Below, piece by piece: positions 1-64,000 of a stretch of DNA of 64,000 nt. The notes beneath the pieces were generated by a model, which was not told the origin of the DNA, made no database searches, and worked only from the letters and a program-made list of their open reading frames with translations. The DNA comes from Candidatus Micrarchaeota archaeon. Lineage in GTDB: Archaea > Micrarchaeota > Micrarchaeia > Anstonellales > Bilamarchaeaceae. How positions within the stretch are numbered: the first letter of the stretch is position 1; every line of letters begins with the position of its first letter. The position numbers were made by a program, and so were the translations under genes. The stretch is taken from the NCBI GenBank assembly GCA_038046805.1, contig JBBSVO010000003.1:19878-83877 (forward strand). Direction: 5' to 3'.

Positions 1-72
1 GGGCTTGCTGCGCTTCGCCTTCGGCTCGCGCGACACACAATTGGTTTTATCTCAGGTTGTGCAACAGCCTCG

Positions 73-633
73 TTAGAGCACCGCGCTAAGCTCTTTCACC
101 GCCTCATCCGCCTTTCCATTCCTGTTCACGATTATCTTGACAGGCGCACCTGACAGGGCGGAATATGCAGCGATAAGCATTCTGTTGTGCTGGTCGTGTG
201 CCATGATTTCGTCTTTGTTTGCCGCGCGTGCACGGGACGGGTCATTTGAGCGTCGTGCGGCTATCTCTTCAATATCTCCGGTAATTAGAACAAGCATATC
301 AACACTCAAGCCCTTCAACAAGCTGTACGGAAGCCCGGGAAGATAAAATCCTTTCTGCGGATTAAGAACAGAACAATGAGTATCAAGAATTACTTTTCCT
401 TTTTCCTTCGCAAGACGCTTTCCCACTGCTGCCTGCACAGCCTTTTGCTGTTTCGCGTCCAGCGTCCTGATTTGGTCGCGGTTCTCTATCTTGAATTTCT
501 CCCGCGCGATTTCGAACATAAGCGTTCCGTAATTCAAATGAGTATATTCTGGATGCAATTTCTTTGCTCCATCCAAAACAGTTGTTTTTCCAGCACCAGG
601 CAAACCCATTATGATAATCATCATTTCACCCAC
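73..633 (-). CDS. adk: Adenylate kinase (archaeal type)
   Basis: P-loop GLPGAGKTT and LDTH motif; directly follows secY as in archaeal spc operons. Confidence 0.9.
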   Translation of the reverse strand: MGEMMIIIMGLPGAGKTTVLDGAKKLHPEYTHLNYGTLMFEIAREKFKIENRDQIRTLDAKQQKAVQAAVGKRLAKEKGKVILDTHCSVLNPQKGFYLPGLPYSLLKGLSVDMLVLITGDIEEIAARRSNDPSRARAANKDEIMAHDQHNRMLIAAYSALSGAPVKIIVNRNGKADEAVKELSAVL

Positions 634-658
634 TATCGCTACCGCTACGCAGATTAGA

Positions 659-2068
659 TTAAAATATTTTCCCTAGGCTTGGATACAAATCAAACATTTT
701 CATTTGCTCCATCTGCTCATAAACACGATAGAGAATACCTACTGTAAGCAGAATTCCTGTTCCGGTACCAAGTGCGCCAGTGAGGTCCGCAAGCCCTGCA
801 AGAAGACCTACGCTAAACGAACCAAGAACAGTAAGCGGAAGAATATGCTTATTCAAAATTCCTTCAAGCATTCTCGGATCGCGCCTAAACCCTGGAATCT
901 GAAGTCCAGAATTTCCAAGCTGGCCAGCAACACTTCGCGCATCCATGTTAGATGTTTCAACCCAGAATAAACCGAATAGGATTGAAACAACAGAAAGGAA
1001 CAGAATATAAATGGCGGCATGGGCCCATTCAGGAATTCCGAATATTGGCGTGACCGCACTTGTAAGAAGATTCCAGTGGGCAACAGTTCCCCGCCCTGCA
1101 TAAACAGGAGTGAGAAGATACAAAAGGCCGTCGCGAAGCTGATTAGAAGAATCAACAAAACCTATCGCTTTTATGATATCAAATCCTCCAATTTCAAGAC
1201 TTTTTCCGGCAAGCATGGTGGCAAAAAGCTGGACGTTTAGCAATAATGCACTTGCAAATATAACCGGGATATTGGACACATAAAAGAATTTGAGCGGAAG
1301 TTTCGGAGACATTCCACGAACTTGCTCAAAGGCAATGGGAATTTCAACCTTTATCCCCTCTGCGTAAACCACGATCAGGAATACTAAAATGGTGAAGATA
1401 AATGGTAATAGAACCAGAAGTGCACCGGGGATTGCTTCTGCACCCCCAGTTGCCATAACTTCAACCACTCCGCCCGCCCCACCTATAAGATTCATCAGCC
1501 CGCCGATTACTGCCACTGAAACACCGGCAGCTATAAACAGGCTTATACCGCTTCCAATACCGTATTTGGAAACGATTTCATCAAGATACTGTAAAATAAT
1601 CGAACCCAAAGCAATCTGGAATACAACTATAAGAGGAGTAAACCCTCCAACAACCGGTACAAGGAAAACCCTGCTTGTAAACACGAAAATTGCCGCTTCC
1701 ACTAGTGCAAGAATTATGGCCAGCACCTTTTGCGCCTCGTGGAATTTCTTCCTGTCGTTCTTATCCTGAAGATTAAGATTTATGAGTTTTGCACCCACAA
1801 AAAGCTGAAGAAAAATTGATGCCAAAACAATGGGCCCGATACCTGCTGTAAGAAGACTTCCTATCTTTGAAGCAGTAATAGTCTGAAGGAAATCGATTGA
1901 TTCAAATTTTGAGCTGACACCGATAACAGTAACATGATACATGATGAAGAAAATGATAAGTGTTATTGCAGTCCATGTAAGACGCTCATTTGTTGAAGGC
2001 GGCCTCTCAGGAGGCTTGATCGTTGGAAGCATTTTCGAGACTGACGACAGAATATCAATAACGCCCAT
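659..2068 (-). CDS. secY: Preprotein translocase SecY/Sec61alpha
   Basis: About 10 TM helices; GIGPIVLASI, YGIGSGISLFIA and IPGFRRD motifs. Confidence 0.97.
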   Translation of the reverse strand: MGVIDILSSVSKMLPTIKPPERPPSTNERLTWTAITLIIFFIMYHVTVIGVSSKFESIDFLQTITASKIGSLLTAGIGPIVLASIFLQLFVGAKLINLNLQDKNDRKKFHEAQKVLAIILALVEAAIFVFTSRVFLVPVVGGFTPLIVVFQIALGSIILQYLDEIVSKYGIGSGISLFIAAGVSVAVIGGLMNLIGGAGGVVEVMATGGAEAIPGALLVLLPFIFTILVFLIVVYAEGIKVEIPIAFEQVRGMSPKLPLKFFYVSNIPVIFASALLLNVQLFATMLAGKSLEIGGFDIIKAIGFVDSSNQLRDGLLYLLTPVYAGRGTVAHWNLLTSAVTPIFGIPEWAHAAIYILFLSVVSILFGLFWVETSNMDARSVAGQLGNSGLQIPGFRRDPRMLEGILNKHILPLTVLGSFSVGLLAGLADLTGALGTGTGILLTVGILYRVYEQMEQMKMFDLYPSLGKIF

Positions 2069-2199
2069 AATACAACCTCTAATGCATTAATCAGTGGAAG
2101 AATTACAGTGGGTTTGTTTTTAAATATTGGCCCCGGAAATAAGAAACTCAAAAGACCATAAAAGTAAACTTTAAATAAGGATCGCAACAGAATAAATCC

Positions 2200-3561
2200 A
2201 TGATGAGACTGCGTGATAGTGCCTCCAGCAGATCAAATGCAAAAAGCAGGAATGCAAGAATATCCATATTTGTTTTAGCCGCGATTTCTGTTTCTGGTAT
2301 AGTGTATACTGTTCAAAAAAGCGAATTGAGGACTAGAGAGGTTTATTTAGTGCAAGAAATCAAAAACGAGGTAGATGGAACAGGGGTTAACATAACAGAT
2401 GAACAGAAAAAAAGAGCGCACGATGAATGGGCTGCGCTAGCAGATTCTTTGACAAACAACGACTTGCTATTGGAGAAACCGCATTTGGATATTAGCAAAC
2501 CAAATTTTATAGGAGATGACGTACTTGAAAGAGCAAAAAAAGATAAAAAATTGGAACACGATATAGCGAAATTTCTTGAAATCAGAGAGGCAGCACTAAA
2601 TGAACAAAGTGAAGCTAAAGCAGAAGGTCACTTAATATGGCATATTAAACGGTCTATAGTCGCCATGAAGGAAGCAAGAGAGATATATAAAGAAAAACAA
2701 GAATTACCTAAAACTGTCCTGCTTATCGGAGGGATACTATTCGTATGCCTTGAAGCTATCTATCAGCTAATTAAATTACCTGGAAGAATGCGCAACTTGT
2801 TTCAAAAGTTAAGCGGACAGATAAAGGGGTTTATACGAAGAAAAACCTGGATTCCATATATAGAACGAAGAGAAGAAGAGCGACAAAGAAGATTAGATGA
2901 AAAACGAAGACAACGAGAAGCTACAGGTAGTCAGACTCCATCGATTGACAACAAAACAGTAATGAAACGCGGAACAATTACTAGCCGAATGGAATTAGCC
3001 GAACCCGCAAGAGAGGTATTATCTGAAAAGATAGGAGACAGAGCATGTGAAATAATATTAGAGGTACTCGGGGATAAGATATCCTCAAGAGTAATGAGAG
3101 GGATTATAAGTGGGAATTATCATGGCTTAATTTCAATTTTAAGAAACTCGAGGATGGCACTTGAGGCACACGAATTCAGAGTTGATGAGGTTATAACCCT
3201 ACTTAGAGGAGAAACCGGTGCCAGCAGTCCGACTAAAGAAATTGACACAATTCCTGCACCAACCAGAAAAAAGCATCCATTGGACGACGCTGAAAGATGG
3301 GGTTGGAGACCTGCGGCTTTTCACCGGTTGCTAATTAGATATGGCTTTGATACAAGCGAACCGACAGGTGGAGGCCATTTCTTTGTGAAATTCGAAGGTG
3401 AAAAAGTAAGAGAACTTGATGGAAGGGCTGTTTTAGTTACAAGCAGAAGCTCAACAAAAGAAGTGACACCAGGTTTAGCGGGTAATATCTTAAAAGCATG
3501 TGCAGATTTTCTAGTTGCAAAAGATACGAAAGAAAGAAGAACTGACATCTCAAAACACTAA
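2200..3561 (+). CDS. Two-TM membrane protein with a coiled coil and a C-terminal HicA-like domain
   Basis: Hydrophobic segments at aa ~21-38 and ~172-191; C-terminal FHRLLIRYGF..GGGH..VLV..KEVTPGLAGNILK matches the HicA pattern. Confidence 0.6.
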   Translation: MMRLRDSASSRSNAKSRNARISIFVLAAISVSGIVYTVQKSELRTREVYLVQEIKNEVDGTGVNITDEQKKRAHDEWAALADSLTNNDLLLEKPHLDISKPNFIGDDVLERAKKDKKLEHDIAKFLEIREAALNEQSEAKAEGHLIWHIKRSIVAMKEAREIYKEKQELPKTVLLIGGILFVCLEAIYQLIKLPGRMRNLFQKLSGQIKGFIRRKTWIPYIERREEERQRRLDEKRRQREATGSQTPSIDNKTVMKRGTITSRMELAEPAREVLSEKIGDRACEIILEVLGDKISSRVMRGIISGNYHGLISILRNSRMALEAHEFRVDEVITLLRGETGASSPTKEIDTIPAPTRKKHPLDDAERWGWRPAAFHRLLIRYGFDTSEPTGGGHFFVKFEGEKVRELDGRAVLVTSRSSTKEVTPGLAGNILKACADFLVAKDTKERRTDISKH

Positions 3562-3592
3562 ACTGGAAACCACCTTGTGCTTCTTCGTTCCC

Positions 3593-4015
3593 TTATGCAA
3601 TCTTGCTTATCTCCCCGCCCATTTTCTTGACTTTTTCCTCGCAGTTTTTACTCCAGGCTAAAGCCTTGATTATTACTGCGTGATTTATCTTTCCAGTGGA
3701 GAGAACCTTTCCTTCAAATGAAAATGCGAATTTTCCGTCCTTTTTCTCCAATTGACCAAGAACTATTTTTCTGTCAATATCGTAAAGATGAACCACTGGC
3801 ACTTTTGTGCATACTCCCTGGGGTCTGTGGAATCCGAATTTTCCGAAATAATCTGGATCATAGACAGTTATCCATGAGAATTTGTGCTTGTGTAAACCGG
3901 CATTTCCTCTGCCTCCACGGTTACCGCTTCCTCTGCGGTTCTTTACGTTTCCGCGGCCAAAAAACCTGTTGCCGAGCTGTTTACATTTTTTAGTTGGTTT
4001 TCTTCTTGAGGCCAT
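3593..4015 (-). CDS. rpl15: Ribosomal protein uL15
   Basis: RGSGNRGGRGNAGLHKHK and YFGKFGF motifs; operon position. Confidence 0.95.
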   Translation of the reverse strand: MASRRKPTKKCKQLGNRFFGRGNVKNRRGSGNRGGRGNAGLHKHKFSWITVYDPDYFGKFGFHRPQGVCTKVPVVHLYDIDRKIVLGQLEKKDGKFAFSFEGKVLSTGKINHAVIIKALAWSKNCEEKVKKMGGEISKIA

Positions 4016-4038
4016 AAGTATTCACCTTGAGACTAATT

Positions 4039-4488
4039 TTACATCATACTTTTGAGCAAAACATCCATATTTGGTCTTTTTCCCAGATCCCCGAAGGGAT
4101 ATGTAAGCTTTAGATTTTTCCACCCTTTTCTGGGAGGATGAAGCCTGAAAACAGGATTGGCAAAATCTCTTACTTTCTTCTTCTCGCCAAAAACATCCTT
4201 TGCAAAAGAGTGGATTTCTCCTTCCTTGTGAAGCGCGCTTAGTTTCGCAGAACCTTTTGTCCCGCGCTTTACAAACAATGCGCCCAAGGCTTTTTCGGAA
4301 ACTTCTCCGAATGCAATGTAATCCCTTACAATGTTTAGCATGCCCATAAGTTGCGGACTCATGTGAAAGACCACGCAGTGATTTGGCTTGTTAAGCATAA
4401 GCAGCTCGAAAGTCTTTCTTAGTTTCGGCTTTACACTACGGATTCCGCGAACGCGGACGATTGCAAAGAGTTTTCGGTCATTTTCCAT
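4039..4488 (-). CDS. rpl30: Ribosomal protein uL30
   Basis: AIVRVRG and FRLHPPRKG motifs; start placed at MENDRK. Confidence 0.95.
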   Translation of the reverse strand: MENDRKLFAIVRVRGIRSVKPKLRKTFELLMLNKPNHCVVFHMSPQLMGMLNIVRDYIAFGEVSEKALGALFVKRGTKGSAKLSALHKEGEIHSFAKDVFGEKKKVRDFANPVFRLHPPRKGWKNLKLTYPFGDLGKRPNMDVLLKSMM

Positions 4489-4509
4489 GAGTAACACATC
4501 CTATGATAA

Positions 4510-5136
4510 TCAATTTGCCCTTGGCTTAAGCCTGTTGATATTGTCGAGAGCCTTCATTGTTGCCATTGCCATGTTGAAGACATTTTTTCCGCCGCTGGCA
4601 GCGCTCCAGATATCCTTTACTCCTGCCATGCCCAACACAGTGCGGACAATCTTGTTGCCTGCAAGACCAAGTCCTCTTGGAGCAGGCTTTAACGTGATAA
4701 TTGTACTCCCCTCTTTCCCGATAGTTTTCTGAGGAATTGAATGCTTGTGCGTACACTTGCACTCCCAACTTCCGCATCCAGAACCTATTGAAATCATGCT
4801 TCGCTTTGCATTCCTGGTAGAATATTCCATTGCCGGCTTCATTTCAGAGCTTTTTCCAACTCCGATACCGATATGGCCATTCTTGTCTCCAACAACAGTA
4901 ACCACACGGAACTGGGTTCGTTTACCTGAGTCAGTTACACGCTGTGTGCTGCAAACAGAGATGGTTTCAGATTCTATATTAGGAAGAATAACATCTATGA
5001 TCTCTGGTTCAAGAATCGGCTTTCCTAAGTCGGCAATCTGCTCAAGAGTAGTTATTTCGCCATTCTTGACTCGTCTTCCGATTTCGGTTTTCGGATACCA
5101 ACCTTCCTTGTCAATCACTTTCAGTTTTTCAGACAT
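4510..5136 (-). CDS. rps5: Ribosomal protein uS5
   Basis: WYPKTEIGRRV, QRVTDSGKR and LKPAPRGLGL motifs. Confidence 0.96.
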   Translation of the reverse strand: MSEKLKVIDKEGWYPKTEIGRRVKNGEITTLEQIADLGKPILEPEIIDVILPNIESETISVCSTQRVTDSGKRTQFRVVTVVGDKNGHIGIGVGKSSEMKPAMEYSTRNAKRSMISIGSGCGSWECKCTHKHSIPQKTIGKEGSTIITLKPAPRGLGLAGNKIVRTVLGMAGVKDIWSAASGGKNVFNMAMATMKALDNINRLKPRAN

Positions 5137-5166
5137 GAGAAACACCAATACATTCGTCAATCATAA

Positions 5167-5661
5167 TTATGATGCAAATTTCTTTTTTGCGGATTCGAAT
5201 TCGGATTTCAATTTATCCGGAACCGCACTAAGTTTCGGAATTTCAAGCACGCCCTCACCAACTTGGGCGGAAAGCCCGGCATCAACAACACCTTTAAGCG
5301 CCGAGAGCAGAATACCTCCCTTCGTAGGAAGTGCAAGACCAAAATCAACTACGAATTCAGTTATGTTTTTCTTTTTTGCCTCTTTTCCGGCATAAAGACC
5401 CGCAAGATATGCAGTATAAACATTTCTCTTTGAAGACCAACCCGCTAGTTTTTTCAGCTGAGTTGGACCCACAGCTACGAGAGTTTTGTCACCATTTGGC
5501 TCAAATGCAACAAACTGAACAATAATACCAGAATTACTTCTTCGCACTACCAAACGAGTCTTCCCGCTTTTAACGAGTGCAAGCCTTTTTGCGTAATTGG
5601 TTTTCCCTTCGCGTCTTCTTCGAAAGAGAATCGAGTAAGTTGGTCCTTTTGCCCTAGCCAT
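5167..5661 (-). CDS. rpl18: Ribosomal protein uL18
   Basis: FRRRREGKTNYAKRLAL and AYLAG motifs. Confidence 0.96.
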   Translation of the reverse strand: MARAKGPTYSILFRRRREGKTNYAKRLALVKSGKTRLVVRRSNSGIIVQFVAFEPNGDKTLVAVGPTQLKKLAGWSSKRNVYTAYLAGLYAGKEAKKKNITEFVVDFGLALPTKGGILLSALKGVVDAGLSAQVGEGVLEIPKLSAVPDKLKSEFESAKKKFAS

Positions 5662-5673
5662 ATGTATCACACA

Positions 5674-6210
5674 TCATTCTTTCTTTTTTGTTTCGGGTTT
5701 AGCGACCGGGGCCTTAATTGCTTTTGGTTTTGACCCAGGTGTTTTTTGTTTCAAAATGCGTGGTTTGGATTCCGGATAGGTATCCTTGCCAGCATTCAAC
5801 AACCCGTTTTCCTTTAGGAATAAGAAAAGTGCTTTCTTGCTTCTAAACATCCCGCTTTTTATCTTCATGTAAATCTGGCGTTTCTCTTCGTTTTTAAGTG
5901 CGCCGCTTTCAAGGATTTCTCTCCAGAACTTTCTCTGGGAACGCACGCGCTGCATCCAGGCTTTTTTTTCAGGAGCACGGGAATTTGCAGTTCCTTTCCT
6001 GCTTCCCCTTCCACGCCTGCTTCGGTCTGCTTTACTTCGAACTCCTTTCAAAGGAAGAATATAGAGAACTTTATCGCGTATCAGATTTTTCACATCCGCA
6101 CGGGTAAGAGCCTCTGCAGCCCTACCCAGTCCATCTGCACTTATGCGAATTCGGCTTTTCCCGATTCCGAGAATATCAGATGCAAGTCTGCGAACTGTGG
6201 AAAATGTCAT
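5674..6210 (-). CDS. rpl19e: Ribosomal protein eL19
   Basis: RRLASDILGIGKSRI and RRGRGSRKGTANSR motifs; Lys-rich C-terminal tail. Confidence 0.95.
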   Translation of the reverse strand: MTFSTVRRLASDILGIGKSRIRISADGLGRAAEALTRADVKNLIRDKVLYILPLKGVRSKADRSRRGRGSRKGTANSRAPEKKAWMQRVRSQRKFWREILESGALKNEEKRQIYMKIKSGMFRSKKALFLFLKENGLLNAGKDTYPESKPRILKQKTPGSKPKAIKAPVAKPETKKKE

Positions 6211-6710
6211 TGTGAAACAACTCCCTTTGCAACCGGTTTAACCGGCGCCACCTTTTCATCTTTTTTTTCATTTTTCTTTTCCTTTTTCGATTCTGCCGAA
6301 GCAGATTTTACATCCTTTTTTCCTGTTTTTTCAGATTCCTTTTTTTTCATTTCCGCAATGTTTTGTTCGGATTTGAAATTAAGGAGTGTGAGCTTCATTT
6401 CGCCTGCCTTTTTTGCAATTTCGGCGCGCTTCTTTCCGCCAACGCCAGCAGCTATTCTAACCAGAATATCCTTCAGGTTTGCAAGCTCATGGACATTATG
6501 AACAAGAATCTCTTTCATCCCACGTGGATGAAGGAAACGCAGGCTTTCTGTGTTTTTATATCCAACACGGGGAGATGCACCAGTGTGATATAGTCTCACG
6601 CGTTTTTTGTTGTCAATACCTTTTGGCTTTCTCCACCTTCCTTTTACACTTCGCATGTAGAAGGCGTTAAGCACATTGAATTTTGGTTTTCTTTTCTTTG
6701 TCAAAGACAT
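6207..6710 (-). CDS. rpl32e: Ribosomal protein eL32
   Basis: WRKPKGIDNK, GYKN and HPRG motifs; C-terminal K/E-rich extension. Confidence 0.95.
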   Translation of the reverse strand: MSLTKKRKPKFNVLNAFYMRSVKGRWRKPKGIDNKKRVRLYHTGASPRVGYKNTESLRFLHPRGMKEILVHNVHELANLKDILVRIAAGVGGKKRAEIAKKAGEMKLTLLNFKSEQNIAEMKKKESEKTGKKDVKSASAESKKEKKNEKKDEKVAPVKPVAKGVVSQ

Positions 6711-6742
6711 AAACATCACACAGTAGTTTAACATATTTTAGT

Positions 6743-7225
6743 TCATTGCACCTTGTAAAGACCATCTTGGAATGTTCTTGAATCCTTGTTGCGTATCTTC
6801 AATCTTAAGCGCATATTAGCAAAGGTCTGCGTAACTGCCTCTTTGTCAGGCCCAGATAATTTAACATCCTGACCTTTGATTTCGATTTTGGTAGCCCCAA
6901 CAATCTTTCCCTTGCGCGGGGTTTTTTCCCCAAGGAAGTTCTTGACTAGAAATTCCTTGCCTTTTATCTCAACCGTGAATGGGAAATGTGCAAACACTGA
7001 CTTAAGTGAAATGGAATACCCCTCACTCGCTCCTTTCAGCATATTCGCAACATGAGCACTGAACGTGTTCACAAGCATCTTGCTCTCTCCGGAAACCTCA
7101 ACTTCTTTTCCATTGACTTTCACAGATACATCTGAATGGATGGATTTGACTATCTCTCCACAAGGTCCCTTCACCTTCAGCGAAGAGCCGGAAACATCAA
7201 CGGAAACTTTATCTGGAATCTGCAT
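6743..7225 (-). CDS. rpl6: Ribosomal protein uL6
   Basis: VKGPCG, AHFP, NFLGEK and FQDGLY motifs; start at MQIPDK. Confidence 0.95.
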   Translation of the reverse strand: MQIPDKVSVDVSGSSLKVKGPCGEIVKSIHSDVSVKVNGKEVEVSGESKMLVNTFSAHVANMLKGASEGYSISLKSVFAHFPFTVEIKGKEFLVKNFLGEKTPRKGKIVGATKIEIKGQDVKLSGPDKEAVTQTFANMRLRLKIRNKDSRTFQDGLYKVQ

Positions 7226-7244
7226 AAATATCACGCGTGTAACT

Positions 7245-7628
7245 TCAGTAAATATAGGCCAAAAGCCTTCCACCAATGTGCTTTTTTTCAGCATCGGAAT
7301 TTGTCATTATACCAGCATTTGTTGAAACTATGAGCAGGCCTACGCCGACACCAGGAATATATTTCTGCTCTGCGACATACCACTCGCTTTTCTTGACAGG
7401 AAATCTTGGTTTTATAACGCCGCAGTTGTTTATTCTACCGTCAAGATGAACACCGAATTTTCCGCCCCTCTGATCATCCAAAAAATCATAGTCTCTTAGA
7501 TAACCATGTGTCTTGAATATCTCCAAGATGGAACGTGTAAGCTTGGTTGCTTTAACAGTGCATTCTCTCTGCCCAAGCATCTCGTGTGTTTTCAATGTAT
7601 TAAGCATGTCTGCAATATGATCTACCAT
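7245..7628 (-). CDS. rps8: Ribosomal protein uS8
   Basis: CGVIKPRF and IVSTNAGIMT..GGRLLAY motifs. Confidence 0.96.
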   Translation of the reverse strand: MVDHIADMLNTLKTHEMLGQRECTVKATKLTRSILEIFKTHGYLRDYDFLDDQRGGKFGVHLDGRINNCGVIKPRFPVKKSEWYVAEQKYIPGVGVGLLIVSTNAGIMTNSDAEKKHIGGRLLAYIY

Positions 7629-7649
7629 ATTTTCACCATTATCTTTGAT

Positions 7650-7811
7650 TTATCCTCCATATTTCCTGAAGCCGATGTCGGTTGCAATTTCCCTAAAGCA
7701 TCTTCTGCACACCCCTAGATGATATTTTCTTATCATCCCGCGGGCATTTCCGCAGATGCGGCACTTTCGGTTTCCTTTTCCTTTGAAACGGTCTTCAAGA
7801 GAAACTTTCAT
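7650..7811 (-). CDS. rps14: Ribosomal protein uS14 (Zn-binding; missed by ORF track)
   Basis: Hand translation [53 protein letters not shown]; lies between rpl5 and rps8. Confidence 0.95.
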
Positions 7812-7877
7812 ATAATCATAACCTCATATAAACAACTTCATATTGATTTCATATCAGCTTCAGATGTATCATAAGCA

Positions 7878-8423
7878 TTATTCTTCTGCGAACTTTACCC
7901 CAAGTACGGATTTCGCAAATTCCTGCGCGTCATCACGACTAATTCTGTGTGACTTTCCTATTTTAGAGGTCCGAAATCGGCGTTCTTTCACACGACTTCC
8001 ACGCCTTCTGAGAGTTACGCAAACATTAAAACCAAACATTCCTATTTTCGGGTCGTATTTTGCCCCAGGAAAATCAATGTACTCTGCAATTCCAAATGAA
8101 AAATTCCCAGTCGCATCAAAGTTTGAAAGAAGAAGGAATTTCTTTTTTGCTGAAAGTGCCTTGTCGAGAAAAGTTCTTGCAGCTGTGGAACGTAAAGTAA
8201 CCTTCGTGCCTATCGGAAGGCCAACCCTCAGTTTAAATACTGGGTTTCTTGTTCTGGCCTTTGTTTCAACAGGGGTTCGGTTCCCGCTCAGCTTGCTCAA
8301 AAGCTCTTTGGCATAATCAAGCCTTTCGCCCGGAGAGCCAACCCCGATATTAACCGTGACTTTGTCTATCAATATTTCCCGCATCGGGTTTGAATTTCCG
8401 GTTGAAATGGAATTTTCGCTCAT
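7878..8423 (-). CDS. rpl5: Ribosomal protein uL5
   Basis: KVTVNIGVG, PIGTKVTLR, GNFSFGI and IGMFG motifs. Confidence 0.96.
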   Translation of the reverse strand: MSENSISTGNSNPMREILIDKVTVNIGVGSPGERLDYAKELLSKLSGNRTPVETKARTRNPVFKLRVGLPIGTKVTLRSTAARTFLDKALSAKKKFLLLSNFDATGNFSFGIAEYIDFPGAKYDPKIGMFGFNVCVTLRRRGSRVKERRFRTSKIGKSHRISRDDAQEFAKSVLGVKFAEE

Positions 8424-8425
8424 TT

Positions 8426-9151
8426 TTATTCCTCCTTATGACCTGATTCCTTTATAGTTTCATCAACAACGAAAAGATATCTTGCAACTGTAATGAAGTC
8501 CCCGCTTTTTGCGCTCATTCGAACTTCTGGAGCAGAACCTGCCTTTTTATTAAGAAACTCATCGAGTTTTGCAATTGTTCCTGCGTGTGCACCTTCACGT
8601 ACAAGACATCTTGCACCTTTCTCAAGACGAAGTACACCACTCTGTTTGCCAGAAGGCAAACCTACGATAACGCTGTCACCTACATGGACGTTATTATCGC
8701 CAAGTAAATATCTTCCATCATGGAATGAAAGCGCGATTTTTCCTTTTGGAGCAGTTGTTTTTCCTGTGACCTTTAGAATTTTTCTAGTAGCTTCATCCTT
8801 TGAAATTTCAATAGGTACAAGTCTTCCTTTGTAATCAAGTACGATTCTGTAATATTTTTCTAGTGACGGAAAACTTACCACATCCATGAAACCAATAGGG
8901 AATTTTTCAGAAACGCGTGACACACCATCAACATAAACAAGTCTTTTTGAAAGAACTTTCTTTACATCAGCAGAGGTTCTTGCAACCTTAAGAATATCTC
9001 TTAGAAACACTGTGATAGACATTGAATGCAGACCAGAATGCGGTCCTGGCTCTGCTTTCATAATCCATGTATGCGCCTTCTTGTCTGTAATTGGTATAGC
9101 TTTTGGAGCTGCAAGCCTTTTCATATGAAACGAGCGTCCTTTCTTTGACAT
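8426..9151 (-). CDS. rps4e: Ribosomal protein eS4
   Basis: HMKRLAAP, PGPH and FPIGFMDVV motifs. Confidence 0.96.
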   Translation of the reverse strand: MSKKGRSFHMKRLAAPKAIPITDKKAHTWIMKAEPGPHSGLHSMSITVFLRDILKVARTSADVKKVLSKRLVYVDGVSRVSEKFPIGFMDVVSFPSLEKYYRIVLDYKGRLVPIEISKDEATRKILKVTGKTTAPKGKIALSFHDGRYLLGDNNVHVGDSVIVGLPSGKQSGVLRLEKGARCLVREGAHAGTIAKLDEFLNKKAGSAPEVRMSAKSGDFITVARYLFVVDETIKESGHKEE

Positions 9152-9158
9152 AAAAACA

Positions 9159-9602
9159 TCACCCACTTGCCGAAGCCTTGGCTTCTGCAACTTTGGTTTC
9201 CTTAACTTCCTTAATTTCCTTAACTTCCTTGACTTCTTTAACTTCCTTGACTTCTTTAACTTCCTGGAAGAGTTCCTTTCGCGATTGGCTCATTTCCACT
9301 CCAACAAGCAAAAGATTTGATGGCTCGAATGGAACCGGAACTTCCTTTCCACGAAGGGTTTTTCTATTGAAACCTTCAATGAATATTTTGCATCTGATTG
9401 TATTAATGCTTGAAATCTTTCCGTTTTTTCCTTTGAATGAACCACGCATAACCTTTACGCTGTCACCTTTTCTTGCAAGAATGGACCTCTTTTTGGACTT
9501 CATGCTCTTGCGCAGTTCTTTTGCTATGTGAACGTGAAGAAAATCACGCTTTTTGTGCAATTTTGCGTGATATCTTTTTTTTCTTTCTGTATCGGGTTTC
9601 AT
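9159..9602 (-). CDS. rpl24: Ribosomal protein uL24 with an (EVK)n tail
   Basis: KGDSVKVMRGSFKG KOW motif and PSNL. Confidence 0.95.
   Translation of the reverse strand: MKPDTERKKRYHAKLHKKRDFLHVHIAKELRKSMKSKKRSILARKGDSVKVMRGSFKGKNGKISSINTIRCKIFIEGFNRKTLRGKEVPVPFEPSNLLLVGVEMSQSRKELFQEVKEVKEVKEVKEVKEIKEVKETKVAEAKASASG
9198..9264 (-). repeat. 9-bp coding tandem repeat (7 units) encoding EVK
   Basis: Units ttccttaac/ttccttgac/ttctttaac read directly from the sequence. Confidence 0.9.
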
Positions 9603-9628
9603 AAACGTCACCAATTATGGACATAACT

Positions 9629-10027
9629 TTATAGAATACCTGCAGATACTGCAGACACCTTTGGGAATCTTTCGTATATTTCCCTTGCAACAACACCTTT
9701 AACTTCTGTTCCAACCGGCAGGCCATCTTCAGTGATAAGCACTACGGCATTGTCTTCAAACATGATTCGCATTCCATTTGGCCTGCGGAATTCCTTTTTT
9801 TGTCTTATGATAACTGCTTTCACCACTTTTTTGATCATATCTGGATTTCCTTTTTTTACTGACGCAGTAACGACAGTACCGACCCCTGCACCAGCATTCC
9901 TTCTGCGGGTTCCTGCCATTCCCGGAATTCCGATTATGAAAATTTCCTTTGCCCCGCTGTTGTCCTGACATGCAACATATGAGCCAGTTGTCAACGCACG
10001 AGTTACGCTTGATGTGAGTCCTTTCAT
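9629..10027 (-). CDS. rpl14: Ribosomal protein uL14
   Basis: CQDNSGAK and RRPNGMRIMFEDNAVV motifs. Confidence 0.97.
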   Translation of the reverse strand: MKGLTSSVTRALTTGSYVACQDNSGAKEIFIIGIPGMAGTRRRNAGAGVGTVVTASVKKGNPDMIKKVVKAVIIRQKKEFRRPNGMRIMFEDNAVVLITEDGLPVGTEVKGVVAREIYERFPKVSAVSAGIL

Positions 10028-10056
10028 GAAAATATCACCAGTTTAATATATCTCAT

Positions 10057-10356
10057 TTATTGTGCCTCAGGCTTAAGAACCTCGAGAACAGTCCATGCCT
10101 TTGTCTTGCTTAATTTTCTAGTTTCACCAACGCTGACCATATCCCCTTCTTTTGCGCTTACGCAATCTGGATTGTGCGCCGGAGTTTTTGAACGAATCTT
10201 TGCCCTTCTTTGATATTTTGTTATGAAACGGATACCACTTCGTTCTACAATCACAGTTCTTTTTCCCTTGTCGCTGACAACCTTGCCAGTGAACCTTCCT
10301 CCGCGCACGCGGACAGAGCCATGAACATAACAGTTCTTATCGTTGCATTCAACCAT
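10057..10356 (-). CDS. rps17: Ribosomal protein uS17
   Basis: CYVHGSVRVRG and ETRKLSKTK motifs. Confidence 0.96.
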   Translation of the reverse strand: MVECNDKNCYVHGSVRVRGGRFTGKVVSDKGKRTVIVERSGIRFITKYQRRAKIRSKTPAHNPDCVSAKEGDMVSVGETRKLSKTKAWTVLEVLKPEAQ

Positions 10357-10419
10357 ACGATCACATTTTCTACGTTGATTACTTCTTATAGAACTCCGAT
10401 TGAAAATTCACTATTTTCA

Positions 10420-10446
10420 ATTCTGTCGGAAACGTTTTTCCTCCAT
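10420..10446 (-). promoter_or_regulatory. Conserved stem-loop motif, copy B (ATGGA-GGAAA-aacg-TTTCC-GACAGAAT)
   Basis: 26/27 identical to the copy at 21923-21949; intergenic, upstream of rps17. Confidence 0.6.
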
Positions 10447-10496
10447 CCAATAGAATCCCATAAGGAAATGAAACCTCAGCCTGAACTGCGGTTCAA

Positions 10497-10522
10497 ATCG
10501 GTCGGAAACTTTTTTCCGCCAT
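10497..10522 (-). promoter_or_regulatory. Conserved stem-loop motif, copy A (ATGGC-GGAAA-aaag-TTTCC-GACCGAT)
   Basis: Variant copy in the SUI1-rps17 spacer. Confidence 0.5.
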
Positions 10523-10546
10523 GAAAAGTATGAACTTTCCAAAGGA

Positions 10547-10852
10547 TTATTTTACTTCAATAATCTCCTTGGGATATCCCAACTTGACAAGAAGCTCAGG
10601 AATCCGTTTTTTATGGTTCCCCTGAAGCACGATTACGCCGTCTTTTGCGGTCCCTCCACACGCAAGACCGTGTTTAAGACGACTTGCGGTTTCATTCAGA
10701 TGCACAGGGTCAAGACCCTCGACAACAGTAACCAATTTTTTGAACTTCTTTGACGTAGTATATACTTTTATTTTTGCAGTCTCCTGCTTGTCCAGAATCT
10801 CGCAAACACAGAGATCCTTCAACATTCCACACTTGTTACATATATCACTCAT
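10547..10852 (-). CDS. sui1: Translation initiation factor aIF1/SUI1
   Basis: CNKCG..LCVCE and LKHGLACGGT..LQGNH motifs. Confidence 0.95.
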   Translation of the reverse strand: MSDICNKCGMLKDLCVCEILDKQETAKIKVYTTSKKFKKLVTVVEGLDPVHLNETASRLKHGLACGGTAKDGVIVLQGNHKKRIPELLVKLGYPKEIIEVK

Positions 10853-10925
10853 TAATACAAACCTCGACAATATAATACATAATATTTAACAAACGTCAGA
10901 TTTACGTAGTAAAACTTATATTTCG

Positions 10926-11153
10926 TCATGGATTCTTTTTAAATGCTTGCTTTTTCTGTTCAGGTACCTTTGACTTTCCATCTTCAGAACCTGCCTTTGA
11001 AATGAATGTCTTGAGCCGAGCAATTGCCGTTTTAACTGGCCTTTTTTTATTGCTGCCCCCGACTTCCAGAAGAGACTTTGAAAGCTCCTCAAGCTTTTTG
11101 AGCATTTCAGCTTTTGTTAATTTTTTTATATCACCAGTACGAAGTACAGCCAT
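10926..11153 (-). CDS. rpl29: Ribosomal protein uL29
   Basis: LR..DIKKL..KTAIARLKT pattern; position after rps3. Confidence 0.88.
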   Translation of the reverse strand: MAVLRTGDIKKLTKAEMLKKLEELSKSLLEVGGSNKKRPVKTAIARLKTFISKAGSEDGKSKVPEQKKQAFKKNP

Positions 11154-11164
11154 GTTTTTCACCA

Positions 11165-11851
11165 TTATTTAGTAACCACTAAATGAGGATCAGGAGGCAT
11201 TCCGGGTTTTCTGGAAACCGGCGCATCCGCAACCTCTATGACCTTTGGAATAATAACTGCTTTGGAAGAATCCTTATCAGGAAATATTGTTCCTGGAGGA
11301 ACAATTCTTGCAAGAACACCAATGATTCCTGATTTTGTGAGCGCATTTACATGTGCCTCGCGGACAAGCCTTGCCGGCTCGCCTGCTTTTGGAATATAAC
11401 CCGCTGAGACATGAAGGGATTTTGCACGAGCGCCCTTTGCACCGATTTTTCCTGATGCAACAATTTCAGCACCAAGCGCACCAGATTTAAGAATTTCACG
11501 AAGAAGGAAATGCATAACCTGCCTTACCTTTTTACCCATTTCAATATATTTTGCTGCCTTCTTTGCCACAAGACGCGGCTCAAGATACTGGTTCTGAACA
11601 TCAACAACGCTTATTTGAGGATTTTCTATTCCGAATTCGGTTTTGATTGCCTCTGTTAAATCATTAATGAATCTTCCTTTTCTTCCGATGACTTTTCCAG
11701 GATTCATAACTTCTAGTGTTATACGCGTAACGAGCGGGGTTCTCTGGATGTCTACTCCTGCAAGCCAGGCATTTTCAAGTGCCTTTTCCAGGAATTTCAT
11801 CATTTTGTATTTGCCGATCGGCTCATCAATAAATTTTTTCTCGTAGACCAT
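11165..11851 (-). CDS. rps3: Ribosomal protein uS3
   Basis: KH domain PGKVIGRKG; GAEIVASGK motif. Confidence 0.96.
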   Translation of the reverse strand: MVYEKKFIDEPIGKYKMMKFLEKALENAWLAGVDIQRTPLVTRITLEVMNPGKVIGRKGRFINDLTEAIKTEFGIENPQISVVDVQNQYLEPRLVAKKAAKYIEMGKKVRQVMHFLLREILKSGALGAEIVASGKIGAKGARAKSLHVSAGYIPKAGEPARLVREAHVNALTKSGIIGVLARIVPPGTIFPDKDSSKAVIIPKVIEVADAPVSRKPGMPPDPHLVVTK

Positions 11852-11868
11852 AAAGTCACTTCACTTCT

Positions 11869-12498
11869 TCAGATCTTCTGATCAGATTCCATTCTTTGCA
11901 TCAGACTTTTCTCTTCTGTTTTCAATTTTTCTTTTCTGACTACGCCCTTTGCATCAGATACTTCTTTCTGCACAGTGGCCTTAACATCGGTCTTCATATC
12001 CGACTTTGCCTTTTGCTCGGCCTTTTTCTGTTCCTTTTTTTCTTTCGGAGTTTCTACAACTTCCTTGAGCACGATTTCTATCTTAGCCAGCTCATAATTG
12101 GCCCGATTGCGCCTTCCCTTGGGCGAAAGCCTTGGATAAGTAAAGGTTTTGTTAGCAGCAGCATGGAAAATCATGCGCTCTTCATTAAGACCAACAACGT
12201 CTGCATTCGCAATCGCACTTTTCAAAACCTTTAAAACAAGACCTGCAGCTTTTTCGGGATATCTTCCTTTCTTCCCGCCAAGCTCTTTTCTGTGACCTAG
12301 TCTTTTGTTGTAGGATTTGAACATGATTGGAATTTCTCCTTTTGCTGCCCGTTCAAGAAGTGAAAGAGCCGAACCAGTGCGTTTGCCCTTGATCCGTCCG
12401 CATACTTCGCAGAGATCCTTGTACGAAGCCTCAATTCCATTGGCAAGCGCGAAAGCGAACATATCTTTTTTATCTTCTGGAATTTTACAGGAATACAT
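11869..12498 (-). CDS. rpl22: Ribosomal protein uL22 (start 12498 or 12513)
   Basis: SYKDLCEVCGRIKG and GRYPEKAA motifs; charged C-terminal tail. Confidence 0.93.
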   Translation of the reverse strand: MYSCKIPEDKKDMFAFALANGIEASYKDLCEVCGRIKGKRTGSALSLLERAAKGEIPIMFKSYNKRLGHRKELGGKKGRYPEKAAGLVLKVLKSAIANADVVGLNEERMIFHAAANKTFTYPRLSPKGRRNRANYELAKIEIVLKEVVETPKEKKEQKKAEQKAKSDMKTDVKATVQKEVSDAKGVVRKEKLKTEEKSLMQRMESDQKI

Positions 12499-12512
12499 AA
12501 ACACAACACCCA

Positions 12513-12908
12513 TCACTTGAGCGGAACGAACTTGCTTCCTCGTGTAGCTCCTACACCCGGACCGGAATGCAGAACACGTGAACATGAATGGGAATAATCT
12601 CCAAGTCTTTTTCCGATTTTATCCCAGGTTACATCAACCCGCTTGAACTCCTTTCCATTATAAACGCCAAATGCTGCACCCATCCATTCTGGAATGATAA
12701 TTGCATCACGAATATGAGTCTTTATGAGCTTCTTTGGATTTTTCGCAAGAACATCGCGGACTTTCTTCATGAAATTCTTCAGACGCGGATTCTGATTGAG
12801 CCTCTTGATCGTGCGTCTGTTCCTCGAAGTAGTCATCTTCGTAAACTCGTCTAATGTAATTGACGGAATCTTTTCCGGTTCAAACCCCTTAAATGATTCT
12901 TTTTTCAT
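12513..12908 (-). CDS. rps19: Ribosomal protein uS19
   Basis: KTHIRD, YNGKEF and GVGATRGSKFVPLK motifs. Confidence 0.97.
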   Translation of the reverse strand: MKKESFKGFEPEKIPSITLDEFTKMTTSRNRRTIKRLNQNPRLKNFMKKVRDVLAKNPKKLIKTHIRDAIIIPEWMGAAFGVYNGKEFKRVDVTWDKIGKRLGDYSHSCSRVLHSGPGVGATRGSKFVPLK

Positions 12909-12934
12909 CGGATATCACCAAATATTGAAATATA

Positions 12935-13690
12935 CTAGCGTCTTTCCGCTGCATCTGCCGTAACCTTTGCCTTTTTCCTTCCAGTCGATCTTGCTGCGAT
13001 GTGCCCAACTTTGGAACCTGGAGGTGCGCCTCTTGCAACAGTCGTTGGTTTTCCTACGTGGTGCTGCTTTCCACCGTGAGGATGGTTGTATGCAGCCATG
13101 TGAACACCACGCAATTTAGGCCACATTCTGTTTTTTGCCTTGTATTTGTAGTGAGCAGTACCGGCCCTAAGCAAAGGTTTTTCTCCTCGTCCTCCTCCTG
13201 AAACAAGGCCAAGTTGTGCCCTGCATTCATTTGAAAGAGTTACTACTGCCTTGCTTGGTAATTTAACATAAACGATTCCGCCTTCTTTTGAAATAATATT
13301 AGCATATGAACCAGGTGCCTTGACAAATTTTCCGCCATCTCCTGCATTTCTTTCTATATTATATATATAAGCACCATCAGGAAGCCTGTAAAGAGGAAGA
13401 ACGCTTCCCATTGTAAGTCTTGCCTGCGCGCCTGCATCAATAGAATCTCCAACTGCAATCCCTTCCGGAGCTAAAAGCAATCCGGTTTCCCCATTATCAT
13501 ATTTTACTTTCATAAGCAGCGCATCGCGTGCCGGGTCGTCGATAAAGGAAAGCACCTGCCCGCGCAGGACGCCTGTTTTTTCAACATCATCGTAAGAACG
13601 GTAAGAAAGATCGGCCTTAAATCTGGATGTTGGTGCCCGGTATCGTGGCGTTCCTTTTCCCCTTCTTTGCTGTTTTAATCTTTTTCCCAT
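12935..13690 (-). CDS. rpl2: Ribosomal protein uL2
   Basis: MGKRLKQQRRGKG, HPHGG and GSKVGHIAARSTG motifs. Confidence 0.98.
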   Translation of the reverse strand: MGKRLKQQRRGKGTPRYRAPTSRFKADLSYRSYDDVEKTGVLRGQVLSFIDDPARDALLMKVKYDNGETGLLLAPEGIAVGDSIDAGAQARLTMGSVLPLYRLPDGAYIYNIERNAGDGGKFVKAPGSYANIISKEGGIVYVKLPSKAVVTLSNECRAQLGLVSGGGRGEKPLLRAGTAHYKYKAKNRMWPKLRGVHMAAYNHPHGGKQHHVGKPTTVARGAPPGSKVGHIAARSTGRKKAKVTADAAERR

Positions 13691-13703
13691 AAAAATTCCT
13701 CTG

Positions 13704-13742
13704 AATTTTTATACTGTCGGAAACCTGATTGGTTTCCTCCAT
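13704..13742 (-). promoter_or_regulatory. Conserved stem-loop motif, copy C (ATGGA-GGAAACC-aatca-GGTTTCC-GACAGTATAAAAATT)
   Basis: Stem extended by two extra base pairs with a different loop; lies upstream of rpl2. Confidence 0.6.
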
Positions 13743-13762
13743 CCCATCCAATTCACCTGAGA

Positions 13763-14011
13763 TTATGCGAGTTTCAATTTCGTTGCAATATCTTCTGCCT
13801 TTGAACCTTCGGCAAGCTTGACTAAAGCGTGCTTTTCCCCCTTTGGAGAGATATAAGTGCGAACATCCGCAACCTTTACGCCAAATGTTTTTTCAACTTC
13901 ATCTTTGACATTCTGTTTTGTAGCCCGCACGTCTACTTTGAATACGATTGTGTTATCATACTCGATTTTCTGAATGAATTTTTCCGTTTTTATTGGAGCT
14001 AACAGTATCAT
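13763..14011 (-). CDS. rpl23: Ribosomal protein uL23
   Basis: PIKTEK, NTIVFKVD and KHALVKL motifs. Confidence 0.95.
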   Translation of the reverse strand: MILLAPIKTEKFIQKIEYDNTIVFKVDVRATKQNVKDEVEKTFGVKVADVRTYISPKGEKHALVKLAEGSKAEDIATKLKLA

Positions 14012-14817
14012 GAACTCAACCTCTTTTCCAGAGCGCTTAATGCGCTTTCCGTGAAAACAGTTATTCTTCCGGCGTGTGTACCAGGAGCAAGATGAAGGAC
14101 CTTTAACCCTTCTGCATCAACCGCATCAACACCAGACAAATTTCTCGCAGCTTTTATTGCATCGCATTTCTTTCCGACAACAACAAGAACTGAACGCGGA
14201 ACTTTTGTCCTTACGGTTCTATGCCCTACACCAGAAATTGCACTGCTTTTTTCTTTTGAATTTTCAACAAGAGTGTAAATTTTCAATGCATCAAAAACCT
14301 TTTCGATATCTTTTGTTTTTTTCAGATTTTCGAAAGAATTTTCAAGAATAAACGGAAGAGAAGAAAGAGACAACTGGGAATTTGCAACGCATCTTGCGGA
14401 TACAACGGATTTATTTGCTGTTGCAGATAATGCACTGCAAAAAGCAATCTGATATTCTTTTTTGTTCATTTCCTCAACAAGTTTTTCTGTTACCTTCGGA
14501 GGATGCGCCCTTCTTCCTTTTACTGAATGCGGAACGCGTTTTACTTTTCCCAACTGTCCTTTTGGAAGAACTTCGTGTGGAAGGTGTGGAATACCCTTAT
14601 TCTTAACAGTACCAAAATCTTCCTTGCGTCCTTTGTATCTTGCACTTGTTTCAAGACCTGCAAGAGGATATGAGCCTTTTGGCTGGAATGTCCGGCTTTC
14701 CTCGCTGAGAACTGCCCGTTTTATGAGGTCATCGCGATACGGATACTGAAATTGTGCCGGAAGCTGGACATCACGCACGTGCTTTCCGTCAAGAGAATAT
14801 ATTTCTGCTTTCATCAT
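14008..14817 (-). CDS. rpl4: Ribosomal protein uL4
   Basis: GRRAHPP and LAPGTHAGRITVF motifs. Confidence 0.96.
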   Translation of the reverse strand: MMKAEIYSLDGKHVRDVQLPAQFQYPYRDDLIKRAVLSEESRTFQPKGSYPLAGLETSARYKGRKEDFGTVKNKGIPHLPHEVLPKGQLGKVKRVPHSVKGRRAHPPKVTEKLVEEMNKKEYQIAFCSALSATANKSVVSARCVANSQLSLSSLPFILENSFENLKKTKDIEKVFDALKIYTLVENSKEKSSAISGVGHRTVRTKVPRSVLVVVGKKCDAIKAARNLSGVDAVDAEGLKVLHLAPGTHAGRITVFTESALSALEKRLSS

Positions 14818-14826
14818 GAACACCAA

Positions 14827-15789
14827 TTATTGCTGTGAAGCAACCGAAACAAACGAAACCGTCGGGTCCTTTGGCTGGACATTTCCTGCGCGGACACCAA
14901 GCCTGAGCCTTACGAGACGCTTAACCGGGCCGGGGATAGAACCCTTAAGTAGCAGATAATCATTCTTTACGAATCCGTACTGCAAAAACCCCCCTGAAGG
15001 ATTTACGTCTTCTGGCTTGTCACCTATCTTGAGCACAAACTTATTTAATTCCGTTCTTGTATGGTAGCCCATTTGTCCTGCCTGTGGCACTGTATATAAT
15101 ACATAAGCCGGATGCCACTGACCCAAGGTACCAACATGTCTTCTTTTTCCAGTTGCTTTTGGCCTTTGAAGAGAAACACCAAATCTTTTTACTGCACCTT
15201 GCCATCCTTTTCCTTTTGTAACTGCAATAACATCAAGGAACTCTCCTGGTTTGAAAAGATCTTTTACCCTTAGTTCTTTTCCAAGAAGTGATTTTGCATA
15301 TTCAAGTTTTTCTGAGATATCTTTTCCGCCAACACCGAGCTCGAGTTTTTCAACATGTTTTTTTCCGATGCGGGTCTTATCGGGTTGTGCATAGACCAAA
15401 ATGCGCACATCTGTTGCTTTGGCCTCATCAAATTTCTTTGGCTCAACCTTTTTTGCACCTAAAACTTTGAGAATGTTTGAATCAGAAACCAGAATATCGC
15501 CAATAGAATCATTTTGTGCACCATACCCTTTTGAATAGCACCTGATTCCGTAAACATAAACCGGCGGAACTTCGATAACCGTTGCTGCACCAACAACTTC
15601 CTGACCTTTTGTAGGAGATTCTGAATTGTCGATATAGGAAGCATGAGTCATTCCTGCCTTGTAACCTGCAAACCCAAGCACGCGTTTTGATTCACATGGC
15701 TGCCAGTAAACATCAGGCACTTGCCTTGCCGCGCGCTTTCGCGGCCTGAACGCCATAGAACCCCGTCTGGGTCTCCTTATGTCTGTCAT
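14827..15789 (-). CDS. rpl3: Ribosomal protein uL3
   Basis: RPRRGSMAFRPRKRA, GFAGYKAGMTH and GQMGYHTRTE motifs. Confidence 0.98.
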   Translation of the reverse strand: MTDIRRPRRGSMAFRPRKRAARQVPDVYWQPCESKRVLGFAGYKAGMTHASYIDNSESPTKGQEVVGAATVIEVPPVYVYGIRCYSKGYGAQNDSIGDILVSDSNILKVLGAKKVEPKKFDEAKATDVRILVYAQPDKTRIGKKHVEKLELGVGGKDISEKLEYAKSLLGKELRVKDLFKPGEFLDVIAVTKGKGWQGAVKRFGVSLQRPKATGKRRHVGTLGQWHPAYVLYTVPQAGQMGYHTRTELNKFVLKIGDKPEDVNPSGGFLQYGFVKNDYLLLKGSIPGPVKRLVRLRLGVRAGNVQPKDPTVSFVSVASQQ

Positions 15790-16009
15790 AACCGTTCACT
15801 GTTTGCAGTTTTGCGTCTTGTGTTCTGCTTCTTGCATTTCGAAACTCAATACCCAAGACTGAAAACGCTATTTGCATTGCCCTCAATAAAGAGGGTTGCC
15901 CGAGATAAAATTCGGTAAAGTGAATTATTAGGAGAAAGGTTTAAAAAGGATGGGGAGAGAAGAAATTCTTGAGCGCTTACGAGATGATAAGGGGCTTAGC
16001 TCCCCTCAA

Positions 16010-16642
16010 TTAAACAGAACCGCCTCTTGGCATGACCAAAGGGAAAATTGGCCCATAATCTGTATTCCACAATCTAACAAGAGGGGATGCAACCGGAGGA
16101 GACTCGGTAGTGAGAATAGTTACAAGAGCATTTCCAAGAATCGGAACAAGCGGAACAAATTTTCCAGTTTCAGAATCATGGCGCACAAGCTCCTGCCCAT
16201 AGACATAACTCACACCTGCATCGCGCAATCGTCCAACCAGCGGGCAGGTTCTAAACAGGGTAACATATGTGAAAAAATGCGTCTCGTCGAGCCCAAATGG
16301 AAAAATTCTGCAAACATCAGGCCTTGAACTATATATTCCACAAGAATCTTGTTTCAAAAATTTACAAACACGGTCTTTTACGGGAAGCAGCCAGGTTCCT
16401 TGTCCGTAAAAATCCATGCCGCCATGATCTGCACTGAGCATAAGAACATTATGAAAACTTCGGTCATTTCTGTGGACTCCAACAGACCAATGCCGCCTGC
16501 AACATGAATCAGTACAATTTGCACACGCACCTTCAACAAAAATTTTCTTTAAAATTCCGTCGACTACGTGCGGTTCGCGAAACGGAACTGGTGAACGTAA
16601 TATACGGTGTCTCAAACGGGTTTTTGGAACAACAAGTGGCAT
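16010..16642 (-). CDS. YkgJ-family Zn/Fe-cluster (CxxCxxCC) protein
   Basis: CANCTDSCC..CKFL..CGIYSSRPDVCRIFPF; start reassigned to MPLVV because the longer ORF runs through the tandem repeat. Confidence 0.75.
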   Translation of the reverse strand: MPLVVPKTRLRHRILRSPVPFREPHVVDGILKKIFVEGACANCTDSCCRRHWSVGVHRNDRSFHNVLMLSADHGGMDFYGQGTWLLPVKDRVCKFLKQDSCGIYSSRPDVCRIFPFGLDETHFFTYVTLFRTCPLVGRLRDAGVSYVYGQELVRHDSETGKFVPLVPILGNALVTILTTESPPVASPLVRLWNTDYGPIFPLVMPRGGSV

Positions 16643-16662
16643 AAAATTCGTAATATAACTTG

Positions 16663-16944
16663 TGGGAAAAGGAATAAAAAGAGTAGTTTGAGGATTGATT
16701 ATTAACAAAATATTTACAAGTAACGTTTTCTTTGGGGGTGAAACCCTCAGACCCTTTCTTTTCGCAAAAGAAAGGGGATATTGGATGGGAAAAGGAATAA
16801 AAAGAGTAGTTTGAGGATTGATTATTAACAAAATATTTACAAGTAACGTTTTCTTTGGGGGTGAAACCCTCAGACCCTTTCTTTTCGCAAAAGAAAGGGG
16901 ATATTGGATGGGAAAAGGAATAAAAAGAGTAGTTTGAGGATTGA
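16663..16944. repeat. Exact 123-bp tandem repeat (2.3 copies) containing an 11-bp perfect hairpin
   Basis: The 36-mer tgggaaaagg..gaggattga occurs at 16663, 16786 and 16909 with identical 87-bp intervals; hairpin ccctttctttt-cgc-aaaagaaaggg. Confidence 0.92.
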
Positions 16945-16957
16945 CTACAGATAGATT

Positions 16958-17392
16958 TTAAATTTCAGTCCGTCTTGTCTGCAATTTTATTTCAGCATTG
17001 AATTTCTTTTTCATGAATTCCTTTGCAGCCTTTATTCTTTCCCCGCTTTTTCCTATTGCTATACCGCGATCTTTTTCTGCAATTGTGAGAAACAAAACTT
17101 TTTGGCCCGGAGCTTCCCGCAATTCAACTGAGATTATTTCAACATTGCTGAAGAATCCACGCATGAAGTCCTCAATGTCACTATTGTCCCCGATTACCAC
17201 GACTTTTCTCCTGAGCGAGTCCCTGAGACGCTGAATATTCGCCCCGTTTTTTCCAATTGCTTTTCCTAAATCCGGTTTTGAAACAAGATAGTACATTCCG
17301 AATTCCGTGGAAATGAAATCAATTGGAATAACCCCAGTTATTCGTTCAAAAGCAGAAAAAAAATTAAGGTCATCCCCGGTTAACTCCACCAT
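16958..17392 (-). CDS. nusA: Archaeal NusA (KH domains)
   Basis: GKAIGKNG and GIAIGKSG KH motifs; follows rpl30e. Confidence 0.93.
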   Translation of the reverse strand: MVELTGDDLNFFSAFERITGVIPIDFISTEFGMYYLVSKPDLGKAIGKNGANIQRLRDSLRRKVVVIGDNSDIEDFMRGFFSNVEIISVELREAPGQKVLFLTIAEKDRGIAIGKSGERIKAAKEFMKKKFNAEIKLQTRRTEI

Positions 17393-17435
17393 AAAAATTA
17401 CACCAAATAATGGCTACTAGCTACTGGCCAATAGC

Positions 17436-17945
17436 CTACGCCTTCTTGCCCTCTTTCGCAATCTCAACGATGTTTGAACTTCCCTGCTCATAAACAGAAA
17501 GCACGGAAACAGGATATGGTTTTCCGCACACCGAACCTAGCTCTATTGAAGTTCCGGCAAAGTTTATGATTGGGACTCCTTTTGAAGAAGAGAGGTAGTT
17601 AATTCCTGACTTTACACGTGTAGGAGAATTTCCAGCAAGAACAAAAGCAAGACTGGTTGCACCCTTTTTCATTGCCTCATTAGAACCAAAACCTACTTTT
17701 CCGCTTTCAACAGCAAGCCTTATCGCACGTGAAACCGGACTTTCCTTTTCGCGTTTTGACTTTCTTCGCCTTACAAGTTTTTTCTTTGGTTCATCAACGG
17801 CTGTTTCATCTGCTGCTTCCGTGGACTCCGCGACGTTTTCCGCAACCTCTGCTGATTCCACTTCCTCGCTTGCATCTTGTGCCGCTTTCTTTGTAGTCTC
17901 CTCAGAAATATCTTCAGTTTCGTTTTCTTTTTTCTTTGCAACCAT
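17436..17945 (-). CDS. rpl30e: Ribosomal protein eL30 with an acidic N-terminal extension
   Basis: SGKVGFG and GTSIELGSVCGKPYPVSVL motifs. Confidence 0.92.
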   Translation of the reverse strand: MVAKKKENETEDISEETTKKAAQDASEEVESAEVAENVAESTEAADETAVDEPKKKLVRRRKSKREKESPVSRAIRLAVESGKVGFGSNEAMKKGATSLAFVLAGNSPTRVKSGINYLSSSKGVPIINFAGTSIELGSVCGKPYPVSVLSVYEQGSSNIVEIAKEGKKA

Positions 17946-17990
17946 AAATAACACCTCATTATTGTGAGCCTTGGGCCGTGAACATTACGC

Positions 17991-18040
17991 TTCGCGCGGA
18001 TCACGATAACAAAGCGCATCACTTCGTTCGCGCGGATCAC
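17991..18040. repeat. 14-bp direct repeat ttcgcgcggatcac (x2, period 36)
   Basis: Copies at 17991-18004 and 18027-18040 in the rpoA2-rpl30e spacer. Confidence 0.7.
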
Positions 18041-18076
18041 TACGTACCCACAGCTTATTGCCTATAGCCAAGAATA

Positions 18077-21897
<3,821 letters not shown>

Positions 21898-21922
21898 AAA
21901 AATTTCACCTTGCTAAATTTTT

Positions 21923-21949
21923 ATACTGTCGGAAACGTTTTTCCTCCAT
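21923..21949 (-). promoter_or_regulatory. Conserved stem-loop motif, copy D, followed by TATAAAAA
   Basis: ATGGA-GGAAA-aacg-TTTCC-GACAGTAT upstream of rpoA1. Confidence 0.6.
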
Positions 21950-22021
21950 AGACATATAACACACCCGGCAAATCACCAAATAATAATCATCTAATCATCT
22001 CATTATTAAATTATTAAATCA

Positions 22022-23857
22022 TCAGATTTTATCCCTCAGTAAAAGTCTTGGGAAAATATACAGCGAGCGAATTTCATCAAGCAAAAGCTTGAACGCATAG
22101 CTCATTTCAACAGAGTGAACGTTTTCACTTCCACATACTGCACAGATATCTTTATTGCTTGCATAATCATGCGTTGCAACTGCACCGCATTCCGCGCAGA
22201 CAAACTGATTCGTCTTGTCGCTTTCCTCAAGAAGCCTTTCTTTTATTACCATGCTTGCACCATAGCCAATCAAGCAGTCACGTTCCATTTCACCGAATCT
22301 AAGACCACCTTCTCGTGCACGACCTTCTGTAGGCTGGTGGGTAAGCAACTGGACCGGACCTCTGCTTCTCATGTGCATCTTGTTTGAAACAAGATGATGA
22401 AGACGCTGATAATAAACAACGCCTACGAAAATCTTTGCCTTGAGTCGTCTTCCGGTAATTCCATCATAAAGAATTTCTTCACCGGCTTCATCAAAACCAT
22501 GTTTCTTCAAAAGTTCGCGATATTCTTCTTCGCGGTTTCCTGTGAACGCAGTTCCATCCATCAATGTTCCATCCATGCAGCTTGCCTTTGCACCGATTGT
22601 TTCGAGCAAATGCCCTGCAGTCATTCTGCTTGGAATTGCGTGCGGATTTACAATAATGTCCGGAACTATTCCGGTTTTTGTGAATGGCATGTCCTCGTGC
22701 GGAACAAGAAGGCCAATAACCCCCTTTTGTCCGTGCCTGGATGCGATTTTGTCTCCGATTTCGGGTACTTTCACGCTCCTGATGCGAACTTTTATGAGCC
22801 GGTTTCCGCTTGAACCTTCAGTAATGAGAACTGAATCCACTTTTCCATGCTCATTTGCTTTGAGAGCAAGGGAACTTTCTCTTTTCTTTTCTTCTATAGG
22901 ACCAAAAACAGATATTTCCTCAAGGAATCTTGGTGGAGAGGTTTTTCCAACAAGGACATCGCGTCCATGAACCTCGCTTTCCGGGTAAATTATTCCATCG
23001 TCTCCTAGGAATTTGTACGACTCTTCTCCGCGGTAACCTGCAACTTCCGCAGTTGGAATTTCTATTTTGTCTTTTTGGCCTCCTGGATAAACCCGCTCTT
23101 CTGTTTCATAGGTTTTGAACATTGCGACTCTTCCGAGCCCTCGGTCAATTGAACTTTTGTTCACAACAATTGCATCTGCCATGTTATATCCATGATAACT
23201 CAAAAGTGCAATCACGACATTTTGCCCGGCTGCTTTGTTTTTCATTTTCAACGCATTATACAGCCTTGTTTGCACAAGAGGCTGCTGCGGGTAGTACATT
23301 ACATATGCTCTTGTATCATAGCGCATATTATAGTTAGAAGAATAAACTCCAAGTGCTTGTTTGCTCATGGCACATGCCATCGTAATTCTCGGAGAGGAAT
23401 TGTACTCCGGATATGGAAGAACTGAAACCGTAATTCCAAAAATAGACGAGGGATCCAACTCAAGATGAGTGTGCTCCTTTGTAACTTCGGAAGAATTAAG
23501 CGCAACATATGCATTCTCCTCTTCCTGGGCATCAAGATATTCTATAACCCCCATTTTGATTAAGTGATGCCAATTAAGATCACTATTCTTGACTTTCTGA
23601 AGTATTTCCGGGGTTAATCTTGGTTTTCCTTCCTCGACTACGACATATGGCCTTCGCACTCGACCTTTGTCGGTTGTTATGTGAAGTTCGTTTACCCTTG
23701 AATTATAATAGACATTTACCTGGTAATTAAGCTCGTTTGTCCTTCTTTTTTCTCTGAGCCTTTGCGCAAGCGCATGACCATCATTATAAAATCCAACAAA
23801 TTTTCCATTCAAATAAACAAGTGTTTTTTCAGGACGGAATCTTTTTTTTGCACACAT
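22022..23857 (-). CDS. rpoB1: RNA polymerase subunit B'
   Basis: GDKIASRHGQKG and GGLRFGEMERD motifs. Confidence 0.98.
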   Translation of the reverse strand: MCAKKRFRPEKTLVYLNGKFVGFYNDGHALAQRLREKRRTNELNYQVNVYYNSRVNELHITTDKGRVRRPYVVVEEGKPRLTPEILQKVKNSDLNWHHLIKMGVIEYLDAQEEENAYVALNSSEVTKEHTHLELDPSSIFGITVSVLPYPEYNSSPRITMACAMSKQALGVYSSNYNMRYDTRAYVMYYPQQPLVQTRLYNALKMKNKAAGQNVVIALLSYHGYNMADAIVVNKSSIDRGLGRVAMFKTYETEERVYPGGQKDKIEIPTAEVAGYRGEESYKFLGDDGIIYPESEVHGRDVLVGKTSPPRFLEEISVFGPIEEKKRESSLALKANEHGKVDSVLITEGSSGNRLIKVRIRSVKVPEIGDKIASRHGQKGVIGLLVPHEDMPFTKTGIVPDIIVNPHAIPSRMTAGHLLETIGAKASCMDGTLMDGTAFTGNREEEYRELLKKHGFDEAGEEILYDGITGRRLKAKIFVGVVYYQRLHHLVSNKMHMRSRGPVQLLTHQPTEGRAREGGLRFGEMERDCLIGYGASMVIKERLLEESDKTNQFVCAECGAVATHDYASNKDICAVCGSENVHSVEMSYAFKLLLDEIRSLYIFPRLLLRDKI

Positions 23858-23900
23858 TAATAATCACCATGTAAATATTTTGTTTTTACTCGTTTTGCGT

Positions 23901-25358
23901 TTATTCTTTGACATCAAAAGCCTTGAGAAGCTTTAGCACATCTTCCTCATCTATTCCAGTAGAAACCTCTGCCATAACTGAAAGATTTTTCACAAGAGAA
24001 CAGCTTGGACCTTCCGGAGTCTCATTCGGACAGAGTTTTCCTATGTGAGTACCATGAAGATCTCTTGCTTTGAAATGAGGATGCTTCTTGCTCAATGGCG
24101 AGATAACGCGTCTCAAATGAGAAAGCGTTGAAAGATAGCTGGTCCTGTCCAGCAACTGGGATACACCAGTCTGGCCTGCAATCCAGTTTCCTGTTGCCAT
24201 GGCATATCTTATTCTGTCTGCCATTGCATCCTGTCTTACAAGTGTATGAACCTGCAACCTTCTTCCACGTGCATCTGCACGGGATGCCTGGTAAACAAGG
24301 TCTTTGATAAGGAATTGAAATGCATATCTGAAAAGCTCTTCCATAAGATCTCCGGCAAGCTTTACCCTCTTGTTTGCATAATGGTCTTTGTCATCTGGTG
24401 AAAGTTCTTTTCTCGCGACCTGCACTGCACGTTCTGCCATCTTGCACAGGAATTTAGCCTTCAATATGCGTGCGGATTTTTCCACGCCAACATGGGGAAG
24501 GAGATAATTGTCAACAAGGTTTTCCATGCGCGTGAGACGAAACTCGGTTGGCTGTCCTGGAGACAGTTTTTTGCTCAGAAGATCAACTGCCTCATCACGG
24601 GTCTTACTCTCCTCATTTTCAACATTAAGTATTACATCGTTCTGAATGTTTCTGTTTTGAGAGAAAAGTTTTGCAATTTCAGAATTGGTTTCAACACCAA
24701 GAACTCGCAAAAGCTGGAACAATGAAATACCAGCAGGTGTTGACGGAAATTCCGCTGTGAAGAGACCATCTGCATTTCTTTCCACAACACACCTGGCACG
24801 GAAACCATGGCGAGTTGAAAAGATTTTTGATACTACACCACCGGTTTCTTTTGTTACAAGGAGTTTGTTAGGTACAAGATCTTCTATTGAAACGAGCGAC
24901 CGTTCGCTCCCGTTTATTATAAAATATCCGCCAGGATCATCTGAATCCTCTGCATTTTCTATAAGCTCACTCTCGCTCATGTTTGCAAGATAACATATTT
25001 TTGAACGAGACATGACTGGCAATTCACCCACGAAAACATCAGAGTAAACTGGTCTTTCGACACCGTTGAATACCGGAGTTATTTCGAGGAAAAGAGGAGA
25101 CGCATAAGTAATATTACGAAGTCTGCATTCCATTGGATATACTGGACGATAACCACCTTTTACTTCATAATATCTCGGCTGTTCGATTCTTATTTTTCCG
25201 AGTTTTAATTCGAAACCCTCAACATTCGTGTGAATTATTCCTACCCTGTCAACAACATCCTGCACTCCACGCTCCAAAAACTTGTTGTAAGAATCAAGCT
25301 GTTGTTTCACCAGACTATTGGCACGACAATATGCCTCGAGTAAACCACTGTCTTTCAT
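23901..25358 (-). CDS. rpoB2: RNA polymerase subunit B''
   Basis: GGYFIINGSER and CPNETPEG motifs. Confidence 0.98.
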   Translation of the reverse strand: MKDSGLLEAYCRANSLVKQQLDSYNKFLERGVQDVVDRVGIIHTNVEGFELKLGKIRIEQPRYYEVKGGYRPVYPMECRLRNITYASPLFLEITPVFNGVERPVYSDVFVGELPVMSRSKICYLANMSESELIENAEDSDDPGGYFIINGSERSLVSIEDLVPNKLLVTKETGGVVSKIFSTRHGFRARCVVERNADGLFTAEFPSTPAGISLFQLLRVLGVETNSEIAKLFSQNRNIQNDVILNVENEESKTRDEAVDLLSKKLSPGQPTEFRLTRMENLVDNYLLPHVGVEKSARILKAKFLCKMAERAVQVARKELSPDDKDHYANKRVKLAGDLMEELFRYAFQFLIKDLVYQASRADARGRRLQVHTLVRQDAMADRIRYAMATGNWIAGQTGVSQLLDRTSYLSTLSHLRRVISPLSKKHPHFKARDLHGTHIGKLCPNETPEGPSCSLVKNLSVMAEVSTGIDEEDVLKLLKAFDVKE

Positions 25359-25438
25359 CTAAAAACCTCCCACGAAATACAAGATAAATATGATAGAGCA
25401 AAACCTCTAACATGAAAATAGCCAAGATTGGCTAACAC

Positions 25439-25717
25439 TTACACTACCACGCGATAGTAAACATACTTTCCCGTCTCATCTTCACGAGTAAGCTTAAGAA
25501 CATCACCGAGTGACGCACTTGTAGAGACCACAAGCGGATCGCTGGATTTTATTCTTGGTAACTGCGATGAAGAAGTTAAAGAATATTTTTTCAGGACTGG
25601 GTCTATCTTATCTTTGGATATGACCTCTGTTTTGGGTATAAGAAAATAGTCCAACACATTAATTACACTCTGCTGCTTCTTTTTCGTCAAAAGACCACCT
25701 AGTATAAACACTAACAA
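25439..25717 (-). CDS. rpoH: RNA polymerase subunit H/Rpo5 (true start probably a downstream TTG)
   Basis: LPRIKSSDP, GDVLKLTRE and YYRVV motifs. Confidence 0.93.
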   Translation of the reverse strand: MLVFILGGLLTKKKQQSVINVLDYFLIPKTEVISKDKIDPVLKKYSLTSSSQLPRIKSSDPLVVSTSASLGDVLKLTREDETGKYVYYRVVV

Positions 25718-25759
25718 CTCGGCTGTGGGATAAACGATGTTTAAAAAGGTTTAAAAAGG

Positions 25760-26617
25760 TTAGCTTATGAGATGCGCTTCCAGCCAACAATTAAGAAGAC
25801 GGATATTTCTTCTGTACGCAGACAATAGTTCCATATTGTGTTGGCCTGCAGATTCTAATTCATATCCTTTCTTAAGAGCATTCGTCAGTGTCTTCACTTT
25901 TTCCGGGCCAAGAATCGCGAGATACCTTTCGATATTCGTATTAGCTTCCACAGTGGCTAAGGCATTTAGAGCGCTAAGAGTATAATGCATATCAGAAACG
26001 TCGATCTGCATATAAGCCAACTCTGCGCTTACCACGTTCCAATCCCCATTCTTGAATTTCTTCTTTAATGCATCAATTTCATCGTGCACACGAGAAGTAT
26101 CGATAGAAACCTGGAAAGCTCTTGTTTCTCGATATACCTCGCATCTCGACTCCAAAAAATCAAGATCCCGATTAAGAACTTCAAGCCTTTCTTCAATATC
26201 CCCTGGGACTTCCTTTGTAGGCCTCATTGTTGGAAATGTAAGAAGTTTTACGAGGTTATCAACCGTATGAGCGTCCAGCGATTTCTCTATGTTTTTATTC
26301 TTCAGATTTTCCCTGTCAACCGGATAATCTCCACCTACAAGTTTACGTATATTTTGTATTGCGCTTCGGGTTTCTCCTCCATAGGTTCCATCAACCTTGA
26401 TTTCAGAACCGGAAATTTTTCCCATTTCCACTAGTTTATTATAGAGTAATTGAAGAACTACTACCTGCTCGCCACTCATGAGTCGACCCTTAGCTGCCCC
26501 GCCAGGGCCGATGTATCCAGTCATATTATCCCGTAATTCCATGGAAAGTTCTGCCGCAGATTTCCCACCGTGGATATTAACCCATTCATCTACCTGAGAT
26601 TTTCTAATCAAAGCCAT
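25760..26617 (-). CDS. Protein with a peptidoglycan-binding (PG_binding_1-like) domain and a helical C-terminus
   Basis: GEQVVVLQLL...VDGTYGGETRSAI matches G..V..LQ..L...DG.fG..T..A. Confidence 0.6.
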   Translation of the reverse strand: MALIRKSQVDEWVNIHGGKSAAELSMELRDNMTGYIGPGGAAKGRLMSGEQVVVLQLLYNKLVEMGKISGSEIKVDGTYGGETRSAIQNIRKLVGGDYPVDRENLKNKNIEKSLDAHTVDNLVKLLTFPTMRPTKEVPGDIEERLEVLNRDLDFLESRCEVYRETRAFQVSIDTSRVHDEIDALKKKFKNGDWNVVSAELAYMQIDVSDMHYTLSALNALATVEANTNIERYLAILGPEKVKTLTNALKKGYELESAGQHNMELLSAYRRNIRLLNCWLEAHLIS

Positions 26618-26685
26618 ATTATCAACCCTTACCTGGAAAGGTATTACTTCATAACTATTATAAGTATACCCACGAAAATAGAATT

Positions 26686-27480
26686 ATGGCAGAGCCTCAA
26701 ACTACAGCAGCTAGAATCGAGATTTTAGACCTGGACAAGCAGGTTCCATGGTTGAAAGAACAGATTCCGGATGCAAAAACGCGACAACTGTTCGGAGAAT
26801 GGCTTGCAGATTTTGCAGACAGGCACGGGTGGAAAGGTGCAGATGGGAAATTGACTAAGATGACGTCTGAGCAATTATACGGCGTACTCGATAATAACCG
26901 CGGATTCTATGAAAAAGTAATGCGAGAGATGGAAAAGAACTCGACGACAGAATTCCAGGCAGGTTCACGTTTCTGGCCTAAAAAAGAGAACTTACAGAAT
27001 GTAAAGGAAACTGTCCTCGCGGCGATAGCTGTTGGTTCCACCTATGGAATTGAACCGCTCTTTATTATTACAATAGCCGGATATGAATCACAGTTTGCAA
27101 ATGTGAAAGGTATTGGCGGAACCGGAATGTGCCAGGTCAACCCAAAGAATTCGTCTCTTACTGCACTGGGGAAAGCATATGGAAGAAAAACATGGTTGGT
27201 CAAGGTGAATGAAACACTGGATAAAATGGGTATGCCACAGATAATAACACAACCAAAAGATGTGGATTTGTTTGATATTTATCAAAATGTGGAGGAAGCG
27301 TCGAGAACCATGCTGCTAAAAGCTACTCAGGGTGGTAGCGAGGTATATACTGCAATTGTGATTGGAGATTACAAACGCCTTGCTGCGTGGTATAATGGAA
27401 ATCCAAATATACGGAATGAATATGCGGAAAACGTAATGAAGTATTACGACATGCTCGCAAAACAGATGGATGGTGGGTAA
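26686..27480 (+). CDS. Lytic transglycosylase (SLT, lysozyme-like) domain protein
   Basis: IAGYESQF (catalytic Glu), GTGMCQV, D..QNV and AAWYNG motifs in SLT order. Confidence 0.7.
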   Translation: MAEPQTTAARIEILDLDKQVPWLKEQIPDAKTRQLFGEWLADFADRHGWKGADGKLTKMTSEQLYGVLDNNRGFYEKVMREMEKNSTTEFQAGSRFWPKKENLQNVKETVLAAIAVGSTYGIEPLFIITIAGYESQFANVKGIGGTGMCQVNPKNSSLTALGKAYGRKTWLVKVNETLDKMGMPQIITQPKDVDLFDIYQNVEEASRTMLLKATQGGSEVYTAIVIGDYKRLAAWYNGNPNIRNEYAENVMKYYDMLAKQMDGG

Positions 27481-27481
27481 A

Positions 27482-28069
27482 ATGACAGTTATTATAATAG
27501 ACAACGGCTCGCAATACACTCATTTGATAAAGAGAAATTGCCGCGACCTTGATTTTTACGCTGAGGTGTTGAATAATAAAACTACTACGTTCGCCGATGT
27601 TGAAAACGTGCGGAAAAAAGACAAAATAACGCACGTGATATTGAGCGGGGGGCCGAGTTCTGTTTATGCTGGAAACAACGGGATTTGTGAGGAGATCGTA
27701 CGGATGGTTTTCGACGACAGACTGAACGCGCCACTTCTTGGAATTTGCTTTGGGCATCAACTCATTGCGCACGCACTTGGCGGAAAGGTTGAGAAAGGGA
27801 AGAGTGCGGAATACGGAATTGCGAAGATAACGATTGACGATGCGGACGGAATATTTGCGGGAGTGCCGCGCGAGATAAATGCCTGGGTTTCACATTTTGA
27901 CGAGGTAAAGAAAATACCCGAAGGCTTCGTGTCATTGGCACATTCCCAAACCTGCGCGCACGAGGCAATGCGGCACAAAACGAAAAAGATATTCGGAGTG
28001 CAGTTCCATCCAGAGGTTTGGCATACGGAACATGGCGAGGAAATTTTGAGGAATTTTCTGGGGGTGTAG
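27482..28069 (+). CDS. guaAA: GMP synthase glutamine amidotransferase subunit A
   Basis: IIDNGSQY, SGGP, LGICFGHQ and QFHPEV motifs. Confidence 0.9.
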   Translation: MTVIIIDNGSQYTHLIKRNCRDLDFYAEVLNNKTTTFADVENVRKKDKITHVILSGGPSSVYAGNNGICEEIVRMVFDDRLNAPLLGICFGHQLIAHALGGKVEKGKSAEYGIAKITIDDADGIFAGVPREINAWVSHFDEVKKIPEGFVSLAHSQTCAHEAMRHKTKKIFGVQFHPEVWHTEHGEEILRNFLGV

Positions 28070-28072
28070 AAG

Positions 28073-29635
28073 ATGCCGGCTGGGATAAATGAGGCGTTTG
28101 AAACTACATTCAAGCTGATTTTTGGGGAGTGCAATGTAAAATTAGAGGAGCTGGAGGATTACCTGTCAAAATGGCATTACCCCTTGATTAAGAAAAAATC
28201 CGCTATCTCTGGAAAGGATGTTTTGATTTCGTCATTGATGTGCAAAAAAAATGCTAGATTCATTTCTTCTGATGAAATAGAATTTGACAAAAAATTTACT
28301 TTAGATATAAATTCCATAAAAGACATCGATTCAATAGTTGAAGCAATTCAAGACCGCGTGTATTATGCTGGAAATAAAACTTTTGGGAATGCAAGTTTTA
28401 TTTATGAAAGCGACAATTGCACGGATTGCAATTATGTTTATAAGTCACACAATATATTTTCCGCAAAGTATATTGGCAACTCGATATACCTACGGCATGG
28501 CAATGAGTATGCATTTGGAGCGTCGTTTTCCCTGCGCTGTAGATACGTAATTAAAGTTTCCTACGCTGATAACCTAACCAGGTGTTTTGAGACGTATATG
28601 TCCGCGAACTGCTCTGATTTATTTTTTTGCTACAACTGCAATGATTGCCAGCACTCGATGTTTTCATTTAATCAGAGGTCAAAGAGATATTGCATCGGGA
28701 ATCTCGAATTGCCCAAGGATAGATATTTCGAATTAAGAAAAAAACTTATAGAAGAAAGTCGAAACTACATAGAAAAAAACAAGAAATTCTACTCTATGTT
28801 CAGCATGCCACCATTAGAAGAAGAGGCAGGGATGTTGATGGAAAAACCACGATCACTGCAAACAACCTATAAGGGGGATTTGACCCCTATAAACAATGCA
28901 TTTGAATCAGCATCAAAAGTCATCTTCGGACAGGAAATTGGTTTGCCAGATGAATATGAAGAATTTCTTTGTGAGAGGATAAAAAAAGTAAAAACCATCA
29001 AATCGGTTTTTGGGAAAGAAGTGCACTATAATCCAATATCTTTTTTTGAAGAGATTCCAAAGGATAGAATCGTGGGCAGATATGAAGTAGAAGAAGTATC
29101 AAAATTAAATATTCGGGTGGATAATGAAGACAGTTTAGAACGCATAATGAAAAAAATAAGCAAAATAGCATTATATCAGGTAGATATGTGGGAAGGCAAT
29201 AACCAAAATATCATAAAAAGCAGCGTCATAGATCATTGTGTGAATGTATATTACGTAGGGGATTGTGCTTTTGGAAAAAACTGCGCGTATTGCACTCTTG
29301 CAGTAGAAACAGATTCCGTATTCGGATCATTCAGGGCGTCATATTCAAAATTCTGCATACGTTGCGAAAATTCGGTTAACCTTACAGCCTGTTTTGAGAT
29401 GGATTCGTGCACTAACTGCGCTAACTCAATGTTCTGCCATAACTGCGAGAACTTGGATAACTGTATGTTTTGTTTCAATACAAAAAGCAAAAGGTATGCG
29501 ATAGGTAATGTTGAAATTGGCAGGGAGAAATATATGGAAATAAGGGAAAGGATATTAGCGGAAATTGTAAGAAAACTGACAAAGGATAAAAAACTAGATA
29601 TAGATATCTACAAGTTGGGAGAACGGAGAGGCTGA
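28073..29635 (+). CDS. Cys-rich repeat protein, fused N+C modules (paralog 1)
   Basis: KDIDSI..YY.GN motif; two CxxC-rich hexad tracts, each ending FN..SKRY.IGN. Confidence 0.8.
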   Translation: MPAGINEAFETTFKLIFGECNVKLEELEDYLSKWHYPLIKKKSAISGKDVLISSLMCKKNARFISSDEIEFDKKFTLDINSIKDIDSIVEAIQDRVYYAGNKTFGNASFIYESDNCTDCNYVYKSHNIFSAKYIGNSIYLRHGNEYAFGASFSLRCRYVIKVSYADNLTRCFETYMSANCSDLFFCYNCNDCQHSMFSFNQRSKRYCIGNLELPKDRYFELRKKLIEESRNYIEKNKKFYSMFSMPPLEEEAGMLMEKPRSLQTTYKGDLTPINNAFESASKVIFGQEIGLPDEYEEFLCERIKKVKTIKSVFGKEVHYNPISFFEEIPKDRIVGRYEVEEVSKLNIRVDNEDSLERIMKKISKIALYQVDMWEGNNQNIIKSSVIDHCVNVYYVGDCAFGKNCAYCTLAVETDSVFGSFRASYSKFCIRCENSVNLTACFEMDSCTNCANSMFCHNCENLDNCMFCFNTKSKRYAIGNVEIGREKYMEIRERILAEIVRKLTKDKKLDIDIYKLGERRG

Positions 29636-29639
29636 GCAC

Positions 29640-30389
29640 ATGAACATCAACGACTCTTGGAAATCAACCTGCAAAATCATCTTTGGACAGGAAATAGGCG
29701 ACCTCAAAGATTACGAACAATTCCTCAAAAGATATACTGAACCAATAAGCAAAACCAAATCGATTCTTAGCGGAAAGGAGGTTTACTACGGAGCTCCGTA
29801 TTGTTCTAAGGCAAAATTCATTTCCATGGATGAGATTGACCAGATGAAAGTTGAGCCGATTGGGATTGATGATACAAAAGACATTGACTCACTCATGAAC
29901 GCGGCCGCGGAAAGGTTTTATTATGCCGGCAATAAGTTCGGTGGCAAGATTCAGGATGTTGTTGGCTCTGGAGACTGCTCGGATTCTTTTTTTGTCGTCG
30001 GATCACGGGAGATATACTTATCGGAATACATTGCATACGGTCAAATGCTCACTACTACCAAGTACATGTTTGGGTGCTGCTGGGGCAGTGAGGATAATTT
30101 CTGCATCAATTCAACTGAATTAGAACTTGTAAACAGGGTGTTTGAATCCACGCTTTGTGTACAAACTGCTGACGCATATTATTCATACAATTGCATAGGG
30201 TGCCAGGAGGTTATGTTCTGCTTTAACCAGAGGTCAGCAAGATACGCGATTGGGAACAGACAGATGGAGAAAACAAACTATCTTGCGCTCAAGGCCAAGC
30301 TTCTCAAGGAAATCGTGGAACTACTGAAACGGGACAAAACCGTTCCTTCCCTGATTGATGTTGCAACAGGAAAGGCGGAACGAGGATGA
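29640..30389 (+). CDS. Cys-rich repeat protein, N-module only (paralog 2a)
   Basis: SWKSTCKIIFGQEIG, KDIDSL and FYYAGN motifs. Confidence 0.8.
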   Translation: MNINDSWKSTCKIIFGQEIGDLKDYEQFLKRYTEPISKTKSILSGKEVYYGAPYCSKAKFISMDEIDQMKVEPIGIDDTKDIDSLMNAAAERFYYAGNKFGGKIQDVVGSGDCSDSFFVVGSREIYLSEYIAYGQMLTTTKYMFGCCWGSEDNFCINSTELELVNRVFESTLCVQTADAYYSYNCIGCQEVMFCFNQRSARYAIGNRQMEKTNYLALKAKLLKEIVELLKRDKTVPSLIDVATGKAERG

Positions 30390-30396
30390 TTGATTA

Positions 30397-31161
30397 ATGG
30401 CAGGCAAGGAAATAGAAAAGGCGTTTGAAGACACTACAAAAATCATATTTGGAAAGGCACTTACCGGATTGGATAAATACGAAGAATGGCTTACGACGAG
30501 AGTTACAAAAGGAAAATTACGTGGCTCATCTACCAGTAAGAAAAAGGTTTATGTCCCGACTTACGGAATGTTCCGATTCATTCCCGATGACAGGGTTGCA
30601 GATTTGGGTTCATTTATGCAACTGAGCGGATTGAAAATAGAGATTGGAGAAAACGAAACGCTTGCATCTATCTCAAAGAAAATGCCTGCGATTGGAACGT
30701 TCATAACCGAATTTGAGGATGGGACGAACCTGAATGTGGAAAGTTCGTCTATCTACAAGAATCTGGTCAACGCATATAAGATAGTGGATTGCTTTTATTC
30801 CAAAAATCTCGCATACACTTTCTTTTCTGACAAGTGTGACCACATATTCGGAGTTTCAAAAAGCATCAGGTGCAATTTTTGCGTAAATGTACACGACTCG
30901 CGGGACGTTGTGAGGTCGTTTGAAGTAGATTTCTCAAAGAACTGCGCGGATGTAATGTTCTGCCATAATGTGGATAATGTTCACAGCTCGCTATTCTGCT
31001 TCAATGCAAAGAATTTGAGGTATGCGATAGCGAATACGGTTGTTGGAAAAGAAACATATGAAAAGGCAAGGAAAATGCTGTGCGATTACATGCTCGGGCA
31101 ATTGGAGAAGACGCATAAGCTGGATTTGGATATCTATAATATAGGGTGTTGGAAGAAATGA
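30397..31161 (+). CDS. Cys-rich repeat protein, C-module only (paralog 2b)
   Basis: AFEDTTKIIFG..YEEWL, CHNVDNV and LRYAIAN..LDIY motifs. Confidence 0.8.
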   Translation: MAGKEIEKAFEDTTKIIFGKALTGLDKYEEWLTTRVTKGKLRGSSTSKKKVYVPTYGMFRFIPDDRVADLGSFMQLSGLKIEIGENETLASISKKMPAIGTFITEFEDGTNLNVESSSIYKNLVNAYKIVDCFYSKNLAYTFFSDKCDHIFGVSKSIRCNFCVNVHDSRDVVRSFEVDFSKNCADVMFCHNVDNVHSSLFCFNAKNLRYAIANTVVGKETYEKARKMLCDYMLGQLEKTHKLDLDIYNIGCWKK

Positions 31162-32810
31162 CTTCAACTGCGTACGATGGTGTAAACAAAGCATTGACGC
31201 CAGAACAAAAAAATGGCGTCAATATTTGCCAACAAGGAGTTGGCAAAGCGTGGAAAAGCGCTTGTAAGATTCTGCTCGGAGATGAAATAGGGGAACTTGA
31301 ACAGTTTGAAGATTACCTTTACCAGTATATCGGGCATATTGATGAAAAAAATTCGGCTATATCCGGCAAACCGGTGGCAGTATCCGGTTCTGATATCTGC
31401 AGCAATGGGAGAATAATAGGAAATGAAGAGATTGGAGAGTACGAACAAATACTTAAGAGCGTCAAACTGGACATAGATTCTATAAAAGACATTGAGTCTA
31501 TTCTTGAAGCAGTTGGAGAAAAACTTTATTATTCCGGGGGAATAACCCTGGGAAATTCAAAATATGTTCAAGAAACAAACAGATGCGTAGATTCTTCATT
31601 CGTATACAGGTCAATGGACGTATACGAAGGATGCAAATATGTAGCGCTTTCAGACCAGGTGCGCAAATGCGAATATGTATTTGGAGTAGGATTAACCGGT
31701 GAAAGCAGCTTCATTATACGTGGGCATGAAGTCTGGAGAGACGCCCGCTGCTTTGAGGGATTCAGGACATATAACTCATCCGACTGTTATTACGTTGCAA
31801 ACCTTGAAGGATGCAATAACTGCATGTTTTCCTTCAACCAGAGAAACAAAAGCAATTTGATCGGGAATTTACAGTTTTCAAAAGATGAGTATACGGGGAT
31901 AAAGGAAAAACTTTTGGAGGATATACGAACAATTCTCAGAGAAAGAAAAACGATACCTGGAATAGTTGATATTGTTGCCAAGACGGATGCTAAACAGGAA
32001 AAAAGCACCGAAGCTTGTATCGTAAAAACAAGGGCAACTTTCGCACCAAAAGATGTTGAAACTGCATTTCAAGAAGTGAGCCGCATTGTGCTTGGCAAGA
32101 GACTGACCAAACTTATTGATTATGAAAACTGGCTTACAAAACATTCTGGAAAGGTAATTGGAGTTAAATCACAAATCAGTGATGGAGTAGTTTATGTGCC
32201 ACCACTGGAAGCCTTTGTAGAAATAAGGAATAGTGCAATTAAAGAGGATGAAGCTCTGGAATACGGAAAAAATACAGTTGGGATTAGAGAGCTGAATGGA
32301 TTAACCCCATTAAACGCAAGAGAGCGATTGGCATGTATCAAACTTACAACCCCGGAGATAACTTTTGGGGAGAACATAGATATAACCGAATGCTCCGGGT
32401 ATGGAGTAAATACTGCGCACGCATTCCGCGGGTCGTTTATCTATGCAGACAAATGCGTTGCGTATTCCTATTTCATAAGAAATTCCGAATACATTTTCGG
32501 CTCTTCCCTGATTTTCCTGAGCAAATACTGCATAAATTGCTATCATTCCCAGAACCTTACCCGTTGCTTTGAAGTGAGCGACTCAACAAACTGCAGTGAC
32601 TGCTATTTTTGCCATAATTGCGAGAGCTTGTCAAACTGTATGTTTTGTTTTAATACGAAATCCAAGCGCTATGCAATAGCAAATGTTGAAATTGGACCAG
32701 AAGCATTTGGCAGAATAAAAAAGCTTGTCCTGGATGACCTGACAAAGAGGATAGAGGCGAACAAAGGATTAGATATTGACATTTACAATATCGGATGCCA
32801 AAAGAAATAG
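31158..32810 (+). CDS. Cys-rich repeat protein, fused N+C modules (paralog 3)
   Basis: Same two modules; ATGA overlap with the previous stop codon. Confidence 0.8.
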   Translation: MTSTAYDGVNKALTPEQKNGVNICQQGVGKAWKSACKILLGDEIGELEQFEDYLYQYIGHIDEKNSAISGKPVAVSGSDICSNGRIIGNEEIGEYEQILKSVKLDIDSIKDIESILEAVGEKLYYSGGITLGNSKYVQETNRCVDSSFVYRSMDVYEGCKYVALSDQVRKCEYVFGVGLTGESSFIIRGHEVWRDARCFEGFRTYNSSDCYYVANLEGCNNCMFSFNQRNKSNLIGNLQFSKDEYTGIKEKLLEDIRTILRERKTIPGIVDIVAKTDAKQEKSTEACIVKTRATFAPKDVETAFQEVSRIVLGKRLTKLIDYENWLTKHSGKVIGVKSQISDGVVYVPPLEAFVEIRNSAIKEDEALEYGKNTVGIRELNGLTPLNARERLACIKLTTPEITFGENIDITECSGYGVNTAHAFRGSFIYADKCVAYSYFIRNSEYIFGSSLIFLSKYCINCYHSQNLTRCFEVSDSTNCSDCYFCHNCESLSNCMFCFNTKSKRYAIANVEIGPEAFGRIKKLVLDDLTKRIEANKGLDIDIYNIGCQKK

Positions 32811-32828
32811 AAACTGGAAGGTAAACCG

Positions 32829-33868
32829 ATGAATAACATACTTGCAAAGAACAACCGAAGAAACCCTAGAATAAAACTGTTTCTTACAGCCGCATTACTC
32901 GTAGCCGCACCGCTTTTTACGTCTTGCTCGAGTACAAAATATGAAAGTGACGCACGCTCGCAAAAACCCAGAATCTCGCTTAATGCACCTGAGACAAGAC
33001 AAGACAAAACGAAGAATATACAGAAAAAGAAGCTGAATTGCTTGCAAAATTACCTTACCTGAAAGAAATGACAGATGTCGAACGATACAGACTATTTGAA
33101 GAACTGAAAGAAGTTGGTGGGGAAAAAACAATCGTTGCACTCACTCCACTTTTGGATGTAATTTGGACGCATGATCCTAATGTTTCCGATGCAGTAAGAA
33201 CATTACAGGTGCTTGGAAAGCGAAATCCGCAATTAATTCTGGACATCGTATACCAAGGAACAGACGACCAAGGTAGCAATGCAGTAAAAGTTTTGAGAGA
33301 TATGGGCATTGATGAATTTGAAAGGATACGAATGCTGATTGGGCTTTATGTTGAAGGTAAAAAAAGAGGAGGAGTTCTCATAGATGCGGAGTACGCGGTA
33401 AAAGATTTGATAAAAGGCAGGGAAAATGACCCGCGCATTATGGCTTTAATCAAAGAAACCTATGAAAAAGCCGATTCTTATGGCAAATATTGTCTTCTGG
33501 GTTTTCTTGAGCTGATACCAGGTATTGATGCCGAACAGTTATTGGCAAGAGAACTGAGCAACGATGATAGAAATATTAGGCAAAGAGCAGCACGTTGGTT
33601 ACAATTTCGAAGAATAGAAGACCTTGCAACAAAAGAGGCGCTCTGGAAAATGGCTGAAACAGAAATTGACCAAGATGTGGTGGCACAGCTACTTGGAACC
33701 ATGCTAGAACAGGGTTTAATTTCGCGGAAGGATTGTAGTTATGAAGGCAGAAAAAGCACAACTAATGATGGACGCGGAGAAAAAAGAAAGATAAGACTAT
33801 TTAGATCAGAAGAGTTGGGCTGTACTTTATCCAGAGGATCGCCAGTTGGAAAGGAACAACGCAATTAA
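32829..33868 (+). pseudogene. Frameshifted lipoprotein with HEAT repeats (ORFs 32829-33062 and 33038-33868)
   Basis: Signal peptide with lipobox-like FTSC; HEAT-like helices (LLARELSNDDRNIRQRAA); frames join if one GACAA unit is removed. Confidence 0.55.
32993..33007 (+). repeat. (GACAA)3 simple sequence repeat at the frameshift point
   Basis: gacaa gacaa gacaa read directly from the sequence. Confidence 0.85.
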
Positions 33869-33930
33869 TAGGGAAAACCCTAAACCAACCAAACTTATAG
33901 ATTTTTATAATTTTCGTTAATTGAACAAAT

Positions 33931-34506
33931 ATGACATCTAATTTTTCATGGCAATCCTTCAAAGCCCAAAAGATTGCAGAACTCAGCGAGCATATTGAAG
34001 CAAAACGTGCGGATCCGCTTTGCCTGCCAGTCATAGACGCAATAAACAAAAACCCCTCTCTTGTTACAACCTCGTCCTGCTCAGGCAGATTCGTTCTTCT
34101 TGAATTTAACATTGAAACCAGCAAAAAAGAGGCGAAATTTTACAAAAGATGGCACAGGACCGTAACCGCTGAGGAAGTCGAACTCGCGCTCAGCGAATAT
34201 CCCGAAACCAAAAACTTACCGCTCTGGTTCAAGGTTGAACCATTTATTTTTCATGTTGCCGCAAAGGACCTGAACACGGCAAAAAAATTCCTTGAAACCG
34301 TGCGAAAAATAGGAATTAAACGGGGCGGGATACAAACCGTGTCTGCAAATAAAATAATGATAGAAATTCAAGGAACGGGTTACATGGCAATTCCAACCTG
34401 GGCAATCAATGGCGAATGGACTAAGGTAATAGATATTGGAAACGAAATACTGGAGAGAAATTTCAAAATGCTTAAAAAGATGGAGAAAGTATTCGAGAGT
34501 TGGTGA
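33931..34506 (+). CDS. tyw3: tRNA wyosine-derivative methyltransferase Tyw3/Taw3
   Basis: IDAIN..VTTSSCSGR and PFIFHV motifs. Confidence 0.88.
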   Translation: MTSNFSWQSFKAQKIAELSEHIEAKRADPLCLPVIDAINKNPSLVTTSSCSGRFVLLEFNIETSKKEAKFYKRWHRTVTAEEVELALSEYPETKNLPLWFKVEPFIFHVAAKDLNTAKKFLETVRKIGIKRGGIQTVSANKIMIEIQGTGYMAIPTWAINGEWTKVIDIGNEILERNFKMLKKMEKVFESW

Positions 34507-34511
34507 TAACT

Positions 34512-34661
34512 ATGCCGAATTGCGCAAAATGTGGAAATGACAGGGCAGACAAATTCATGCAATGCAATAATTGCAAGGCAGTGCTATGTGATAGATGTGG
34601 TTTTGAAGGGAACAACTGCCCTATGTGTCCTTACGGAAAATTAGCAGGGTATAACCGATAG
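34512..34661 (+). CDS. 49-aa C8 double-zinc-finger (RING-like) protein, missed by ORF track
   Basis: MPNCAKCGNDRADKFMQCNNCKAVLCDRCGFEGNNCPMCPYGKLAGYNR; GGTGAT SD upstream. Confidence 0.8.
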   Translation: MPNCAKCGNDRADKFMQCNNCKAVLCDRCGFEGNNCPMCPYGKLAGYNR

Positions 34662-34675
34662 ATACAGGTGAGAAA

Positions 34676-34843
34676 ATGAATCTACGATGCACTAAATGCA
34701 GTTATGAAAGAAGCAGCGATTCCGAGACATTCTACAGATGTGACTACAACCGATGCGGCGCCATGATATGCAGGGGCTGCGGCATGTCTGACGGCAATAG
34801 ATGTCCATTGTGCAACACCGGAAGCGTGCGCGAAATACGGTAG
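34676..34843 (+). CDS. 55-aa C8 double-zinc-finger (RING-like) paralog, missed by ORF track
   Basis: MNLRCTKCSYERSSDSETFYRCDYNRCGAMICRGCGMSDGNRCPLCNTGSVREIR; AGGTGA SD upstream. Confidence 0.8.
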   Translation: MNLRCTKCSYERSSDSETFYRCDYNRCGAMICRGCGMSDGNRCPLCNTGSVREIR

Positions 34844-34972
34844 AATAGTTCCTGAAAACCAGTGTCTACCCATACCCATGCTTTTTTTAGTGTATAAATA
34901 CATAAACCACCATCTTTAAAAACAGTTTTGTACTATATATTATTGGACGAGCAGTGGAAAGAAGGCTATAGT

Positions 34973-35710
34973 ATGATAGACGAACAACAGTTCCGAAACG
35001 CGCTTAATGCGCTTGCTGAAGGCGGCATGACTAGCATACTTGCAGACGCATTCATCAAAGCCGAAGACGATGGAGATAAGGCAATTATAGAAACGTATCT
35101 GATAAAAGGCATAAAAACTTGTGAAAAGGCAAGGTTCCGTTTGGATATTACGAGTTTACTTAACAGAGAAGGACTAAGCAATGAGATACTTATAGAAACC
35201 TTACGGGCCTGTGGAAATATTGGAGAGATTAAGGCTATTGCTGAATTCAATGAAAAAGGAGAAGAATTAAGTTATCCTGTAAGACAACAAATAGAAGAAT
35301 CTTTTAAAACTGCCTTGCGGGTTTGCGAGCAGAGGATTTTGGGCGGAGCGATTGCGGATATTATTAATGCGAGGGAACTCCGGAGTAAATATAGCAAAAT
35401 TTCAGACGATTTAATGACAATGGCAAGAAAAACTGTAGATAATATCACGATAAAACTTGGAAGGCTAAATTATATTGAACTGGCGAGACATAGGGCAATA
35501 AAAGAAATGGATGCAATAGGTGCCACCGAAGCAAGGGAAATGGCCCGAACTGCAGAAAAAGCAGTTTTTGCTTACTTGGAACAAAGAACCGCAGCTCATT
35601 TGACTGGAGACGACGTTGCCCTAGATAGAGCGGGGGTAATGCGACAGAACGATTTACCTACTAGAAAAATAGGGTTGATGAGAAGGCTGGGAAGAAGGCT
35701 GTTTTGTTAA
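34973..35710 (+). CDS. Hypothetical all-helical protein
   Basis: Long ORF with protein-like composition; no recognised motif. Confidence 0.6.
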   Translation: MIDEQQFRNALNALAEGGMTSILADAFIKAEDDGDKAIIETYLIKGIKTCEKARFRLDITSLLNREGLSNEILIETLRACGNIGEIKAIAEFNEKGEELSYPVRQQIEESFKTALRVCEQRILGGAIADIINARELRSKYSKISDDLMTMARKTVDNITIKLGRLNYIELARHRAIKEMDAIGATEAREMARTAEKAVFAYLEQRTAAHLTGDDVALDRAGVMRQNDLPTRKIGLMRRLGRRLFC

Positions 35711-35729
35711 GCTATCGCATAATGTCCAA

Positions 35730-36176
35730 TCAGCGCGATGCAAGTTCCATCAAAGCCTGCACATAGTTCCTCTTCTGTTTTTCCGTTGGCTTATCTGAGA
35801 GATTGGTGATCATGTCACATAGTTTAACTGGCAGAACCAGATGATTTCTCTTTATTCTCTTGATGTAAGACAAATAATTTGCTCCTTCTTCGCGCGTAAG
35901 TAGCAAGACGAGCTTGAGCATGCGATTCCCGAAAGTTTTTGCAATCCGTTGTTTAATTTCGTTTTTATCTCCATTATAATTTTCTATTACATCATGCAAA
36001 TAAGCAAGCACGATTTGCTGTTCGTTGCCGCCTGACTCTGCAACAAGCCTGGCAACGCGTTTTGGATGAATAAAATAAGGTGTTTTTCCGTCGCGTCTGA
36101 ACTGGTTGGCATGAACCTCACTGGAGAGTTTTATTGCCTTGCGAATTATAGACAAAGAACTAATGGTCATATACAT
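35730..36176 (-). CDS. HD-domain hydrolase, SpoT/Mesh1-like
   Basis: H.NQFRRDGKTPYFIHP, LHDVIE and VKLCDMITNL motifs. Confidence 0.8.
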   Translation of the reverse strand: MYMTISSLSIIRKAIKLSSEVHANQFRRDGKTPYFIHPKRVARLVAESGGNEQQIVLAYLHDVIENYNGDKNEIKQRIAKTFGNRMLKLVLLLTREEGANYLSYIKRIKRNHLVLPVKLCDMITNLSDKPTEKQKRNYVQALMELASR

Positions 36177-36185
36177 CCTCAGATA

Positions 36186-37280
36186 TTATCTCGTAATCGC
36201 CGCTTCCCCAATCTGTTTCAAATACTCTTCGTGCTTTGCAAAATAATCCCGCGATGGCTTCAGCATGTTCACAAGCTCGCGTGCAACCGCAGCCTTAAGA
36301 TCCATTGGATGAAGCTTTCCTTCCCCATATGTTTTCCGCAATTCCGCATCATCAACGAATTCGATATCTCCACCGAACTTCGCGGGCCTTTCGACTTTTA
36401 GCGGTTTATCACGCAAAATAAGATGCTCAGCAATCTCAAAGATCGGATTTCCCTCGCACACTTTTTCAGGGCAGAACGCCTTCTTTATCTTGTTTTGTAT
36501 CTCAGCTTCGCTGTCGTGAATAAATATTGCTGAATTTGGCTTGCTTTTACTCATTTTGACTTCAACTTCTTGCTCTATTTTAACATCAGAAACATCCCCA
36601 GTCTTCATACCTTCTGGGTTCATTCTTGAACTACCGATTAAACCTGGTAGAAGATGCGTATGTAAAGCAACGAATTTCTTTTTGAATTTTGGTGCAAGTT
36701 CTCTGGCAAGCATATGAACTTTTCTCTGATCCATTCCAGCATGCGCAATTTGAACATCAAGCAAGAAAATATCTGCTGCCTGAAGTGCAGGATAGAGCGC
36801 AACTCCTGCAGAAACTGCATCGGTTTCTTTACGACCCATAATGGTTATGCACCTGAGCATTCTTTTCAAGGTGGTATCGCGCATTATTTTTACTACATCT
36901 TTCCAGTAATCAGCATCATACAAATCAGTAGCAAGAGGATATTCGACCTGATCTTCAGTTAACCCTAAAGAAATGAACGCGTGTTTGAAGTATCCGGTGG
37001 CAACTCTCCTTATTTTTTCTAAGTCACCGCCAAGCTTATCATTAACCCATGAATGGTAATCCGCAAGCCAGATAGTAGGCTTACAACCTGCCTTGAGCAA
37101 ATCCTTTATTTTCAAACCAACGCATAAACCAGAGCCAAGATGGACCATTCCCGAGATTTCAAATCCTATATAGTGCTTTGGATGGGAATATGTCTCGAAT
37201 ATTTCTCGCAGATCCGCTTCTGTAACTAATTCTTCTGTAGGCTTCCGCTTTACAAGTTCTATTTTGGTTTCTAGGTCCAT
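36186..37280 (-). CDS. tyrS: Tyrosyl-tRNA synthetase (archaeal)
   Basis: YIGFEISGMVHLG, YPALQAAD, GMDQRKVH and KMSKS motifs. Confidence 0.96.
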   Translation of the reverse strand: MDLETKIELVKRKPTEELVTEADLREIFETYSHPKHYIGFEISGMVHLGSGLCVGLKIKDLLKAGCKPTIWLADYHSWVNDKLGGDLEKIRRVATGYFKHAFISLGLTEDQVEYPLATDLYDADYWKDVVKIMRDTTLKRMLRCITIMGRKETDAVSAGVALYPALQAADIFLLDVQIAHAGMDQRKVHMLARELAPKFKKKFVALHTHLLPGLIGSSRMNPEGMKTGDVSDVKIEQEVEVKMSKSKPNSAIFIHDSEAEIQNKIKKAFCPEKVCEGNPIFEIAEHLILRDKPLKVERPAKFGGDIEFVDDAELRKTYGEGKLHPMDLKAAVARELVNMLKPSRDYFAKHEEYLKQIGEAAITR

Positions 37281-37313
37281 TTTTTCACCGAAAATGACAG
37301 ACGTTCGTTTGGA

Positions 37314-37865
37314 TTATCCATCCTCAAAACTTTCAAAATATGTATCGCTAAATATATAAGCAAGCTGGTCTCCGATGAAGATATTATCCGCAGCAGAACC
37401 ACTTAGCATGGAACTTCCCTTAGGCTCGATAATATAGCTTTCCTTGTTCCATTTGAATCCAACAAAAACATTCCCTTTTTTTGTTACGTAAACCTTGCAA
37501 TCATCTGAGCCAAGAGACCGAAGTAACGCAGCACAGAGAATAGCCTTGTCCATTGGACCTGCAGCTTTCAGCTGATCTATTTCCTCAAAGCCCATCCAGA
37601 ATGGAAGAAGAAATTCGAAATTATGGATTTCACGCAGATATCCCAGAACTGCCTGGATGGCCTGCAAAAAATGCTTTTCATATGAATAATGATTTATTCC
37701 GCCTGTAAGACGCGTTTTAAGTGCAGAAATAAAATCATTATATGGAGAAACCCTCTGACGAATTTCCGAGATAGATTTGTTCTCCTTTTCTGAGATTAGA
37801 CCCTTATATCTATTGACAATAAGCATGTATAGCCTTAGCTTTGTTTCACTGTCTGCGTCCGGCAT
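37314..37865 (-). CDS. Hypothetical protein, possibly an inactive transglutaminase-like fold
   Basis: W...EE..GPMDKAILCAALLRSLG resembles GDCED.A.L..SLLR but lacks the catalytic Cys. Confidence 0.45.
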   Translation of the reverse strand: MPDADSETKLRLYMLIVNRYKGLISEKENKSISEIRQRVSPYNDFISALKTRLTGGINHYSYEKHFLQAIQAVLGYLREIHNFEFLLPFWMGFEEIDQLKAAGPMDKAILCAALLRSLGSDDCKVYVTKKGNVFVGFKWNKESYIIEPKGSSMLSGSAADNIFIGDQLAYIFSDTYFESFEDG

Positions 37866-37904
37866 AGAACAACACAAATATATTATATGGAAAGAGATAA
37901 AATT

Positions 37905-38642
37905 ATGACGGATGAGAATAATATCATGGTTTCGCGCGATACGCCGCTTATAGTCGAACTCGAGCAGGTTCATGAATGCACCTCGATTGCAGTCACCGAC
38001 AAAATCAAAGACGTGAAAATAAAATGGCTAGCAACTGTTGGGGAAGACGAAAAAACAATAATAAATATGTTTGAGGTGGATACTGCCCAGCTAAAGAGAA
38101 TTGTTGAACTTTGGAAGAGCTTCAAAGAAGTTCCAGAAGTAAAACTCGTAATGGTCGGACCTCAGAAATCGCAGATTCTGGTTAGGCAGAACAAGAATAT
38201 CGCTACTGCACCTGCATTGGCAAAGACCGGCACCATGTGGATTGAGCCGACATGGACTGAAAGCGGAGTGGACCACGTCTCAATGCTCGCTCCGGGCTAC
38301 AAGAACTTAAAGGACTTTATAAATCTGGTTAAAGACAGGGGGTATGATCTAAAAATAAAATCCAAAAGATATATCACACCAAAAGAAATGGTTTCGCTTA
38401 ATGCATTCAGAACAAGCGGATTCTCAAAGCTAAAAGTTGCAAGCGAACTCCTGACTGACAAACAATTAGAGGTATTTGATCTTGCATGCAGACATGGGTA
38501 TTATGAAGAGCCGAAAAAGACGAGTATTGCGGAATTAGCCCAGAAACTCGGAATAAGCGAGAGCAACTGCGCTGAGTTGCTTCGGAAAGCGGAAAGGAAA
38601 CTAATGCCGATCCTAAACGAAATTTTAAGGATTATGAGATAA
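37905..38642 (+). CDS. HTH-10 (bacterio-opsin-activator-type) transcriptional regulator
   Basis: C-terminal LTDKQLEVFDLACRHGYYEEPKKTSIAELAQKLGIS..LLRKAE. Confidence 0.88.
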   Translation: MTDENNIMVSRDTPLIVELEQVHECTSIAVTDKIKDVKIKWLATVGEDEKTIINMFEVDTAQLKRIVELWKSFKEVPEVKLVMVGPQKSQILVRQNKNIATAPALAKTGTMWIEPTWTESGVDHVSMLAPGYKNLKDFINLVKDRGYDLKIKSKRYITPKEMVSLNAFRTSGFSKLKVASELLTDKQLEVFDLACRHGYYEEPKKTSIAELAQKLGISESNCAELLRKAERKLMPILNEILRIMR

Positions 38643-38673
38643 ACAGGTAGTAATATATTGATGAAAGTGCGAG

Positions 38674-38699
38674 TTAAAACCGCTGTACAGCGGTATTAA
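38674..38699. promoter_or_regulatory. Palindromic operator candidate ttaaa-ACCGCTGTACAGCGGT-attaa
   Basis: Perfect 16-bp palindrome at 38679-38694, extendable with one mismatch; adjacent to TATA-like ttatatta. Confidence 0.6.
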
Positions 38700-38730
38700 G
38701 ATTATATTAACTAGTTGCGCAGGCAATAAC

Positions 38731-39498
38731 ATGAATCAAGAGCTAGAAAAGGCATGGAAAAACACCTGCAACGTGTTACTTGGACGCGAGGTCGGAAACT
38801 TACTCGAATTCCAGGACTACTTAAAAAGCTATACTGACCCGATCGAGGAAAGGAAATCCGCATTGAGCGGAAACGCGGTTACACTCTCATCGAACCGCAT
38901 CCCAAAAAATGCGCGGGTAATCGGACTTGAGGAAGTGCCGGCTTATCTGGACAAGACCGCGGGTATTCCACTGGACATAAACGCGATAAAGGATATTGAT
39001 TCTATTCTTGAGGCAGTGCGGGAAAAAACATACTACACGGGAAATGTTGTGCTCGGAAACTCAAACAGTGCAGTAAACTGCCATAGATGCTCCAACACGA
39101 ATTTTGCTCTTGAATGCCAAGATGTTTATGATGGCAAATATGTAGCATTTACTACATCAATACGCAGTCCCGAATACACATTTGGCTGCTGTTTTGGCGG
39201 TGACGTACAGTTCTGCATAAAGATACTTGATCCTTACAAAACAACAAGATGCATGGAATTGTTCCACTGCAATGTAACAACTGACTGCTATTATTCTGCA
39301 AGCCTGGAGGATTCCAGCAACTGCATGTTTTCATTCAACCAGAAAAATAAGCATTATTTGATTGGGAATATTCCGCTTGCGCGGGACAGGTATGTTGAAC
39401 TAAAGGCAAAACTCGTTGGGGAAATCGCAGACGAACTGAAACAGAAGAAAAAGCTGCCATCAATCATAGACATTGTCACTGCCAAGGAGGGGAGCTAA
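38731..39498 (+). CDS. Cys-rich repeat protein, N-module only (paralog 4a)
   Basis: AWKNTCNVLLGREVG, KDIDSI and YYTGN motifs. Confidence 0.8.
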   Translation: MNQELEKAWKNTCNVLLGREVGNLLEFQDYLKSYTDPIEERKSALSGNAVTLSSNRIPKNARVIGLEEVPAYLDKTAGIPLDINAIKDIDSILEAVREKTYYTGNVVLGNSNSAVNCHRCSNTNFALECQDVYDGKYVAFTTSIRSPEYTFGCCFGGDVQFCIKILDPYKTTRCMELFHCNVTTDCYYSASLEDSSNCMFSFNQKNKHYLIGNIPLARDRYVELKAKLVGEIADELKQKKKLPSIIDIVTAKEGS

Positions 39499-40382
39499 TG
39501 GACGAATTTGAAATCCAGAGATTCCACTGGTCTGCGACCAGTGGTCACCCAAGTAATACCCATCCGGTGGAATCTCTGCCTGTCAAAAACATTCAAGCCA
39601 CCGGTCTCCGACCGGTGGTTTTTGACAAAACATTTCAGATGATGACTGCTCTTATACTTGGCAGGAAGTTAAGCGGATTTATAGATTACGAAGAATGGCT
39701 TTTGAAGCACGTTTCGGGTATGATAAAAGTAAAGTCTGTGATAAGCGATAAAGAGGTTTACCTGCCAGAAAATGAGTTTTATAAAGAGGTTAAAGAAAGA
39801 GTTGTTACGATTGAGGAGGCATACGAAGAGCTGGGAAAAAAACAGATTACCGAGAACGAGCTCGAGAAGCTGTCGCTTTCCAATGCCGCATCCACCCTGC
39901 GCAATATATCCGTAACTACCTCGGACACACAATACGGAACAAACTCAAATCTAATCGAGTGCCCGATGTATTATAATTCGCATTATGGCTTCAGGGCCCC
40001 GGCATTGAACCAGTCAAAACATGTCATATACTCGTTTTGGCCAAGACAATCGGAGTATATGATCGGATGCCATTATGTATTCTCCTCAAAATTCTGCATC
40101 AAATGCTATAATTGCGAGAATATCACCCGCTGCTTTGAAGTAAGCGACTCAAACAACTGCTCAGACTGCTATTTTTGCCATAATTGCGATAATGTTTCAA
40201 ATTCCATGTTCTGCTTCAATGTGAAAAGCAAAAGATATGCGATTGCAAATGTCGAGGTGGGGCGCAAGCAGTACATGAAGATAAGGGAAATTGTGCTGAA
40301 CGAGATTGTCGGCAAACTTGAAAGAGATAAAATGCTTGAAATTGATATTTACAATCTGCAGCTGGAGCCACGGAGTAAGTGA
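39498..40382 (+). CDS. Cys-rich repeat protein, C-module only (paralog 4b)
   Basis: YEEWL, CFEVSDSNNCSDCYFCHNC and SKRYAIAN motifs; TAATG overlap with 4a. Confidence 0.8.
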   Translation: MDEFEIQRFHWSATSGHPSNTHPVESLPVKNIQATGLRPVVFDKTFQMMTALILGRKLSGFIDYEEWLLKHVSGMIKVKSVISDKEVYLPENEFYKEVKERVVTIEEAYEELGKKQITENELEKLSLSNAASTLRNISVTTSDTQYGTNSNLIECPMYYNSHYGFRAPALNQSKHVIYSFWPRQSEYMIGCHYVFSSKFCIKCYNCENITRCFEVSDSNNCSDCYFCHNCDNVSNSMFCFNVKSKRYAIANVEVGRKQYMKIREIVLNEIVGKLERDKMLEIDIYNLQLEPRSK

Positions 40383-40384
40383 AA

Positions 40385-42250
40385 TTAGCTCGTATAATAA
40401 TATTCCCCGTTTTCCTTCTGCTCAGTATCCAATGCCGATGTCGGCTTGTTGATGCGCGGCCTGTGGCTATCCTTGTCCCTGCGCATTGTTATTCCAACGC
40501 CTTTCAGAAACAGATTCATTCCTGCACGCTTGCTCTGCGGTGCGGATGCGCTTCCTTTTATTGAGCTTTCTCCCGTGAATACCATCAGGCGATTTGCGAT
40601 TGAATCAATGAAAACAATATCGTGGTCAACGACAAACGCACTCTTTTCGCTTTCGCTGATTACTTTTCGCAACAACTCAGCAAATGCAAATCTTTGCTCA
40701 ACATCAAGGAACGCTGATGGCTCGTCGAATAAATAAAGGTCTGTAACCCGACTTATCGCCAGGGTGAGTGCAACGCGCTGAAGTTCTCCCCCGCTTAATT
40801 CGTTGAGTTTCTTTTCTATCAAACCTGTGATTTTAAGTGCGCGTTTTGCATCCTCAAAAACAGAACCATCAAGCGTCTGGGATTCGAATACCTTGCGAAC
40901 GATCGTATCATCTGCAGAAATATACTGAGGTTTATATGAAATTGACAAACCTTCAAGACCAGTGATGCCGAATCCATCGCCCTCATCCGATTTTTCTATT
41001 CCTGCAAGCATTTTAACGAAAAGGGATTTACCAAGGGCATTTCTCCCAACCAATCCAAGGATTTCGCCCTCGCGGATTTCACCAGGTTCACTGGAAAACG
41101 AAAAACCGACTGCGCTCTGCGAACCGCCCTTTGTATCGCGCTTCACATCGCTTTTTGCTTTTGATGCTCCGGAAAACGTTTTTTGCATTTTTCCATATTT
41201 GATTTTCACTGCTGCTTTGATTTCCCCTTCGCTGTGAGATGTGAACCGCAATTCCCTTTCGCGGAATTTCACGTTTTCATCTTTTAGATATCCGGCAATA
41301 TATTCGTTCAGTCCGGCACGGACGTTTTTCACTCCGGAAACCACACCATAAACATTTTCATCCCCATAGAAAAGATACACGTAGCTGCTTACATAATCCA
41401 GAATTGTCATGTCATGTTCAGCAATGACAACCTGTCTGGATTCCGCAAGATTCTTGAGTAAAATAGCCATACGCAGACGCTCTCCGATGTCCAGATAATT
41501 TGTCGGCTCATCAAAATAATAGATGTCTGCATCTTTCAAAAACGCGGCTGCGATTGCAACTTTTTGAAGCTCTCCCCCGGATAGTTGAGCCACTTTCCTG
41601 TCGAGTATGTTTGTTATTCCGAATTCATCTGCGATTTTTTCAACATCAGACTTTCCGTCCTTTGATTTTCCGCCTTTTCCGGCGATATCCGATAGCAACT
41701 TTTTTGCAGTTCCTTTGAAAACGTCCCGTATTTTATCAACCTGCTGCGGCTTAACACTTGCGCGCACCCCGGATTCTGTAGATTGAAAATAGCGCCTGGT
41801 TTCAAGGGGAAGCTTTTCAAGAAGTTCTTTTTCCGCAAGCGTGCGGTCAAAAACAGAAAAATTTGGTGATAATTGGCGCGAGAGTAGCCGGATGGCAGTT
41901 GTTTTTCCGATTCCGTTCTTTCCGACAAGCGAAACTGCCCCATTCCCCTCTTTTTGAGGAAGCGGCAAACCATAAAGACGAAACGCGTTGATTCCGTATT
42001 GGTAGATTGGTTCTCCGGATTCTCTTGCGAGATTTATTATCCATATGCAGGACATAGGGCACTTTCTTACGCAGATGCCACAACCGATGCACAGTTGTTC
42101 GGAGATTGCCGGAAAAACAGAATCTTTTTCAGTGACTATACATTCCTGACCCATTCTATTCACTGGGCATACCTTTTCGCATACGTACCCGCACTTGACA
42201 TTCGTACACAAGTTACGGTCCAGAACCGCTATTCGCTTGGACATATACAC
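40385..42250 (-). CDS. rli: Ribosome recycling ATPase ABCE1/RLI
   Basis: N-terminal Fe-S motif CIGCGICVRKCP; two Walker A sites, LSGGELQ signatures and RINK motif. Confidence 0.96.
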   Translation of the reverse strand: MYMSKRIAVLDRNLCTNVKCGYVCEKVCPVNRMGQECIVTEKDSVFPAISEQLCIGCGICVRKCPMSCIWIINLARESGEPIYQYGINAFRLYGLPLPQKEGNGAVSLVGKNGIGKTTAIRLLSRQLSPNFSVFDRTLAEKELLEKLPLETRRYFQSTESGVRASVKPQQVDKIRDVFKGTAKKLLSDIAGKGGKSKDGKSDVEKIADEFGITNILDRKVAQLSGGELQKVAIAAAFLKDADIYYFDEPTNYLDIGERLRMAILLKNLAESRQVVIAEHDMTILDYVSSYVYLFYGDENVYGVVSGVKNVRAGLNEYIAGYLKDENVKFRERELRFTSHSEGEIKAAVKIKYGKMQKTFSGASKAKSDVKRDTKGGSQSAVGFSFSSEPGEIREGEILGLVGRNALGKSLFVKMLAGIEKSDEGDGFGITGLEGLSISYKPQYISADDTIVRKVFESQTLDGSVFEDAKRALKITGLIEKKLNELSGGELQRVALTLAISRVTDLYLFDEPSAFLDVEQRFAFAELLRKVISESEKSAFVVDHDIVFIDSIANRLMVFTGESSIKGSASAPQSKRAGMNLFLKGVGITMRRDKDSHRPRINKPTSALDTEQKENGEYYYTS

Positions 42251-42434
42251 AACCCACTATGTTTTTCCTAATGCAACCACCCATATACGAAGAGTGGTTG
42301 TGTATAGATTGAGCCAACTTTCTTAGTTGGCTCAGTATATTGATATGTTTTTAAATCGCAACTTTTTATAATAGAGAATATGCGCCCGCAGAAGGGACTA
42401 TGACAACATTGAAAGCAGATAAAAGGGTGAACAC

Positions 42435-42776
42435 ATGGAAGATGAAACAAAAGCGCACATAGAAGAACCAAAGATGCAAGGTGAAGAAGCAGTTGTGAAA
42501 GAAAGAAGAAACGACGGCATAATATACGTGGGGAAAAAACCGACTATGGGCTATGTCCTGGCAGTAATAACCCAGTTCAATAATGGAGCTCCGGAAGTGA
42601 CAATAAAGGCACGCGGAAACCTAATTTCAAAATCGGTAGATGTCGCCGAGATAGTCAGGCACAGGTTTATGCCAAGCTGCCAAGTAAAAAATATTTCCAT
42701 AAAAACTGAAGAACTCGCTTCAGAAGACGGCTCGATGAGCAAGGTCTCTGCAATGGAAATAATTCTGAAAAAGTGA
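42435..42776 (+). CDS. albA: DNA/RNA-binding protein Alba
   Basis: [14 protein letters not shown] and [16 protein letters not shown] motifs. Confidence 0.95.
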
Positions 42777-42782
42777 TTTTGA

Positions 42783-43400
42783 GTGGCTCTGCTACTAGAT
42801 AAGAACGGGATTGCACTTGCAGTTACGTTCGGAGTATTAATATATTTCTTTGGAGGGCTTCAGTATCTCGCCCTCATGCTCTTTTTTTTCGCGATGGCGG
42901 TCATTGCTACAAAATATCAGCATTATGAAAAAAGAGATATGGGAATATATGAACATGAAAGAAGTTGGGAAAATGTTTTATCCAATGGATTGGTTCCGGC
43001 AATTCTTGCAGTTGCAAGCCCGGTTATTGGACCAATGCCATATATTTCATCGGTTGCGGCAGTGATGGCGGATAAGTTTGCCTCGGAACTTGGTGTTCTC
43101 AGCAAAAATCCAATTTCCCTTGAGAATTTCAAACAAGTAAAACCAGGAAAAAGCGGCGCAGTTAGCATGCTTGGTTTTTTAATGTCTTTGGCAGGTGGAA
43201 CACTCATTGGTGCTGTTTCGATATGGTTATTTGGAATCAATCCAAATGCTGCCCTGTATGTAGGACTGATTGGACTTGTAGGAAGCATTGTTGATAGCAT
43301 TATAGGGGTATTTGAAGAAAGAGGTATAGGAAATAAAGGAATTACAAACATAATCTGCTCGATAGTTGGCGGATTACTTGGATATTTATATTTGAGATGA
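42783..43400 (+). CDS. DUF92/TMEM19-family membrane protein
   Basis: RSWENVLSNG, ADKFASELG and SG.VS..G motifs. Confidence 0.85.
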   Translation: MALLLDKNGIALAVTFGVLIYFFGGLQYLALMLFFFAMAVIATKYQHYEKRDMGIYEHERSWENVLSNGLVPAILAVASPVIGPMPYISSVAAVMADKFASELGVLSKNPISLENFKQVKPGKSGAVSMLGFLMSLAGGTLIGAVSIWLFGINPNAALYVGLIGLVGSIVDSIIGVFEERGIGNKGITNIICSIVGGLLGYLYLR

Positions 43401-43417
43401 GCTATTTTGGTGATTAA

Positions 43418-44113
43418 ATGAAAGCATTTATCTTGTGCGGCGGGGAAGGGACTCGGTTAAGGCCATATACCTATACTACTCCAAAACCCTTGTTGCCGGT
43501 TGGAGGAAAGCCAATACTGCAACATCTTGTTGAGCATTTGAAGAAATATGAGATAAAGGAATTTGTATTAACTGTTGGATATCTAAAGGAAAAAATAATG
43601 GAATATTTCGGGGATGGAAAAAAATTCAGTCTTAAAATAGAATATGCTACCGAAGATACACCGAAAAATACTGCTGGATCGATTCGTGATTATCACGGAA
43701 AGGTAAAGGAAACGTTCGCGGTTTTGATGGGGGACCATATAACAGATATAAACATGGCAGATATGCTAAAATCCCATAAGAAAAGCAAGGCTATCGCAAC
43801 TGTCGCACTTTTGAAAAAGGAAACAAAAATTGAATACGGAGTTGCAGAAATTGACAAAAAAACCGGAAGAATAACTGGATTTTCTGAGAAACCTGTTATA
43901 GAGCACGATATCAATACCGGAATATATCTTTTTGAGCCAGAAATTTTTGATTTTATCGAGGACAAGGACGATTTTGCGAAACAGGTTTTTCCAAGGCTTC
44001 TGAAAGCAGGAAAGCCGATAAATGCTTATGTGGCTGAATTTGAATGGCTGGATATTGGAAGGGTAGCTGATTATGAGAGAGTAAAACAAGAATGGAAGAT
44101 AGGGGACGATTAG
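43418..44113 (+). CDS. Sugar-phosphate nucleotidyltransferase
   Basis: ILCGGEGTRLRPYT..PKPLLPVGG and WLDIG motifs. Confidence 0.92.
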   Translation: MKAFILCGGEGTRLRPYTYTTPKPLLPVGGKPILQHLVEHLKKYEIKEFVLTVGYLKEKIMEYFGDGKKFSLKIEYATEDTPKNTAGSIRDYHGKVKETFAVLMGDHITDINMADMLKSHKKSKAIATVALLKKETKIEYGVAEIDKKTGRITGFSEKPVIEHDINTGIYLFEPEIFDFIEDKDDFAKQVFPRLLKAGKPINAYVAEFEWLDIGRVADYERVKQEWKIGDD

Positions 44114-44191
44114 CTTCTGGGTACTGGCTCCTAGCTAGCTTCTGACTGGTAGCTCTCCAGATTATAAAATATTCCCAACAATCATTTAATC

Positions 44192-44279
44192 CTACGATGA
44201 TGACATAGGTGATCACCGAGCCTATCCCTAAGCTTCGGCCACGGAGAACGCGATGAGGATTGACGTGCGGTCTGAGTAG
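44192..44279 (+). ncRNA. Box C/D guide sRNA
   Basis: Box C ATGATGA 44197-203, D' CCGA 44216-19, C' ATGAGGA 44253-59, D CTGA 44272-75; both guides 12 nt; terminal stem CTAC/GTAG; TTATAAAA at 44162. Confidence 0.8.
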
Positions 44280-44292
44280 TTCTATTGTCTTA

Positions 44293-44416
44293 GGTCTAGA
44301 GTCCGATAAAAATGTCAAACATTTTTATGGACCACACAATTGTTGCTCAGAGCAACAATGTGCACATTGTCCTGCTGGACAATTGTGTTGAACGATGCGT
44401 CGTTCAATCGGTCTAG
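44293..44416. other. Four-hairpin palindromic element flanked by GGTCTAG direct repeats
   Basis: Stems at 44301-32, 44335-62, 44363-87 and 44388-407; ggtctag at 44293 and 44410. Confidence 0.65.
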
Positions 44417-44466
44417 TGTCTCGCCTGAAAGGATATCCTCAAAAGGTTTTTCATAGAAAGATTAGT

Positions 44467-46092
44467 ATGGGCAAAACAAACCTATTTTTCGCTATTTTGA
44501 TTGGAATGATATTTCTCATGAGCGGCTGTATCGGCCCTAGTGAAAACCCATTCGCGATGGAGACTGCTTTTACTAATAACGGCAGCGACAAGGATATTAT
44601 ACCGCTGGTTTCGTCTCCAAATGTAACGACTGTGCCGAACGCAACGGAAGTTGCCCAGTCAAACGAAATACCTGCCTTGGAGAAGGCCAGCCAGTTTGGT
44701 ACCATGCTAGCATACAATATCAACGACGCTGCAATGCAAGCAAAGACAGTTAAAAATATTCAGAATGGGTGGTCAGGATTCAGAAAAGACAAGACCTCCT
44801 ACCAGGCATTAAAAAACTCACTGGCAGTGGTTTCAAAGGAGCGCACAGCCATAATTAAAAAAGCGGATTTCTCTGTGAACCGGGAAGTCGCAGCTTATTT
44901 TACCTGGAACGTCATCGAACCAGAGAAAGGACAATACGACTGGGAATTAACAGATGCGATTGTCCAGGCGGCTAAAGAATCCGGGATCAAACTCACGGCA
45001 GTGGTGCAGCCGTTCGCGACTTGGGACCAAAAAAACACCTATGCACCTCCGGAATGTAAGGCATTGGACTTTGCTTATTATGATTACAAGGCAGGTGCGC
45101 CGAACGACTGGAACGCATACGAAAACTTTTTGACCAAGCTGGCAGAGCGCTATAAGGGAACGGTAGCTTATTGGGAAATCGGAAACGAGGTAGAGGGCGG
45201 ATGCGGGGGGTTCATGGATAATGCCGAAAACTACGTGAAATTATTGAGCATTTCTTACAAGACAATCAAAAAGGCAGATCCGCAGGCAAGGGTGTTGAAC
45301 GGCGGTGCGCTGGATGTCACTGGCATAAAAGAAGCAGAGAGCGTGAAAGACTTTTGGAAGGAATTCTTTGAATTAGGCGGAGGGCAATACATTGATTATT
45401 TCAATCTCCATTACAATATAGAACGGAGCGGAGCAGGTGGTGCAAATCCTGATTCAGCATCGTTTCTGGATACCCTGAATTTCTTCAATAGCCTGATGGA
45501 GAAAAACAACGGCAGAAAACCGCTTTGGATTACAGAATTTGGCACCTATTCTGGAACCCCATCCTCGCAATTCTCGTTTCAGGCTGGAGCAGGGTCGCAG
45601 CCATCCACGCAGCAACAGCCCAAACCTGACTCGCAGGGCGGAACAACGCCCAAAAAACAAATGAGTTTCCCTACACAAAGCCAGGAATTTCAGGCCGCGT
45701 GGTATTTCAGGAACTCGATTATAGGTTTTGCAAATGGAGCAAACCGCATCTTCATTGACCTGATTGGCAGAGACAATGATGTAATCGGCGGTTCTGCAGT
45801 ATTCAATCTCGAGGGGGAGCCGCGTCTGTTCGCCACCACATTGAAAACCATCGCGATTAAAATCAGTGGTTTCTCCAAAGCAGAGAAAATCTCCGAAGGG
45901 CAATATAGATTCATGGTAAACGGCAAACTGGTCTATGTATTATGGTCAGGAGCGCTGCCGAAAGAAATCCAGGGGAAGGCAATAGAGACCGATATGCTTG
46001 GAACTGAAGATATTGTTGAAGCCAGCGATATTAGCTTGAGGTCAGATAACCCTGTTTTTGTCGAGCTAGTTCCTGCTTCTATCCCAGGTTAG
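44467..46092 (+). CDS. Lipoprotein glycoside hydrolase, clan GH-A (GH39/GH5-like)
   Basis: Signal peptide with MSGC lipobox; WEIGNE (acid/base) and WITEFG (nucleophile) motifs. Confidence 0.8.
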   Translation: MGKTNLFFAILIGMIFLMSGCIGPSENPFAMETAFTNNGSDKDIIPLVSSPNVTTVPNATEVAQSNEIPALEKASQFGTMLAYNINDAAMQAKTVKNIQNGWSGFRKDKTSYQALKNSLAVVSKERTAIIKKADFSVNREVAAYFTWNVIEPEKGQYDWELTDAIVQAAKESGIKLTAVVQPFATWDQKNTYAPPECKALDFAYYDYKAGAPNDWNAYENFLTKLAERYKGTVAYWEIGNEVEGGCGGFMDNAENYVKLLSISYKTIKKADPQARVLNGGALDVTGIKEAESVKDFWKEFFELGGGQYIDYFNLHYNIERSGAGGANPDSASFLDTLNFFNSLMEKNNGRKPLWITEFGTYSGTPSSQFSFQAGAGSQPSTQQQPKPDSQGGTTPKKQMSFPTQSQEFQAAWYFRNSIIGFANGANRIFIDLIGRDNDVIGGSAVFNLEGEPRLFATTLKTIAIKISGFSKAEKISEGQYRFMVNGKLVYVLWSGALPKEIQGKAIETDMLGTEDIVEASDISLRSDNPVFVELVPASIPG

Positions 46093-46192
46093 TTGTACGG
46101 TTTATCAACCGTATTTACTTTTTTAATTTTGGAAACCCGCATTAATTTATATTTTCAATAACATTAAAAGAACTTCGAACACTTGCTTATTT

Positions 46193-46750
46193 ATGGAACA
46201 GGTAATCCGAAGCGCGCTCGGAAGATTTGCAAAACCCGCAGCACCATCAAAATCAGCATTAGTTATTGTGGACATGAATAACGATCGAAAAGGCATTTTG
46301 CCAAATCGCGGTTGCCTGGAAACCGGGATCCATAGAGTGGTGGAGGTAATAAGCGCTGCAAGAAGAATGTGCATTCCTGTTTTACTCGTAACTTTGCCAG
46401 AGTATCCGTACATAATGCAGGAACTGTTGGAAGCCGCGGGCCCTAGTCCTAGAACAATGGTGAAAATCTATAGGAGCTGTTTTCTGGATCCGGAATTTGC
46501 AGAAATTATCAATCAATTTGCAATTGGCACCCTGATATTGGGGGGAACGAAGCGAAACAAATGTGTCCTGGCAACTGCAGAGCATGCGTTGCAATGCGGG
46601 TTTAAGATCATGACCTCGGATGAAATTCTTTTTCATGGCTTGGAAGATGACAGCCATACGATTGCACATGATGAACAAGGTTTTTATCAGAAAAGAACCG
46701 AATTTTATGAAACATCCAGAGAACTAATTTCAGCAATGGGAAGATTGTAA
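46193..46750 (+). CDS. Isochorismatase/cysteine hydrolase family protein
   Basis: ALVIVDMNND, K..S.F and CVLATA..A..GF motifs. Confidence 0.7.
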   Translation: MEQVIRSALGRFAKPAAPSKSALVIVDMNNDRKGILPNRGCLETGIHRVVEVISAARRMCIPVLLVTLPEYPYIMQELLEAAGPSPRTMVKIYRSCFLDPEFAEIINQFAIGTLILGGTKRNKCVLATAEHALQCGFKIMTSDEILFHGLEDDSHTIAHDEQGFYQKRTEFYETSRELISAMGRL

Positions 46751-46978
46751 TTCATCCTTCGAATTGAAGACGTCTGGTGAAAACAAAAGTTTATCTCGGA
46801 AAATAAGTTTGGAAATAAAAAACGTGCTACAAAAAAGATTGCAGCACGCAAAATATATTATTATTTCTTCTTGCCTTTCTTTTTTGCTTTCTTTTTTACC
46901 ATTTTTTCACCGAATAAAAGCACACACGGAAAGTATTTATATGCGGCAGTAAAAAAAAATAAAAAAATATTTTCAGAA

Positions 46979-48136
46979 TCAGCGTCTTCCGCCAAATCGT
47001 CCCTGCCTTTGCCTGCCACCAAACCCATGACTTACAGGTCTCGGGCCCCTTGAACCTCTTGACCCAGGATGTTGGCCCATTCTTCGGGTTCTCTGAAATG
47101 CGTCAGTTTCAATAAAAGTAGTCGCCTTTCCTTTCTTCCCCATTCTTCCGGTTCTTCCTATTCTGTGCAAATGAGTATCGCTATCTCTGGCTTCATCATA
47201 GTTTATTACATGCGCAATATCATCCACGTGCAGTCCTCTTGAAGCCACATCAGTAGCTACGAGAACCCGGAATCTGCCTTCATGAAAATCTCTCATGAGT
47301 CTTTCTCTTTTTTGCTGACGCATTCCGCCATGGAGAAAATCTGAACTTATATTCTGATCGCGAAGCTTTCTTCCGACGTATTCTGTTGCTCCCTGAGTTG
47401 CAACAAATATAAGCACTCGGGAACTAGGCTCCTGATGAAGGATTTCAGTTAGCTTGAAGAATTTTTCACTTCTTGGTAATTTTATCACGTCCTCAGATAT
47501 ATCCTCCTTTTTTCCAACTTCGCCGAGCTCTATCAAAAGCGGGGACTGAAGATATCTACGGGAAATGTCCAGTACGTTTTTATCAAGAGTTGCCGAAAAA
47601 AGCATTGTCTGCCTGGTTTCGCTCACCGCAGAAAGTATTTTGGAGATGTCTTCCCTAAATCCCATGTCCAGCATTCTGTCTGCTTCGTCAAGAACAACTA
47701 TATTGAAAACAGACAAGTCCAGGGTTTTCCTTTTATAGTGATCAATCAGTCTTCCCGGAGTTGCAACTATGATTTCAAAACCTCGCGCAATCAATGCGAG
47801 TTGACGACCGATTTCTTCTCCACCATATACTGCATATACCCTGAACTTGTGGCCTGCAGCTATGGAGCGTAATTCCTTTGTTATCTGCAATGCAAGCTCT
47901 CGGGTTGGCGCTAGCACAAGCCCTTTTTTGGCATGTTTTGAAGCCGCAATTTGCTCTACCAGCCCTATTCCAAATGCTGCGGTTTTTCCGGTTCCTGTCT
48001 GGCTTCTTACCATGACATCTTCTCCGGCCAAAATCGGGGCAAGAGATTTTTCCTGTACTTCTGTTGGTTGGACGAAATTCATTGAATCCAACGCAGAGAT
48101 TGTCCTACTGTCCAAACGCATATCACTAAATTTCAT
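46979..48136 (-). CDS. DEAD-box RNA helicase
   Basis: Q motif; TGTGKT, PTRELA, DEAD, SAT and HRIGRTGR motifs. Confidence 0.97.
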   Translation of the reverse strand: MKFSDMRLDSRTISALDSMNFVQPTEVQEKSLAPILAGEDVMVRSQTGTGKTAAFGIGLVEQIAASKHAKKGLVLAPTRELALQITKELRSIAAGHKFRVYAVYGGEEIGRQLALIARGFEIIVATPGRLIDHYKRKTLDLSVFNIVVLDEADRMLDMGFREDISKILSAVSETRQTMLFSATLDKNVLDISRRYLQSPLLIELGEVGKKEDISEDVIKLPRSEKFFKLTEILHQEPSSRVLIFVATQGATEYVGRKLRDQNISSDFLHGGMRQQKRERLMRDFHEGRFRVLVATDVASRGLHVDDIAHVINYDEARDSDTHLHRIGRTGRMGKKGKATTFIETDAFQRTRRMGQHPGSRGSRGPRPVSHGFGGRQRQGRFGGRR

Positions 48137-48313
48137 ATATTTTCACCTTAGTTTAGATCTCAATTTCATCTATTCTAAACGAAGGTGTTCTTGGGAGGCA
48201 CACTTCTAAATGAACAGAAAAAATAAGAGATTCTTATATTTTATAAGTATATATACGTCAGATCCTGAATTTAAAGGTTCGTATTTCGCTTCGACCACAC
48301 ACGTGCAGCTAAA

Positions 48314-48472
48314 TTAGCCTTCTTCCTGCAGTTTCTTCTTTAATTTGTCGAGTTCTTCGTGTAAGGCGCGATTCTTTTTTAGAGGGTCATCTCTCGCCTT
48401 TGGTTCCAGCTCTTCGATCCTTCTCTTTATGTTTTGCAATTGCCTTCCCAGGTCTTTTTTGCTCTTACCCAT
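48314..48472 (-). CDS. 52-aa basic coiled-coil protein, missed by ORF track
   Basis: MGKSKKDLGRQLQNIKRRIEELEPKARDDPLKKNRALHEELDKLKKKLQEEG; heptad pattern. Confidence 0.6.
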   Translation of the reverse strand: MGKSKKDLGRQLQNIKRRIEELEPKARDDPLKKNRALHEELDKLKKKLQEEG

Positions 48473-48497
48473 AGGTATTATTGGAACAGAAAGGCGT

Positions 48498-48896
48498 TTA
48501 AATCATAAGGGCTTGCATCGCCTTAACCGCCATAGCGTGCGGAACAAATAAATGATCGTGATAATACGCGGAGACAGCATTAACCGGAATTCCGCTTTTT
48601 GCAAGTTTGGTTGTTATTGCTGCGATGAAACCTACAGCGGAAAGATCAGAATGGACCGTGAGCGTAATCAATGCCCAGGTCTCGGAATCGGAATATTTCA
48701 AATTGTTTTTGTCCGCAATTTTCTTTTCGATGATGAGGGTAATGCCTTCGTCTTCGCGAAAAACTAATAATGGATTTAATTCCTCGCTGTGGGCTGCGAA
48801 TTGATTTGGCTGAATCGAACAGAATACAAACTCACCATTCGCTAGCTTCGGGCGCATTGATTTGAGAAGAGTAGGCACGTCTGAAATTCCAGACAT
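48498..48896 (-). CDS. ACT-domain protein (DUF2241/ACT_7-like)
   Basis: LLKSMRP.L..GEFVF, FREDEGITLI, VHSDLSAVG and YYHDHLFV motifs. Confidence 0.85.
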   Translation of the reverse strand: MSGISDVPTLLKSMRPKLANGEFVFCSIQPNQFAAHSEELNPLLVFREDEGITLIIEKKIADKNNLKYSDSETWALITLTVHSDLSAVGFIAAITTKLAKSGIPVNAVSAYYHDHLFVPHAMAVKAMQALMI

Positions 48897-48928
48897 AGAA
48901 TCAACCGTGAAACATTCAACTGTGGATA

Positions 48929-50530
48929 TTAGGCTGAGCCGATATTAAATATATCGCTATCCACTGCCTTGTCCGTTTCAAATCCCTCACGCAACCAGCT
49001 TTGGAGCATTGATTTTGCGCGCTGATACTGCTCCCTGCCGACAACCACGTTTCCAATTGCATACCTCAAGTTCTTTGAATTGAAGCAAAACATTGAATCA
49101 TGCACGTTCTCGCAATTATGGCAGAAATAACTGTCAGAGCAATTTGAACTTGAATCAACCTCAAAACAGCGGGTTAGATTAAAGGAGGAATAACAATTTA
49201 CGTTGAATGAGGAATTAAACGTGAATGCGCATCCGAAAACATGGTCTGAACCGTTCGGCCAGGTGCAAAATGCGGAATCCTTGACATTAACGCAACCGAG
49301 TATGCTATAACAATTGGCGGAGTTTATTATTATCGGGCAGTTTGTTACGTTGCTGAAAACTCCGTCATGAAACTGGGCAGAAAGAAATGCGACGCCACTG
49401 AGAAGACCTGATACATTTGAAAAATCGAGTTTTTCCGCTTCGATTTCGCCGAGTTTCTGGATTTCGCTTAATTGACTGGCTTCGGACAGGTTCACAAAGC
49501 GATTGCGGCTCTTATCAAACGCATGATAATTCTCGTAATTCGGAACAGTTGTTTTTCCGCTTCCTAGAACACTTTCAGTTTCGGCTACATTAATTATATG
49601 TCGCTTAAGCCATTCTGAATAATCGCAAACGCTGCCTGAAAGCGGCTTTCCAAAAATAAGAGATGCAGTTTCGGAGAATGCTTTTTCTATTTCTGGATTT
49701 AATCCGCTTTGTTCGGACGGTTTTGCAAAATTCGCAAGTTGAACCAATGTATTTTTTTCTGGAGTACCGCATTCATTTACGATATCCGCAAGCGATGGGG
49801 CACGCTTTTTCTGCTTCAGGATATCACGAATCTGCGCGAGAAGGTGGCTTTTGATAGTCAAGTATTTTTCCTTTGGCAATGCGAGGTTTCCGATAACATT
49901 TCTCTTGGAACGCAAGTTAAACGAAAAAATGCAATCATTACACCCCATCAGATTATATGTGTAATAACACTCCGAGGACATCCATGTAAGCCAGCCCTCA
50001 AATTTTCTTCCACCCTTTCCGTGCTGGTGACAACGTATGTCATAATTGGAAAAAGACCCTACATTACACCCAAAGATATTTTCAGAATTCTTACAGATGG
50101 TAGAGTATGCAATATTCTTTGACTCCTGGATTCTCGCAGATTCGTAAACATAATAGCTATTGCTTACGCTCGAACTTTTTTCAACGAATTGCGATGTGCC
50201 GAGGATTATGTTTCCGGAGTAATAAATCCGCTCTCGCACGGCTTCGAGAATTGAATCAATATCCTTAGTGTCGTCTATGCAAAGAGGTTCAAACTTTCTT
50301 CCGAAATCTATTTCATCAAAGCTCATGTGCTTTGCGTTCTGCATGTAATCTGTTGAGGAGAAAACAACTTCCTTTCCGGACAGACTAGACGTCCCCCTTA
50401 GCCTTGGCTGCTTAAGCTCCAAAAGCCAGTTCTCAAATTCCTTAAGCTCCCCGACTTCTCCTCCAAGAACTACCTTGCAGGTGCGGTTCCACTCGTTGTT
50501 TAGGTGTCCATAAATCATATCTTCTGGCAT
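48929..50530 (-). CDS. Cys-rich repeat protein, fused N+C modules (paralog 5)
   Basis: WNRTCKVVLGGEVG, KDIDSILEAVRERIYYSGN and CYFCHNCENV..LRYAIGN motifs. Confidence 0.8.
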   Translation of the reverse strand: MPEDMIYGHLNNEWNRTCKVVLGGEVGELKEFENWLLELKQPRLRGTSSLSGKEVVFSSTDYMQNAKHMSFDEIDFGRKFEPLCIDDTKDIDSILEAVRERIYYSGNIILGTSQFVEKSSSVSNSYYVYESARIQESKNIAYSTICKNSENIFGCNVGSFSNYDIRCHQHGKGGRKFEGWLTWMSSECYYTYNLMGCNDCIFSFNLRSKRNVIGNLALPKEKYLTIKSHLLAQIRDILKQKKRAPSLADIVNECGTPEKNTLVQLANFAKPSEQSGLNPEIEKAFSETASLIFGKPLSGSVCDYSEWLKRHIINVAETESVLGSGKTTVPNYENYHAFDKSRNRFVNLSEASQLSEIQKLGEIEAEKLDFSNVSGLLSGVAFLSAQFHDGVFSNVTNCPIIINSANCYSILGCVNVKDSAFCTWPNGSDHVFGCAFTFNSSFNVNCYSSFNLTRCFEVDSSSNCSDSYFCHNCENVHDSMFCFNSKNLRYAIGNVVVGREQYQRAKSMLQSWLREGFETDKAVDSDIFNIGSA

Positions 50531-50560
50531 AATTCTATTGCGCCTCCGGAGTTATTTATA

Positions 50561-50599
50561 TATTATCTTCCCCCTAGGGGGTCGTAGTAGGAAGATTAA
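50561..50599. promoter_or_regulatory. Palindrome CCCCCTAGGGGG within a divergent promoter
   Basis: Perfect 12-bp palindrome at 50570-81, with flanking atcttcc/ggaagat inverted arms. Confidence 0.5.
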
Positions 50600-50625
50600 T
50601 AAAAATTACCAGAGAATAGAAACCT

Positions 50626-51393
50626 ATGGACACGAGACTGCTTGAACAGATAGGACTTACCAAGGGGGAAAGTAGGGTTTACCTCTCGCTCCTTAAGCTT
50701 GGTAATTCTAAAACCGGGCAATTGGCATCGCTTGCGAGTGTTTCATCTTCGAAAGTTTACAAGATTCTTGACCGCCTTGAGAAAAAAGGGCTGGTTGGAC
50801 ACGTGATGAAAGGGAATATAAAATATTTCAGCTCCATGGAGCCGCGACGCATTTTGGATTATCTTGACGAAAAACGCTCAAAGCTTGAGCAGGACAGGGC
50901 ACTTTTAGCGCAACTCGTACCTGAGCTGGAAAAACAGAAAAAAGCCGCGGGTCAAAAAACTGAGGTGACACTTTACGACGGTTACAAAGGAGTGGCAAAT
51001 TTTTTCAGAAATATTGTTGATGAACTGAAGTTCGGAGACGAGTATTTCGTTATCGGAGCATATTATGGAAAGGAAGCACAGGACGAGATTACGGCCAGAT
51101 GGAGGGAATTTTTCTATAAGCACCATCTGAGAAGAATTGCCAAAGGAATTAAAGTAAAGATGCTTGCAAACCACGACATCAAGGGAAAAATGGTACAGAC
51201 AACACAACAAAAATCAGAGATACGCTATTTACCCCAGTACCTGATTACTAATATGGAAATCGTTTTCTATAATAACAAAGTCTTTATCGCTTTTTTTACC
51301 AGTGAACCAAAGGCATTTTTGCTGGAAAGCGAAGAGGCAGTGAAAAGCTTCAGGAAATATTTTGAGGTATTGTGGAGGATTGCAAAGCCCTGA
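50626..51393 (+). CDS. TrmB-family transcriptional regulator
   Basis: LEQIGLTKGESRVYLSLL..SKVYKILDRLEKKGLV wHTH followed by a C-terminal effector domain. Confidence 0.9.
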   Translation: MDTRLLEQIGLTKGESRVYLSLLKLGNSKTGQLASLASVSSSKVYKILDRLEKKGLVGHVMKGNIKYFSSMEPRRILDYLDEKRSKLEQDRALLAQLVPELEKQKKAAGQKTEVTLYDGYKGVANFFRNIVDELKFGDEYFVIGAYYGKEAQDEITARWREFFYKHHLRRIAKGIKVKMLANHDIKGKMVQTTQQKSEIRYLPQYLITNMEIVFYNNKVFIAFFTSEPKAFLLESEEAVKSFRKYFEVLWRIAKP

Positions 51394-52377
51394 TTACATT
51401 CGTTCCCTGGCCGTATTGAGCCTGGCGATATTCGCGTCTGTCAGGGGAACAAGAATAAGGTTCTCGGTTACTCCCTGCATAAGACGGGTAACTTCTTCTG
51501 CTGCTTTTCTTTGTACAGTTGCGGGTCTGCCCGGCATGTAATAGTATTCAAGCATTTCAATCAGTATGACCACTGCTTCGGCCTTGGTAAGCGTCATTCG
51601 GCCATCAAATGCTCTAAGATACATATGCAATTTAGATGGTTCGAGCCCTCGCGCGGCAGGTTGCCTGTAATCTATTGGAGTTCCATTCAAGTCTGCAAGC
51701 ACTCCGCCACCATATTGGCCGATTCTGTGCAGTTCAAGATACTTATCTGCCCCAATCTCCAGTTCGCCAAGGGCATATTTTGGCATTATTGAGCCCCTCT
51801 TTCCAGCGAAAATTCCGCACGCCCTTGCACTGAAAAGTGTTGCCTCGGCAAGAAGCGCCAAATCCACGCCGCGTGCTCGATAGTCTTCGACAACACCGAG
51901 ATAACCAATAAACATTGTTCCTGATTTTGGCAGGATTCCGCCCGTGGTTAAACCAACTGGGGTTCCATCCTTGGCCATTGCACTGCACCAGAAAGAGGCA
52001 TAACCATACTGTGTAATTCTGCTCTGGACTTCGTCAAGAAGATAATCGAGGGTTGGACCGTGGTCTTCCCAGTCCGCCTCTCTGAAAACCTTTCTATAAA
52101 CCGAATAGTAAACTAATGCAAAATCCTTCAAACTCTCGTCCATATACCTGAGATTGTTTCTGAGCTTGTCCTCTGACCAGTCATTGTTTATTGCGAGTGT
52201 CAAAAATCTCTTTGTACGGGATACCTTATGTTCATCACGGGCCGGATCAATAGAAGTGGGCTCTAAAAGGCTTACTCTGCCGTTAAAACCACGCTGTGCC
52301 GTGGCAACATAACAGACATCCACTGCTCTTGGGATAATTAAACCTTGTTTTGGAGTTATTAATTTTGAACCAGACAT
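51394..52377 (-). CDS. Hypothetical protein with a GNAT-like domain
   Basis: IGYLGVVEDYRARGV..LL resembles acetyl-CoA-binding motif A. Confidence 0.55.
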   Translation of the reverse strand: MSGSKLITPKQGLIIPRAVDVCYVATAQRGFNGRVSLLEPTSIDPARDEHKVSRTKRFLTLAINNDWSEDKLRNNLRYMDESLKDFALVYYSVYRKVFREADWEDHGPTLDYLLDEVQSRITQYGYASFWCSAMAKDGTPVGLTTGGILPKSGTMFIGYLGVVEDYRARGVDLALLAEATLFSARACGIFAGKRGSIMPKYALGELEIGADKYLELHRIGQYGGGVLADLNGTPIDYRQPAARGLEPSKLHMYLRAFDGRMTLTKAEAVVILIEMLEYYYMPGRPATVQRKAAEEVTRLMQGVTENLILVPLTDANIARLNTARERM

Positions 52378-52450
52378 AGTATATTTTGTGTGCCAACGGA
52401 TTTTTAAAGTGTGGTAAGATGGCAACTTTTAGGAAATAAGGCGATGCGGC

Positions 52451-53833
52451 TCAAGGCGGAGAACCACAGGTATAATCGTAATAAAATACCTTTCCGTCTT
52501 TTTCTGCCTTGAATTTTCCTGACATTGGACCCAGGTCTTTTTCGCAAACGTAATCGCATGAATAAGGCAGATTAACGCAGCCGCTTTTCAAGAACTTCGT
52601 ATGTTGTTTATGAAAGCCCACACCTGCTAGAACCATCAGGCATAACCCTGCAACAGCTACTGCCGGAACGACAAATTTACTGATGAAAAACCCCAACCAC
52701 TGGGTATAAGGAACAGCATACTGACTATTAGCATCAATATCTGACTGGACAAGAACCTTGAGCACGCTCTGGGCACTGTCGGCATACATTTTTGCAGCCA
52801 CAAATCCCTTTATCGCCGCATTGAGATCAAGCAGGCCAACTCTATGGGTTATCAATGACCGCAGTTCCAATTGCCTTCCAAACACCAGCTCAGATGTTTC
52901 ATCGTGCAGTTCAAAGGCAGAGGAATAACTTGGCACCACTAACCTGTTTCGGATTACAGATGGCTGCTCGGTTCTTGATAATTCGTTCCAGTGTTTTCTA
53001 CCGCTTGAGTCAGAAATAAGATCGCCAAAGTATACTGCTATTCCGCCTTCTTCAATCAAATCAACCGCAGATAAAATTGCTTTTTCAGATGCACATGCTA
53101 CAATAGCCTTCCTTATTCCAAATCCTTTCAAACTACGTGCTTCACCAGGTTTGAGAGCGATTGCACCAAATCCTTCGGAACGATTTCTCCGATACGCATT
53201 AGGTTCTATACTTAGTACATTTGCCCCATAAAGTCTGGTTAAGATCTGAGTAAATAACAAACCATTGGCCCCTTGACCTATAATCAAAACAGGTTCTCCC
53301 TTTTCGATAGCCTGGCCGAATTTCTTGAACATACTCGTTGCCTTTAGAACGCAATTAAGTGGCTCTACAAAGACTGCTTCCTCATATGAAATGCCGCTTG
53401 GAATCTTGATAAGACCTCGTGCTATTACCTCTTTTGGCAAAACAATGTATTCGGCAAACCCGCCTCCGCTTGGTTTTCCATATCCAGCAGAAGTATCTAC
53501 GTTTGCATATGTAGGACACTGCGAGAATCTCTTTTCATTGCATGGTTTGCATTCTGAACCAAGACACGGAACATGATGAAAAACAGCAACCCGATCTCCA
53601 ACAGACACCATCCTTACTTGTGAACCGCATTCAACAACTTCCCCTACGATTTCATGGCCAAAAACCCTGGGGTCTCTTTTGCCTAATCCAAGAAGATTAA
53701 ACCAGATTTTTTTGACATCGGTGCCGCAAAGGCCAGTACAGACGACACGCAATAATATCTGATCTGGACTAATAACCGGTTTTGGAATTCTCTCAACTTT
53801 TAATTTTCCGTTTTCATAAATAGCTGCATGCAT
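52451..53833 (-). CDS. Zn-dependent MDR alcohol dehydrogenase with a C-terminal TM helix and Cys tail
   Basis: CGTD, GHE, structural-Zn cysteines and IIGQGANG; hydrophobic helix near the C-terminus; start could be 53884. Confidence 0.82.
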   Translation of the reverse strand: MHAAIYENGKLKVERIPKPVISPDQILLRVVCTGLCGTDVKKIWFNLLGLGKRDPRVFGHEIVGEVVECGSQVRMVSVGDRVAVFHHVPCLGSECKPCNEKRFSQCPTYANVDTSAGYGKPSGGGFAEYIVLPKEVIARGLIKIPSGISYEEAVFVEPLNCVLKATSMFKKFGQAIEKGEPVLIIGQGANGLLFTQILTRLYGANVLSIEPNAYRRNRSEGFGAIALKPGEARSLKGFGIRKAIVACASEKAILSAVDLIEEGGIAVYFGDLISDSSGRKHWNELSRTEQPSVIRNRLVVPSYSSAFELHDETSELVFGRQLELRSLITHRVGLLDLNAAIKGFVAAKMYADSAQSVLKVLVQSDIDANSQYAVPYTQWLGFFISKFVVPAVAVAGLCLMVLAGVGFHKQHTKFLKSGCVNLPYSCDYVCEKDLGPMSGKFKAEKDGKVFYYDYTCGSPP

Positions 53834-53916
53834 AAAACTGCCGGATTTTTGCTGAGGATAGCCCAGGTGAATCAACTTACCCATAGAAATATAATTTGAC
53901 ACAACTGATTTTTAAT

Positions 53917-54453
53917 TTAATGTTTTTTTGCTTGGTTCAGAAGAAAATCAAAGCAATCCTCTTTTGTCCCATGCCTTGAATTCCACTCTTTTACCAGTTT
54001 CTTATATGCCGCAAGCTCGCAGACATATTCAGAATTAGATGTTGCAGATCGTCCAAGACTCGAAATCCGAAACGCAAGACGCGGAACCATTGGGCATCTC
54101 GGGTGTGGAAGCATTTTACCCTCTAGATTTAAGGGATAACTTCTGCATCCTCGCGGTGCAACATCAAAAATCGTGCAGCGATTATTTTTGTCAAGGAAAA
54201 TACATGGATGGGATTTGAAAGTGAGGATATACTCGTAGCGCGTCCCGTTATCTGCCCCAGTATCCGCTCTGTAGCACTCCAGCACCGTCTCGTTGTCCTG
54301 ATTGAAAATACGTGCGGGTTCCAGGACTGCAAATTCTTCGGGTTTTTTATTTAGTTTTTCCGCAACGCGGAGGACGTCAAAAGAAGTAACGGTGATGAAA
54401 TAGTCCTTGCAGCAAATGGCTGAGCAAAATTGGCAGGGAGAAGGAATTGCCAT
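53917..54453 (-). CDS. YkgJ-family CxxCxxCC protein
   Basis: CQFCSAICC and CIFLD..CTIF..PRGCRSYP motifs. Confidence 0.8.
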   Translation of the reverse strand: MAIPSPCQFCSAICCKDYFITVTSFDVLRVAEKLNKKPEEFAVLEPARIFNQDNETVLECYRADTGADNGTRYEYILTFKSHPCIFLDKNNRCTIFDVAPRGCRSYPLNLEGKMLPHPRCPMVPRLAFRISSLGRSATSNSEYVCELAAYKKLVKEWNSRHGTKEDCFDFLLNQAKKH

Positions 54454-54496
54454 ACAAATTATAACGAAAAACGGATTAATAAAACCGCTCTAGGCC

Positions 54497-55081
54497 TCAG
54501 AACCTCTTCTCAACCGCATCCCAGTCTAATGCCTTGAAAAAAGAGTTTATGTAATCCGCGCGCTTCAGACCGTAATCAAGCATGAACGCATGCTCGAATA
54601 CATCCATTACAAGAAGCGGGATTGCACCGGAAAGATGGCCAGTATCATGCTCGTTTATCCAGACGTTGAACAATCGCTTTGCGAGCGGATCAAAATACAA
54701 AATAACCCACCCGATTCCGCGCATCGCACCGGTTGCCCGAAAATCTTTTTCCCAGTTTTCATAGGAACCGAAATCAGTGGTGAATTGTTTTGATAGTTTT
54801 GAATTTGAACCGCCCGAGGGGGATTTTCCGCCCTTAACTATGTTTCCGAAATACAATTCATGCAATCGCATTCCATTGAATTCCCAGCCAAACCTTCGCT
54901 TTAATTCAGCGTATTCTGGAACCGTGGTTTTTCCTTCCTTTGCCATCGAGGAAAGCGCATCTGCCAGCTTGTTTGTGTTTGTTACGTAACCCTGGTACAG
55001 GATAAAATGGTTTTTCAGGAGCGCGTCGCTGAAACCTTCTGTTCCCAACAGCGTATCAAAATTCTTTGGTTCGTAAGTCAT
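54497..55081 (-). CDS. sod: Fe/Mn superoxide dismutase family protein
   Basis: NHFILYQGYV, LHELYF and DVFEHAF metal-ligand motifs. Confidence 0.87.
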   Translation of the reverse strand: MTYEPKNFDTLLGTEGFSDALLKNHFILYQGYVTNTNKLADALSSMAKEGKTTVPEYAELKRRFGWEFNGMRLHELYFGNIVKGGKSPSGGSNSKLSKQFTTDFGSYENWEKDFRATGAMRGIGWVILYFDPLAKRLFNVWINEHDTGHLSGAIPLLVMDVFEHAFMLDYGLKRADYINSFFKALDWDAVEKRF

Positions 55082-55121
55082 AGATTCACCAGTGTATTGG
55101 CAGTTTGCATACTGCGATTCG

Positions 55122-55565
55122 TTAGTAGCTGCTGCCAGATTTCTTTAATAATAGCTCAAGCTCTGTTATGTGCTCCTGCTCTTCCATTAATATATGCCTT
55201 ATCTCGTGCTCAAGTAGAAAATCATAGTATTTTGGTTTTTCCTTTGTGAGTTTTTCCATTATTTTTCTGTAAACGTCAACTGCCATTTTTTCATCTTTTA
55301 AATTCTGCTCAAGGATTTCAGTTATGGTTTTGGCTTGAGCTGTTGGGGCAACGTTCATTGATGGTACTCCGCCTAATGCGCCAATTAATGTTCGGAATTT
55401 TTCCTGATGCTTAAGCTCATCTCCTGCGATTTCCTTAAGCCTTGCAATAATCGGCTCTGCATTTTCACCTTCAACTATTTCCGCATGACTAAGGTACTGA
55501 ATATGCGCAGAATGTTCCAACTCGAGTGCTTTGTTCAAAAGTCCAATAATTTCTTCTTTTCCCAT
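55122..55565 (-). CDS. Ferritin-like (bacterioferritin/Dps-like) protein
   Basis: E..A.IQY, DELKH, E..A..Y and EEQEH diiron ligands. Confidence 0.87.
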   Translation of the reverse strand: MGKEEIIGLLNKALELEHSAHIQYLSHAEIVEGENAEPIIARLKEIAGDELKHQEKFRTLIGALGGVPSMNVAPTAQAKTITEILEQNLKDEKMAVDVYRKIMEKLTKEKPKYYDFLLEHEIRHILMEEQEHITELELLLKKSGSSY

Positions 55566-55599
55566 AATATCACCAAATGATAGAGCACCTACAAATGTT

Positions 55600-56190
55600 T
55601 TATAGCTTCCCTACAAGGTCCAGATTTGGGGAAAGTGTCTTTTTTCCAGGTTCCCAGCTTGCCGGGCAAACCTGTCCCGGATGCTCACGAACGAACTTGG
55701 CTGCTTTTAGCTTTCGCAATATTTCCTTTGCACTTCTTCCAATGCTGTTATCGTGGATTTCCGCGCTTTTTACGACGCCGTCCGGATCAATAATGAACGT
55801 TCCGCGAAGAGAAAGGCCGACTCCCTCGATATAAGTGCCGAATTCACGGCATAACTTTCCGGTTGGATCCGCAAGCATTGGAAATTTAATCTTTTTTATT
55901 GATGGAGAAACATCGTGCCATGCCTTGTGGACAAAAACAGTATCTGTGCTCACACTCATTACCTCTGCGTCCTGTTTTGCGAATTCTTCGTAAAGATCTG
56001 CCAGTTCCTCCAGTTCGGTCGGACAGACGAATGTGAAATCAGCGGGATAGAATGCCAATACTAGCCACTTCCCACCTTTTGCGGAATCCGCGAAATAATC
56101 GGACAGCTTAATCTTCACGCTCTTGTTTGCGTGGAATGCCTCCAATTCCAAATCCTTTATTTCGTTTAATTTCTCCCCTACTCTTGCCAT
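55600..56190 (-). CDS. ahpC: 2-Cys peroxiredoxin AhpC
   Basis: FYPADFTFVCPTE and VCPASW motifs. Confidence 0.95.
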   Translation of the reverse strand: MARVGEKLNEIKDLELEAFHANKSVKIKLSDYFADSAKGGKWLVLAFYPADFTFVCPTELEELADLYEEFAKQDAEVMSVSTDTVFVHKAWHDVSPSIKKIKFPMLADPTGKLCREFGTYIEGVGLSLRGTFIIDPDGVVKSAEIHDNSIGRSAKEILRKLKAAKFVREHPGQVCPASWEPGKKTLSPNLDLVGKL

Positions 56191-56349
56191 GTAAAAAACA
56201 CCTCTGAAAGATATATTGATACTGAGTTAGACTAGCGGAATTATTTATAAGCAAGGTTCGGAAACGTAACTGAACGCGGAACGCAAAACTCGAAACAGAA
56301 TTATGCCTGGTTAACGTATTTATTTAAACAATGTCCGCAAAATCCAACC

Positions 56350-57441
56350 ATGCCAGAACCATGGTTTCCCTTGCCATTAGCACTTGCCCCTCCGAGGGAA
56401 AAAACCGGAAAACTAGAACTCATCGCACCGTTGCCAACTTTTGCATTGGAATTGTTGGAAACAGACAAACTGAGGATGAAGCTTGGTCTGGACATGGCAT
56501 ATTCCGCCTTTGAAAACCTTCAGAACATCTATAAGGGAATGTCTGCGGGAGAAAAAAGCGGAGAGTCCGGAACACTCGGAATAAAATACGTCCTTAACAG
56601 CGGTGTTACAAAATCCCCGTCCGAGGTTTTGGCGACGGGGAAAGGAGACTGCGACGAGATAACAAGGCTGGCTTTCCTTTCTGCCTCTGGGCTTGGAGCC
56701 CAAAACGCAGTCATGGTTGAAATGACCTGGACAAATCCCAAGACAAAACTGTTTGAGGGGCATTCCGCGCTGGTGCTGATACCTGAGAATCCGCTGGATG
56801 CCCCACTGGTTTTTGATTTCACATATCTGCATGATGGAAAGCAGCTGGAATCCGCAGACCTTGAGAAAGGGCTGAAGAAGTTCTATGCAGAAGATGCGAA
56901 GAATCCTGATTTTAAGATAGCGCAGTTTGGAACTGTTACGGAAGTGGAGGCGTCTTATTACGACAAGGTCGGCTGGCAGTATTCCACGATTGGAAATTGG
57001 GAGATGACCGCGCTGGCTTATGAAAAGGCGGTGGGCCTTGTGCCTGATGGATTTGAGTATAACCGAAATCTTGGCTTCACTTATAAAAAATTAAAGAAAT
57101 ATGAAAAGGCTCTGGAGTATTACAAAAAAGCGTCTGAAACAAAAGAAGGAAAAGAAGACACGGAGACTTATTCAAATATCGGAGATATCTATTTATCATT
57201 AAAAAGATACGAAGAAGCAGGGCAAACGTTAAAACTTGCATTGTCCCTAAATCCGAACAGAACGCTCTATGAAACAATAGGTCATAACCTTGCAACTGCA
57301 ATGTTCAAGGAAGGAAAACGTCTTATGAATGAAAAAAAACATGACGATGCCCTTGCTCATTTCAATGAAGCCTTGCAATATTTACCTAGCAATGAGGATA
57401 TTAAACATATGATAAAACTGTTAGAAACAAAAACAAGATGA
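56350..57441 (+). CDS. Transglutaminase-like domain plus TPR repeats
   Basis: GKGDCDE (Cys), GHSAL (His) and FDFT (Asp) triad; TPR patterns such as ALEYYKKA and ALAHFNEALQY. Confidence 0.75.
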   Translation: MPEPWFPLPLALAPPREKTGKLELIAPLPTFALELLETDKLRMKLGLDMAYSAFENLQNIYKGMSAGEKSGESGTLGIKYVLNSGVTKSPSEVLATGKGDCDEITRLAFLSASGLGAQNAVMVEMTWTNPKTKLFEGHSALVLIPENPLDAPLVFDFTYLHDGKQLESADLEKGLKKFYAEDAKNPDFKIAQFGTVTEVEASYYDKVGWQYSTIGNWEMTALAYEKAVGLVPDGFEYNRNLGFTYKKLKKYEKALEYYKKASETKEGKEDTETYSNIGDIYLSLKRYEEAGQTLKLALSLNPNRTLYETIGHNLATAMFKEGKRLMNEKKHDDALAHFNEALQYLPSNEDIKHMIKLLETKTR

Positions 57442-57442
57442 A

Positions 57443-57814
57443 TCACCTAATATTGGGTGCAGGGATTAAATTACTGGGGGTTTCTTTTGGTTTTAATGTC
57501 ATTGAACCATCCGGATCAAGTTGCATCTTCGATCCGTATTTGCTAATGAAAATAACTGTGCCATCACGTTGCGTTTCAATAATTTTACCTTCAGCAACAA
57601 TATCCCCGTCTCCATCAAATATTCTAATAGTTCCATCTTTTCGCTTAAGTAATACTATTCCATTTGGATAAGTAACCTGTACTTTCCCGGGCACAGTACT
57701 TTTCGCATCTGCCATAATCCCTTCTTGCATTGAAGGTTTAAAATCAGTTGGCTTGACCGAAGAGCATGATAGGGCGAACGCAGCGATTGAAGCACCAACA
57801 ATCAATCTTCGCAT
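57443..57814 (-). CDS. Small lipoprotein with xDGT beta-hairpin repeats
   Basis: MRRLIVGASIAAFALSC lipobox; KDGT, RDGT and PDGS turns. Confidence 0.6.
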   Translation of the reverse strand: MRRLIVGASIAAFALSCSSVKPTDFKPSMQEGIMADAKSTVPGKVQVTYPNGIVLLKRKDGTIRIFDGDGDIVAEGKIIETQRDGTVIFISKYGSKMQLDPDGSMTLKPKETPSNLIPAPNIR

Positions 57815-57978
57815 GTTATAGATATAGTTAAAAAAGGATATAAATCCATCAGTTACAATCACCCTTCAGAAAGCGACTAAAAATAGAATAATAGACACAA
57901 CCCGAAACTGGAAACAAGAAACCATAAAGCTGCTGCATCAAGCTTTTCGGCTCATTACAGAACTGAAAACCGGAGACC

Positions 57979-58210
57979 CGAAACAGTAAACAGCATGTGC
58001 CACACGTGTTCAAGAGCCCTTCAGGGGGAGCGCCCCCTAAAGTGCTTCACCCCCAGCAACCCCCCATAGCGAATAGACTTCAAGACACAAAACTCGAAAC
58101 AGTAAACAGCATGTGCCGCACGTGTTCAAGAGCCTTTTTGGCTTATGGTTTCTAAGGGCAAAAACGCGTCGCGAAAAACCATGGAAAAGCATTGTGCCGC
58201 ACGTGTTCAA
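57979..58210. repeat. Direct repeats: 40-bp x2 (one mismatch) plus a third 18-bp core TGTGCC(A/G)CACGTGTTCAA
   Basis: Copies at 57979-58018, 58095-58134 and 58193-58210; ggggg-agcg-ccccc hairpin between copies 1 and 2. Confidence 0.8.
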
Positions 58211-58347
58211 CACACCTTCATAGTTTAAACTCAGGCGGCCATTAGCGCACGGCACAGGATAAATAAAACGGATGGATGATATATACCTTTGTGGTAGTTT
58301 TCCTATAATAGTATAGCTTTTAAATACGTGGATGCAAATAGAAGAAT

Positions 58348-60075
58348 ATGACGATTGCTCGAATGCAAGAAGTGGCAGATAAACCAACAATAATGCCAAG
58401 GTTATATGCCGTACCTGGGTACGAAACGATCCAAAAACTAACGTCCCTTAACCACCTGATGAAGGAACTTGGGGAAACCAGCCTTGCCCACCTTAGACAT
58501 ATCACCAGGACAGGAAATGACGAATTTTATGGACATATAGGCGTCCCGACAGGTGAAAAAAGGCAGATAAAATTACAACGGGGGATCCACGGGCAATATC
58601 TTATTGATGAAACAGATGCTGATTATTTGCGGCAACAGCGACAGCTTAGAAAATTAGGATATACTAGCTGGAGCGACACGAAAAGAGCTATTAGCGCAGC
58701 GCTTCCGGACGGGATGAAGGAACTTCCAAAAAGCATGCTTGAGGAACGGATTACATGCCAGGGAAGGGTATCGAAGTTGAACTATCCCGTATTGTCAAAA
58801 AGGGGAAAGGATACTTGCATAGTCCTGTTGAGGCTGACCAACGAACTTTTTTTAAGAAATGAAGACGCGGAATTCATAATCAGGGAAGAGGTAAGGAGAA
58901 GAACGAAATTTGTTTCTTTTGCCGATGTTGCGAAAACGCTCAGCGTGACGCTTAGGACAATTCACAACTGGGCACATACTGGCAAAATCAGCTGGGTCAG
59001 ATACGGCGAGGATATGTTTATGTGCAGGCAAGATGCAACCAGGCTGTCAGAACAGGATGCTCGGATCACGGCCGCAATGCCGCATAAACAAATGGGGGTG
59101 GCACAGGCTTTTGCAGCAGTTGGCATTACGATCAGTAGTTATGGAAAAGATATTACAACCATTGACGGGCAACGATATTACTTATACGAACATATCAATA
59201 CTGGCGGTAAAGTAGCGGTGCGCAGGATACCCTTAACCCTGGGAAGCGACCATAAATTATATATGCCAAAATCCGACGCTGATTATATCAGGGACAGGGA
59301 ACGCGAGGCTTCAATGTGGTTTACATCCAAGCGTTTTTGTGAAACCCTTGGAATCTCTCCAGGGAAAGTAACCGCAAGTGCCACCCCGAAAGAAAGAAAA
59401 CTACGCTTTTACGTCGGGCGTGGGATATATCTGGAACTTGATTACGTCATACATAGAGACGGGATACTGATTAAACCAGATGATGTCTGTGCGCTTGCGC
59501 GCGTTATTAACACTCTTGGAAATGGTTGCAAAAGGTTTGAATCAATCAGATATGCCCACGAATTGCTGGAAGAACATCTTGAAATTTTAGAACCTTCAAA
59601 AGGCATTTTGCGACTTGGTGAGCGAGTTCTCAGGTATGAATTAGGCGAGGTTTTGAAAATAGATTTTCAGAATTTCGGGGTTCCTTTTATGAAAATAAAA
59701 CCTGCTGGCTCCGAACAGCCCGAAATCGTATTTGGAAGGGAAGGCGCTGAACTCGCCAGCCTTTATGTTGGCCTGATGCGCGACCATAGACTGGCTTCAG
59801 ATCTGGTCATGTCGGTATTTGATGCGGTCAATGGAACGAACGGAAACGAATATGCACCAAGAAGATTAACCGATTTTCAGAAAGCAGTCGCATGGATTGC
59901 GAGATTTGCTTATATGGTCAGGAACGGTTCGAAGCACCCATGGTTCGAAGCAGTTGATAACATTGCGCATGATTCTCCTTTGCAGACAAGAATTTATGAC
60001 CCAGGCGTGCCTGATAAATTTGTTTTCAAAAGATTAACCAGTGATGGGACTGCGAGAAAGGATTCCGATGGATAG
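58348..60075 (+). CDS. Multi-module protein with MerR/Xis-type HTH repeats
   Basis: SFADVAKTLSVTLRTIHNWAHTGKI; FTSKRFCETLGIS; internal repeat DADYLR/DADYIR. Confidence 0.55.
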   Translation: MTIARMQEVADKPTIMPRLYAVPGYETIQKLTSLNHLMKELGETSLAHLRHITRTGNDEFYGHIGVPTGEKRQIKLQRGIHGQYLIDETDADYLRQQRQLRKLGYTSWSDTKRAISAALPDGMKELPKSMLEERITCQGRVSKLNYPVLSKRGKDTCIVLLRLTNELFLRNEDAEFIIREEVRRRTKFVSFADVAKTLSVTLRTIHNWAHTGKISWVRYGEDMFMCRQDATRLSEQDARITAAMPHKQMGVAQAFAAVGITISSYGKDITTIDGQRYYLYEHINTGGKVAVRRIPLTLGSDHKLYMPKSDADYIRDREREASMWFTSKRFCETLGISPGKVTASATPKERKLRFYVGRGIYLELDYVIHRDGILIKPDDVCALARVINTLGNGCKRFESIRYAHELLEEHLEILEPSKGILRLGERVLRYELGEVLKIDFQNFGVPFMKIKPAGSEQPEIVFGREGAELASLYVGLMRDHRLASDLVMSVFDAVNGTNGNEYAPRRLTDFQKAVAWIARFAYMVRNGSKHPWFEAVDNIAHDSPLQTRIYDPGVPDKFVFKRLTSDGTARKDSDG

Positions 60076-60130
60076 GAGTGAACCTCCCACGCAGCAAGCT
60101 GCTGGGAATTCGAGAGATTAGACACCAGGG

Positions 60131-62032
60131 TTATTTCAGCCTAACCGCTTCCAGATCAGCCAAACTTCTTCCATCTTTTCTAAGCATTGCTGCAGCTGAA
60201 CGAGCAAATTCCTCGGTCTTTCCCCAATCACCATGCATTGTATAAACATGCTCAGGAGTCGGTCGAAGATTTTTAAGATAAGCCATAAGCTGAGACCTAT
60301 CTGAATGTCCTGAAAATCCTTCAACTGTTTCAACGCTCATGTTAACATTTAGGATTTTCGTCCTGCCGTCATCCCCTGCAATTGGAATTTCCTTCAGGCC
60401 TTTTTGCAGCTTTGCACCAAGCGAAAGCGCAGACTGGTAACCAACAAATACAAGGGCATTCTTTGCGTCGTCGGCAAGCAACTTTAGATATTCATACGAA
60501 GGCCCGCCGCTAAGCATACCAGATGGAGCAAGAATAATAGACGGTTCATCACCGGTTGCGATTCCCTCCTTGTCGCTGCCTTTCGCAACTTTTATCATGG
60601 ACGATTCAAACGGACTGTTGTTTGAAAGAATCCTTCGCTGCACCTGTTCCCGCAAGTATTCGGGATAAGCAGTATGAATTGCAGATGCCTCAAGAACCAT
60701 TCCATCTATGTAGACAGGAACATTGAAGTCTGGATTTCTCCTATAATAATCTTCAAGAACAAGCATTATTTCCTGGCTTCGTCCTACTGCAAAAACAGGA
60801 ATGAGAACCTTTCCGCGTTTTGCAATCGTATCCTTCATTACGTTAACCAGACGGGTTTCCATGTCAACGCGATTTGGCATAATATCTGCACGACCACCAT
60901 ACGTACTTTCTATAAAAACCGTTTCTACACGCGGGAAGACCGTATTCGCAGGCTCAAATAGTTTTGTGAATCCAAATTTCATGTCTCCAGTATAAACAAG
61001 ATTATGCATTCCTTCTCCGATATGAAGATGAACCATGGCACTTCCAAGAATGTGACCTGCATTATAAAGAGTCATTTTTATTTCAGGAGTGATATCCACT
61101 ACTTCCCCATAATCTATTGTAATAACGTGCCTCAATTCTGTTTGGATGTCCTTTTTGGAATACGGCGGCTCCATTCCAAACGTTTTTTTTGCAAGATTGA
61201 TATAATCCTGCTGAAGAAGAACCATGATGTCCCGCGTAGGTGGTGTGCAATACACCGGACCATCATATCCATATTCATATAGATAAGGAACAAACCCCAT
61301 GTGGTCCATGTGACCATGACTTATGACTACTGCATCAAGCTGGTCAAGCGGAAAACCAAGCATGTTAAGATATGGGTAAGCTCTTGTTGGATCGCCAGTT
61401 GCTGTATTTACACCGCAATCCAGAAGAACCTTGCTGTTTGGAGTCTGGATAAGAAAACACGAACGCCCTATTTCCTTGAAAGCACCTAGACAAAGTGCAC
61501 GTAGCCAGTCGCTGGATGAAATAGGTTGGCAGATTTTTCTCCCAACATTCACCAGGAATTTCTTTCTATCAACCGCATCACCTATTATAGATTTGCGAAC
61601 TCCGTCCAGGGTTGAAGATGGCATTGTCGGAGCGCGAAGGGCAACTGCTGCCCAACCGGTGCGAAGCATTATTTCTTTTAAGACAGAACCTCCCTTTCCA
61701 ATTACGAGACCTGGCTTAAGGGCTTCCACGTGCATCTCGGAAAACTCTGGATTAGGCATGATATTTCTTATTCCTGCATCCGCTGGAACAAGCTCTTCTA
61801 TGATTTTCTTTGCATCTTCAATTGGAAGAAGTGCAGATGCATCAACACGTACAACAATTTTCTTTTTCAGAGAACCGGCAAGCTGCCGTATCAACTGATC
61901 ATTCTGGTAAAATGCCTTAATGTTTTTTATGTAAATAGCAGTAACCAGGCCTTCTGGCTCAACCTTCGTAACCTGACATTCTTTTGGCATAAGCTCAATA
62001 ACTGTTTTTTCTATATCTTTATAGTGCAACAA
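60131..62032 (-). CDS. aCPSF1 KH-beta-CASP ribonuclease (transcription termination factor)
   Basis: KPGLVIGKGG, SHGHMDH, AGHILGS and GFSGHSD motifs; TTG start after AGGTGA. Confidence 0.95.
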   Translation of the reverse strand: MLHYKDIEKTVIELMPKECQVTKVEPEGLVTAIYIKNIKAFYQNDQLIRQLAGSLKKKIVVRVDASALLPIEDAKKIIEELVPADAGIRNIMPNPEFSEMHVEALKPGLVIGKGGSVLKEIMLRTGWAAVALRAPTMPSSTLDGVRKSIIGDAVDRKKFLVNVGRKICQPISSSDWLRALCLGAFKEIGRSCFLIQTPNSKVLLDCGVNTATGDPTRAYPYLNMLGFPLDQLDAVVISHGHMDHMGFVPYLYEYGYDGPVYCTPPTRDIMVLLQQDYINLAKKTFGMEPPYSKKDIQTELRHVITIDYGEVVDITPEIKMTLYNAGHILGSAMVHLHIGEGMHNLVYTGDMKFGFTKLFEPANTVFPRVETVFIESTYGGRADIMPNRVDMETRLVNVMKDTIAKRGKVLIPVFAVGRSQEIMLVLEDYYRRNPDFNVPVYIDGMVLEASAIHTAYPEYLREQVQRRILSNNSPFESSMIKVAKGSDKEGIATGDEPSIILAPSGMLSGGPSYEYLKLLADDAKNALVFVGYQSALSLGAKLQKGLKEIPIAGDDGRTKILNVNMSVETVEGFSGHSDRSQLMAYLKNLRPTPEHVYTMHGDWGKTEEFARSAAAMLRKDGRSLADLEAVRLK

Positions 62033-62195
62033 AATCACCTTTCTTTGTATATTGTCTCTAATTATTTTGGAGGAACAAAACTCAAACAAATCCGAACAAA
62101 CGTGCGGAAAAAATAAATAATAAAAGAAAAAGCGCAGATAAATGCGCGCAAAAAAGAAAAACAAACGCGAAATGCGAGACCCGAAACGCAAAACT

Positions 62196-62849
62196 CTACG
62201 CTCCGAGAATGGTTTTTATCTCGTGCTTGTCATATCTCCTGAATCCGTTTTTAGTTATCAACACCAGGTCAACGCGTTCCCCGCTTGCAGCATCACGCTT
62301 CATTGCAGCAGCAACAGATTTTGCTGCGATTCGCAAATTATCATCGATGCTCTCGTCTTCCTTGTAAAGCTCTTCCAGAACACCATATGCGATTGGAGAA
62401 CCGCTTCCGGTTGAAGTGAATTTTTCCTCTGTCACACCACCAAGCATATCAACGCTGAAAAGTCTTCCTTTTCCAGTCTCGTCAACTCCGCCGATAATCA
62501 GCTGGACAAAGAATGGATAAAACTTGTAATTTGCAAGAATATTGGAGAGAAGTGTAGCAGCAGCTTCCACGGATGGACGCTTGTCATTTCTAAGTTTGTA
62601 TAACTTGAGTTCAGAGGTCATCCAGCGTACAAGTGACTGCGCATCCCCAACGCCACCTGCGATAGTCATGGCGATGTGATCATCAATTGCATAAATCTTA
62701 TCGATATCCTTACTTGCAATCAAGTAACCCATTGTCGCCCGTCTATCCGAAGCAAGAACAATTCCGTCCTTGCACACAAGACCGACAGTCGTGGTTCCAG
62801 TTTGCACTATTTTATCCCTTTCGTCCTTACTCAAGTCTCTATCCATCAA
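62196..62849 (-). CDS. psmB: Proteasome subunit beta
   Basis: Propeptide, then TG|TTTVG; ASDRRAT and GSGSP motifs. Confidence 0.97.
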   Translation of the reverse strand: MMDRDLSKDERDKIVQTGTTTVGLVCKDGIVLASDRRATMGYLIASKDIDKIYAIDDHIAMTIAGGVGDAQSLVRWMTSELKLYKLRNDKRPSVEAAATLLSNILANYKFYPFFVQLIIGGVDETGKGRLFSVDMLGGVTEEKFTSTGSGSPIAYGVLEELYKEDESIDDNLRIAAKSVAAAMKRDAASGERVDLVLITKNGFRRYDKHEIKTILGA

Positions 62850-62927
62850 TAATCACCTGGGAGAATAAGCTATAACCATATGTGAAGGGGAATATTTAAA
62901 TATGTTGGGGGAGCTCTTCGAACTTAA

Positions 62928-63971
62928 TTAACGGCATGCGTTGGCCGAACAAAGCAAAAGTTTCGTACTTGATCTCCTTCTCTTTTCTACTGAAAAGTCC
63001 AGGCCAGTCTGTGAACTGGTGGATTCTAGGTAAACTTGGAGCATTGTCTCGCGTACATCTGCCGAGGCGATGTGTTTTATCAGATCAAATGCGGACGTAA
63101 AAACCTCATCCACAAAACTTTCTGCCTCATGCGCATCAAAATCACAAATCGTATGATTCTCTGCGTCAGTAAATTTGCCATCAACAAGACGATTATCGTC
63201 AATGGATCCTATGCTGACTAACCTCCTGCCTTTCCTCGCAAGCTGAACCTGTGCCCTTACTACAGTTGCATTGATTTCGGCATACACACGGGCTAGATTT
63301 ACTAATGAAACTATACTCATTTCATCAAACACCTGGAAATTCCGTTCGCTCATGCGCACATTGGTATTGTATGCACGCACAAGCTGACCAAACCGAAACC
63401 TTCTTTTTGTTTCAGCATCCATGCAAACACGCAGATTAAGAGCCCCTGGGAACGGATTCACAGCAACATGCGGAATCTGCGGAATTCCAAACCATGGCAG
63501 TATCAAATCAGAAAATTCTGCACGTGCTTTCAATAATCCCAGCACGCCCCATGGCCTTCGAAATATCGGATCGCCTATATGGGTCGGTCTCCACTCTGTT
63601 ATAGGGTCATACCATTTGCCAGGGCACATAAGCTGCTCGTAGTCTGCATCCGCGCCTGCGCCTTTGAAGTTGAGTATGGCATATTCTCTACCTTCGTGCT
63701 CAAATGATTCATCCAAAAGGATATCAAGACCTTTGCCCCTTCTGAACACGCGCATAAGCACGATTTCATAATCCGAAGATTTGAGATCCTGTGCATAACG
63801 TGGATGAACAAGCACGCAATCCTGAAGCTTTTCACCGCGCACGGGAATTTTCGCAATTGGCATGAGTTTGGTTTCTATGAGTGCCGGATGCCCGAAATGT
63901 CTTGTTATGGCAGTGCCTGAGTACATATCAAAATATCGGTATGTTTTGAGAGGGACTATGCTGTGAACCAT
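62928..63971 (-). CDS. Divergent SelO/YdiU-like kinase-fold protein
   Basis: NFKGAG, WG...RAEF...GIP, VR..NVR and DDN..DGKFTD align in order with SelO motifs. Confidence 0.45.
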   Translation of the reverse strand: MVHSIVPLKTYRYFDMYSGTAITRHFGHPALIETKLMPIAKIPVRGEKLQDCVLVHPRYAQDLKSSDYEIVLMRVFRRGKGLDILLDESFEHEGREYAILNFKGAGADADYEQLMCPGKWYDPITEWRPTHIGDPIFRRPWGVLGLLKARAEFSDLILPWFGIPQIPHVAVNPFPGALNLRVCMDAETKRRFRFGQLVRAYNTNVRMSERNFQVFDEMSIVSLVNLARVYAEINATVVRAQVQLARKGRRLVSIGSIDDNRLVDGKFTDAENHTICDFDAHEAESFVDEVFTSAFDLIKHIASADVRETMLQVYLESTSSQTGLDFSVEKRRRSSTKLLLCSANACR

Positions 63972-64000
63972 AAATACAAACCAGATAAATAATTAAACGA

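What the first reader, a model, noticed from the sequence alone, without database searches (positions are those of the whole stretch)
2200..3561. Receptor-like membrane protein ending in a HicA-type RNase domain, inserted backwards into the spc operon
Seen: the ORF splits the normally adjacent rpl15 and secY on the opposite strand. It has a basic N-terminus, TM1, a ~130-aa loop, TM2, a coiled coil (ERREEERQRRLDEKRR), a helical domain, and at ~3301-3520 FHRLLIRYGF..TGGGHFFV..VLV..KEVTPGLAGNILK. Known: HicA mRNA interferases are ~60-aa stand-alone toxins with L..GF, G-S-H (catalytic His) and a G....IL helix, normally paired with HicB. Inference: an outside sensor linked to a cytoplasmic RNase, with no HicB nearby, could be a signal-gated nuclease for abortive defence or host contact.
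Basis: partly seen in the sequence, partly recalled or inferred. Interest (0 to 1): 0.72.

Follow-up and report, generated by a model that had tools for sequence, protein, structure and literature searches.

The report
Membrane-anchored HicA-like RNase in tiny archaeon
A small symbiotic-type archaeon recently gained, between two ribosomal-operon genes, a membrane protein with a sensor-like outside part and an inside end that is a distant relative of the HicA RNA-cutting toxin with no antidote gene beside it, an arrangement not described for HicA before, though its function is untested.

Summary
Window 2200-3561 (+) is an intact 453-aa ORF between secY and rpl15, both on the minus strand.

**Insertion.** The same-genus genome has the two genes adjacent. 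Here 1,462 nt with no flanking repeats replace 26 nt of spacer. Five independent contigs show the same context.

**Architecture.** Basic N-tail, TM1, a 133-aa helical ectodomain, TM2 running into a long charged helix, a novel helical domain, then a C-terminal HicA-like domain. Charge distribution places both termini in the cytoplasm.

**HicA homology is remote but reproducible.**
- The window protein alone scores 13 bits against PF07927 (cut-off 27).
- 14 of 28 family members hit PF07927, and one exceeds the cut-off.
- hhalign against canonical HicA gives 87% probability (E 3.8e-6), aligning H393 with the catalytic GSH histidine.
- That His is kept in 26 of 28 members.
- The AF2 domain (pLDDT about 97) has alpha-beta-beta-beta-alpha order.

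**Family.** It is rare (25 of 1.84 billion representatives; 7 of 401 genomes in the phylum) and confined to DPANN-type archaea. N-terminal modules vary and no partner gene is conserved.

**Verdict.** This is a new membrane-receptor-like architecture for a HicA-superfamily domain. Signal-gated RNase activity is plausible but untested.

The parts
2131..3592 (.). Inserted segment of 1,462 nt that replaces 26 nt of the ancestral L15-secY spacer. It contains a single gene and has no terminal repeats.
   Evidence: Alignment to the empty site in same-genus genome G001: homology ends at window 2130 and resumes at 3593. No flanking direct or inverted repeats. GC is 0.37 over 2251-3000 against 0.41-0.46 in the flanks.
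2170..2177 (+). TTTAAATA, a TATA-box-like element 22 nt upstream of the ATG. It is the candidate own promoter of the inserted gene, probably giving a leaderless or short-leader mRNA (inference).
   Evidence: Sequence and pattern scan. Not tested experimentally.
2119..2126 (-). TATA-like element in the part of the spacer shared with G001. It is a candidate secY promoter that the insertion left intact (inference).
   Evidence: Conserved block GTTTGTTTTTAAA in the window and in G001.
2200..3561 (+). Complete ORF of 453 aa (P0001), stop codon included.
   Evidence: The identical protein is encoded on 5 contigs.
2200..2259 (+). Basic cytoplasmic N-terminal tail, aa 1-20 (6 K+R, 1 D+E).
   Evidence: The same bias is present in all 2-TM homologs.
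2260..2316 (+). TM1, aa 21-39.
   Evidence: Hydropathy 1.93. Helical in the AF2 model.
2317..2715 (+). Extracytoplasmic helical domain, aa 40-172, about four helices. It carries a degenerate copy of the family motif Gd.qW.aL...F..n..PF...y.D...LL...W...R and one N-I-T sequon (aa 64-66).
   Evidence: AF2 helices 40-59, 67-85, 106-133 and 138-172, pLDDT 82-98. Net charge 24 K+R against 28 D+E. Conservation. No Pfam hit.
2716..2772 (+). TM2, aa 173-191.
   Evidence: Hydropathy 2.28. It is the best-conserved TM segment in the family.
2773..2913 (+). Cytoplasmic basic/charged helix continuous with TM2, aa 192-238. It includes ERREEERQRRLDEKRR.
   Evidence: AF2 predicts a single helix over aa 138-238. 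The 40 aa after TM2 hold 13 K+R against 4 D+E.
2971..3207 (+). Conserved all-helical middle domain, aa 258-336, of unknown family. Signature: A...L....G...vL..klS....r.I..G....L.
   Evidence: AF2 pLDDT 89-97. Conservation. No Pfam or PDB sequence match of note.
3256..3309 (+). Family-specific N-terminal extension of the HicA-like domain, aa 353-370, with HPLD (aa 359-362) and RWGW (aa 366-369).
   Evidence: H359 in 22/28, L361 in 24/28, G368 in 27/28 and W369 in 18/28 members.
3310..3519 (+). HicA-like core, aa 371-440: alpha1 371-380, beta 393-398 (starting at H393), beta 401-404, beta 410-414, then alpha2 from 424. A family-specific GE..R...GR hairpin insertion lies between beta2 and beta3.
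   Evidence: PF07927 E 0.1 over profile positions 5-55 of 58. hhalign 87%, E 3.8e-6. AF2 pLDDT about 97. Residue conservation. 1whz (Thermus HicA) is the second PDB hit of the family profile, E 0.026.
3376..3378 (+). Codon of His393, the putative catalytic histidine. It aligns with the His of the canonical G-S-H motif.
   Evidence: hhalign column. Kept in 26 of 28 members; N in P0006 and E in P0020.

Best explanation
The gene encodes a membrane-anchored, antitoxin-less member of the HicA superfamily.

**Architecture.** The protein crosses the membrane twice with both ends inside. A helical bundle of about 130 aa faces outside. TM2 continues as a long charged helix into the cytoplasm. After a flexible linker come a conserved helical domain of unknown kind and then a divergent HicA (dsRBD-fold) domain that keeps the catalytic histidine.

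**Most likely mechanism.** It is a one-protein transmembrane switch. The state of the ectodomain (ligand, envelope stress or cell contact) would be passed down the TM2 helix. That would change how the cytoplasmic helical domain and the HPLD/RWGW extension hold the HicA-like domain, switching on or off RNA binding and cleavage close to the membrane.

**What is shown and what is inferred.** Shown in silico: the ORF, the topology, the domain order, the remote HicA homology, conservation of the His, the lack of a partner gene, and the recent single-gene insertion. Inferred: RNase activity, intramolecular gating, and the nature of the signal. The position inside the ribosomal operon is an accident of insertion, because homologs sit in unrelated places.
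For: **HicA homology**
- PF07927 is the top hit for the isolated C-terminus (E 0.1, profile positions 5-55 of 58).
- It is the only Pfam family hit by more than one family member (14 of 28, best E 1e-5).
- The G020 homolog scores 28 bits against a cut-off of 27.
- hhalign of the family against 28 canonical HicAs from related genomes gives 87% probability and E 3.8e-6 over 51 columns, with His aligned to His.
- Reciprocal HMMs: 8 of 28 family members score at least 11 bits, while the maximum over 560 shuffles is 5.8 bits; 9 of 28 canonical HicAs score at least 10.7 bits against the family HMM.
- The family profile hits 1whz, the Thermus HicA, over the right region at E 0.026.
- The stand-alone 86-aa member in G147 combines the family insertion with the canonical IPVH motif, so it looks like an intermediate.

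**Fold and conservation**
- AF2 with the alignment gives pLDDT 87.5 overall and about 97 in the domain, with order alpha-beta-beta-beta-alpha.
- H393 is kept in 26/28 members, L378/G382/F383 in 28/28 and G425 in 26/28.

**Topology**
- The positive-inside rule gives N-in/C-in in every 2-TM homolog.

**Effector-plus-variable-sensor pattern**
- The C-terminal domain is constant while the N-terminal parts differ: 2-TM with a long or a short loop, soluble in P0016 and P0027, short forms in L010 and G147.

**No antitoxin**
- About 12 contexts share no partner gene.
Against: - The window protein alone is far below Pfam's HicA cut-off (13 bits against 27). It scores only 2 bits against the local canonical HicA HMM, so its assignment rests on transitivity through its family.
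- A PDB sequence-profile search with the 8-sequence C-terminal alignment found no HicA.
- Foldseek with the full model gave only non-significant helical hits, so no 3D superposition on a HicA structure was obtained.
- The canonical P-x-H motif is kept in only about a third of members and is T-S in this protein.
- Two members lack the His.
- Stand-alone members without any antitoxin (G147, L010) suggest this clade may not be toxic at all.
- No sensor or signalling domain (HAMP, PAS, 4HB_MCP) is detected by Pfam.
Confidence: 0.55

Rival explanations
1. It is a defence or abortive-infection toxin. The same architecture is used as a surface-triggered suicide RNase that shuts down translation when a virus or a hostile cell engages the ectodomain. 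This is a special case of the best explanation with a specific biological role.
For: - The distribution is sporadic: 7 of 401 genomes in the phylum, and absent from the same-genus genome.
- It arrived as a recent single-gene insertion with lower GC.
- N-terminal modules vary.
- HicA domains are widely linked to defence contexts (PMC10865869).
Against: - No PADLOC model matches.
- The neighbours are housekeeping genes, not defence islands.
- The ectodomain motif is conserved across genera rather than hypervariable.
- No integrase or other mobile-element gene lies in the insert.
Confidence: 0.15
2. It is a non-catalytic RNA-binding or protein-binding dsRBD-like module on a membrane scaffold. The HicA-like domain tethers particular RNAs (or a partner protein) at the membrane without cutting them.
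For: - The HicA fold is a dsRBD fold (PMC2701414; PMC10865869).
- The P-x-H motif is lost in this protein and in most members, and two members lack the GSH-type His.
- Stand-alone members have no antitoxin, as expected if the domain is harmless.
Against: - The His is retained in 26 of 28 members across 15-47% overall identity.
- Further family-specific conserved His and Arg residues (H359 22/28, H375 20/28, R409 22/28) look like an active site rather than a purely structural surface.
Confidence: 0.2
3. It is a conventional HicA toxin whose antitoxin is supplied in trans by one of the two canonical HicB proteins encoded on another contig.
For: Two canonical HicA-HicB pairs lie at G000:C4, about 154.6-155.6 kb.
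Against: - Those HicBs each already have a cognate HicA next to them.
- The window domain scores 2 bits against the canonical HicA HMM.
- HicA-HicB pairs are described as strictly cognate (PMC2701414).
- Several genomes that carry family members were not checked for HicB, so no co-occurrence has been shown.
Confidence: 0.04
4. The resemblance to HicA is convergent or due to chance, and the C-terminal domain is an unrelated small alpha/beta domain.
For: - The window protein's own Pfam score is sub-threshold.
- There is no significant PDB sequence hit.
- Foldseek was uninformative.
Against: - The HicA signal recurs in half of the family members independently, and the reciprocal HMM hits lie well above the shuffled controls.
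- hhalign gives E 3.8e-6 with motif-to-motif alignment of L..GF, G-x-H and G...IL.
- The secondary-structure order matches.
Confidence: 0.06

Closest known systems
HicA toxins of type II HicAB toxin-antitoxin systems (Pfam PF07927; structures 1WHZ, 4C26, 6G26, 4P78, 5YRZ)
   Same: - The alpha-beta-beta-beta-alpha order.
- The L..GF helix.
- A Gly-x-His motif at the start of beta1, aligned to the catalytic His.
- The G...IL(K) helix.
- Remote profile-level homology.
   Different: - Canonical HicAs are 50-100-aa single-domain proteins encoded next to HicB. This one is the C-terminal fifth of a 453-aa two-TM protein with no HicB.
- It has a family-specific HPLD/RWGW N-terminal extension and a GE..R...GR hairpin insertion.
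- P-x-H is replaced by T-S.
- It scores below Pfam's cut-off.
Fused or multidomain HicA contexts catalogued by Gerdes 2024 (mBio, PMC10865869): HicA-HicB fusions (classes 11-13) and SMC-HicA (class 14)
   Same: A HicA domain at the C-terminus of a larger protein, encoded monocistronically. In class 14 it follows a long coiled-coil region.
   Different: None of the 14 classes is membrane-anchored: the paper contains no occurrence of 'membrane' or 'transmembrane'. Here there is no HicB domain and no SMC ATPase. The partner modules are a 2-TM ectodomain and a novel helical domain.
ToxM, the transmembrane BECR(RelE)-fold toxins (Gerdes 2025, mBio, PMC11980606)
   Same: The concept of a TA-type RNase domain joined to a membrane-spanning segment and an extracellular domain.
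   Different: - ToxM has a different RNase fold (BECR, not dsRBD).
- Its toxin is N-terminal with a single central TM region.
- It is encoded in a TA module with an antitoxin.
Four-helix-bundle transmembrane sensors of chemoreceptors and histidine kinases (Tar/NarX type), and, by analogy only, Ire1
   Same: The TM1 - helical ectodomain - TM2 - long cytoplasmic helix layout. A NarQ sensor fragment appears among the non-significant Foldseek hits. Ire1 is the known case of a membrane sensor with an RNase output.
   Different: - There is no sequence or significant structural match to 4HB_MCP, HAMP, kinase or KEN domains.
- The resemblance is architectural only.

Membership tests
HicA_toxin (Pfam PF07927) | Score at or above Pfam's gathering cut-off (27 bits). 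| tested here: not met
   Window protein: no hit at full length, and 13.2 bits, E 0.1 for the isolated C-terminus. In the family, 14 of 28 members hit at E<=1 and one (the G020 homolog) reaches 28 bits.
HicA superfamily (remote homology) | Significant profile-profile similarity to canonical HicA across the whole domain. | tested here: met
   - hhalign A1 against A2: probability 87%, E 3.8e-6, 51 of 56 columns.
- Reciprocal HMM hits lie above shuffled controls.
- 1whz is the second PDB hit of the family profile.
HicA superfamily | dsRBD-like alpha-beta-beta-beta-alpha order of secondary structure. | tested here: met
   AF2 (pLDDT about 97): helix 371-380, strands 393-398, 401-404 and 410-414, helix 424-452.
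HicA superfamily | 3D superposition on a solved HicA structure. | tested here: inconclusive
   Foldseek accepts only the whole 453-aa model, and its hits were non-significant long-helix proteins.
HicA superfamily | Catalytic His in the G-S-H motif at the start of beta1. | tested here: met
   GGGH with H393 aligned to the canonical His. Kept in 26 of 28 members.
HicA superfamily | Conserved V-P-x-H motif on beta3. | tested here: not met
   The window protein has V-T-S. In the family, P is present in 9/28 and H in 10/28 members. In canonical HicAs the P is invariant and the H is present in at least 90%.
Type II HicAB toxin-antitoxin module | Small toxin gene in a two-gene operon with hicB. | tested here: not met
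   It is a 453-aa protein flanked by secY and rpl15. PF15919 matches only on contig C4. No HicB lies next to any homolog examined.
Type II HicAB toxin-antitoxin module | RNase activity or growth inhibition neutralised by an antitoxin. | not testable with these tools
   This needs expression and biochemical assays.
Chemoreceptor/histidine-kinase type 4-helix-bundle sensors (4HB_MCP, TarH, HAMP) | Profile match to a known sensor or HAMP domain. | tested here: not met
   No Pfam or NCBIfam hit in the ectodomain or the juxtamembrane helix for any of the 28 members. The NarQ and Tsr Foldseek hits have E>3.
Known anti-phage defence systems (PADLOC-DB 2.0) | Match to a defence-system protein model. 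| tested here: not met
   There is only a 13-bit chance-level hit for P0001, and none for P0003, P0016 or P0027.

The most novel reading that the evidence does not exclude
This family is a prokaryotic one-component transmembrane signalling device whose output is regulated RNA cleavage. An Ire1-like logic (outside sensor, inside RNase) would have been built from a domesticated HicA toxin domain that no longer needs an antitoxin because it is gated in cis. Genome-reduced DPANN archaea would use it to respond to host contact or envelope state.
Probability: 0.2. Interest if true: 0.8.

Novelty: new variant of a known kind. Interest (0 to 1): 0.55.

Why it matters
HicA is regarded as a small free toxin held in check by HicB. 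The most recent survey lists 14 genetic contexts, and none is membrane-bound.

A conserved family that welds a HicA-like domain to a two-TM, sensor-like module, with no antitoxin, suggests two things:
- a toxin domain can be domesticated into a cis-regulated effector;
- archaea with very small genomes may couple events at the cell surface directly to RNA cleavage.

It also gives a clean, dated example of a single gene landing inside the highly conserved L15-secY junction without breaking the operon. If the RNase activity and its gating were shown, this would be a new type of membrane signalling output in prokaryotes. If the domain proves catalytically dead, the finding is a modest new domain architecture.

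Tried and rejected
1. **Word-indexed homolog search** found only the protein itself. The exhaustive search and the genome searches were needed to find relatives.
2. **Single-sequence AF2** was useless (pLDDT 43).
3. **Foldseek against the PDB** with the full model returned only BAR, dynein and sigma-factor helical hits at E>0.8.
4. **PDB sequence searches** with the C-terminus and with the 8-sequence profile gave no HicA. The Cullin-3 hits to the middle domain (E about 0.02-0.08) were judged helical-repeat noise.
"Micrarchaeota" comes only from an earlier unverified note.
7. **Transposon-type insertion** was rejected because there are no terminal repeats or target duplication.
8. **A functional link to SecY or the ribosome** was rejected because homologs lie in unrelated contexts.
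9. **Most apparent stand-alone members are fragments or split genes**: P0017, P0019, P0021, P0022 and P0025. Only L010 and G147 are genuine short forms.
10. **wHTH genes upstream of both G026 copies** were considered as possible antitoxins, but the pattern is not seen elsewhere.

Full report
**1. The observation**

Window 2200-3561 (+) is an uninterrupted 453-aa ORF. On the minus strand it is flanked by SecY (659-2068; PF00344, E 3.5e-64) and L15 (3593-4015; PF00828). Beyond L15 lie L30, S5, L18, L19e, L32e, L6 and S8, which is an archaeal spc-type operon. The genome is 1.2 Mb in 16 contigs and about 86% complete. An earlier unverified note calls it Micrarchaeota.

**2. It is a recent single-gene insertion, not an assembly error**

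- In the same-genus genome G001 (L15 88% identical), L15 and SecY are separated by 122 nt. The gap is 112 nt in G005 and 4 nt in G026.
- Aligning the empty site to the window shows that homology stops at 2130 and resumes at 3593, the L15 stop codon. So 1,462 nt replace 26 nt.
- There are no terminal direct or inverted repeats and no second gene in the insert.
- GC is lower over most of the insert, 0.37 against 0.41-0.46.
- The insert carries its own TTTAAATA box 22 nt before the ATG. The spacer block with a TATA-like element next to secY is retained. Promoter function is inferred, not shown.
- The identical protein in the same secY/L15 context is found on five independently assembled groundwater contigs, including one with frameshift-type errors typical of long reads.

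**3. Anatomy**

- Hydropathy gives two TM segments, aa 21-39 and 173-191.
- The N-tail holds 6 K+R against 1 D+E, and the 40 residues after TM2 hold 13 against 4. The 133-aa loop is slightly acidic, 24 against 28. The same pattern holds in every 2-TM homolog. The topology is therefore N-in/C-in, and the C-terminal domain is cytoplasmic.
- With a 28-sequence alignment AF2 gives mean pLDDT 87.5. The ectodomain is helical (aa 40-59, 67-85, 106-133, 138-172). TM2 is part of one helix spanning aa 138-238 that includes the charged ERREEERQRRLDEKRR stretch. Residues 238-257 and 340-351 are low-confidence linkers. Residues 258-336 form a compact helical domain. Residues 371-452 read helix, three strands, helix.
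- pTM is 0.45, so the mutual arrangement of the domains is not defined.

**4. Is the C-terminus HicA?**

Evidence for:
- The full-length protein hits nothing in Pfam or NCBIfam. The isolated C-terminus has PF07927 as its top hit at E 0.1 and 13 bits, covering profile positions 5-55 of 58.
- Scanned one by one, 14 of 28 family members hit PF07927 (best E 1e-5), while no other Pfam family is hit by more than one member. The G020 homolog exceeds the curated cut-off, 28 bits against 27.
- I built a canonical HicA alignment from 28 loci in related genomes. hhalign of the family against it gives 87% probability and E 3.8e-6 over 51 columns. L..GF aligns with L..GF, H393 with the G-S-H histidine, and PG...ILK with G(T)L..II(R).
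- Reciprocal HMM searches give 8 of 28 and 9 of 28 hits at 10.7 bits or more. The maximum over 560 shuffled sequences is 5.8 bits.
- The full-family profile finds 1whz, the Thermus HicA archetype, as its second PDB hit (E 0.026) over the right region.

Evidence against:
- The window protein itself scores only 2 bits against the local canonical HMM.
- The 8-sequence profile finds no HicA in the PDB.
- Foldseek with the whole model is dominated by long helices, with nothing below E 0.8.

I conclude that the domain is a divergent member of the HicA superfamily. It is not a member of Pfam's HicA_toxin family by that family's own threshold.

**5. Conservation**

- H393 is kept in 26 of 28 members; P0006 has N and P0020 has E. 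L378, G382 and F383 are invariant, G392 is in 25/28 and G425 in 26/28.
- The canonical V-P-x-H motif is only partly kept (P in 9/28, H in 10/28) and reads V-T-S in the window protein.
- Family-specific conserved features are an N-terminal extension (HPLD with H359 in 22/28; RWGW with G368 in 27/28), H375 (20/28), a GE..R...GR hairpin insertion (G408 in 23/28, R409 in 22/28) and C434 (25/28).

**6. The family**

- The exhaustive search finds 25 relatives among 1.84 billion representatives.
- Among 60 relatives' genomes, five have full-length homologs at 26-34% identity and one more (G005) matches weakly over the C-terminal domain. All are in the same taxonomic family, and the same-genus genome has none. 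Across 401 genomes of the phylum, 7 carry the domain.
- Most members share the layout 2-TM, ectodomain, helical domain, HicA-like domain. P0024 and P0026 have a short loop. P0016 and P0027 have unrelated soluble N-terminal regions.
- Several short entries are fragments or split genes.
- Genuine short forms exist in G026 (L010) and G147. The G147 protein is 86 aa and combines the family's hairpin insertion with a canonical IPVH motif. It sits between an RNase Z-like and a Lon-like gene without a HicB.
- The ectodomain carries a motif conserved across genera, and so does the middle domain.

**7. Context and partners**

- Homologs lie beside unrelated genes: GlnRS/NrdR, CDP-alcohol phosphatidyltransferase (twice), an aminopeptidase, a DsbA-like protein, an AAA ATPase, and NifU/IscS (three times).
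- No small partner gene recurs.
- No PADLOC model matches.
- The genome does hold two canonical HicAB pairs, but on another contig and each with its own cognate partner.

**8. Literature**

- HicA-HicB is described as a strictly cognate pair (PMC2701414).
- Gerdes 2024 lists 14 HicA contexts, including HicA-HicB fusions and an SMC-HicA fusion. The text never mentions a membrane (PMC10865869).
- A transmembrane RelE-fold toxin, ToxM, has been described, but it has a different fold, the opposite domain order and an antitoxin (PMC11980606).

**9. Interpretation**

The constant C-terminal effector with variable N-terminal modules, the continuous TM2-to-cytoplasm helix, the conserved ectodomain motif and the absence of any antitoxin best fit a cis-regulated, membrane-tethered HicA-like RNase whose activity depends on the state of the N-terminal module. 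My confidence in that reading is 0.55.

Whether its role is signalling or defence cannot be decided. A non-catalytic RNA-binding role remains a serious alternative, given the lost P-x-H motif and the antitoxin-less short forms.

The location between rpl15 and secY appears incidental.

**10. Limits**

Noticed in passing
G000:C4:154661-155613 (outside the window; loci L011-L014): Two canonical HicB-HicA pairs lie back to back: HicB 74 aa with HicA 76 aa on the minus strand, and HicB 74 aa with HicA 80 aa on the plus strand. They are separated by about 130 nt.
   Followed up: partly
L030 (G015:C1:1005904-1006056, minus strand): A PF07927 HicA domain (32 bits) lies inside a 1,709-aa open frame in a related genome. 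It may be an archaeal example of the SMC-HicA fusion, class 14 of Gerdes 2024.
   Followed up: no
L056, L058, L060 (contexts of P0017, P0016, P0027): NifU_N and/or cysteine desulfurase (Aminotran_5) genes lie immediately downstream of three family members, including the distant P0027. This could be shared synteny or a functional link; it is undecided.
   Followed up: no
L002 707-1183 and L010 870-1307 (both in G026): Both G026 copies of the family are preceded on the same strand by a winged-helix gene. Before the full-length copy it is an ArsR-type HTH with a C-terminal TM segment. Before the short copy it is a weak HTH_20 protein. This pattern is not seen in other genomes.
   Followed up: partly
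L060 4231-4959: A 242-aa protein with a weak response-regulator receiver domain ends 42 nt before the soluble family member P0027, on the same strand. A PIN/MazE pair lies nearby.
   Followed up: no
L044 733-768 (G001, L15-secY spacer): The empty-site spacer of the same-genus genome contains an 18-nt tandem direct repeat (ACGTCGTAAAACAATTGG / ACGTTGTAAAACAATTGG) that is absent from the window's spacer.
   Followed up: no
L063 1-1472: P0019 (146 aa) is the C-terminal half of a split or frameshifted full-length family gene. The upstream 344-aa open frame overlaps its start by 4 nt.
   Followed up: partly
L067 2163-3326 (G147): The Lon-like ATPase gene downstream of the stand-alone HicA-like gene appears to carry an intein-like insertion. 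Its sequence after the Walker A region diverges into a long unrelated segment.
   Followed up: no

Follow-up and report, generated by a model that had tools for sequence, protein, structure and literature searches.

Divergent PG-binding-like and SLT-like genes in a Micrarchaeota genome: a possible split module for glycan cleavage

What would an archaeon that gives no sign of making murein do with a protein resembling murein-cutting lytic transglycosylases, encoded back to back with a protein resembling peptidoglycan binders? For DPANN archaea, which make up about half of archaeal diversity, a central question is how partners are selected and breached, and the chief genomic clue that some DPANN archaea target bacteria comes from enzymes that cut murein. 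We analyzed such a gene pair, situated between rpoH and guaA in a 64,000-nucleotide stretch (the window) of a 1.2 Mb Micrarchaeota (DPANN) genome; this genome is 86% complete, and absences from it are therefore provisional. An earlier note on this DNA had treated the presence of such genes in an archaeon as a surprise. That was overstated, given that DPANN lytic transglycosylases, Micrarchaeota included, have been in print since 2013-2018 and that 80 of 301 Micrarchaeota genomes encode canonical SLT domains. Such genes being already known in DPANN, what is new here is a very diverged subfamily that is missed by standard annotation, lacks signal peptides and is located among core genes.

A divergent gene pair among core genes

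The PG-binding-like gene (25760-26617, minus strand, 285 aa) and the SLT-like gene (26686-27480, plus strand, 264 aa) were both present as open reading frames and diverge from a 68 bp spacer (26618-26685), as the earlier note had described. Immediately 3´ of the SLT-like gene lies guaAA (27482-28069, plus strand), encoding the glutamine amidotransferase subunit of GMP synthase (TIGR00888, 2.3e-65; PRK00758, 1.9e-64). The last nucleotide of the SLT-like stop codon is 27480 and the guaAA ATG is at 27482, in agreement with the alignment starts for TIGR00888 and PRK00758, so the reported 1 nt gap holds, though an alternative guaAA ATG at 27470, which would overlap the SLT-like gene by 11 nt, is also possible. 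guaAA is probably co-transcribed with the SLT-like gene as genomic context outside the module.

The remaining neighbors encode archaeal RNA polymerase subunits (rpoH and a split rpoB). The order rpoH, PG-binding-like gene, SLT-like gene, guaAA was also found in four other loci (L001, L002, L005 and L006), the arrangement of the pair is kept in six independent assemblies, and the GC content of the pair equals that of its surroundings. No holin, capsid or integrase gene was detected near the pair, in line with the earlier remark that phage genes are absent nearby. The archaeal core flanks, the synteny and the matching GC content indicate that the contig is neither chimeric nor viral, and the archaeal identity of the host was borne out by a same-genus genome (G294, DUGF01000060.1, 'Candidatus Micrarchaeota archaeon UBA10214'). 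Orthologs of the SLT-like protein are 77-81% identical to it, and the ortholog of the PG-binding-like protein, P0004, is 69% identical; the ortholog loci L001-L005 are from Rifle-type groundwater. dN/dS was 0.14 for the SLT-like gene and 0.24 for the PG-binding-like gene (measured against its L001 ortholog), with values of 0.09 for guaAA and 0.14 for rpoH. Both genes are real, conserved and under purifying selection.

Within the spacer, a TATA-like element, TATTATAA, lies at 26656-26663, approximately 26 nt 5´ of the SLT-like ATG, a distance that suggests a leaderless or near-leaderless transcript; its putative promoter role is based on archaeal promoter architecture. The 45 nt 5´ of this ATG are near-invariant among the window, L001 and L005, despite synonymous divergence of ~0.8-0.9 in the flanking genes. 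The half of the spacer adjoining the PG-binding-like gene carries a 36-nt indel, and conservation is restricted to the SLT-like side. The suggestion of a co-regulated two-part module was thus upheld in one respect only: fusions in relatives and the recurrence of the pair in six assemblies favor a single module, but conservation of only the 45 nt on the SLT-like side lends no support to co-regulation.

Domain identities of the two proteins

The SLT-like protein consists of an N-terminal region of ~100 aa, private to the subfamily, followed by the predicted catalytic domain (residues ~104-260; 26995-27465, plus strand), which is supported by invariant columns, PDB profile matches and hhalign. 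The SLT motifs on which attention had first been drawn to this gene are present as GYESQF (Glu134-Ser135), GGTGMCQV (Gly147, Gln150) and WYNGN (Tyr236-Asn237-Gly238); the codons for the catalytic Glu134, for Gln150 and for Tyr236-Asn237-Gly238 are at 27085-27087, 27133-27135 and 27391-27399, respectively, and an insertion of ~30 aa follows motif II. In the HMMER comparison with PF01464 that the earlier note had proposed, the protein fell short of the gathering cut-off (13.3 bits, E 0.061, against 21.3 bits), the same search across the whole host genome returned zero matches, and a Glucosaminidase match for the window pair was also sub-threshold (E 0.13). Since all direct Pfam matches for the pair lie below the cut-offs, the motifs taken alone are weak evidence, and we turned to the family level.

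Word-based homolog searches recovered close orthologs only, and when 1.84 billion representatives were searched exhaustively with an HMM, only nine proteins were recovered. Among these, P0007 passes the Pfam SLT threshold (27.4 bits) and P0011 is a typical signal-peptide SLT (48.7 bits); Pfam SLT matches with E<0.01 were obtained for 6 of the 17 family members. In the 17-sequence family alignment, where identity is only 16-38%, Glu134, Gly147, Gln150, Lys212, Tyr236 and Asn237 are invariant, position 134 is always Glu within an E-S/T/N motif, and G147-M-C-Q150, W-Y236-N237-G238 and Y246 are invariant or almost so. No second acidic catalytic residue is conserved in the subfamily. When the family profile was aligned by hhalign with canonical SLT domains of the same phylum (Prob 96.5%, E 7.4e-10, 105 columns), the ES, GLMQ, YNxG and C-terminal Tyr motifs fell in register. 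A PDB search with a three-ortholog profile gave no matches, and those to the lysozyme family appeared once distant relatives were added: EtgA, MltC, EmtA, c- and g-type lysozymes, a GH23 chitinase and phiKZ gp144, all with the catalytic Glu aligned. The top matches are exclusively lysozyme-superfamily enzymes, the best of them being the murein enzymes EtgA, MltC and EmtA.

In the PG-binding-like protein, an N-terminal region precedes the PG_binding_1-like segment, and a long helical part forms the C-terminus. The segment, SGEQVVVLQLLYNKLVEMGKISGSEIKVDGTYGGETRSAIQNIRKLVG (residues ~48-95; 26333-26476, minus strand), contains the motif originally noticed in the 285-aa ORF and is supported by sub-threshold Pfam matches, BLASTP and hhalign. 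Its Pfam matches were sub-threshold both for the full-length protein (PG_binding_3, E 0.035; PG_binding_1, E 0.17) and for the isolated segment (E 0.007 and 0.054). The proposed check against PF01471 likewise stayed under the 23-bit gathering cut-off (12.6-14.1 bits, E 0.05-0.17), with an alignment limited to positions 10-35 of the 57 in the profile. The isolated segment gave no matches when searched against the PDB, and the corresponding segment of the ortholog matched HTH_72 weakly (E 0.12).

The link to PG-binding domains came from relatives in which both parts occur in one polypeptide. In P0009, P0012 and an ORF of genome G091, PG_binding_1 repeats at the N-terminus precede an SLT-like domain at the C-terminus, as in modular endolysins and autolysins, and the G091 ORF matches PF01471 at 41.8 bits (1.2e-10). 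By BLASTP, the window segment is 38% identical over 40 aa to the first PG-binding repeat of P0009 (E 6e-5), and by hhalign it aligned over 65 columns with the repeats of the three fusions (Prob 92.5%, E 4.7e-7; the reference consists of these three sequences). We considered gene fission, in which the helical C-terminal part would correspond to the long N-terminal extensions of relatives, and found no support for it, as hhalign aligned the PG-binding segment only. AlphaFold2 models of the SLT-like protein (from a three-sequence alignment; pLDDT 40) and of the PG-binding-like protein (two close orthologs; all-helical, pLDDT 47) were both of low confidence, and the lysozyme-like fold is therefore predicted from profiles only. 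Judged from these comparisons, the family-level evidence raises the SLT and PG-binding motifs well above chance, and both domain assignments of the earlier note, SLT-like and PG-binding-like, are very probably correct.

A phylogeny, one of the checks that the earlier note had suggested, placed the subfamily in a clade of its own (support 99/97), distinct from the phylum's canonical SLT domains and confined to Micrarchaeota; the pair is syntenic in six assemblies, with its two parts fused in the three relatives. The subfamily occurs in 17 of the 301 Micrarchaeota genomes, mostly in one order, and is missing from most genomes of the host's own family. Its genes sit in core or housekeeping neighborhoods, not in viral or mobile ones: divergent from ftsZ (G289, G176), between scpAB and smc (G259), or overlapping an upstream phosphohexomutase gene and a downstream NAD-dependent sugar epimerase gene (G001, G190). 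No neighborhood was conserved across genera when carrier genomes of other genera were compared. As members are labeled hypothetical in existing annotation and lie below Pfam thresholds, counts of such enzymes in Pfam- or CAZy-based surveys come out too low; for this one phylum, the cryptic subfamily adds further genomes to the 80 with canonical SLT domains.

Substrate, delivery and alternative roles

Because its PG-binding segment matches repeats that are fused to the same SLT-like domain in relatives, we read the pair as a split "binder plus cutter", a glycan-cleaving module of the lysozyme/lytic-transglycosylase superfamily, and give this reading an even chance. The 264-aa protein very probably carries a strongly diverged family-1 SLT (GH23) domain with a single catalytic Glu134 (E-S), G-x-x-Q and Y-N-G; in the 285-aa protein, a three-helix, PG_binding_1-like segment would lead into a helical, rod-like part. 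The binder may dock on a MurNAc-GlcNAc-type glycan strand, whose beta-1,4 bond the SLT-like domain would then cut by a single-Glu, substrate-assisted route. The strand could come from host, prey, competitor or debris bacteria met by the host-dependent archaeon, and the proteins would reach it non-classically, by way of lysis, vesicles or a structure for cell-cell contact. That the pair is enzymatically active, acts on murein, works together and is exported is in each case a prediction from sequence.

With regard to the substrate, a search of the host genome (86% complete) for a murein pathway of its own found no canonical SLT, AnmK or Amidase_2 and one Mur_ligase_M match. This sole match was discounted as a sign of murein synthesis, as it resembles FolC (GTNGKGS...SPHL), judged from its sequence and not from a family search. 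Murein recycling was rejected as well, to the extent that 86% completeness permits: apart from the missing Amidase_2, the only trace of AnmK was a 19-bit partial match in another kinase-like ORF. For an archaeon without sign of murein synthesis, the bacterial cell wall is the most probable substrate, and we put bacterial murein as the target at a little under an even chance.

How the proteins would leave the cell was approached by a hydropathy scan for an N-terminal hydrophobic segment. Start codons are sound in 16 family members, and in none of these was a signal peptide or membrane anchor found; the bacterial-type control P0011 did show such a segment. Neither window protein has one (maximum KD19 for the PG-binding-like protein, 0.91), bearing out the earlier impression that obvious signal peptides are lacking, and since there is no in-frame start 5´ of the SLT-like ATG, there is no hidden signal peptide. 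One candidate, the 300-aa gene call of P0002, adds a hydrophobic extension of 37 aa; we rejected it as translated AT-rich promoter sequence, and in the window the extension has no start or lies in another frame, while P0003 lacks it. Delivery by a contractile injection system was also unsupported, no sheath (Phage_sheath_1) being found in the 14 carrier genomes. Extracellular action would therefore proceed without a recognized route, and as no member has a Sec, Tat or pilin-type signal, a non-classical one would be needed. One reading, which we regard as unlikely, is that a single Micrarchaeota order has kept a signal-less, endolysin-like binder-plus-cutter vertically in its core genome, that its products pass through the DPANN cell-cell contact apparatus or a dedicated non-Sec route, and that the module opens the sacculus of a bacterial partner. 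Were this true, the genes would be evidence for groundwater Micrarchaeota that depend on bacteria and not on wall-less archaea, and for a delivery mechanism so far undescribed in archaea.

Two alternatives keep the cleavage activity and change its target. The module may act on a beta-1,4-linked N-acetylhexosamine polymer other than murein, such as chitin-like material, a self-made glycan, or an archaeal host's envelope or N-glycan chains, with the PG_binding_1-like domain serving as a general glycan- or protein-docking module; we consider this a minority possibility, at about one chance in four. GH23 enzymes can also cut chitin, chitinolytic structures (3w6b, 3w6e) are among the PDB profile matches, the phosphohexomutase and sugar epimerase genes in G001 and G190 provide an amino-sugar or nucleotide-sugar context, PG_binding_1 matches also occur in control-set genomes of archaea without murein, and the cultivated Micrarchaeota hosts are archaea, namely wall-less Thermoplasmatales (PMC5864196). 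However, E-S, G-x-x-Q and Y-N-G without a second acidic residue are the set of family-1 murein lytic transglycosylases, the best PDB matches are murein enzymes, and fusion to PG_binding_1 is a classic murein-hydrolase architecture. More doubtful still is a self-directed housekeeping role, inside the cell or at its own division site, for example in remodeling, as the cell divides, an envelope or cytoplasmic glycan so far undescribed. The genes are always in the core genome (beside RNA polymerase and guaA genes here, ftsZ and scpAB-smc elsewhere), export signals are missing throughout the subfamily, and purifying selection resembles that on the adjacent core genes. Yet the patchy occurrence of the subfamily, with most genomes of the host's family lacking it, is unexpected for a division factor that is essential, the host genome yielded no genes for murein synthesis, and the neighborhoods vary by genus, so that adjacency to division genes may be chance. 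These housekeeping neighborhoods fit internal or self-directed roles and attack equally well.

Two further explanations reassign one or both genes. Divergent regulator-target gene pairs are common, and the PG-binding-like protein, small and helical, could bind DNA or otherwise regulate the SLT-like gene, as its sub-threshold PG_binding_1 match and the weak HTH_72 match of the ortholog segment would allow. We think this improbable in view of the hhalign match to PG-binding repeats fused with the same catalytic domain, the lack of a significant match to any HTH family, and a conserved spacer part that adjoins the SLT-like gene only. Least probable of all is an origin as a viral endolysin cassette, now a remnant or domesticated, or as a bacterial fragment present through chimerism or contamination. 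The signal-less combination of PG_binding_1 and SLT is the phiKZ gp144-type architecture, gp144 itself (3bkh, 9xps) is among the weak PDB matches, and the PG-binding regions of the fused relatives match endolysin PHROGs, but neither window protein has a PHROG match and tblastn against 50,697 phage records found none, results on which we rejected a viral origin. The archaeal core flanks with their synteny over six assemblies, the GC content, the restriction of a well-supported clade to Micrarchaeota, and the missing holin, capsid and integrase genes point the same way.

The preferred reading, a split binder and cutter, presents a testable paradox: a whole clade of apparently active wall-cutting enzymes, together with binders, is signal-less and located amid core genes. 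Cleavage of bacterial sacculi by the enzyme would support cross-domain interactions of Micrarchaeota, whose known hosts are wall-less archaea only; cleavage of something else would point to an undescribed archaeal glycan.

Comparison with known systems

The bacterial family-1 lytic transglycosylases (PF01464, GH23), among them EtgA (4xp8, 8urn), EmtA/MltE (2y8p, 6ghz), MltC (4c5f) and Slt70, share with the SLT-like protein a Glu-Ser that ends a hydrophobic helix, followed by G-x-x-Q, Y-N-G and a final Tyr, in a helical domain of ~150 aa without a second conserved acidic residue. Unlike these enzymes, the window protein is below Pfam thresholds, has the ~30-aa insertion, the invariant Lys212 and the private N-terminus of ~100 aa, and lacks a signal peptide or lipobox, and its host is an archaeon without a murein pathway. 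The phiKZ gp144-type endolysins of Gram-negative phages combine an N-terminal PG_binding_1 domain with a C-terminal lytic transglycosylase domain (3bkh, 9xps). They and the window pair (compare also 7rum) have in common a PG_binding_1-like binder and an SLT/lysozyme-type cutter without signal peptides, and the fused relatives P0009, P0012 and the G091 ORF have the identical domain order. In the window, by contrast, binder and cutter are separate divergent genes flanked by rpoH, rpoB and guaAA in conserved synteny, with no holin or viral genes, and the similarity of the SLT-like protein to these endolysins is weak (E 0.25-0.5), with no PHROG or phage tblastn matches.

Within DPANN, murein-like lytic transglycosylases have been described as fam00969 in Woesearchaeota and Pacearchaeota (PMC8204110), as GH23 proteins in Woesearchaeota (PMC9723730), in three Micrarchaeota genomes (PMC5864196) and in a further report (PMC10936187), and proteins with these domains have been read as tools used against bacteria (PMC8204110, PMC9723730, PMC5864196). 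Those enzymes, like the window protein, place an SLT-type domain in small-genome, host-dependent, murein-less archaea and raise the same question of attack on versus attachment to bacteria. They are, however, recognized by standard HMMs and often very large, with lengths of as much as 3,000 aa, and an extracellular location or Sec export is predicted for them; the window protein, compared with fam00969 (PMC8204110), has 264 aa, no signal and sub-Pfam similarity, and belongs to a separate clade. Finally, Woldo and Danwoldo of Halogranum salarium are archaeal peptidoglycan hydrolases with PG_binding_1 that kill bacteria experimentally, and a signal peptide was recognized in only 32% of archaeal modular hydrolases (PMC12352652). 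Unlike the window pair, both are single polypeptides of a free-living haloarchaeon, with Tat signal peptides and M23-type and glucosaminidase domains. Like the window pair, they join an archaeal catalytic wall-hydrolase domain to a PG_binding_1-type binding module, and they thus provide an experimental precedent for archaeal enzymes of this kind acting on bacterial walls.

Synteny and constraint at the divergent locus

The window (G000:C3:19878-83877) comes from a 1.2-Mb Micrarchaeota (DPANN) genome in 16 contigs that is 86% complete and uncontaminated. Archaeal core genes lie in the window: a ribosomal protein cluster, rpoA, a split rpoB and rpoH. Both ORFs proposed in the earlier note are present as it gave them: the gene for the 285 aa PG-binding-like protein (25760-26617, minus strand), with rpoH beyond it, and the gene for the 264 aa SLT-like protein (26686-27480, plus strand), followed directly by guaAA, diverge from a 68-bp spacer (26618-26685). 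Six independent assemblies share the gene order rpoH, PG-binding-like, SLT-like, guaAA. The close orthologs, derived from groundwater metagenomes, are 77-81% (SLT-like) and 69% (PG-binding-like) identical. Compared with the orthologs at L001, a relative's locus, dN/dS (Nei-Gojobori) was 0.14 for the SLT-like and 0.24 for the PG-binding-like gene at a dS of about 0.8-0.9, and 0.09 for guaAA and 0.14 for rpoH. Both ORFs are real genes. The concern that the contig might be chimeric or viral did not hold, given the synteny in six assemblies and a GC content equal to that of the surroundings; the locus is not a recent acquisition, and a viral origin of the pair is unlikely.

On one JGI contig (L005, 477-1246), two overlapping ORFs read in different frames (244 aa and a 5´ fragment) stand in place of an intact PG-binding-like ortholog, the result of a misassembly or of a frameshift in this copy. 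An array of Cys-rich proteins directly downstream of guaAA (28073-32810) had no match in Pfam or NCBIfam, and no link between this array and the pair was found; in relatives (L001), a TPR protein sits between guaAA and the Cys-rich protein genes.

Domain identity of the two proteins

In the HMMER check against PF01464, the SLT-like protein alone fell under the cut-off (13.3 bits, E 0.061; Glucosaminidase E 0.13), but the family profile and motifs support its identity. HMMER, run exhaustively over 1.84 billion representative proteins, gave only nine matches. Of these, P0007 scores above the Pfam SLT cut-off, P0011 is a typical signal-peptide-bearing SLT, and in P0009 and P0012 PG_binding_1 precedes the same SLT-like domain. 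By six-frame search, the divergent family occurs in 17 of the 301 genomes of the phylum, mostly in one order. Across 17 sequences that are 16-38% identical to the window protein, Glu134, Gly147, Gln150, Lys212, Tyr236 and Asn237 never vary, and Gly238 and Tyr246 hardly do. A profile of three close orthologs had no match in the PDB; profiles of the SLT-like domain matched EtgA, MltC, EmtA, c-type and g-type lysozymes, a GH23 chitinase and phiKZ gp144, each marginally (E 5e-4 to 0.3), with solely the lysozyme superfamily at the top of the list and the catalytic Glu aligned. The decisive test was hhalign of the 17-sequence profile against canonical SLT domains of the same phylum (74-111 bits to PF01464), which gave Prob 96.5% and E 7.4e-10 over 105 columns, with E-S, G-x-x-Q, Y-N-G and the final Tyr in register and an insertion of ~30 residues after motif II in the divergent family. 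A branch with 99/97 support separates this family from the canonical domains in a maximum-likelihood tree. These results argue for a genuine, strongly diverged family-1 SLT/GH23 domain, which is probably active.

The PG-binding-like protein likewise remained below the Pfam cut-off (PG_binding_3, E 0.007-0.035; PF01471, PG_binding_1, E 0.05-0.17, central part of the model only), but it shows homology to the repeats of the fused relatives. Residues 55-94 align with the first repeat of the fusion protein P0009 (BLASTP, E 6e-5), and hhalign of this segment against a reference of only three fusion proteins, one of them the G091 ORF (41.8 bits to PF01471), gave Prob 92.5% and E 4.7e-7. The other 190 residues are predicted, with low confidence, to be helical, and no relative of them was detected, including among the N-terminal extensions of longer family members. 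A role for this protein as a regulator is unlikely, and we consider both domain assignments, made by sequence comparison, very probably correct. As a stand-alone gene it is found in the window's genus only. Upstream of P0006, the closest relative outside the genus, a run of N covers the place where the partner gene would sit (L007, 4836-6001).

Export, genomic context and likely target

The absence of an obvious signal peptide, remarked on in the earlier note, was borne out: a hydropathy scan (not SignalP) found no N-terminal hydrophobic segment or membrane helix in any family member with a sound start codon, the most hydrophobic stretch always being the buried helix preceding the catalytic Glu, and the bacterial-type control P0011 gave a clear signal peptide. 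The hydrophobic N-terminus of the ortholog P0002 (300 aa), which could pass for a signal peptide, was rejected; the gene call starts 37 codons too early, translating an AT-rich promoter (L001 8001-8111; window 26618-26685), and the extension is lacking both in the window and in the ortholog P0003. A contractile-injection sheath is absent from the carrier genomes. Canonical SLT proteins of the phylum are mixed, about half of the eleven examined having an N-terminal hydrophobic segment and half lacking one. Signal peptides are recognised in only 32% of modular hydrolases from archaea (PMC12352652), so signal-less forms are not rare.

Neighbourhoods of the SLT-like genes elsewhere differ by genus and are housekeeping. 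In G289 (L033, 6077-9360) and G176 (L034, 408-3703), two members of the divergent subfamily sit near each other on the same strand, with N-terminal extensions of 360-390 aa, and form an array divergent from ftsZ, which has Tubulin and FtsZ_C domains; in G289 the second copy is short, and a 318-aa ORF separates the two. G259 (L037) has one copy, flanked by scpA-scpB and smc, and L7Ae adjoins the gene in G091. In G001 (L036, 4144-7665) and G190 (L038, 6881-10444), the gene overlaps both of its neighbours, upstream a phosphoglucomutase/phosphomannomutase-family gene and downstream one for an NAD-dependent sugar epimerase (Pfam). On the far side of the mutase gene is a small divergent gene, and its N-terminal sequence (GQAAAEYL, then a hydrophobic helix) resembles an archaeal class III (pilin-type) signal. 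This setting may tie the enzyme to amino-sugar metabolism or a surface filament.

Taken with the PG_binding_1 association, the motif set would point to a substrate of MurNAc-GlcNAc type. The window genome, at 86% completeness, has no canonical SLT, Amidase_2 or AnmK, and its single Mur-ligase-domain protein (L031, 1054-2280, on G000:C7) looks FolC-like, of the folylpolyglutamate synthase type (GTNGKGS and SPHL motifs); by gene content, the organism appears neither to make murein nor obviously to recycle it. The gene beside it encodes a secreted protein of 431 aa that has a signal peptide and contains an HExxH-like motif. Such a substrate in an organism lacking murein of its own would make the bacterial wall the most likely target of the pair, an assignment we make tentatively. 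It is in line with how LT domains in DPANN have been read in the literature (PMC8204110, PMC9723730, PMC10936187, PMC5864196), and with experiments showing that PG_binding_1-bearing archaeal hydrolases kill bacteria (PMC12352652). Action on a non-murein glycan seems rather unlikely, and a self-directed role less likely still; both stay alive because an export route is missing, the gene contexts are housekeeping ones and cultivated Micrarchaeota have archaeal hosts.

A probable split binder and cutter

The earlier note proposed a co-regulated two-part module. Support for a single module comes from relatives that carry PG_binding_1 repeats and the SLT-like domain in one polypeptide, a fusion present in two or more branches of the family tree (P0009 with the G091 ORF, support 95/86; P0012), and the window pair is best read as the split form of such a binder-plus-cutter enzyme. 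The 45 nt 5´ of the SLT-like ATG are near-invariant between the window and relatives, though coding dS is near 0.9, and contain TATTATAA, centred ~26 nt before the ATG, consistent with an archaeal promoter from which a leaderless transcript would start. On the side of the PG-binding-like gene, the other half of the spacer differs by a 36-nt indel; with only the SLT side conserved, co-regulation is possible.

Genes of this kind are less surprising in an archaeon than the earlier note implied. Lytic transglycosylase genes were noted in DPANN in 2013-2015 and in three Micrarchaeota genomes in 2018 (PMC5864196), and our phylum-wide search found canonical Pfam SLT domains in 80 of 301 genomes (49 of 129 genera). 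Some of these genomes are multi-copy, with ORFs of up to ~2,700 aa (loci L039-L050). What is new is a cryptic subfamily, annotated as hypothetical and below HMM cut-offs, that forms a clade uniformly without export signals in the hydropathy scan, and the split binder/cutter gene arrangement. The fused relatives share their binder-plus-cutter architecture with modular endolysins and autolysins.

Follow-up and report, generated by a model that had tools for sequence, protein, structure and literature searches.

Cm1402 is among the very few rRNA ribose methylations common to bacteria, archaea, and eukaryotes. The bacterial 2'-O-methylation of C1402 is performed by the protein RsmI, a stand-alone enzyme that makes the same product without a guide RNA, and the eukaryotic guides are snR70 in yeast (Cm1639) and SNORD43 in human (Cm1703). 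A linker of about 3-9 nt between box D' and box C', which forms a K-loop, is typical of archaeal C/D sRNAs without being a defining trait. Pyrococcus abyssi has Cm1376 at the position equivalent to C1402, and Table 4 of PMC7005279 gives it together with m4Cm1402 of E. coli, Cm1639 of yeast, and Cm1703 of human; the initial annotation of the DNA studied here had named the bacterial and the yeast modification, and both stand in that table. In Nanoarchaeum equitans, the one DPANN archaeon for which this site has been measured, Cm1402 was found by RiboMeth-seq, and an obvious sRNA candidate for it was not apparent (PMC5389701). Predictions for helix 44 were sparse in the survey of seven archaea by Dennis et al., and none was named at C1402 (PMC4644070).

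Three described guide-RNA systems can be compared with the locus reported here. IHOsR11 of Ignicoccus hospitalis (Dennis et al. 2015, PMC4644070; Seistrup et al. 2017, PMC5389701) carries a D' guide that was proposed for Cm1402 (PMC5389701), and its sequence is given in the supplement of PMC4644070. This guide reads CCGAUGGGCGGA, with CUGA directly after it; its complement is the 16S stretch 1398-1409, and it places N+5 on C1402. It has G opposite C1403, without a mismatch, and a G:U wobble at 1405. Neq sR13 of the DPANN archaeon N. equitans is a double guide for 1405-1415 (Am1408) and for the anti-Shine-Dalgarno (anti-SD) region at 1531-1540 (Am1534) (PMC5389701; sequence in the supplement of PMC4644070), and was proposed to stand in, as RNA, for the KsgA checkpoint that this organism lacks (PMC5389701). 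In eukaryotes, box C/D snoRNAs are likewise the guides for this site. The equivalents of C1402 there are Cm1639 in yeast and Cm1703 in human (PMC7005279, Table 4).

The locus described here is, judged by its sequence, a real small guide-RNA gene of the dual-guide box C/D class in a Micrarchaeota host, a member of a group of tiny symbiotic archaea, and the encoded sRNA most likely directs the ribose methylation of 16S C1402. The gene was read at 44191-44281 of the forward strand of the window, which is the whole stretch of 64 kb that was analysed (contig C3:19878-83877 of a 1.2-Mb MAG assembly that is 86% complete), and its product is predicted to be an independent transcript of about 90 nt. 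The TATA box, the C, D', C', and D boxes, the two 12-nt guides, and the terminal stem that the initial annotation had placed within 44162-44279 were all found there, with the following arrangement:

44162-44169, forward strand: TATA box TTATAAAA, about 25 nt 5' of the predicted RNA start, a direct reading
44192-44195, forward strand: CUAC, 5' half of the terminal stem, pairing with GUAG at 44276-44279 in the canonical stem of the C/D kink-turn
44197-44203, forward strand: box C, AUGAUGA, with the core UGAUGA invariant or nearly so in the orthologs
44204-44215, forward strand: D' guide CAUAGGUGAUCA, 12 nt, with the conserved core GGUGAUC complementary to 16S GAUCACC
44216-44219, forward strand: box D', CCGA, which is CUGA in many relatives and CAGA or CUAA in others
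44220-44252, forward strand: structured D'-C' linker, 33 nt, with the arms GCCUAUCC and GGAGAACGC, an internal loop CUAA/CAC, and a GC/GC pair
44234-44237, forward strand: UUCG loop of the linker, capping the GC/GC pair
44253-44259, forward strand: box C', AUGAGGA, a perfect AUGAUGA in several relatives
44260-44271, forward strand: D guide UUGACGUGCGGU, 12 nt, complementary to 16S 1398-1409 and near-invariant in the orthologs
44267, within the D guide: the G at N+5, pairing with C1402; the neighboring U44266 faces C1403 as a mismatch
44272-44275, forward strand: box D, CUGA, invariant in the orthologs
44276-44279, forward strand: GUAG, 3' half of the terminal stem, pairing with CUAC

These parts are those of an archaeal dual-guide box C/D sRNA: box C and box D with a terminal stem, internal D' and C' boxes, and two spacers of exactly 12 nt. 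The point absent from the initial annotation is the distance between D' and C', which is 33 nt instead of the usual few nucleotides. The gene is flanked by an NTP-transferase gene and a glycoside-hydrolase-like gene, which lie 280 nt apart. An antisense open reading frame of 121 aa (43953-44318) was without a Pfam match and was taken as spurious. When the 1.2-Mb genome was scanned for box C, box C', a 12-nt spacer, box D, and a terminal stem, two to three candidates including this locus were obtained, and the reversed genome gave none. Together with the conservation in dozens of genomes with covarying stems, this result places the arrangement above chance. The Rfam search of the 64-kb window gave nothing at the gathering score, and for the locus and its orthologs only weak generic CD-box matches were obtained, below the thresholds of the curated C/D families.

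The 3' side of the gene showed some features of its own. Within 44280-44420, short GUCU-N-AG-like repeats (GTCTTAGGTCTAGAGTCC) lie directly downstream of the sRNA and were also seen downstream in genomes G001, G020, G012, G005, and G008. They are followed by a hairpin cluster at 44293-44416. A conserved 3' flank, UUUUCAUUAGCCUGA, is common to several genera and may be a terminator or a recombination site.

The sRNA was recognisable in most relatives, and alignments of 20 and 25 loci were made. Boxes C and D, the core of C', D' in the form C[C/U/A]GA, the D' core GGUGAUC, and almost the entire D guide were invariant in them, and an A/T-rich TATA-like box stood at a fixed distance 5' of box C in most orthologs. 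Among 401 sampled genomes of the phylum, the pattern GA[C/U]GUGCGG-N-CUGA was found in roughly 60 of the 76 genomes of the host family, and loci with the same pattern occurred in several other families of the order as well as in family f36, which lies outside the order and inside the class. A motif with 19 specified bases, covering the C' box, the D guide, and the D box, was then searched across 185,579 prokaryotic species, each represented by one genome. It matched 77 stretches, where chance would give about 4. According to the record titles, 66 of these were from Micrarchaeota-lineage MAGs (titles with Micrarchaeota, Micrarchaeia, Micrarchaeales, Anstonellales, Bilamarchaeaceae, and similar names), 8 from other or unclassified archaeal MAGs, and 3 from bacterial MAGs. 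Apart from Micrarchaeota and a small number of MAGs from other DPANN or unclassified archaea, the sRNA is essentially absent.

The stems varied in a compensatory way. All four pairs of the terminal stem were changed on both sides among 23 orthologs, for example CUAC/GUAG, UGUG/CACA, and AUAU/AUAU. For the terminal and D'-C' stems of these orthologs, 86.5% of the cells were paired, compared with 70% after shuffling, a level reached by none of 500 shuffles, and the covariation score was 0.47 against 0.20 for the shuffled data and far lower when the partners were slid; such shuffle-based statistics are inflated by the kinship among the genomes.

To examine the D guide, the 16S rRNA of the host itself was used. 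The gene is split across two contig ends whose overlap allowed joining, and reads GCACACACCGCCCGUCAAG; a repeated TCCGCACGTCCA at contig ends was considered and is not part of rRNA operons. The D guide UUGACGUGCGGU pairs at 11 of 12 positions with host 16S ACCGCCCGUCAA (E. coli 1398-1409), as the initial annotation had proposed, and N+5 falls on C1402. The N+5 pair, G44267:C1402, is Watson-Crick, and the sole non-pair is U44266 opposite C1403. The stretch 1398-1409 was the best site for this guide in the host 16S and 23S rRNAs, and 11 pairs were reached by 7 of 300 composition-matched shuffles. The guide has the complementarity to rRNA of at least 9 bp with a Watson-Crick pair at N+5. In addition, the published prediction rule allows one mismatch away from the target nucleotide (PMC4644070), and the pairing of the D guide with 16S lies within this rule.

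Two accounts of the mismatch had been offered, a C1403A change in the 16S of this organism or a tolerated mispair. The former was rejected, since the host 16S carries C1403, and the mismatch is therefore real. Moreover, of the 28 relatives with a 16S match, 27 have the 16-mer ACACACCGCCCGUCAA around C1403 unchanged, and the other has one mismatch that was not placed. The latter account stands, for the mispair is conserved as well. Guide position 6 is U in every true ortholog except in family f10, whose complete sRNAs have A, and it is never G. Three matches to the pattern GACGGGCGG-N-CUGA, which would be perfect complements with G at position 6, were inspected and dismissed as they were without C/D boxes, and the G variants of the guide pattern were no commoner than the chance A and C variants. 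The remaining variation of the D guide was at positions 1, 11, and 12, with a C to U change opposite G1405 that keeps a wobble pair, which is as a constraint on pairing predicts.

The predicted duplex energy of the D guide with 16S was -15.7 kcal/mol with the mismatch, compared with -22.9 kcal/mol if it were perfect. The values predicted for other guides of the host were -13.0 kcal/mol (D' guide) and -15.1 kcal/mol (another guide of the genome). The most likely reason for the mismatch may be that it tunes a G+C-rich duplex to the stability of the other guide duplexes, easing release. Such tuning would be served by any base other than G and so does not account for the fixation of U within the family. 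The mismatch also adjoins the target nucleotide, and mispairs there could impair methylation.

IHOsR11 has its guide for the same stretch at D', whereas that of the Micrarchaeota sRNA is at D. It also has a different partner guide and is compact, without a structured linker. Since IHOsR11 has G opposite C1403, the mismatch is particular to the Micrarchaeota sRNA family. The likeness of the two guides is forced by their common target and does not show common descent.

The D' guide was compared with the 3' end of the host 16S, ...AUAGAUCACCUCC, with which it forms 8 contiguous pairs. Only its positions 2-8 (GGUGAUC) are conserved (families f1, f6, f7, f10, and f36), with free variation at positions 1 and 9-12. 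The rRNAs of the host contain GAUCACC at a single place, the 16S 3' end (E. coli 1530-1536), and the 16S 3' end AACCUGCGGAUAGAUCACCUCC was identical in 14 of 14 aligned genomes. The N+5 nucleotide of this guide is C1533, in what we take to be the E. coli numbering of the 16S 3' tail. The pairing amounts to 8 bp in the host and to 7-9 bp in relatives, where at least 9 bp are expected of such guides. A lone 7-mer match in 6 kb of rRNA is not significant, and neither is the 8-mer match by which CUAAGCCA resembles 16S position 44, which was discarded.

The initial annotation had regarded the anti-SD match as its weaker proposal, and this reading gained strength from the invariance of the seven complementary bases GGUGAUC across families and from the precedent of Neq sR13 (PMC5389701). 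In both RNAs, one guide is for the decoding strand at the start of h44 and the other for the anti-SD end of 16S, and the motifs UUGAC and AGGUGAU are common to them; the Micrarchaeota targets are shifted (1398-1409 and 1530-1537) and the box assignment is swapped. Furthermore, I. hospitalis has Cm1533 (PMC5389701). The anti-SD end is thus the likely partner of the D' guide, because the conserved and the complementary parts of the guide coincide, the site is in the same domain about 120 nt away, and there are published parallels. In family f9, the sRNA with this D guide is compact (55 nt) and carries another D' guide, whose best match in 16S is 7 bp at 1493-1499, on the opposite strand of the decoding-site helix. 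This match weakly hints that the f9 guide may be directed to the decoding-site domain too.

The linker between D' and C' is 33 nt in the host and up to about 95 nt in relatives, in place of the short K-loop. Within it, CUAAGC and GCCAC were invariant in 23 orthologs, and the flanking arms covary. The arms differ between genera and stay complementary, and cognate pairing exceeded non-cognate pairing in 5000 of 5000 permutations. Many genera have, instead of the cap, an insertion of 45-53 nt with two hairpins, giving a three-way junction, and in a few orthologs there is a further insertion in the 3' arm. In some genera, and sometimes within one genus, the linker is a short stem-loop only. With this D'-C' stem present, the C'/D' motif is a genuine kink-turn and not the usual archaeal K-loop. 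From these patterns, the linker stem appears to behave like an expansion segment with a conserved module. Its internal loop was also considered as a second kink-turn, which was rejected because tandem G.A pairs are impossible, and no match of the linker domain to an Rfam family was found. Eukaryotic snoRNAs, too, commonly carry internal stem-loops between D' and C', which is a likeness in layout; the eukaryotic RNAs have degenerate C'/D' motifs and different proteins (Snu13, Nop56/Nop58).

The proteins of the C/D RNP that were expected along with such a guide, fibrillarin, Nop5, and L7Ae, are all encoded in the host genome. The fibrillarin was 96% identical to its homologue in a Candidatus Micrarchaeota MAG, and the main L7Ae gene was found at C4:2520-2792. 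A second match to the L7Ae family (PF01248, E 6.8e-10), in an open frame of 182 aa, lies at 17466-17732 on the reverse strand of the window (C3:37343-37609), and it is probably a ribosomal protein paralog such as L30e. No ortholog of RsmI (TIGR00096) was found in the host and 12 relatives, and the bacterial controls were above the cut-off; RsmI was therefore rejected as the C1402 methylator in these 13 genomes. KsgA/Dim1 is present in the host as a full-length match to PF00398 (RrnaAD) with E 2e-48. PF00398 was likewise full-length and high-scoring in 11 of the 12 relatives, and G006 gave a weak partial match (E 5e-10). N. equitans is without KsgA/Dim1, whereas the Micrarchaeota host has KsgA, and a role of the sRNA as a replacement for this enzyme was rejected on that ground.

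Taken as a whole, we think it probable that a dual-guide C/D sRNP methylates C1402 via the D guide and that the pairing of D' with the anti-SD end is a second anchor or a methylation site. The RNA would be transcribed independently, and L7Ae, Nop5, and fibrillarin would assemble on the C/D and C'/D' kink-turns. The D guide would pair with the 5' strand of the 16S decoding site and place fibrillarin on C1402, giving Cm1402. The base opposite C1403 would be kept unpaired by selection, and the lower stability of the duplex would let the RNP release. The D' guide GGUGAUC, which is Shine-Dalgarno-like, would pair with the anti-SD end about 120 nt downstream in 16S, and this pairing would either help to hold the RNP on the 3' minor domain or methylate C1533.

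The conserved mismatch beside the target, which appears to be selected, could also be read differently. The RNP may bind 1398-1409 and the anti-SD end and leave C1402 unmethylated, as the mispair at N+6 disables catalysis, and it would then act only as a chaperone or timer of folding in the 3' minor domain (base of h44 and 3' tail), a role of the kind proposed for Neq sR13. Both guides bind parts of one domain that contact mRNA, the f9 D' guide has 7 bp with 1493-1499 on the opposite strand of the helix, and chaperone or checkpoint roles have been proposed for such double guides (PMC5389701, PMC4644070). However, the features that methylation needs are in place, with a Watson-Crick G:C pair at N+5, spacers of exactly 12 nt, and intact boxes, and a single mismatch that spares the target nucleotide is compatible with the published rule (PMC4644070). 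Moreover, a replacement checkpoint is unneeded since KsgA/Dim1 is present, and Cm1402 occurs in other archaea, so that we regard a purely chaperoning role as unlikely, albeit worth keeping in mind. The invariance of U at position 6 within the family, as if this base were paired, also raises the question of whether the true target of the D guide is another RNA (ACCGCACGUCAA or ACCGCGCGUCAA) that pairs with it, the 16S site being a near miss. But a second exact site is absent genome-wide, sites with one mismatch numbered 3 where about 5 are expected by chance, and the sites with a fully paired core were all in or antisense to coding sequence or without an Rfam match. The seven intergenic candidate sites matched no Rfam family except for a weak tRNA-like match on the wrong strand. 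In addition, the A at position 6 in f10 would not pair with the same partner, and a guide that is invariant across the class needs an extremely conserved target, such as 16S 1398-1409. A target other than 16S is thus very unlikely.

The last alternative is that the locus is non-functional as RNA, being made of chance motifs or being a conserved DNA site such as an integration (att) site. Partial copies of its 3' end were found in the genome of the host and 1.3-5 kb downstream in several relatives, which suggests an integration site. Yet the compensatory changes in two stems, the boxes at fixed spacing, the upstream TATA box, and the retention throughout the class argue for a structured RNA gene, which makes this explanation extremely improbable. 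Since the ends of conserved RNA genes are characteristic targets of integrating elements, the partial copies fit an RNA gene as well.

The partial copies consist of the end of the D guide, box D, and the 3' stem. The copy in the host is at C2:57328-57345, one in locus L012 of genome G008 is at 2946-2975, and doubled matches 1.3-5 kb apart were seen in G012, G203, G153, G302, G250, and G292. In G008, the 1.4 kb between the copies encode a protein of 328 aa with a Fic motif (HPFADGNGR). These copies look like the result of mobile DNA integrating into, and duplicating, the 3' end of the sRNA, as at tRNA genes. Another repeated sequence, the 8-mer CCGCACGT, has 70 copies in the host genome, about 2-3.5 times above expectation, often as U-rich-CCGCACGUU; its coding strand AACGUGCGGA reads Thr-Cys-Gly. 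It was rejected as a target of the D guide because its flanks are unrelated and the copies are mostly antisense to long ORFs.

Methylation of C1402 by the sRNP may not be its whole function. As a quite doubtful extension of the methylation reading, somewhat less credible than the chaperoning role above, the RNP might act as a transient "message mimic", which clamps the P-site strand of pre-16S at C1402 together with the anti-SD tail until late 30S assembly. The non-pair at C1403 would then set the rate of release, and the CUAA/CAC domain, expandable to a three-way junction, would recruit an extra assembly factor. If this were true, the RNA would be an archaeal counterpart of the eukaryotic multi-domain processing snoRNAs.

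The sRNA seems, from the sequences compared, to represent a new, phylum-wide family of box C/D guide RNAs, themselves a well-known kind. For its target site and its two-site layout, there are published precedents in IHOsR11 and Neq sR13, respectively, and the new features appear to be the conserved mispair beside the target and the structured, expandable linker. The family is a well-supported candidate for the C1402 guide of a whole DPANN phylum whose small RNAs are undescribed. The mismatch, never repaired, is a natural experiment on the pairing rules of the C/D RNP, and the linker indicates that archaeal guide RNAs can gain extra domains, like eukaryotic snoRNAs.

Two further compact C/D sRNAs were noted in the host genome, the second of them as a candidate:

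C6:90917-90973, forward strand: AUGAUGA-CGUGAACAACCU-CCUA-GGCGCAAGCC-GGUGACGA-UGCUAACAGCGU-CUGA, with the terminal stem UUGC/GCAA
C4:102773-102819, reverse strand: candidate, GUGAUGA-CUCAGUUAUU-CUGA-UUA-AUGAUGA-AGAUCUUGAGUU-CUGA

The D' guide of the sRNA on C6 pairs with 23S GGGUUGUUC (GGGUUGUUCAUC; 9 Watson-Crick and 2 G:U pairs), and its N+5 is the equivalent of E. coli U2552, the universally methylated uridine of the A-loop. A good rRNA match was not found for its D guide. For the candidate on C4, the best 16S match has a mismatch at N+5. The two clearest guides of the host, for C1402 and U2552, thus aim at ribose methylations common to all domains, which suggests that genome-reduced archaea keep the RNA-guided machinery for universal sites. 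The scan for sRNAs was crude, and the repertoire of the host may therefore be larger.

Genes for other stable RNAs of the host were also unusual. ARAGORN gave 2 tRNA genes without introns and 10 when introns were allowed, and the Rfam tRNA model gave 8 matches, 4 of them above the cut-off; the scarce tRNA genes are either heavily interrupted or atypical, or missing from the bin. The joined 16S gene (C4/C9) is about 1770 nt long and carries insertions, and the match to the 23S gene at C2:119808-124180 spans 4373 nt, compared with 2987 positions of the model. These insertions in the rRNA genes are likely to be introns or expansion segments.
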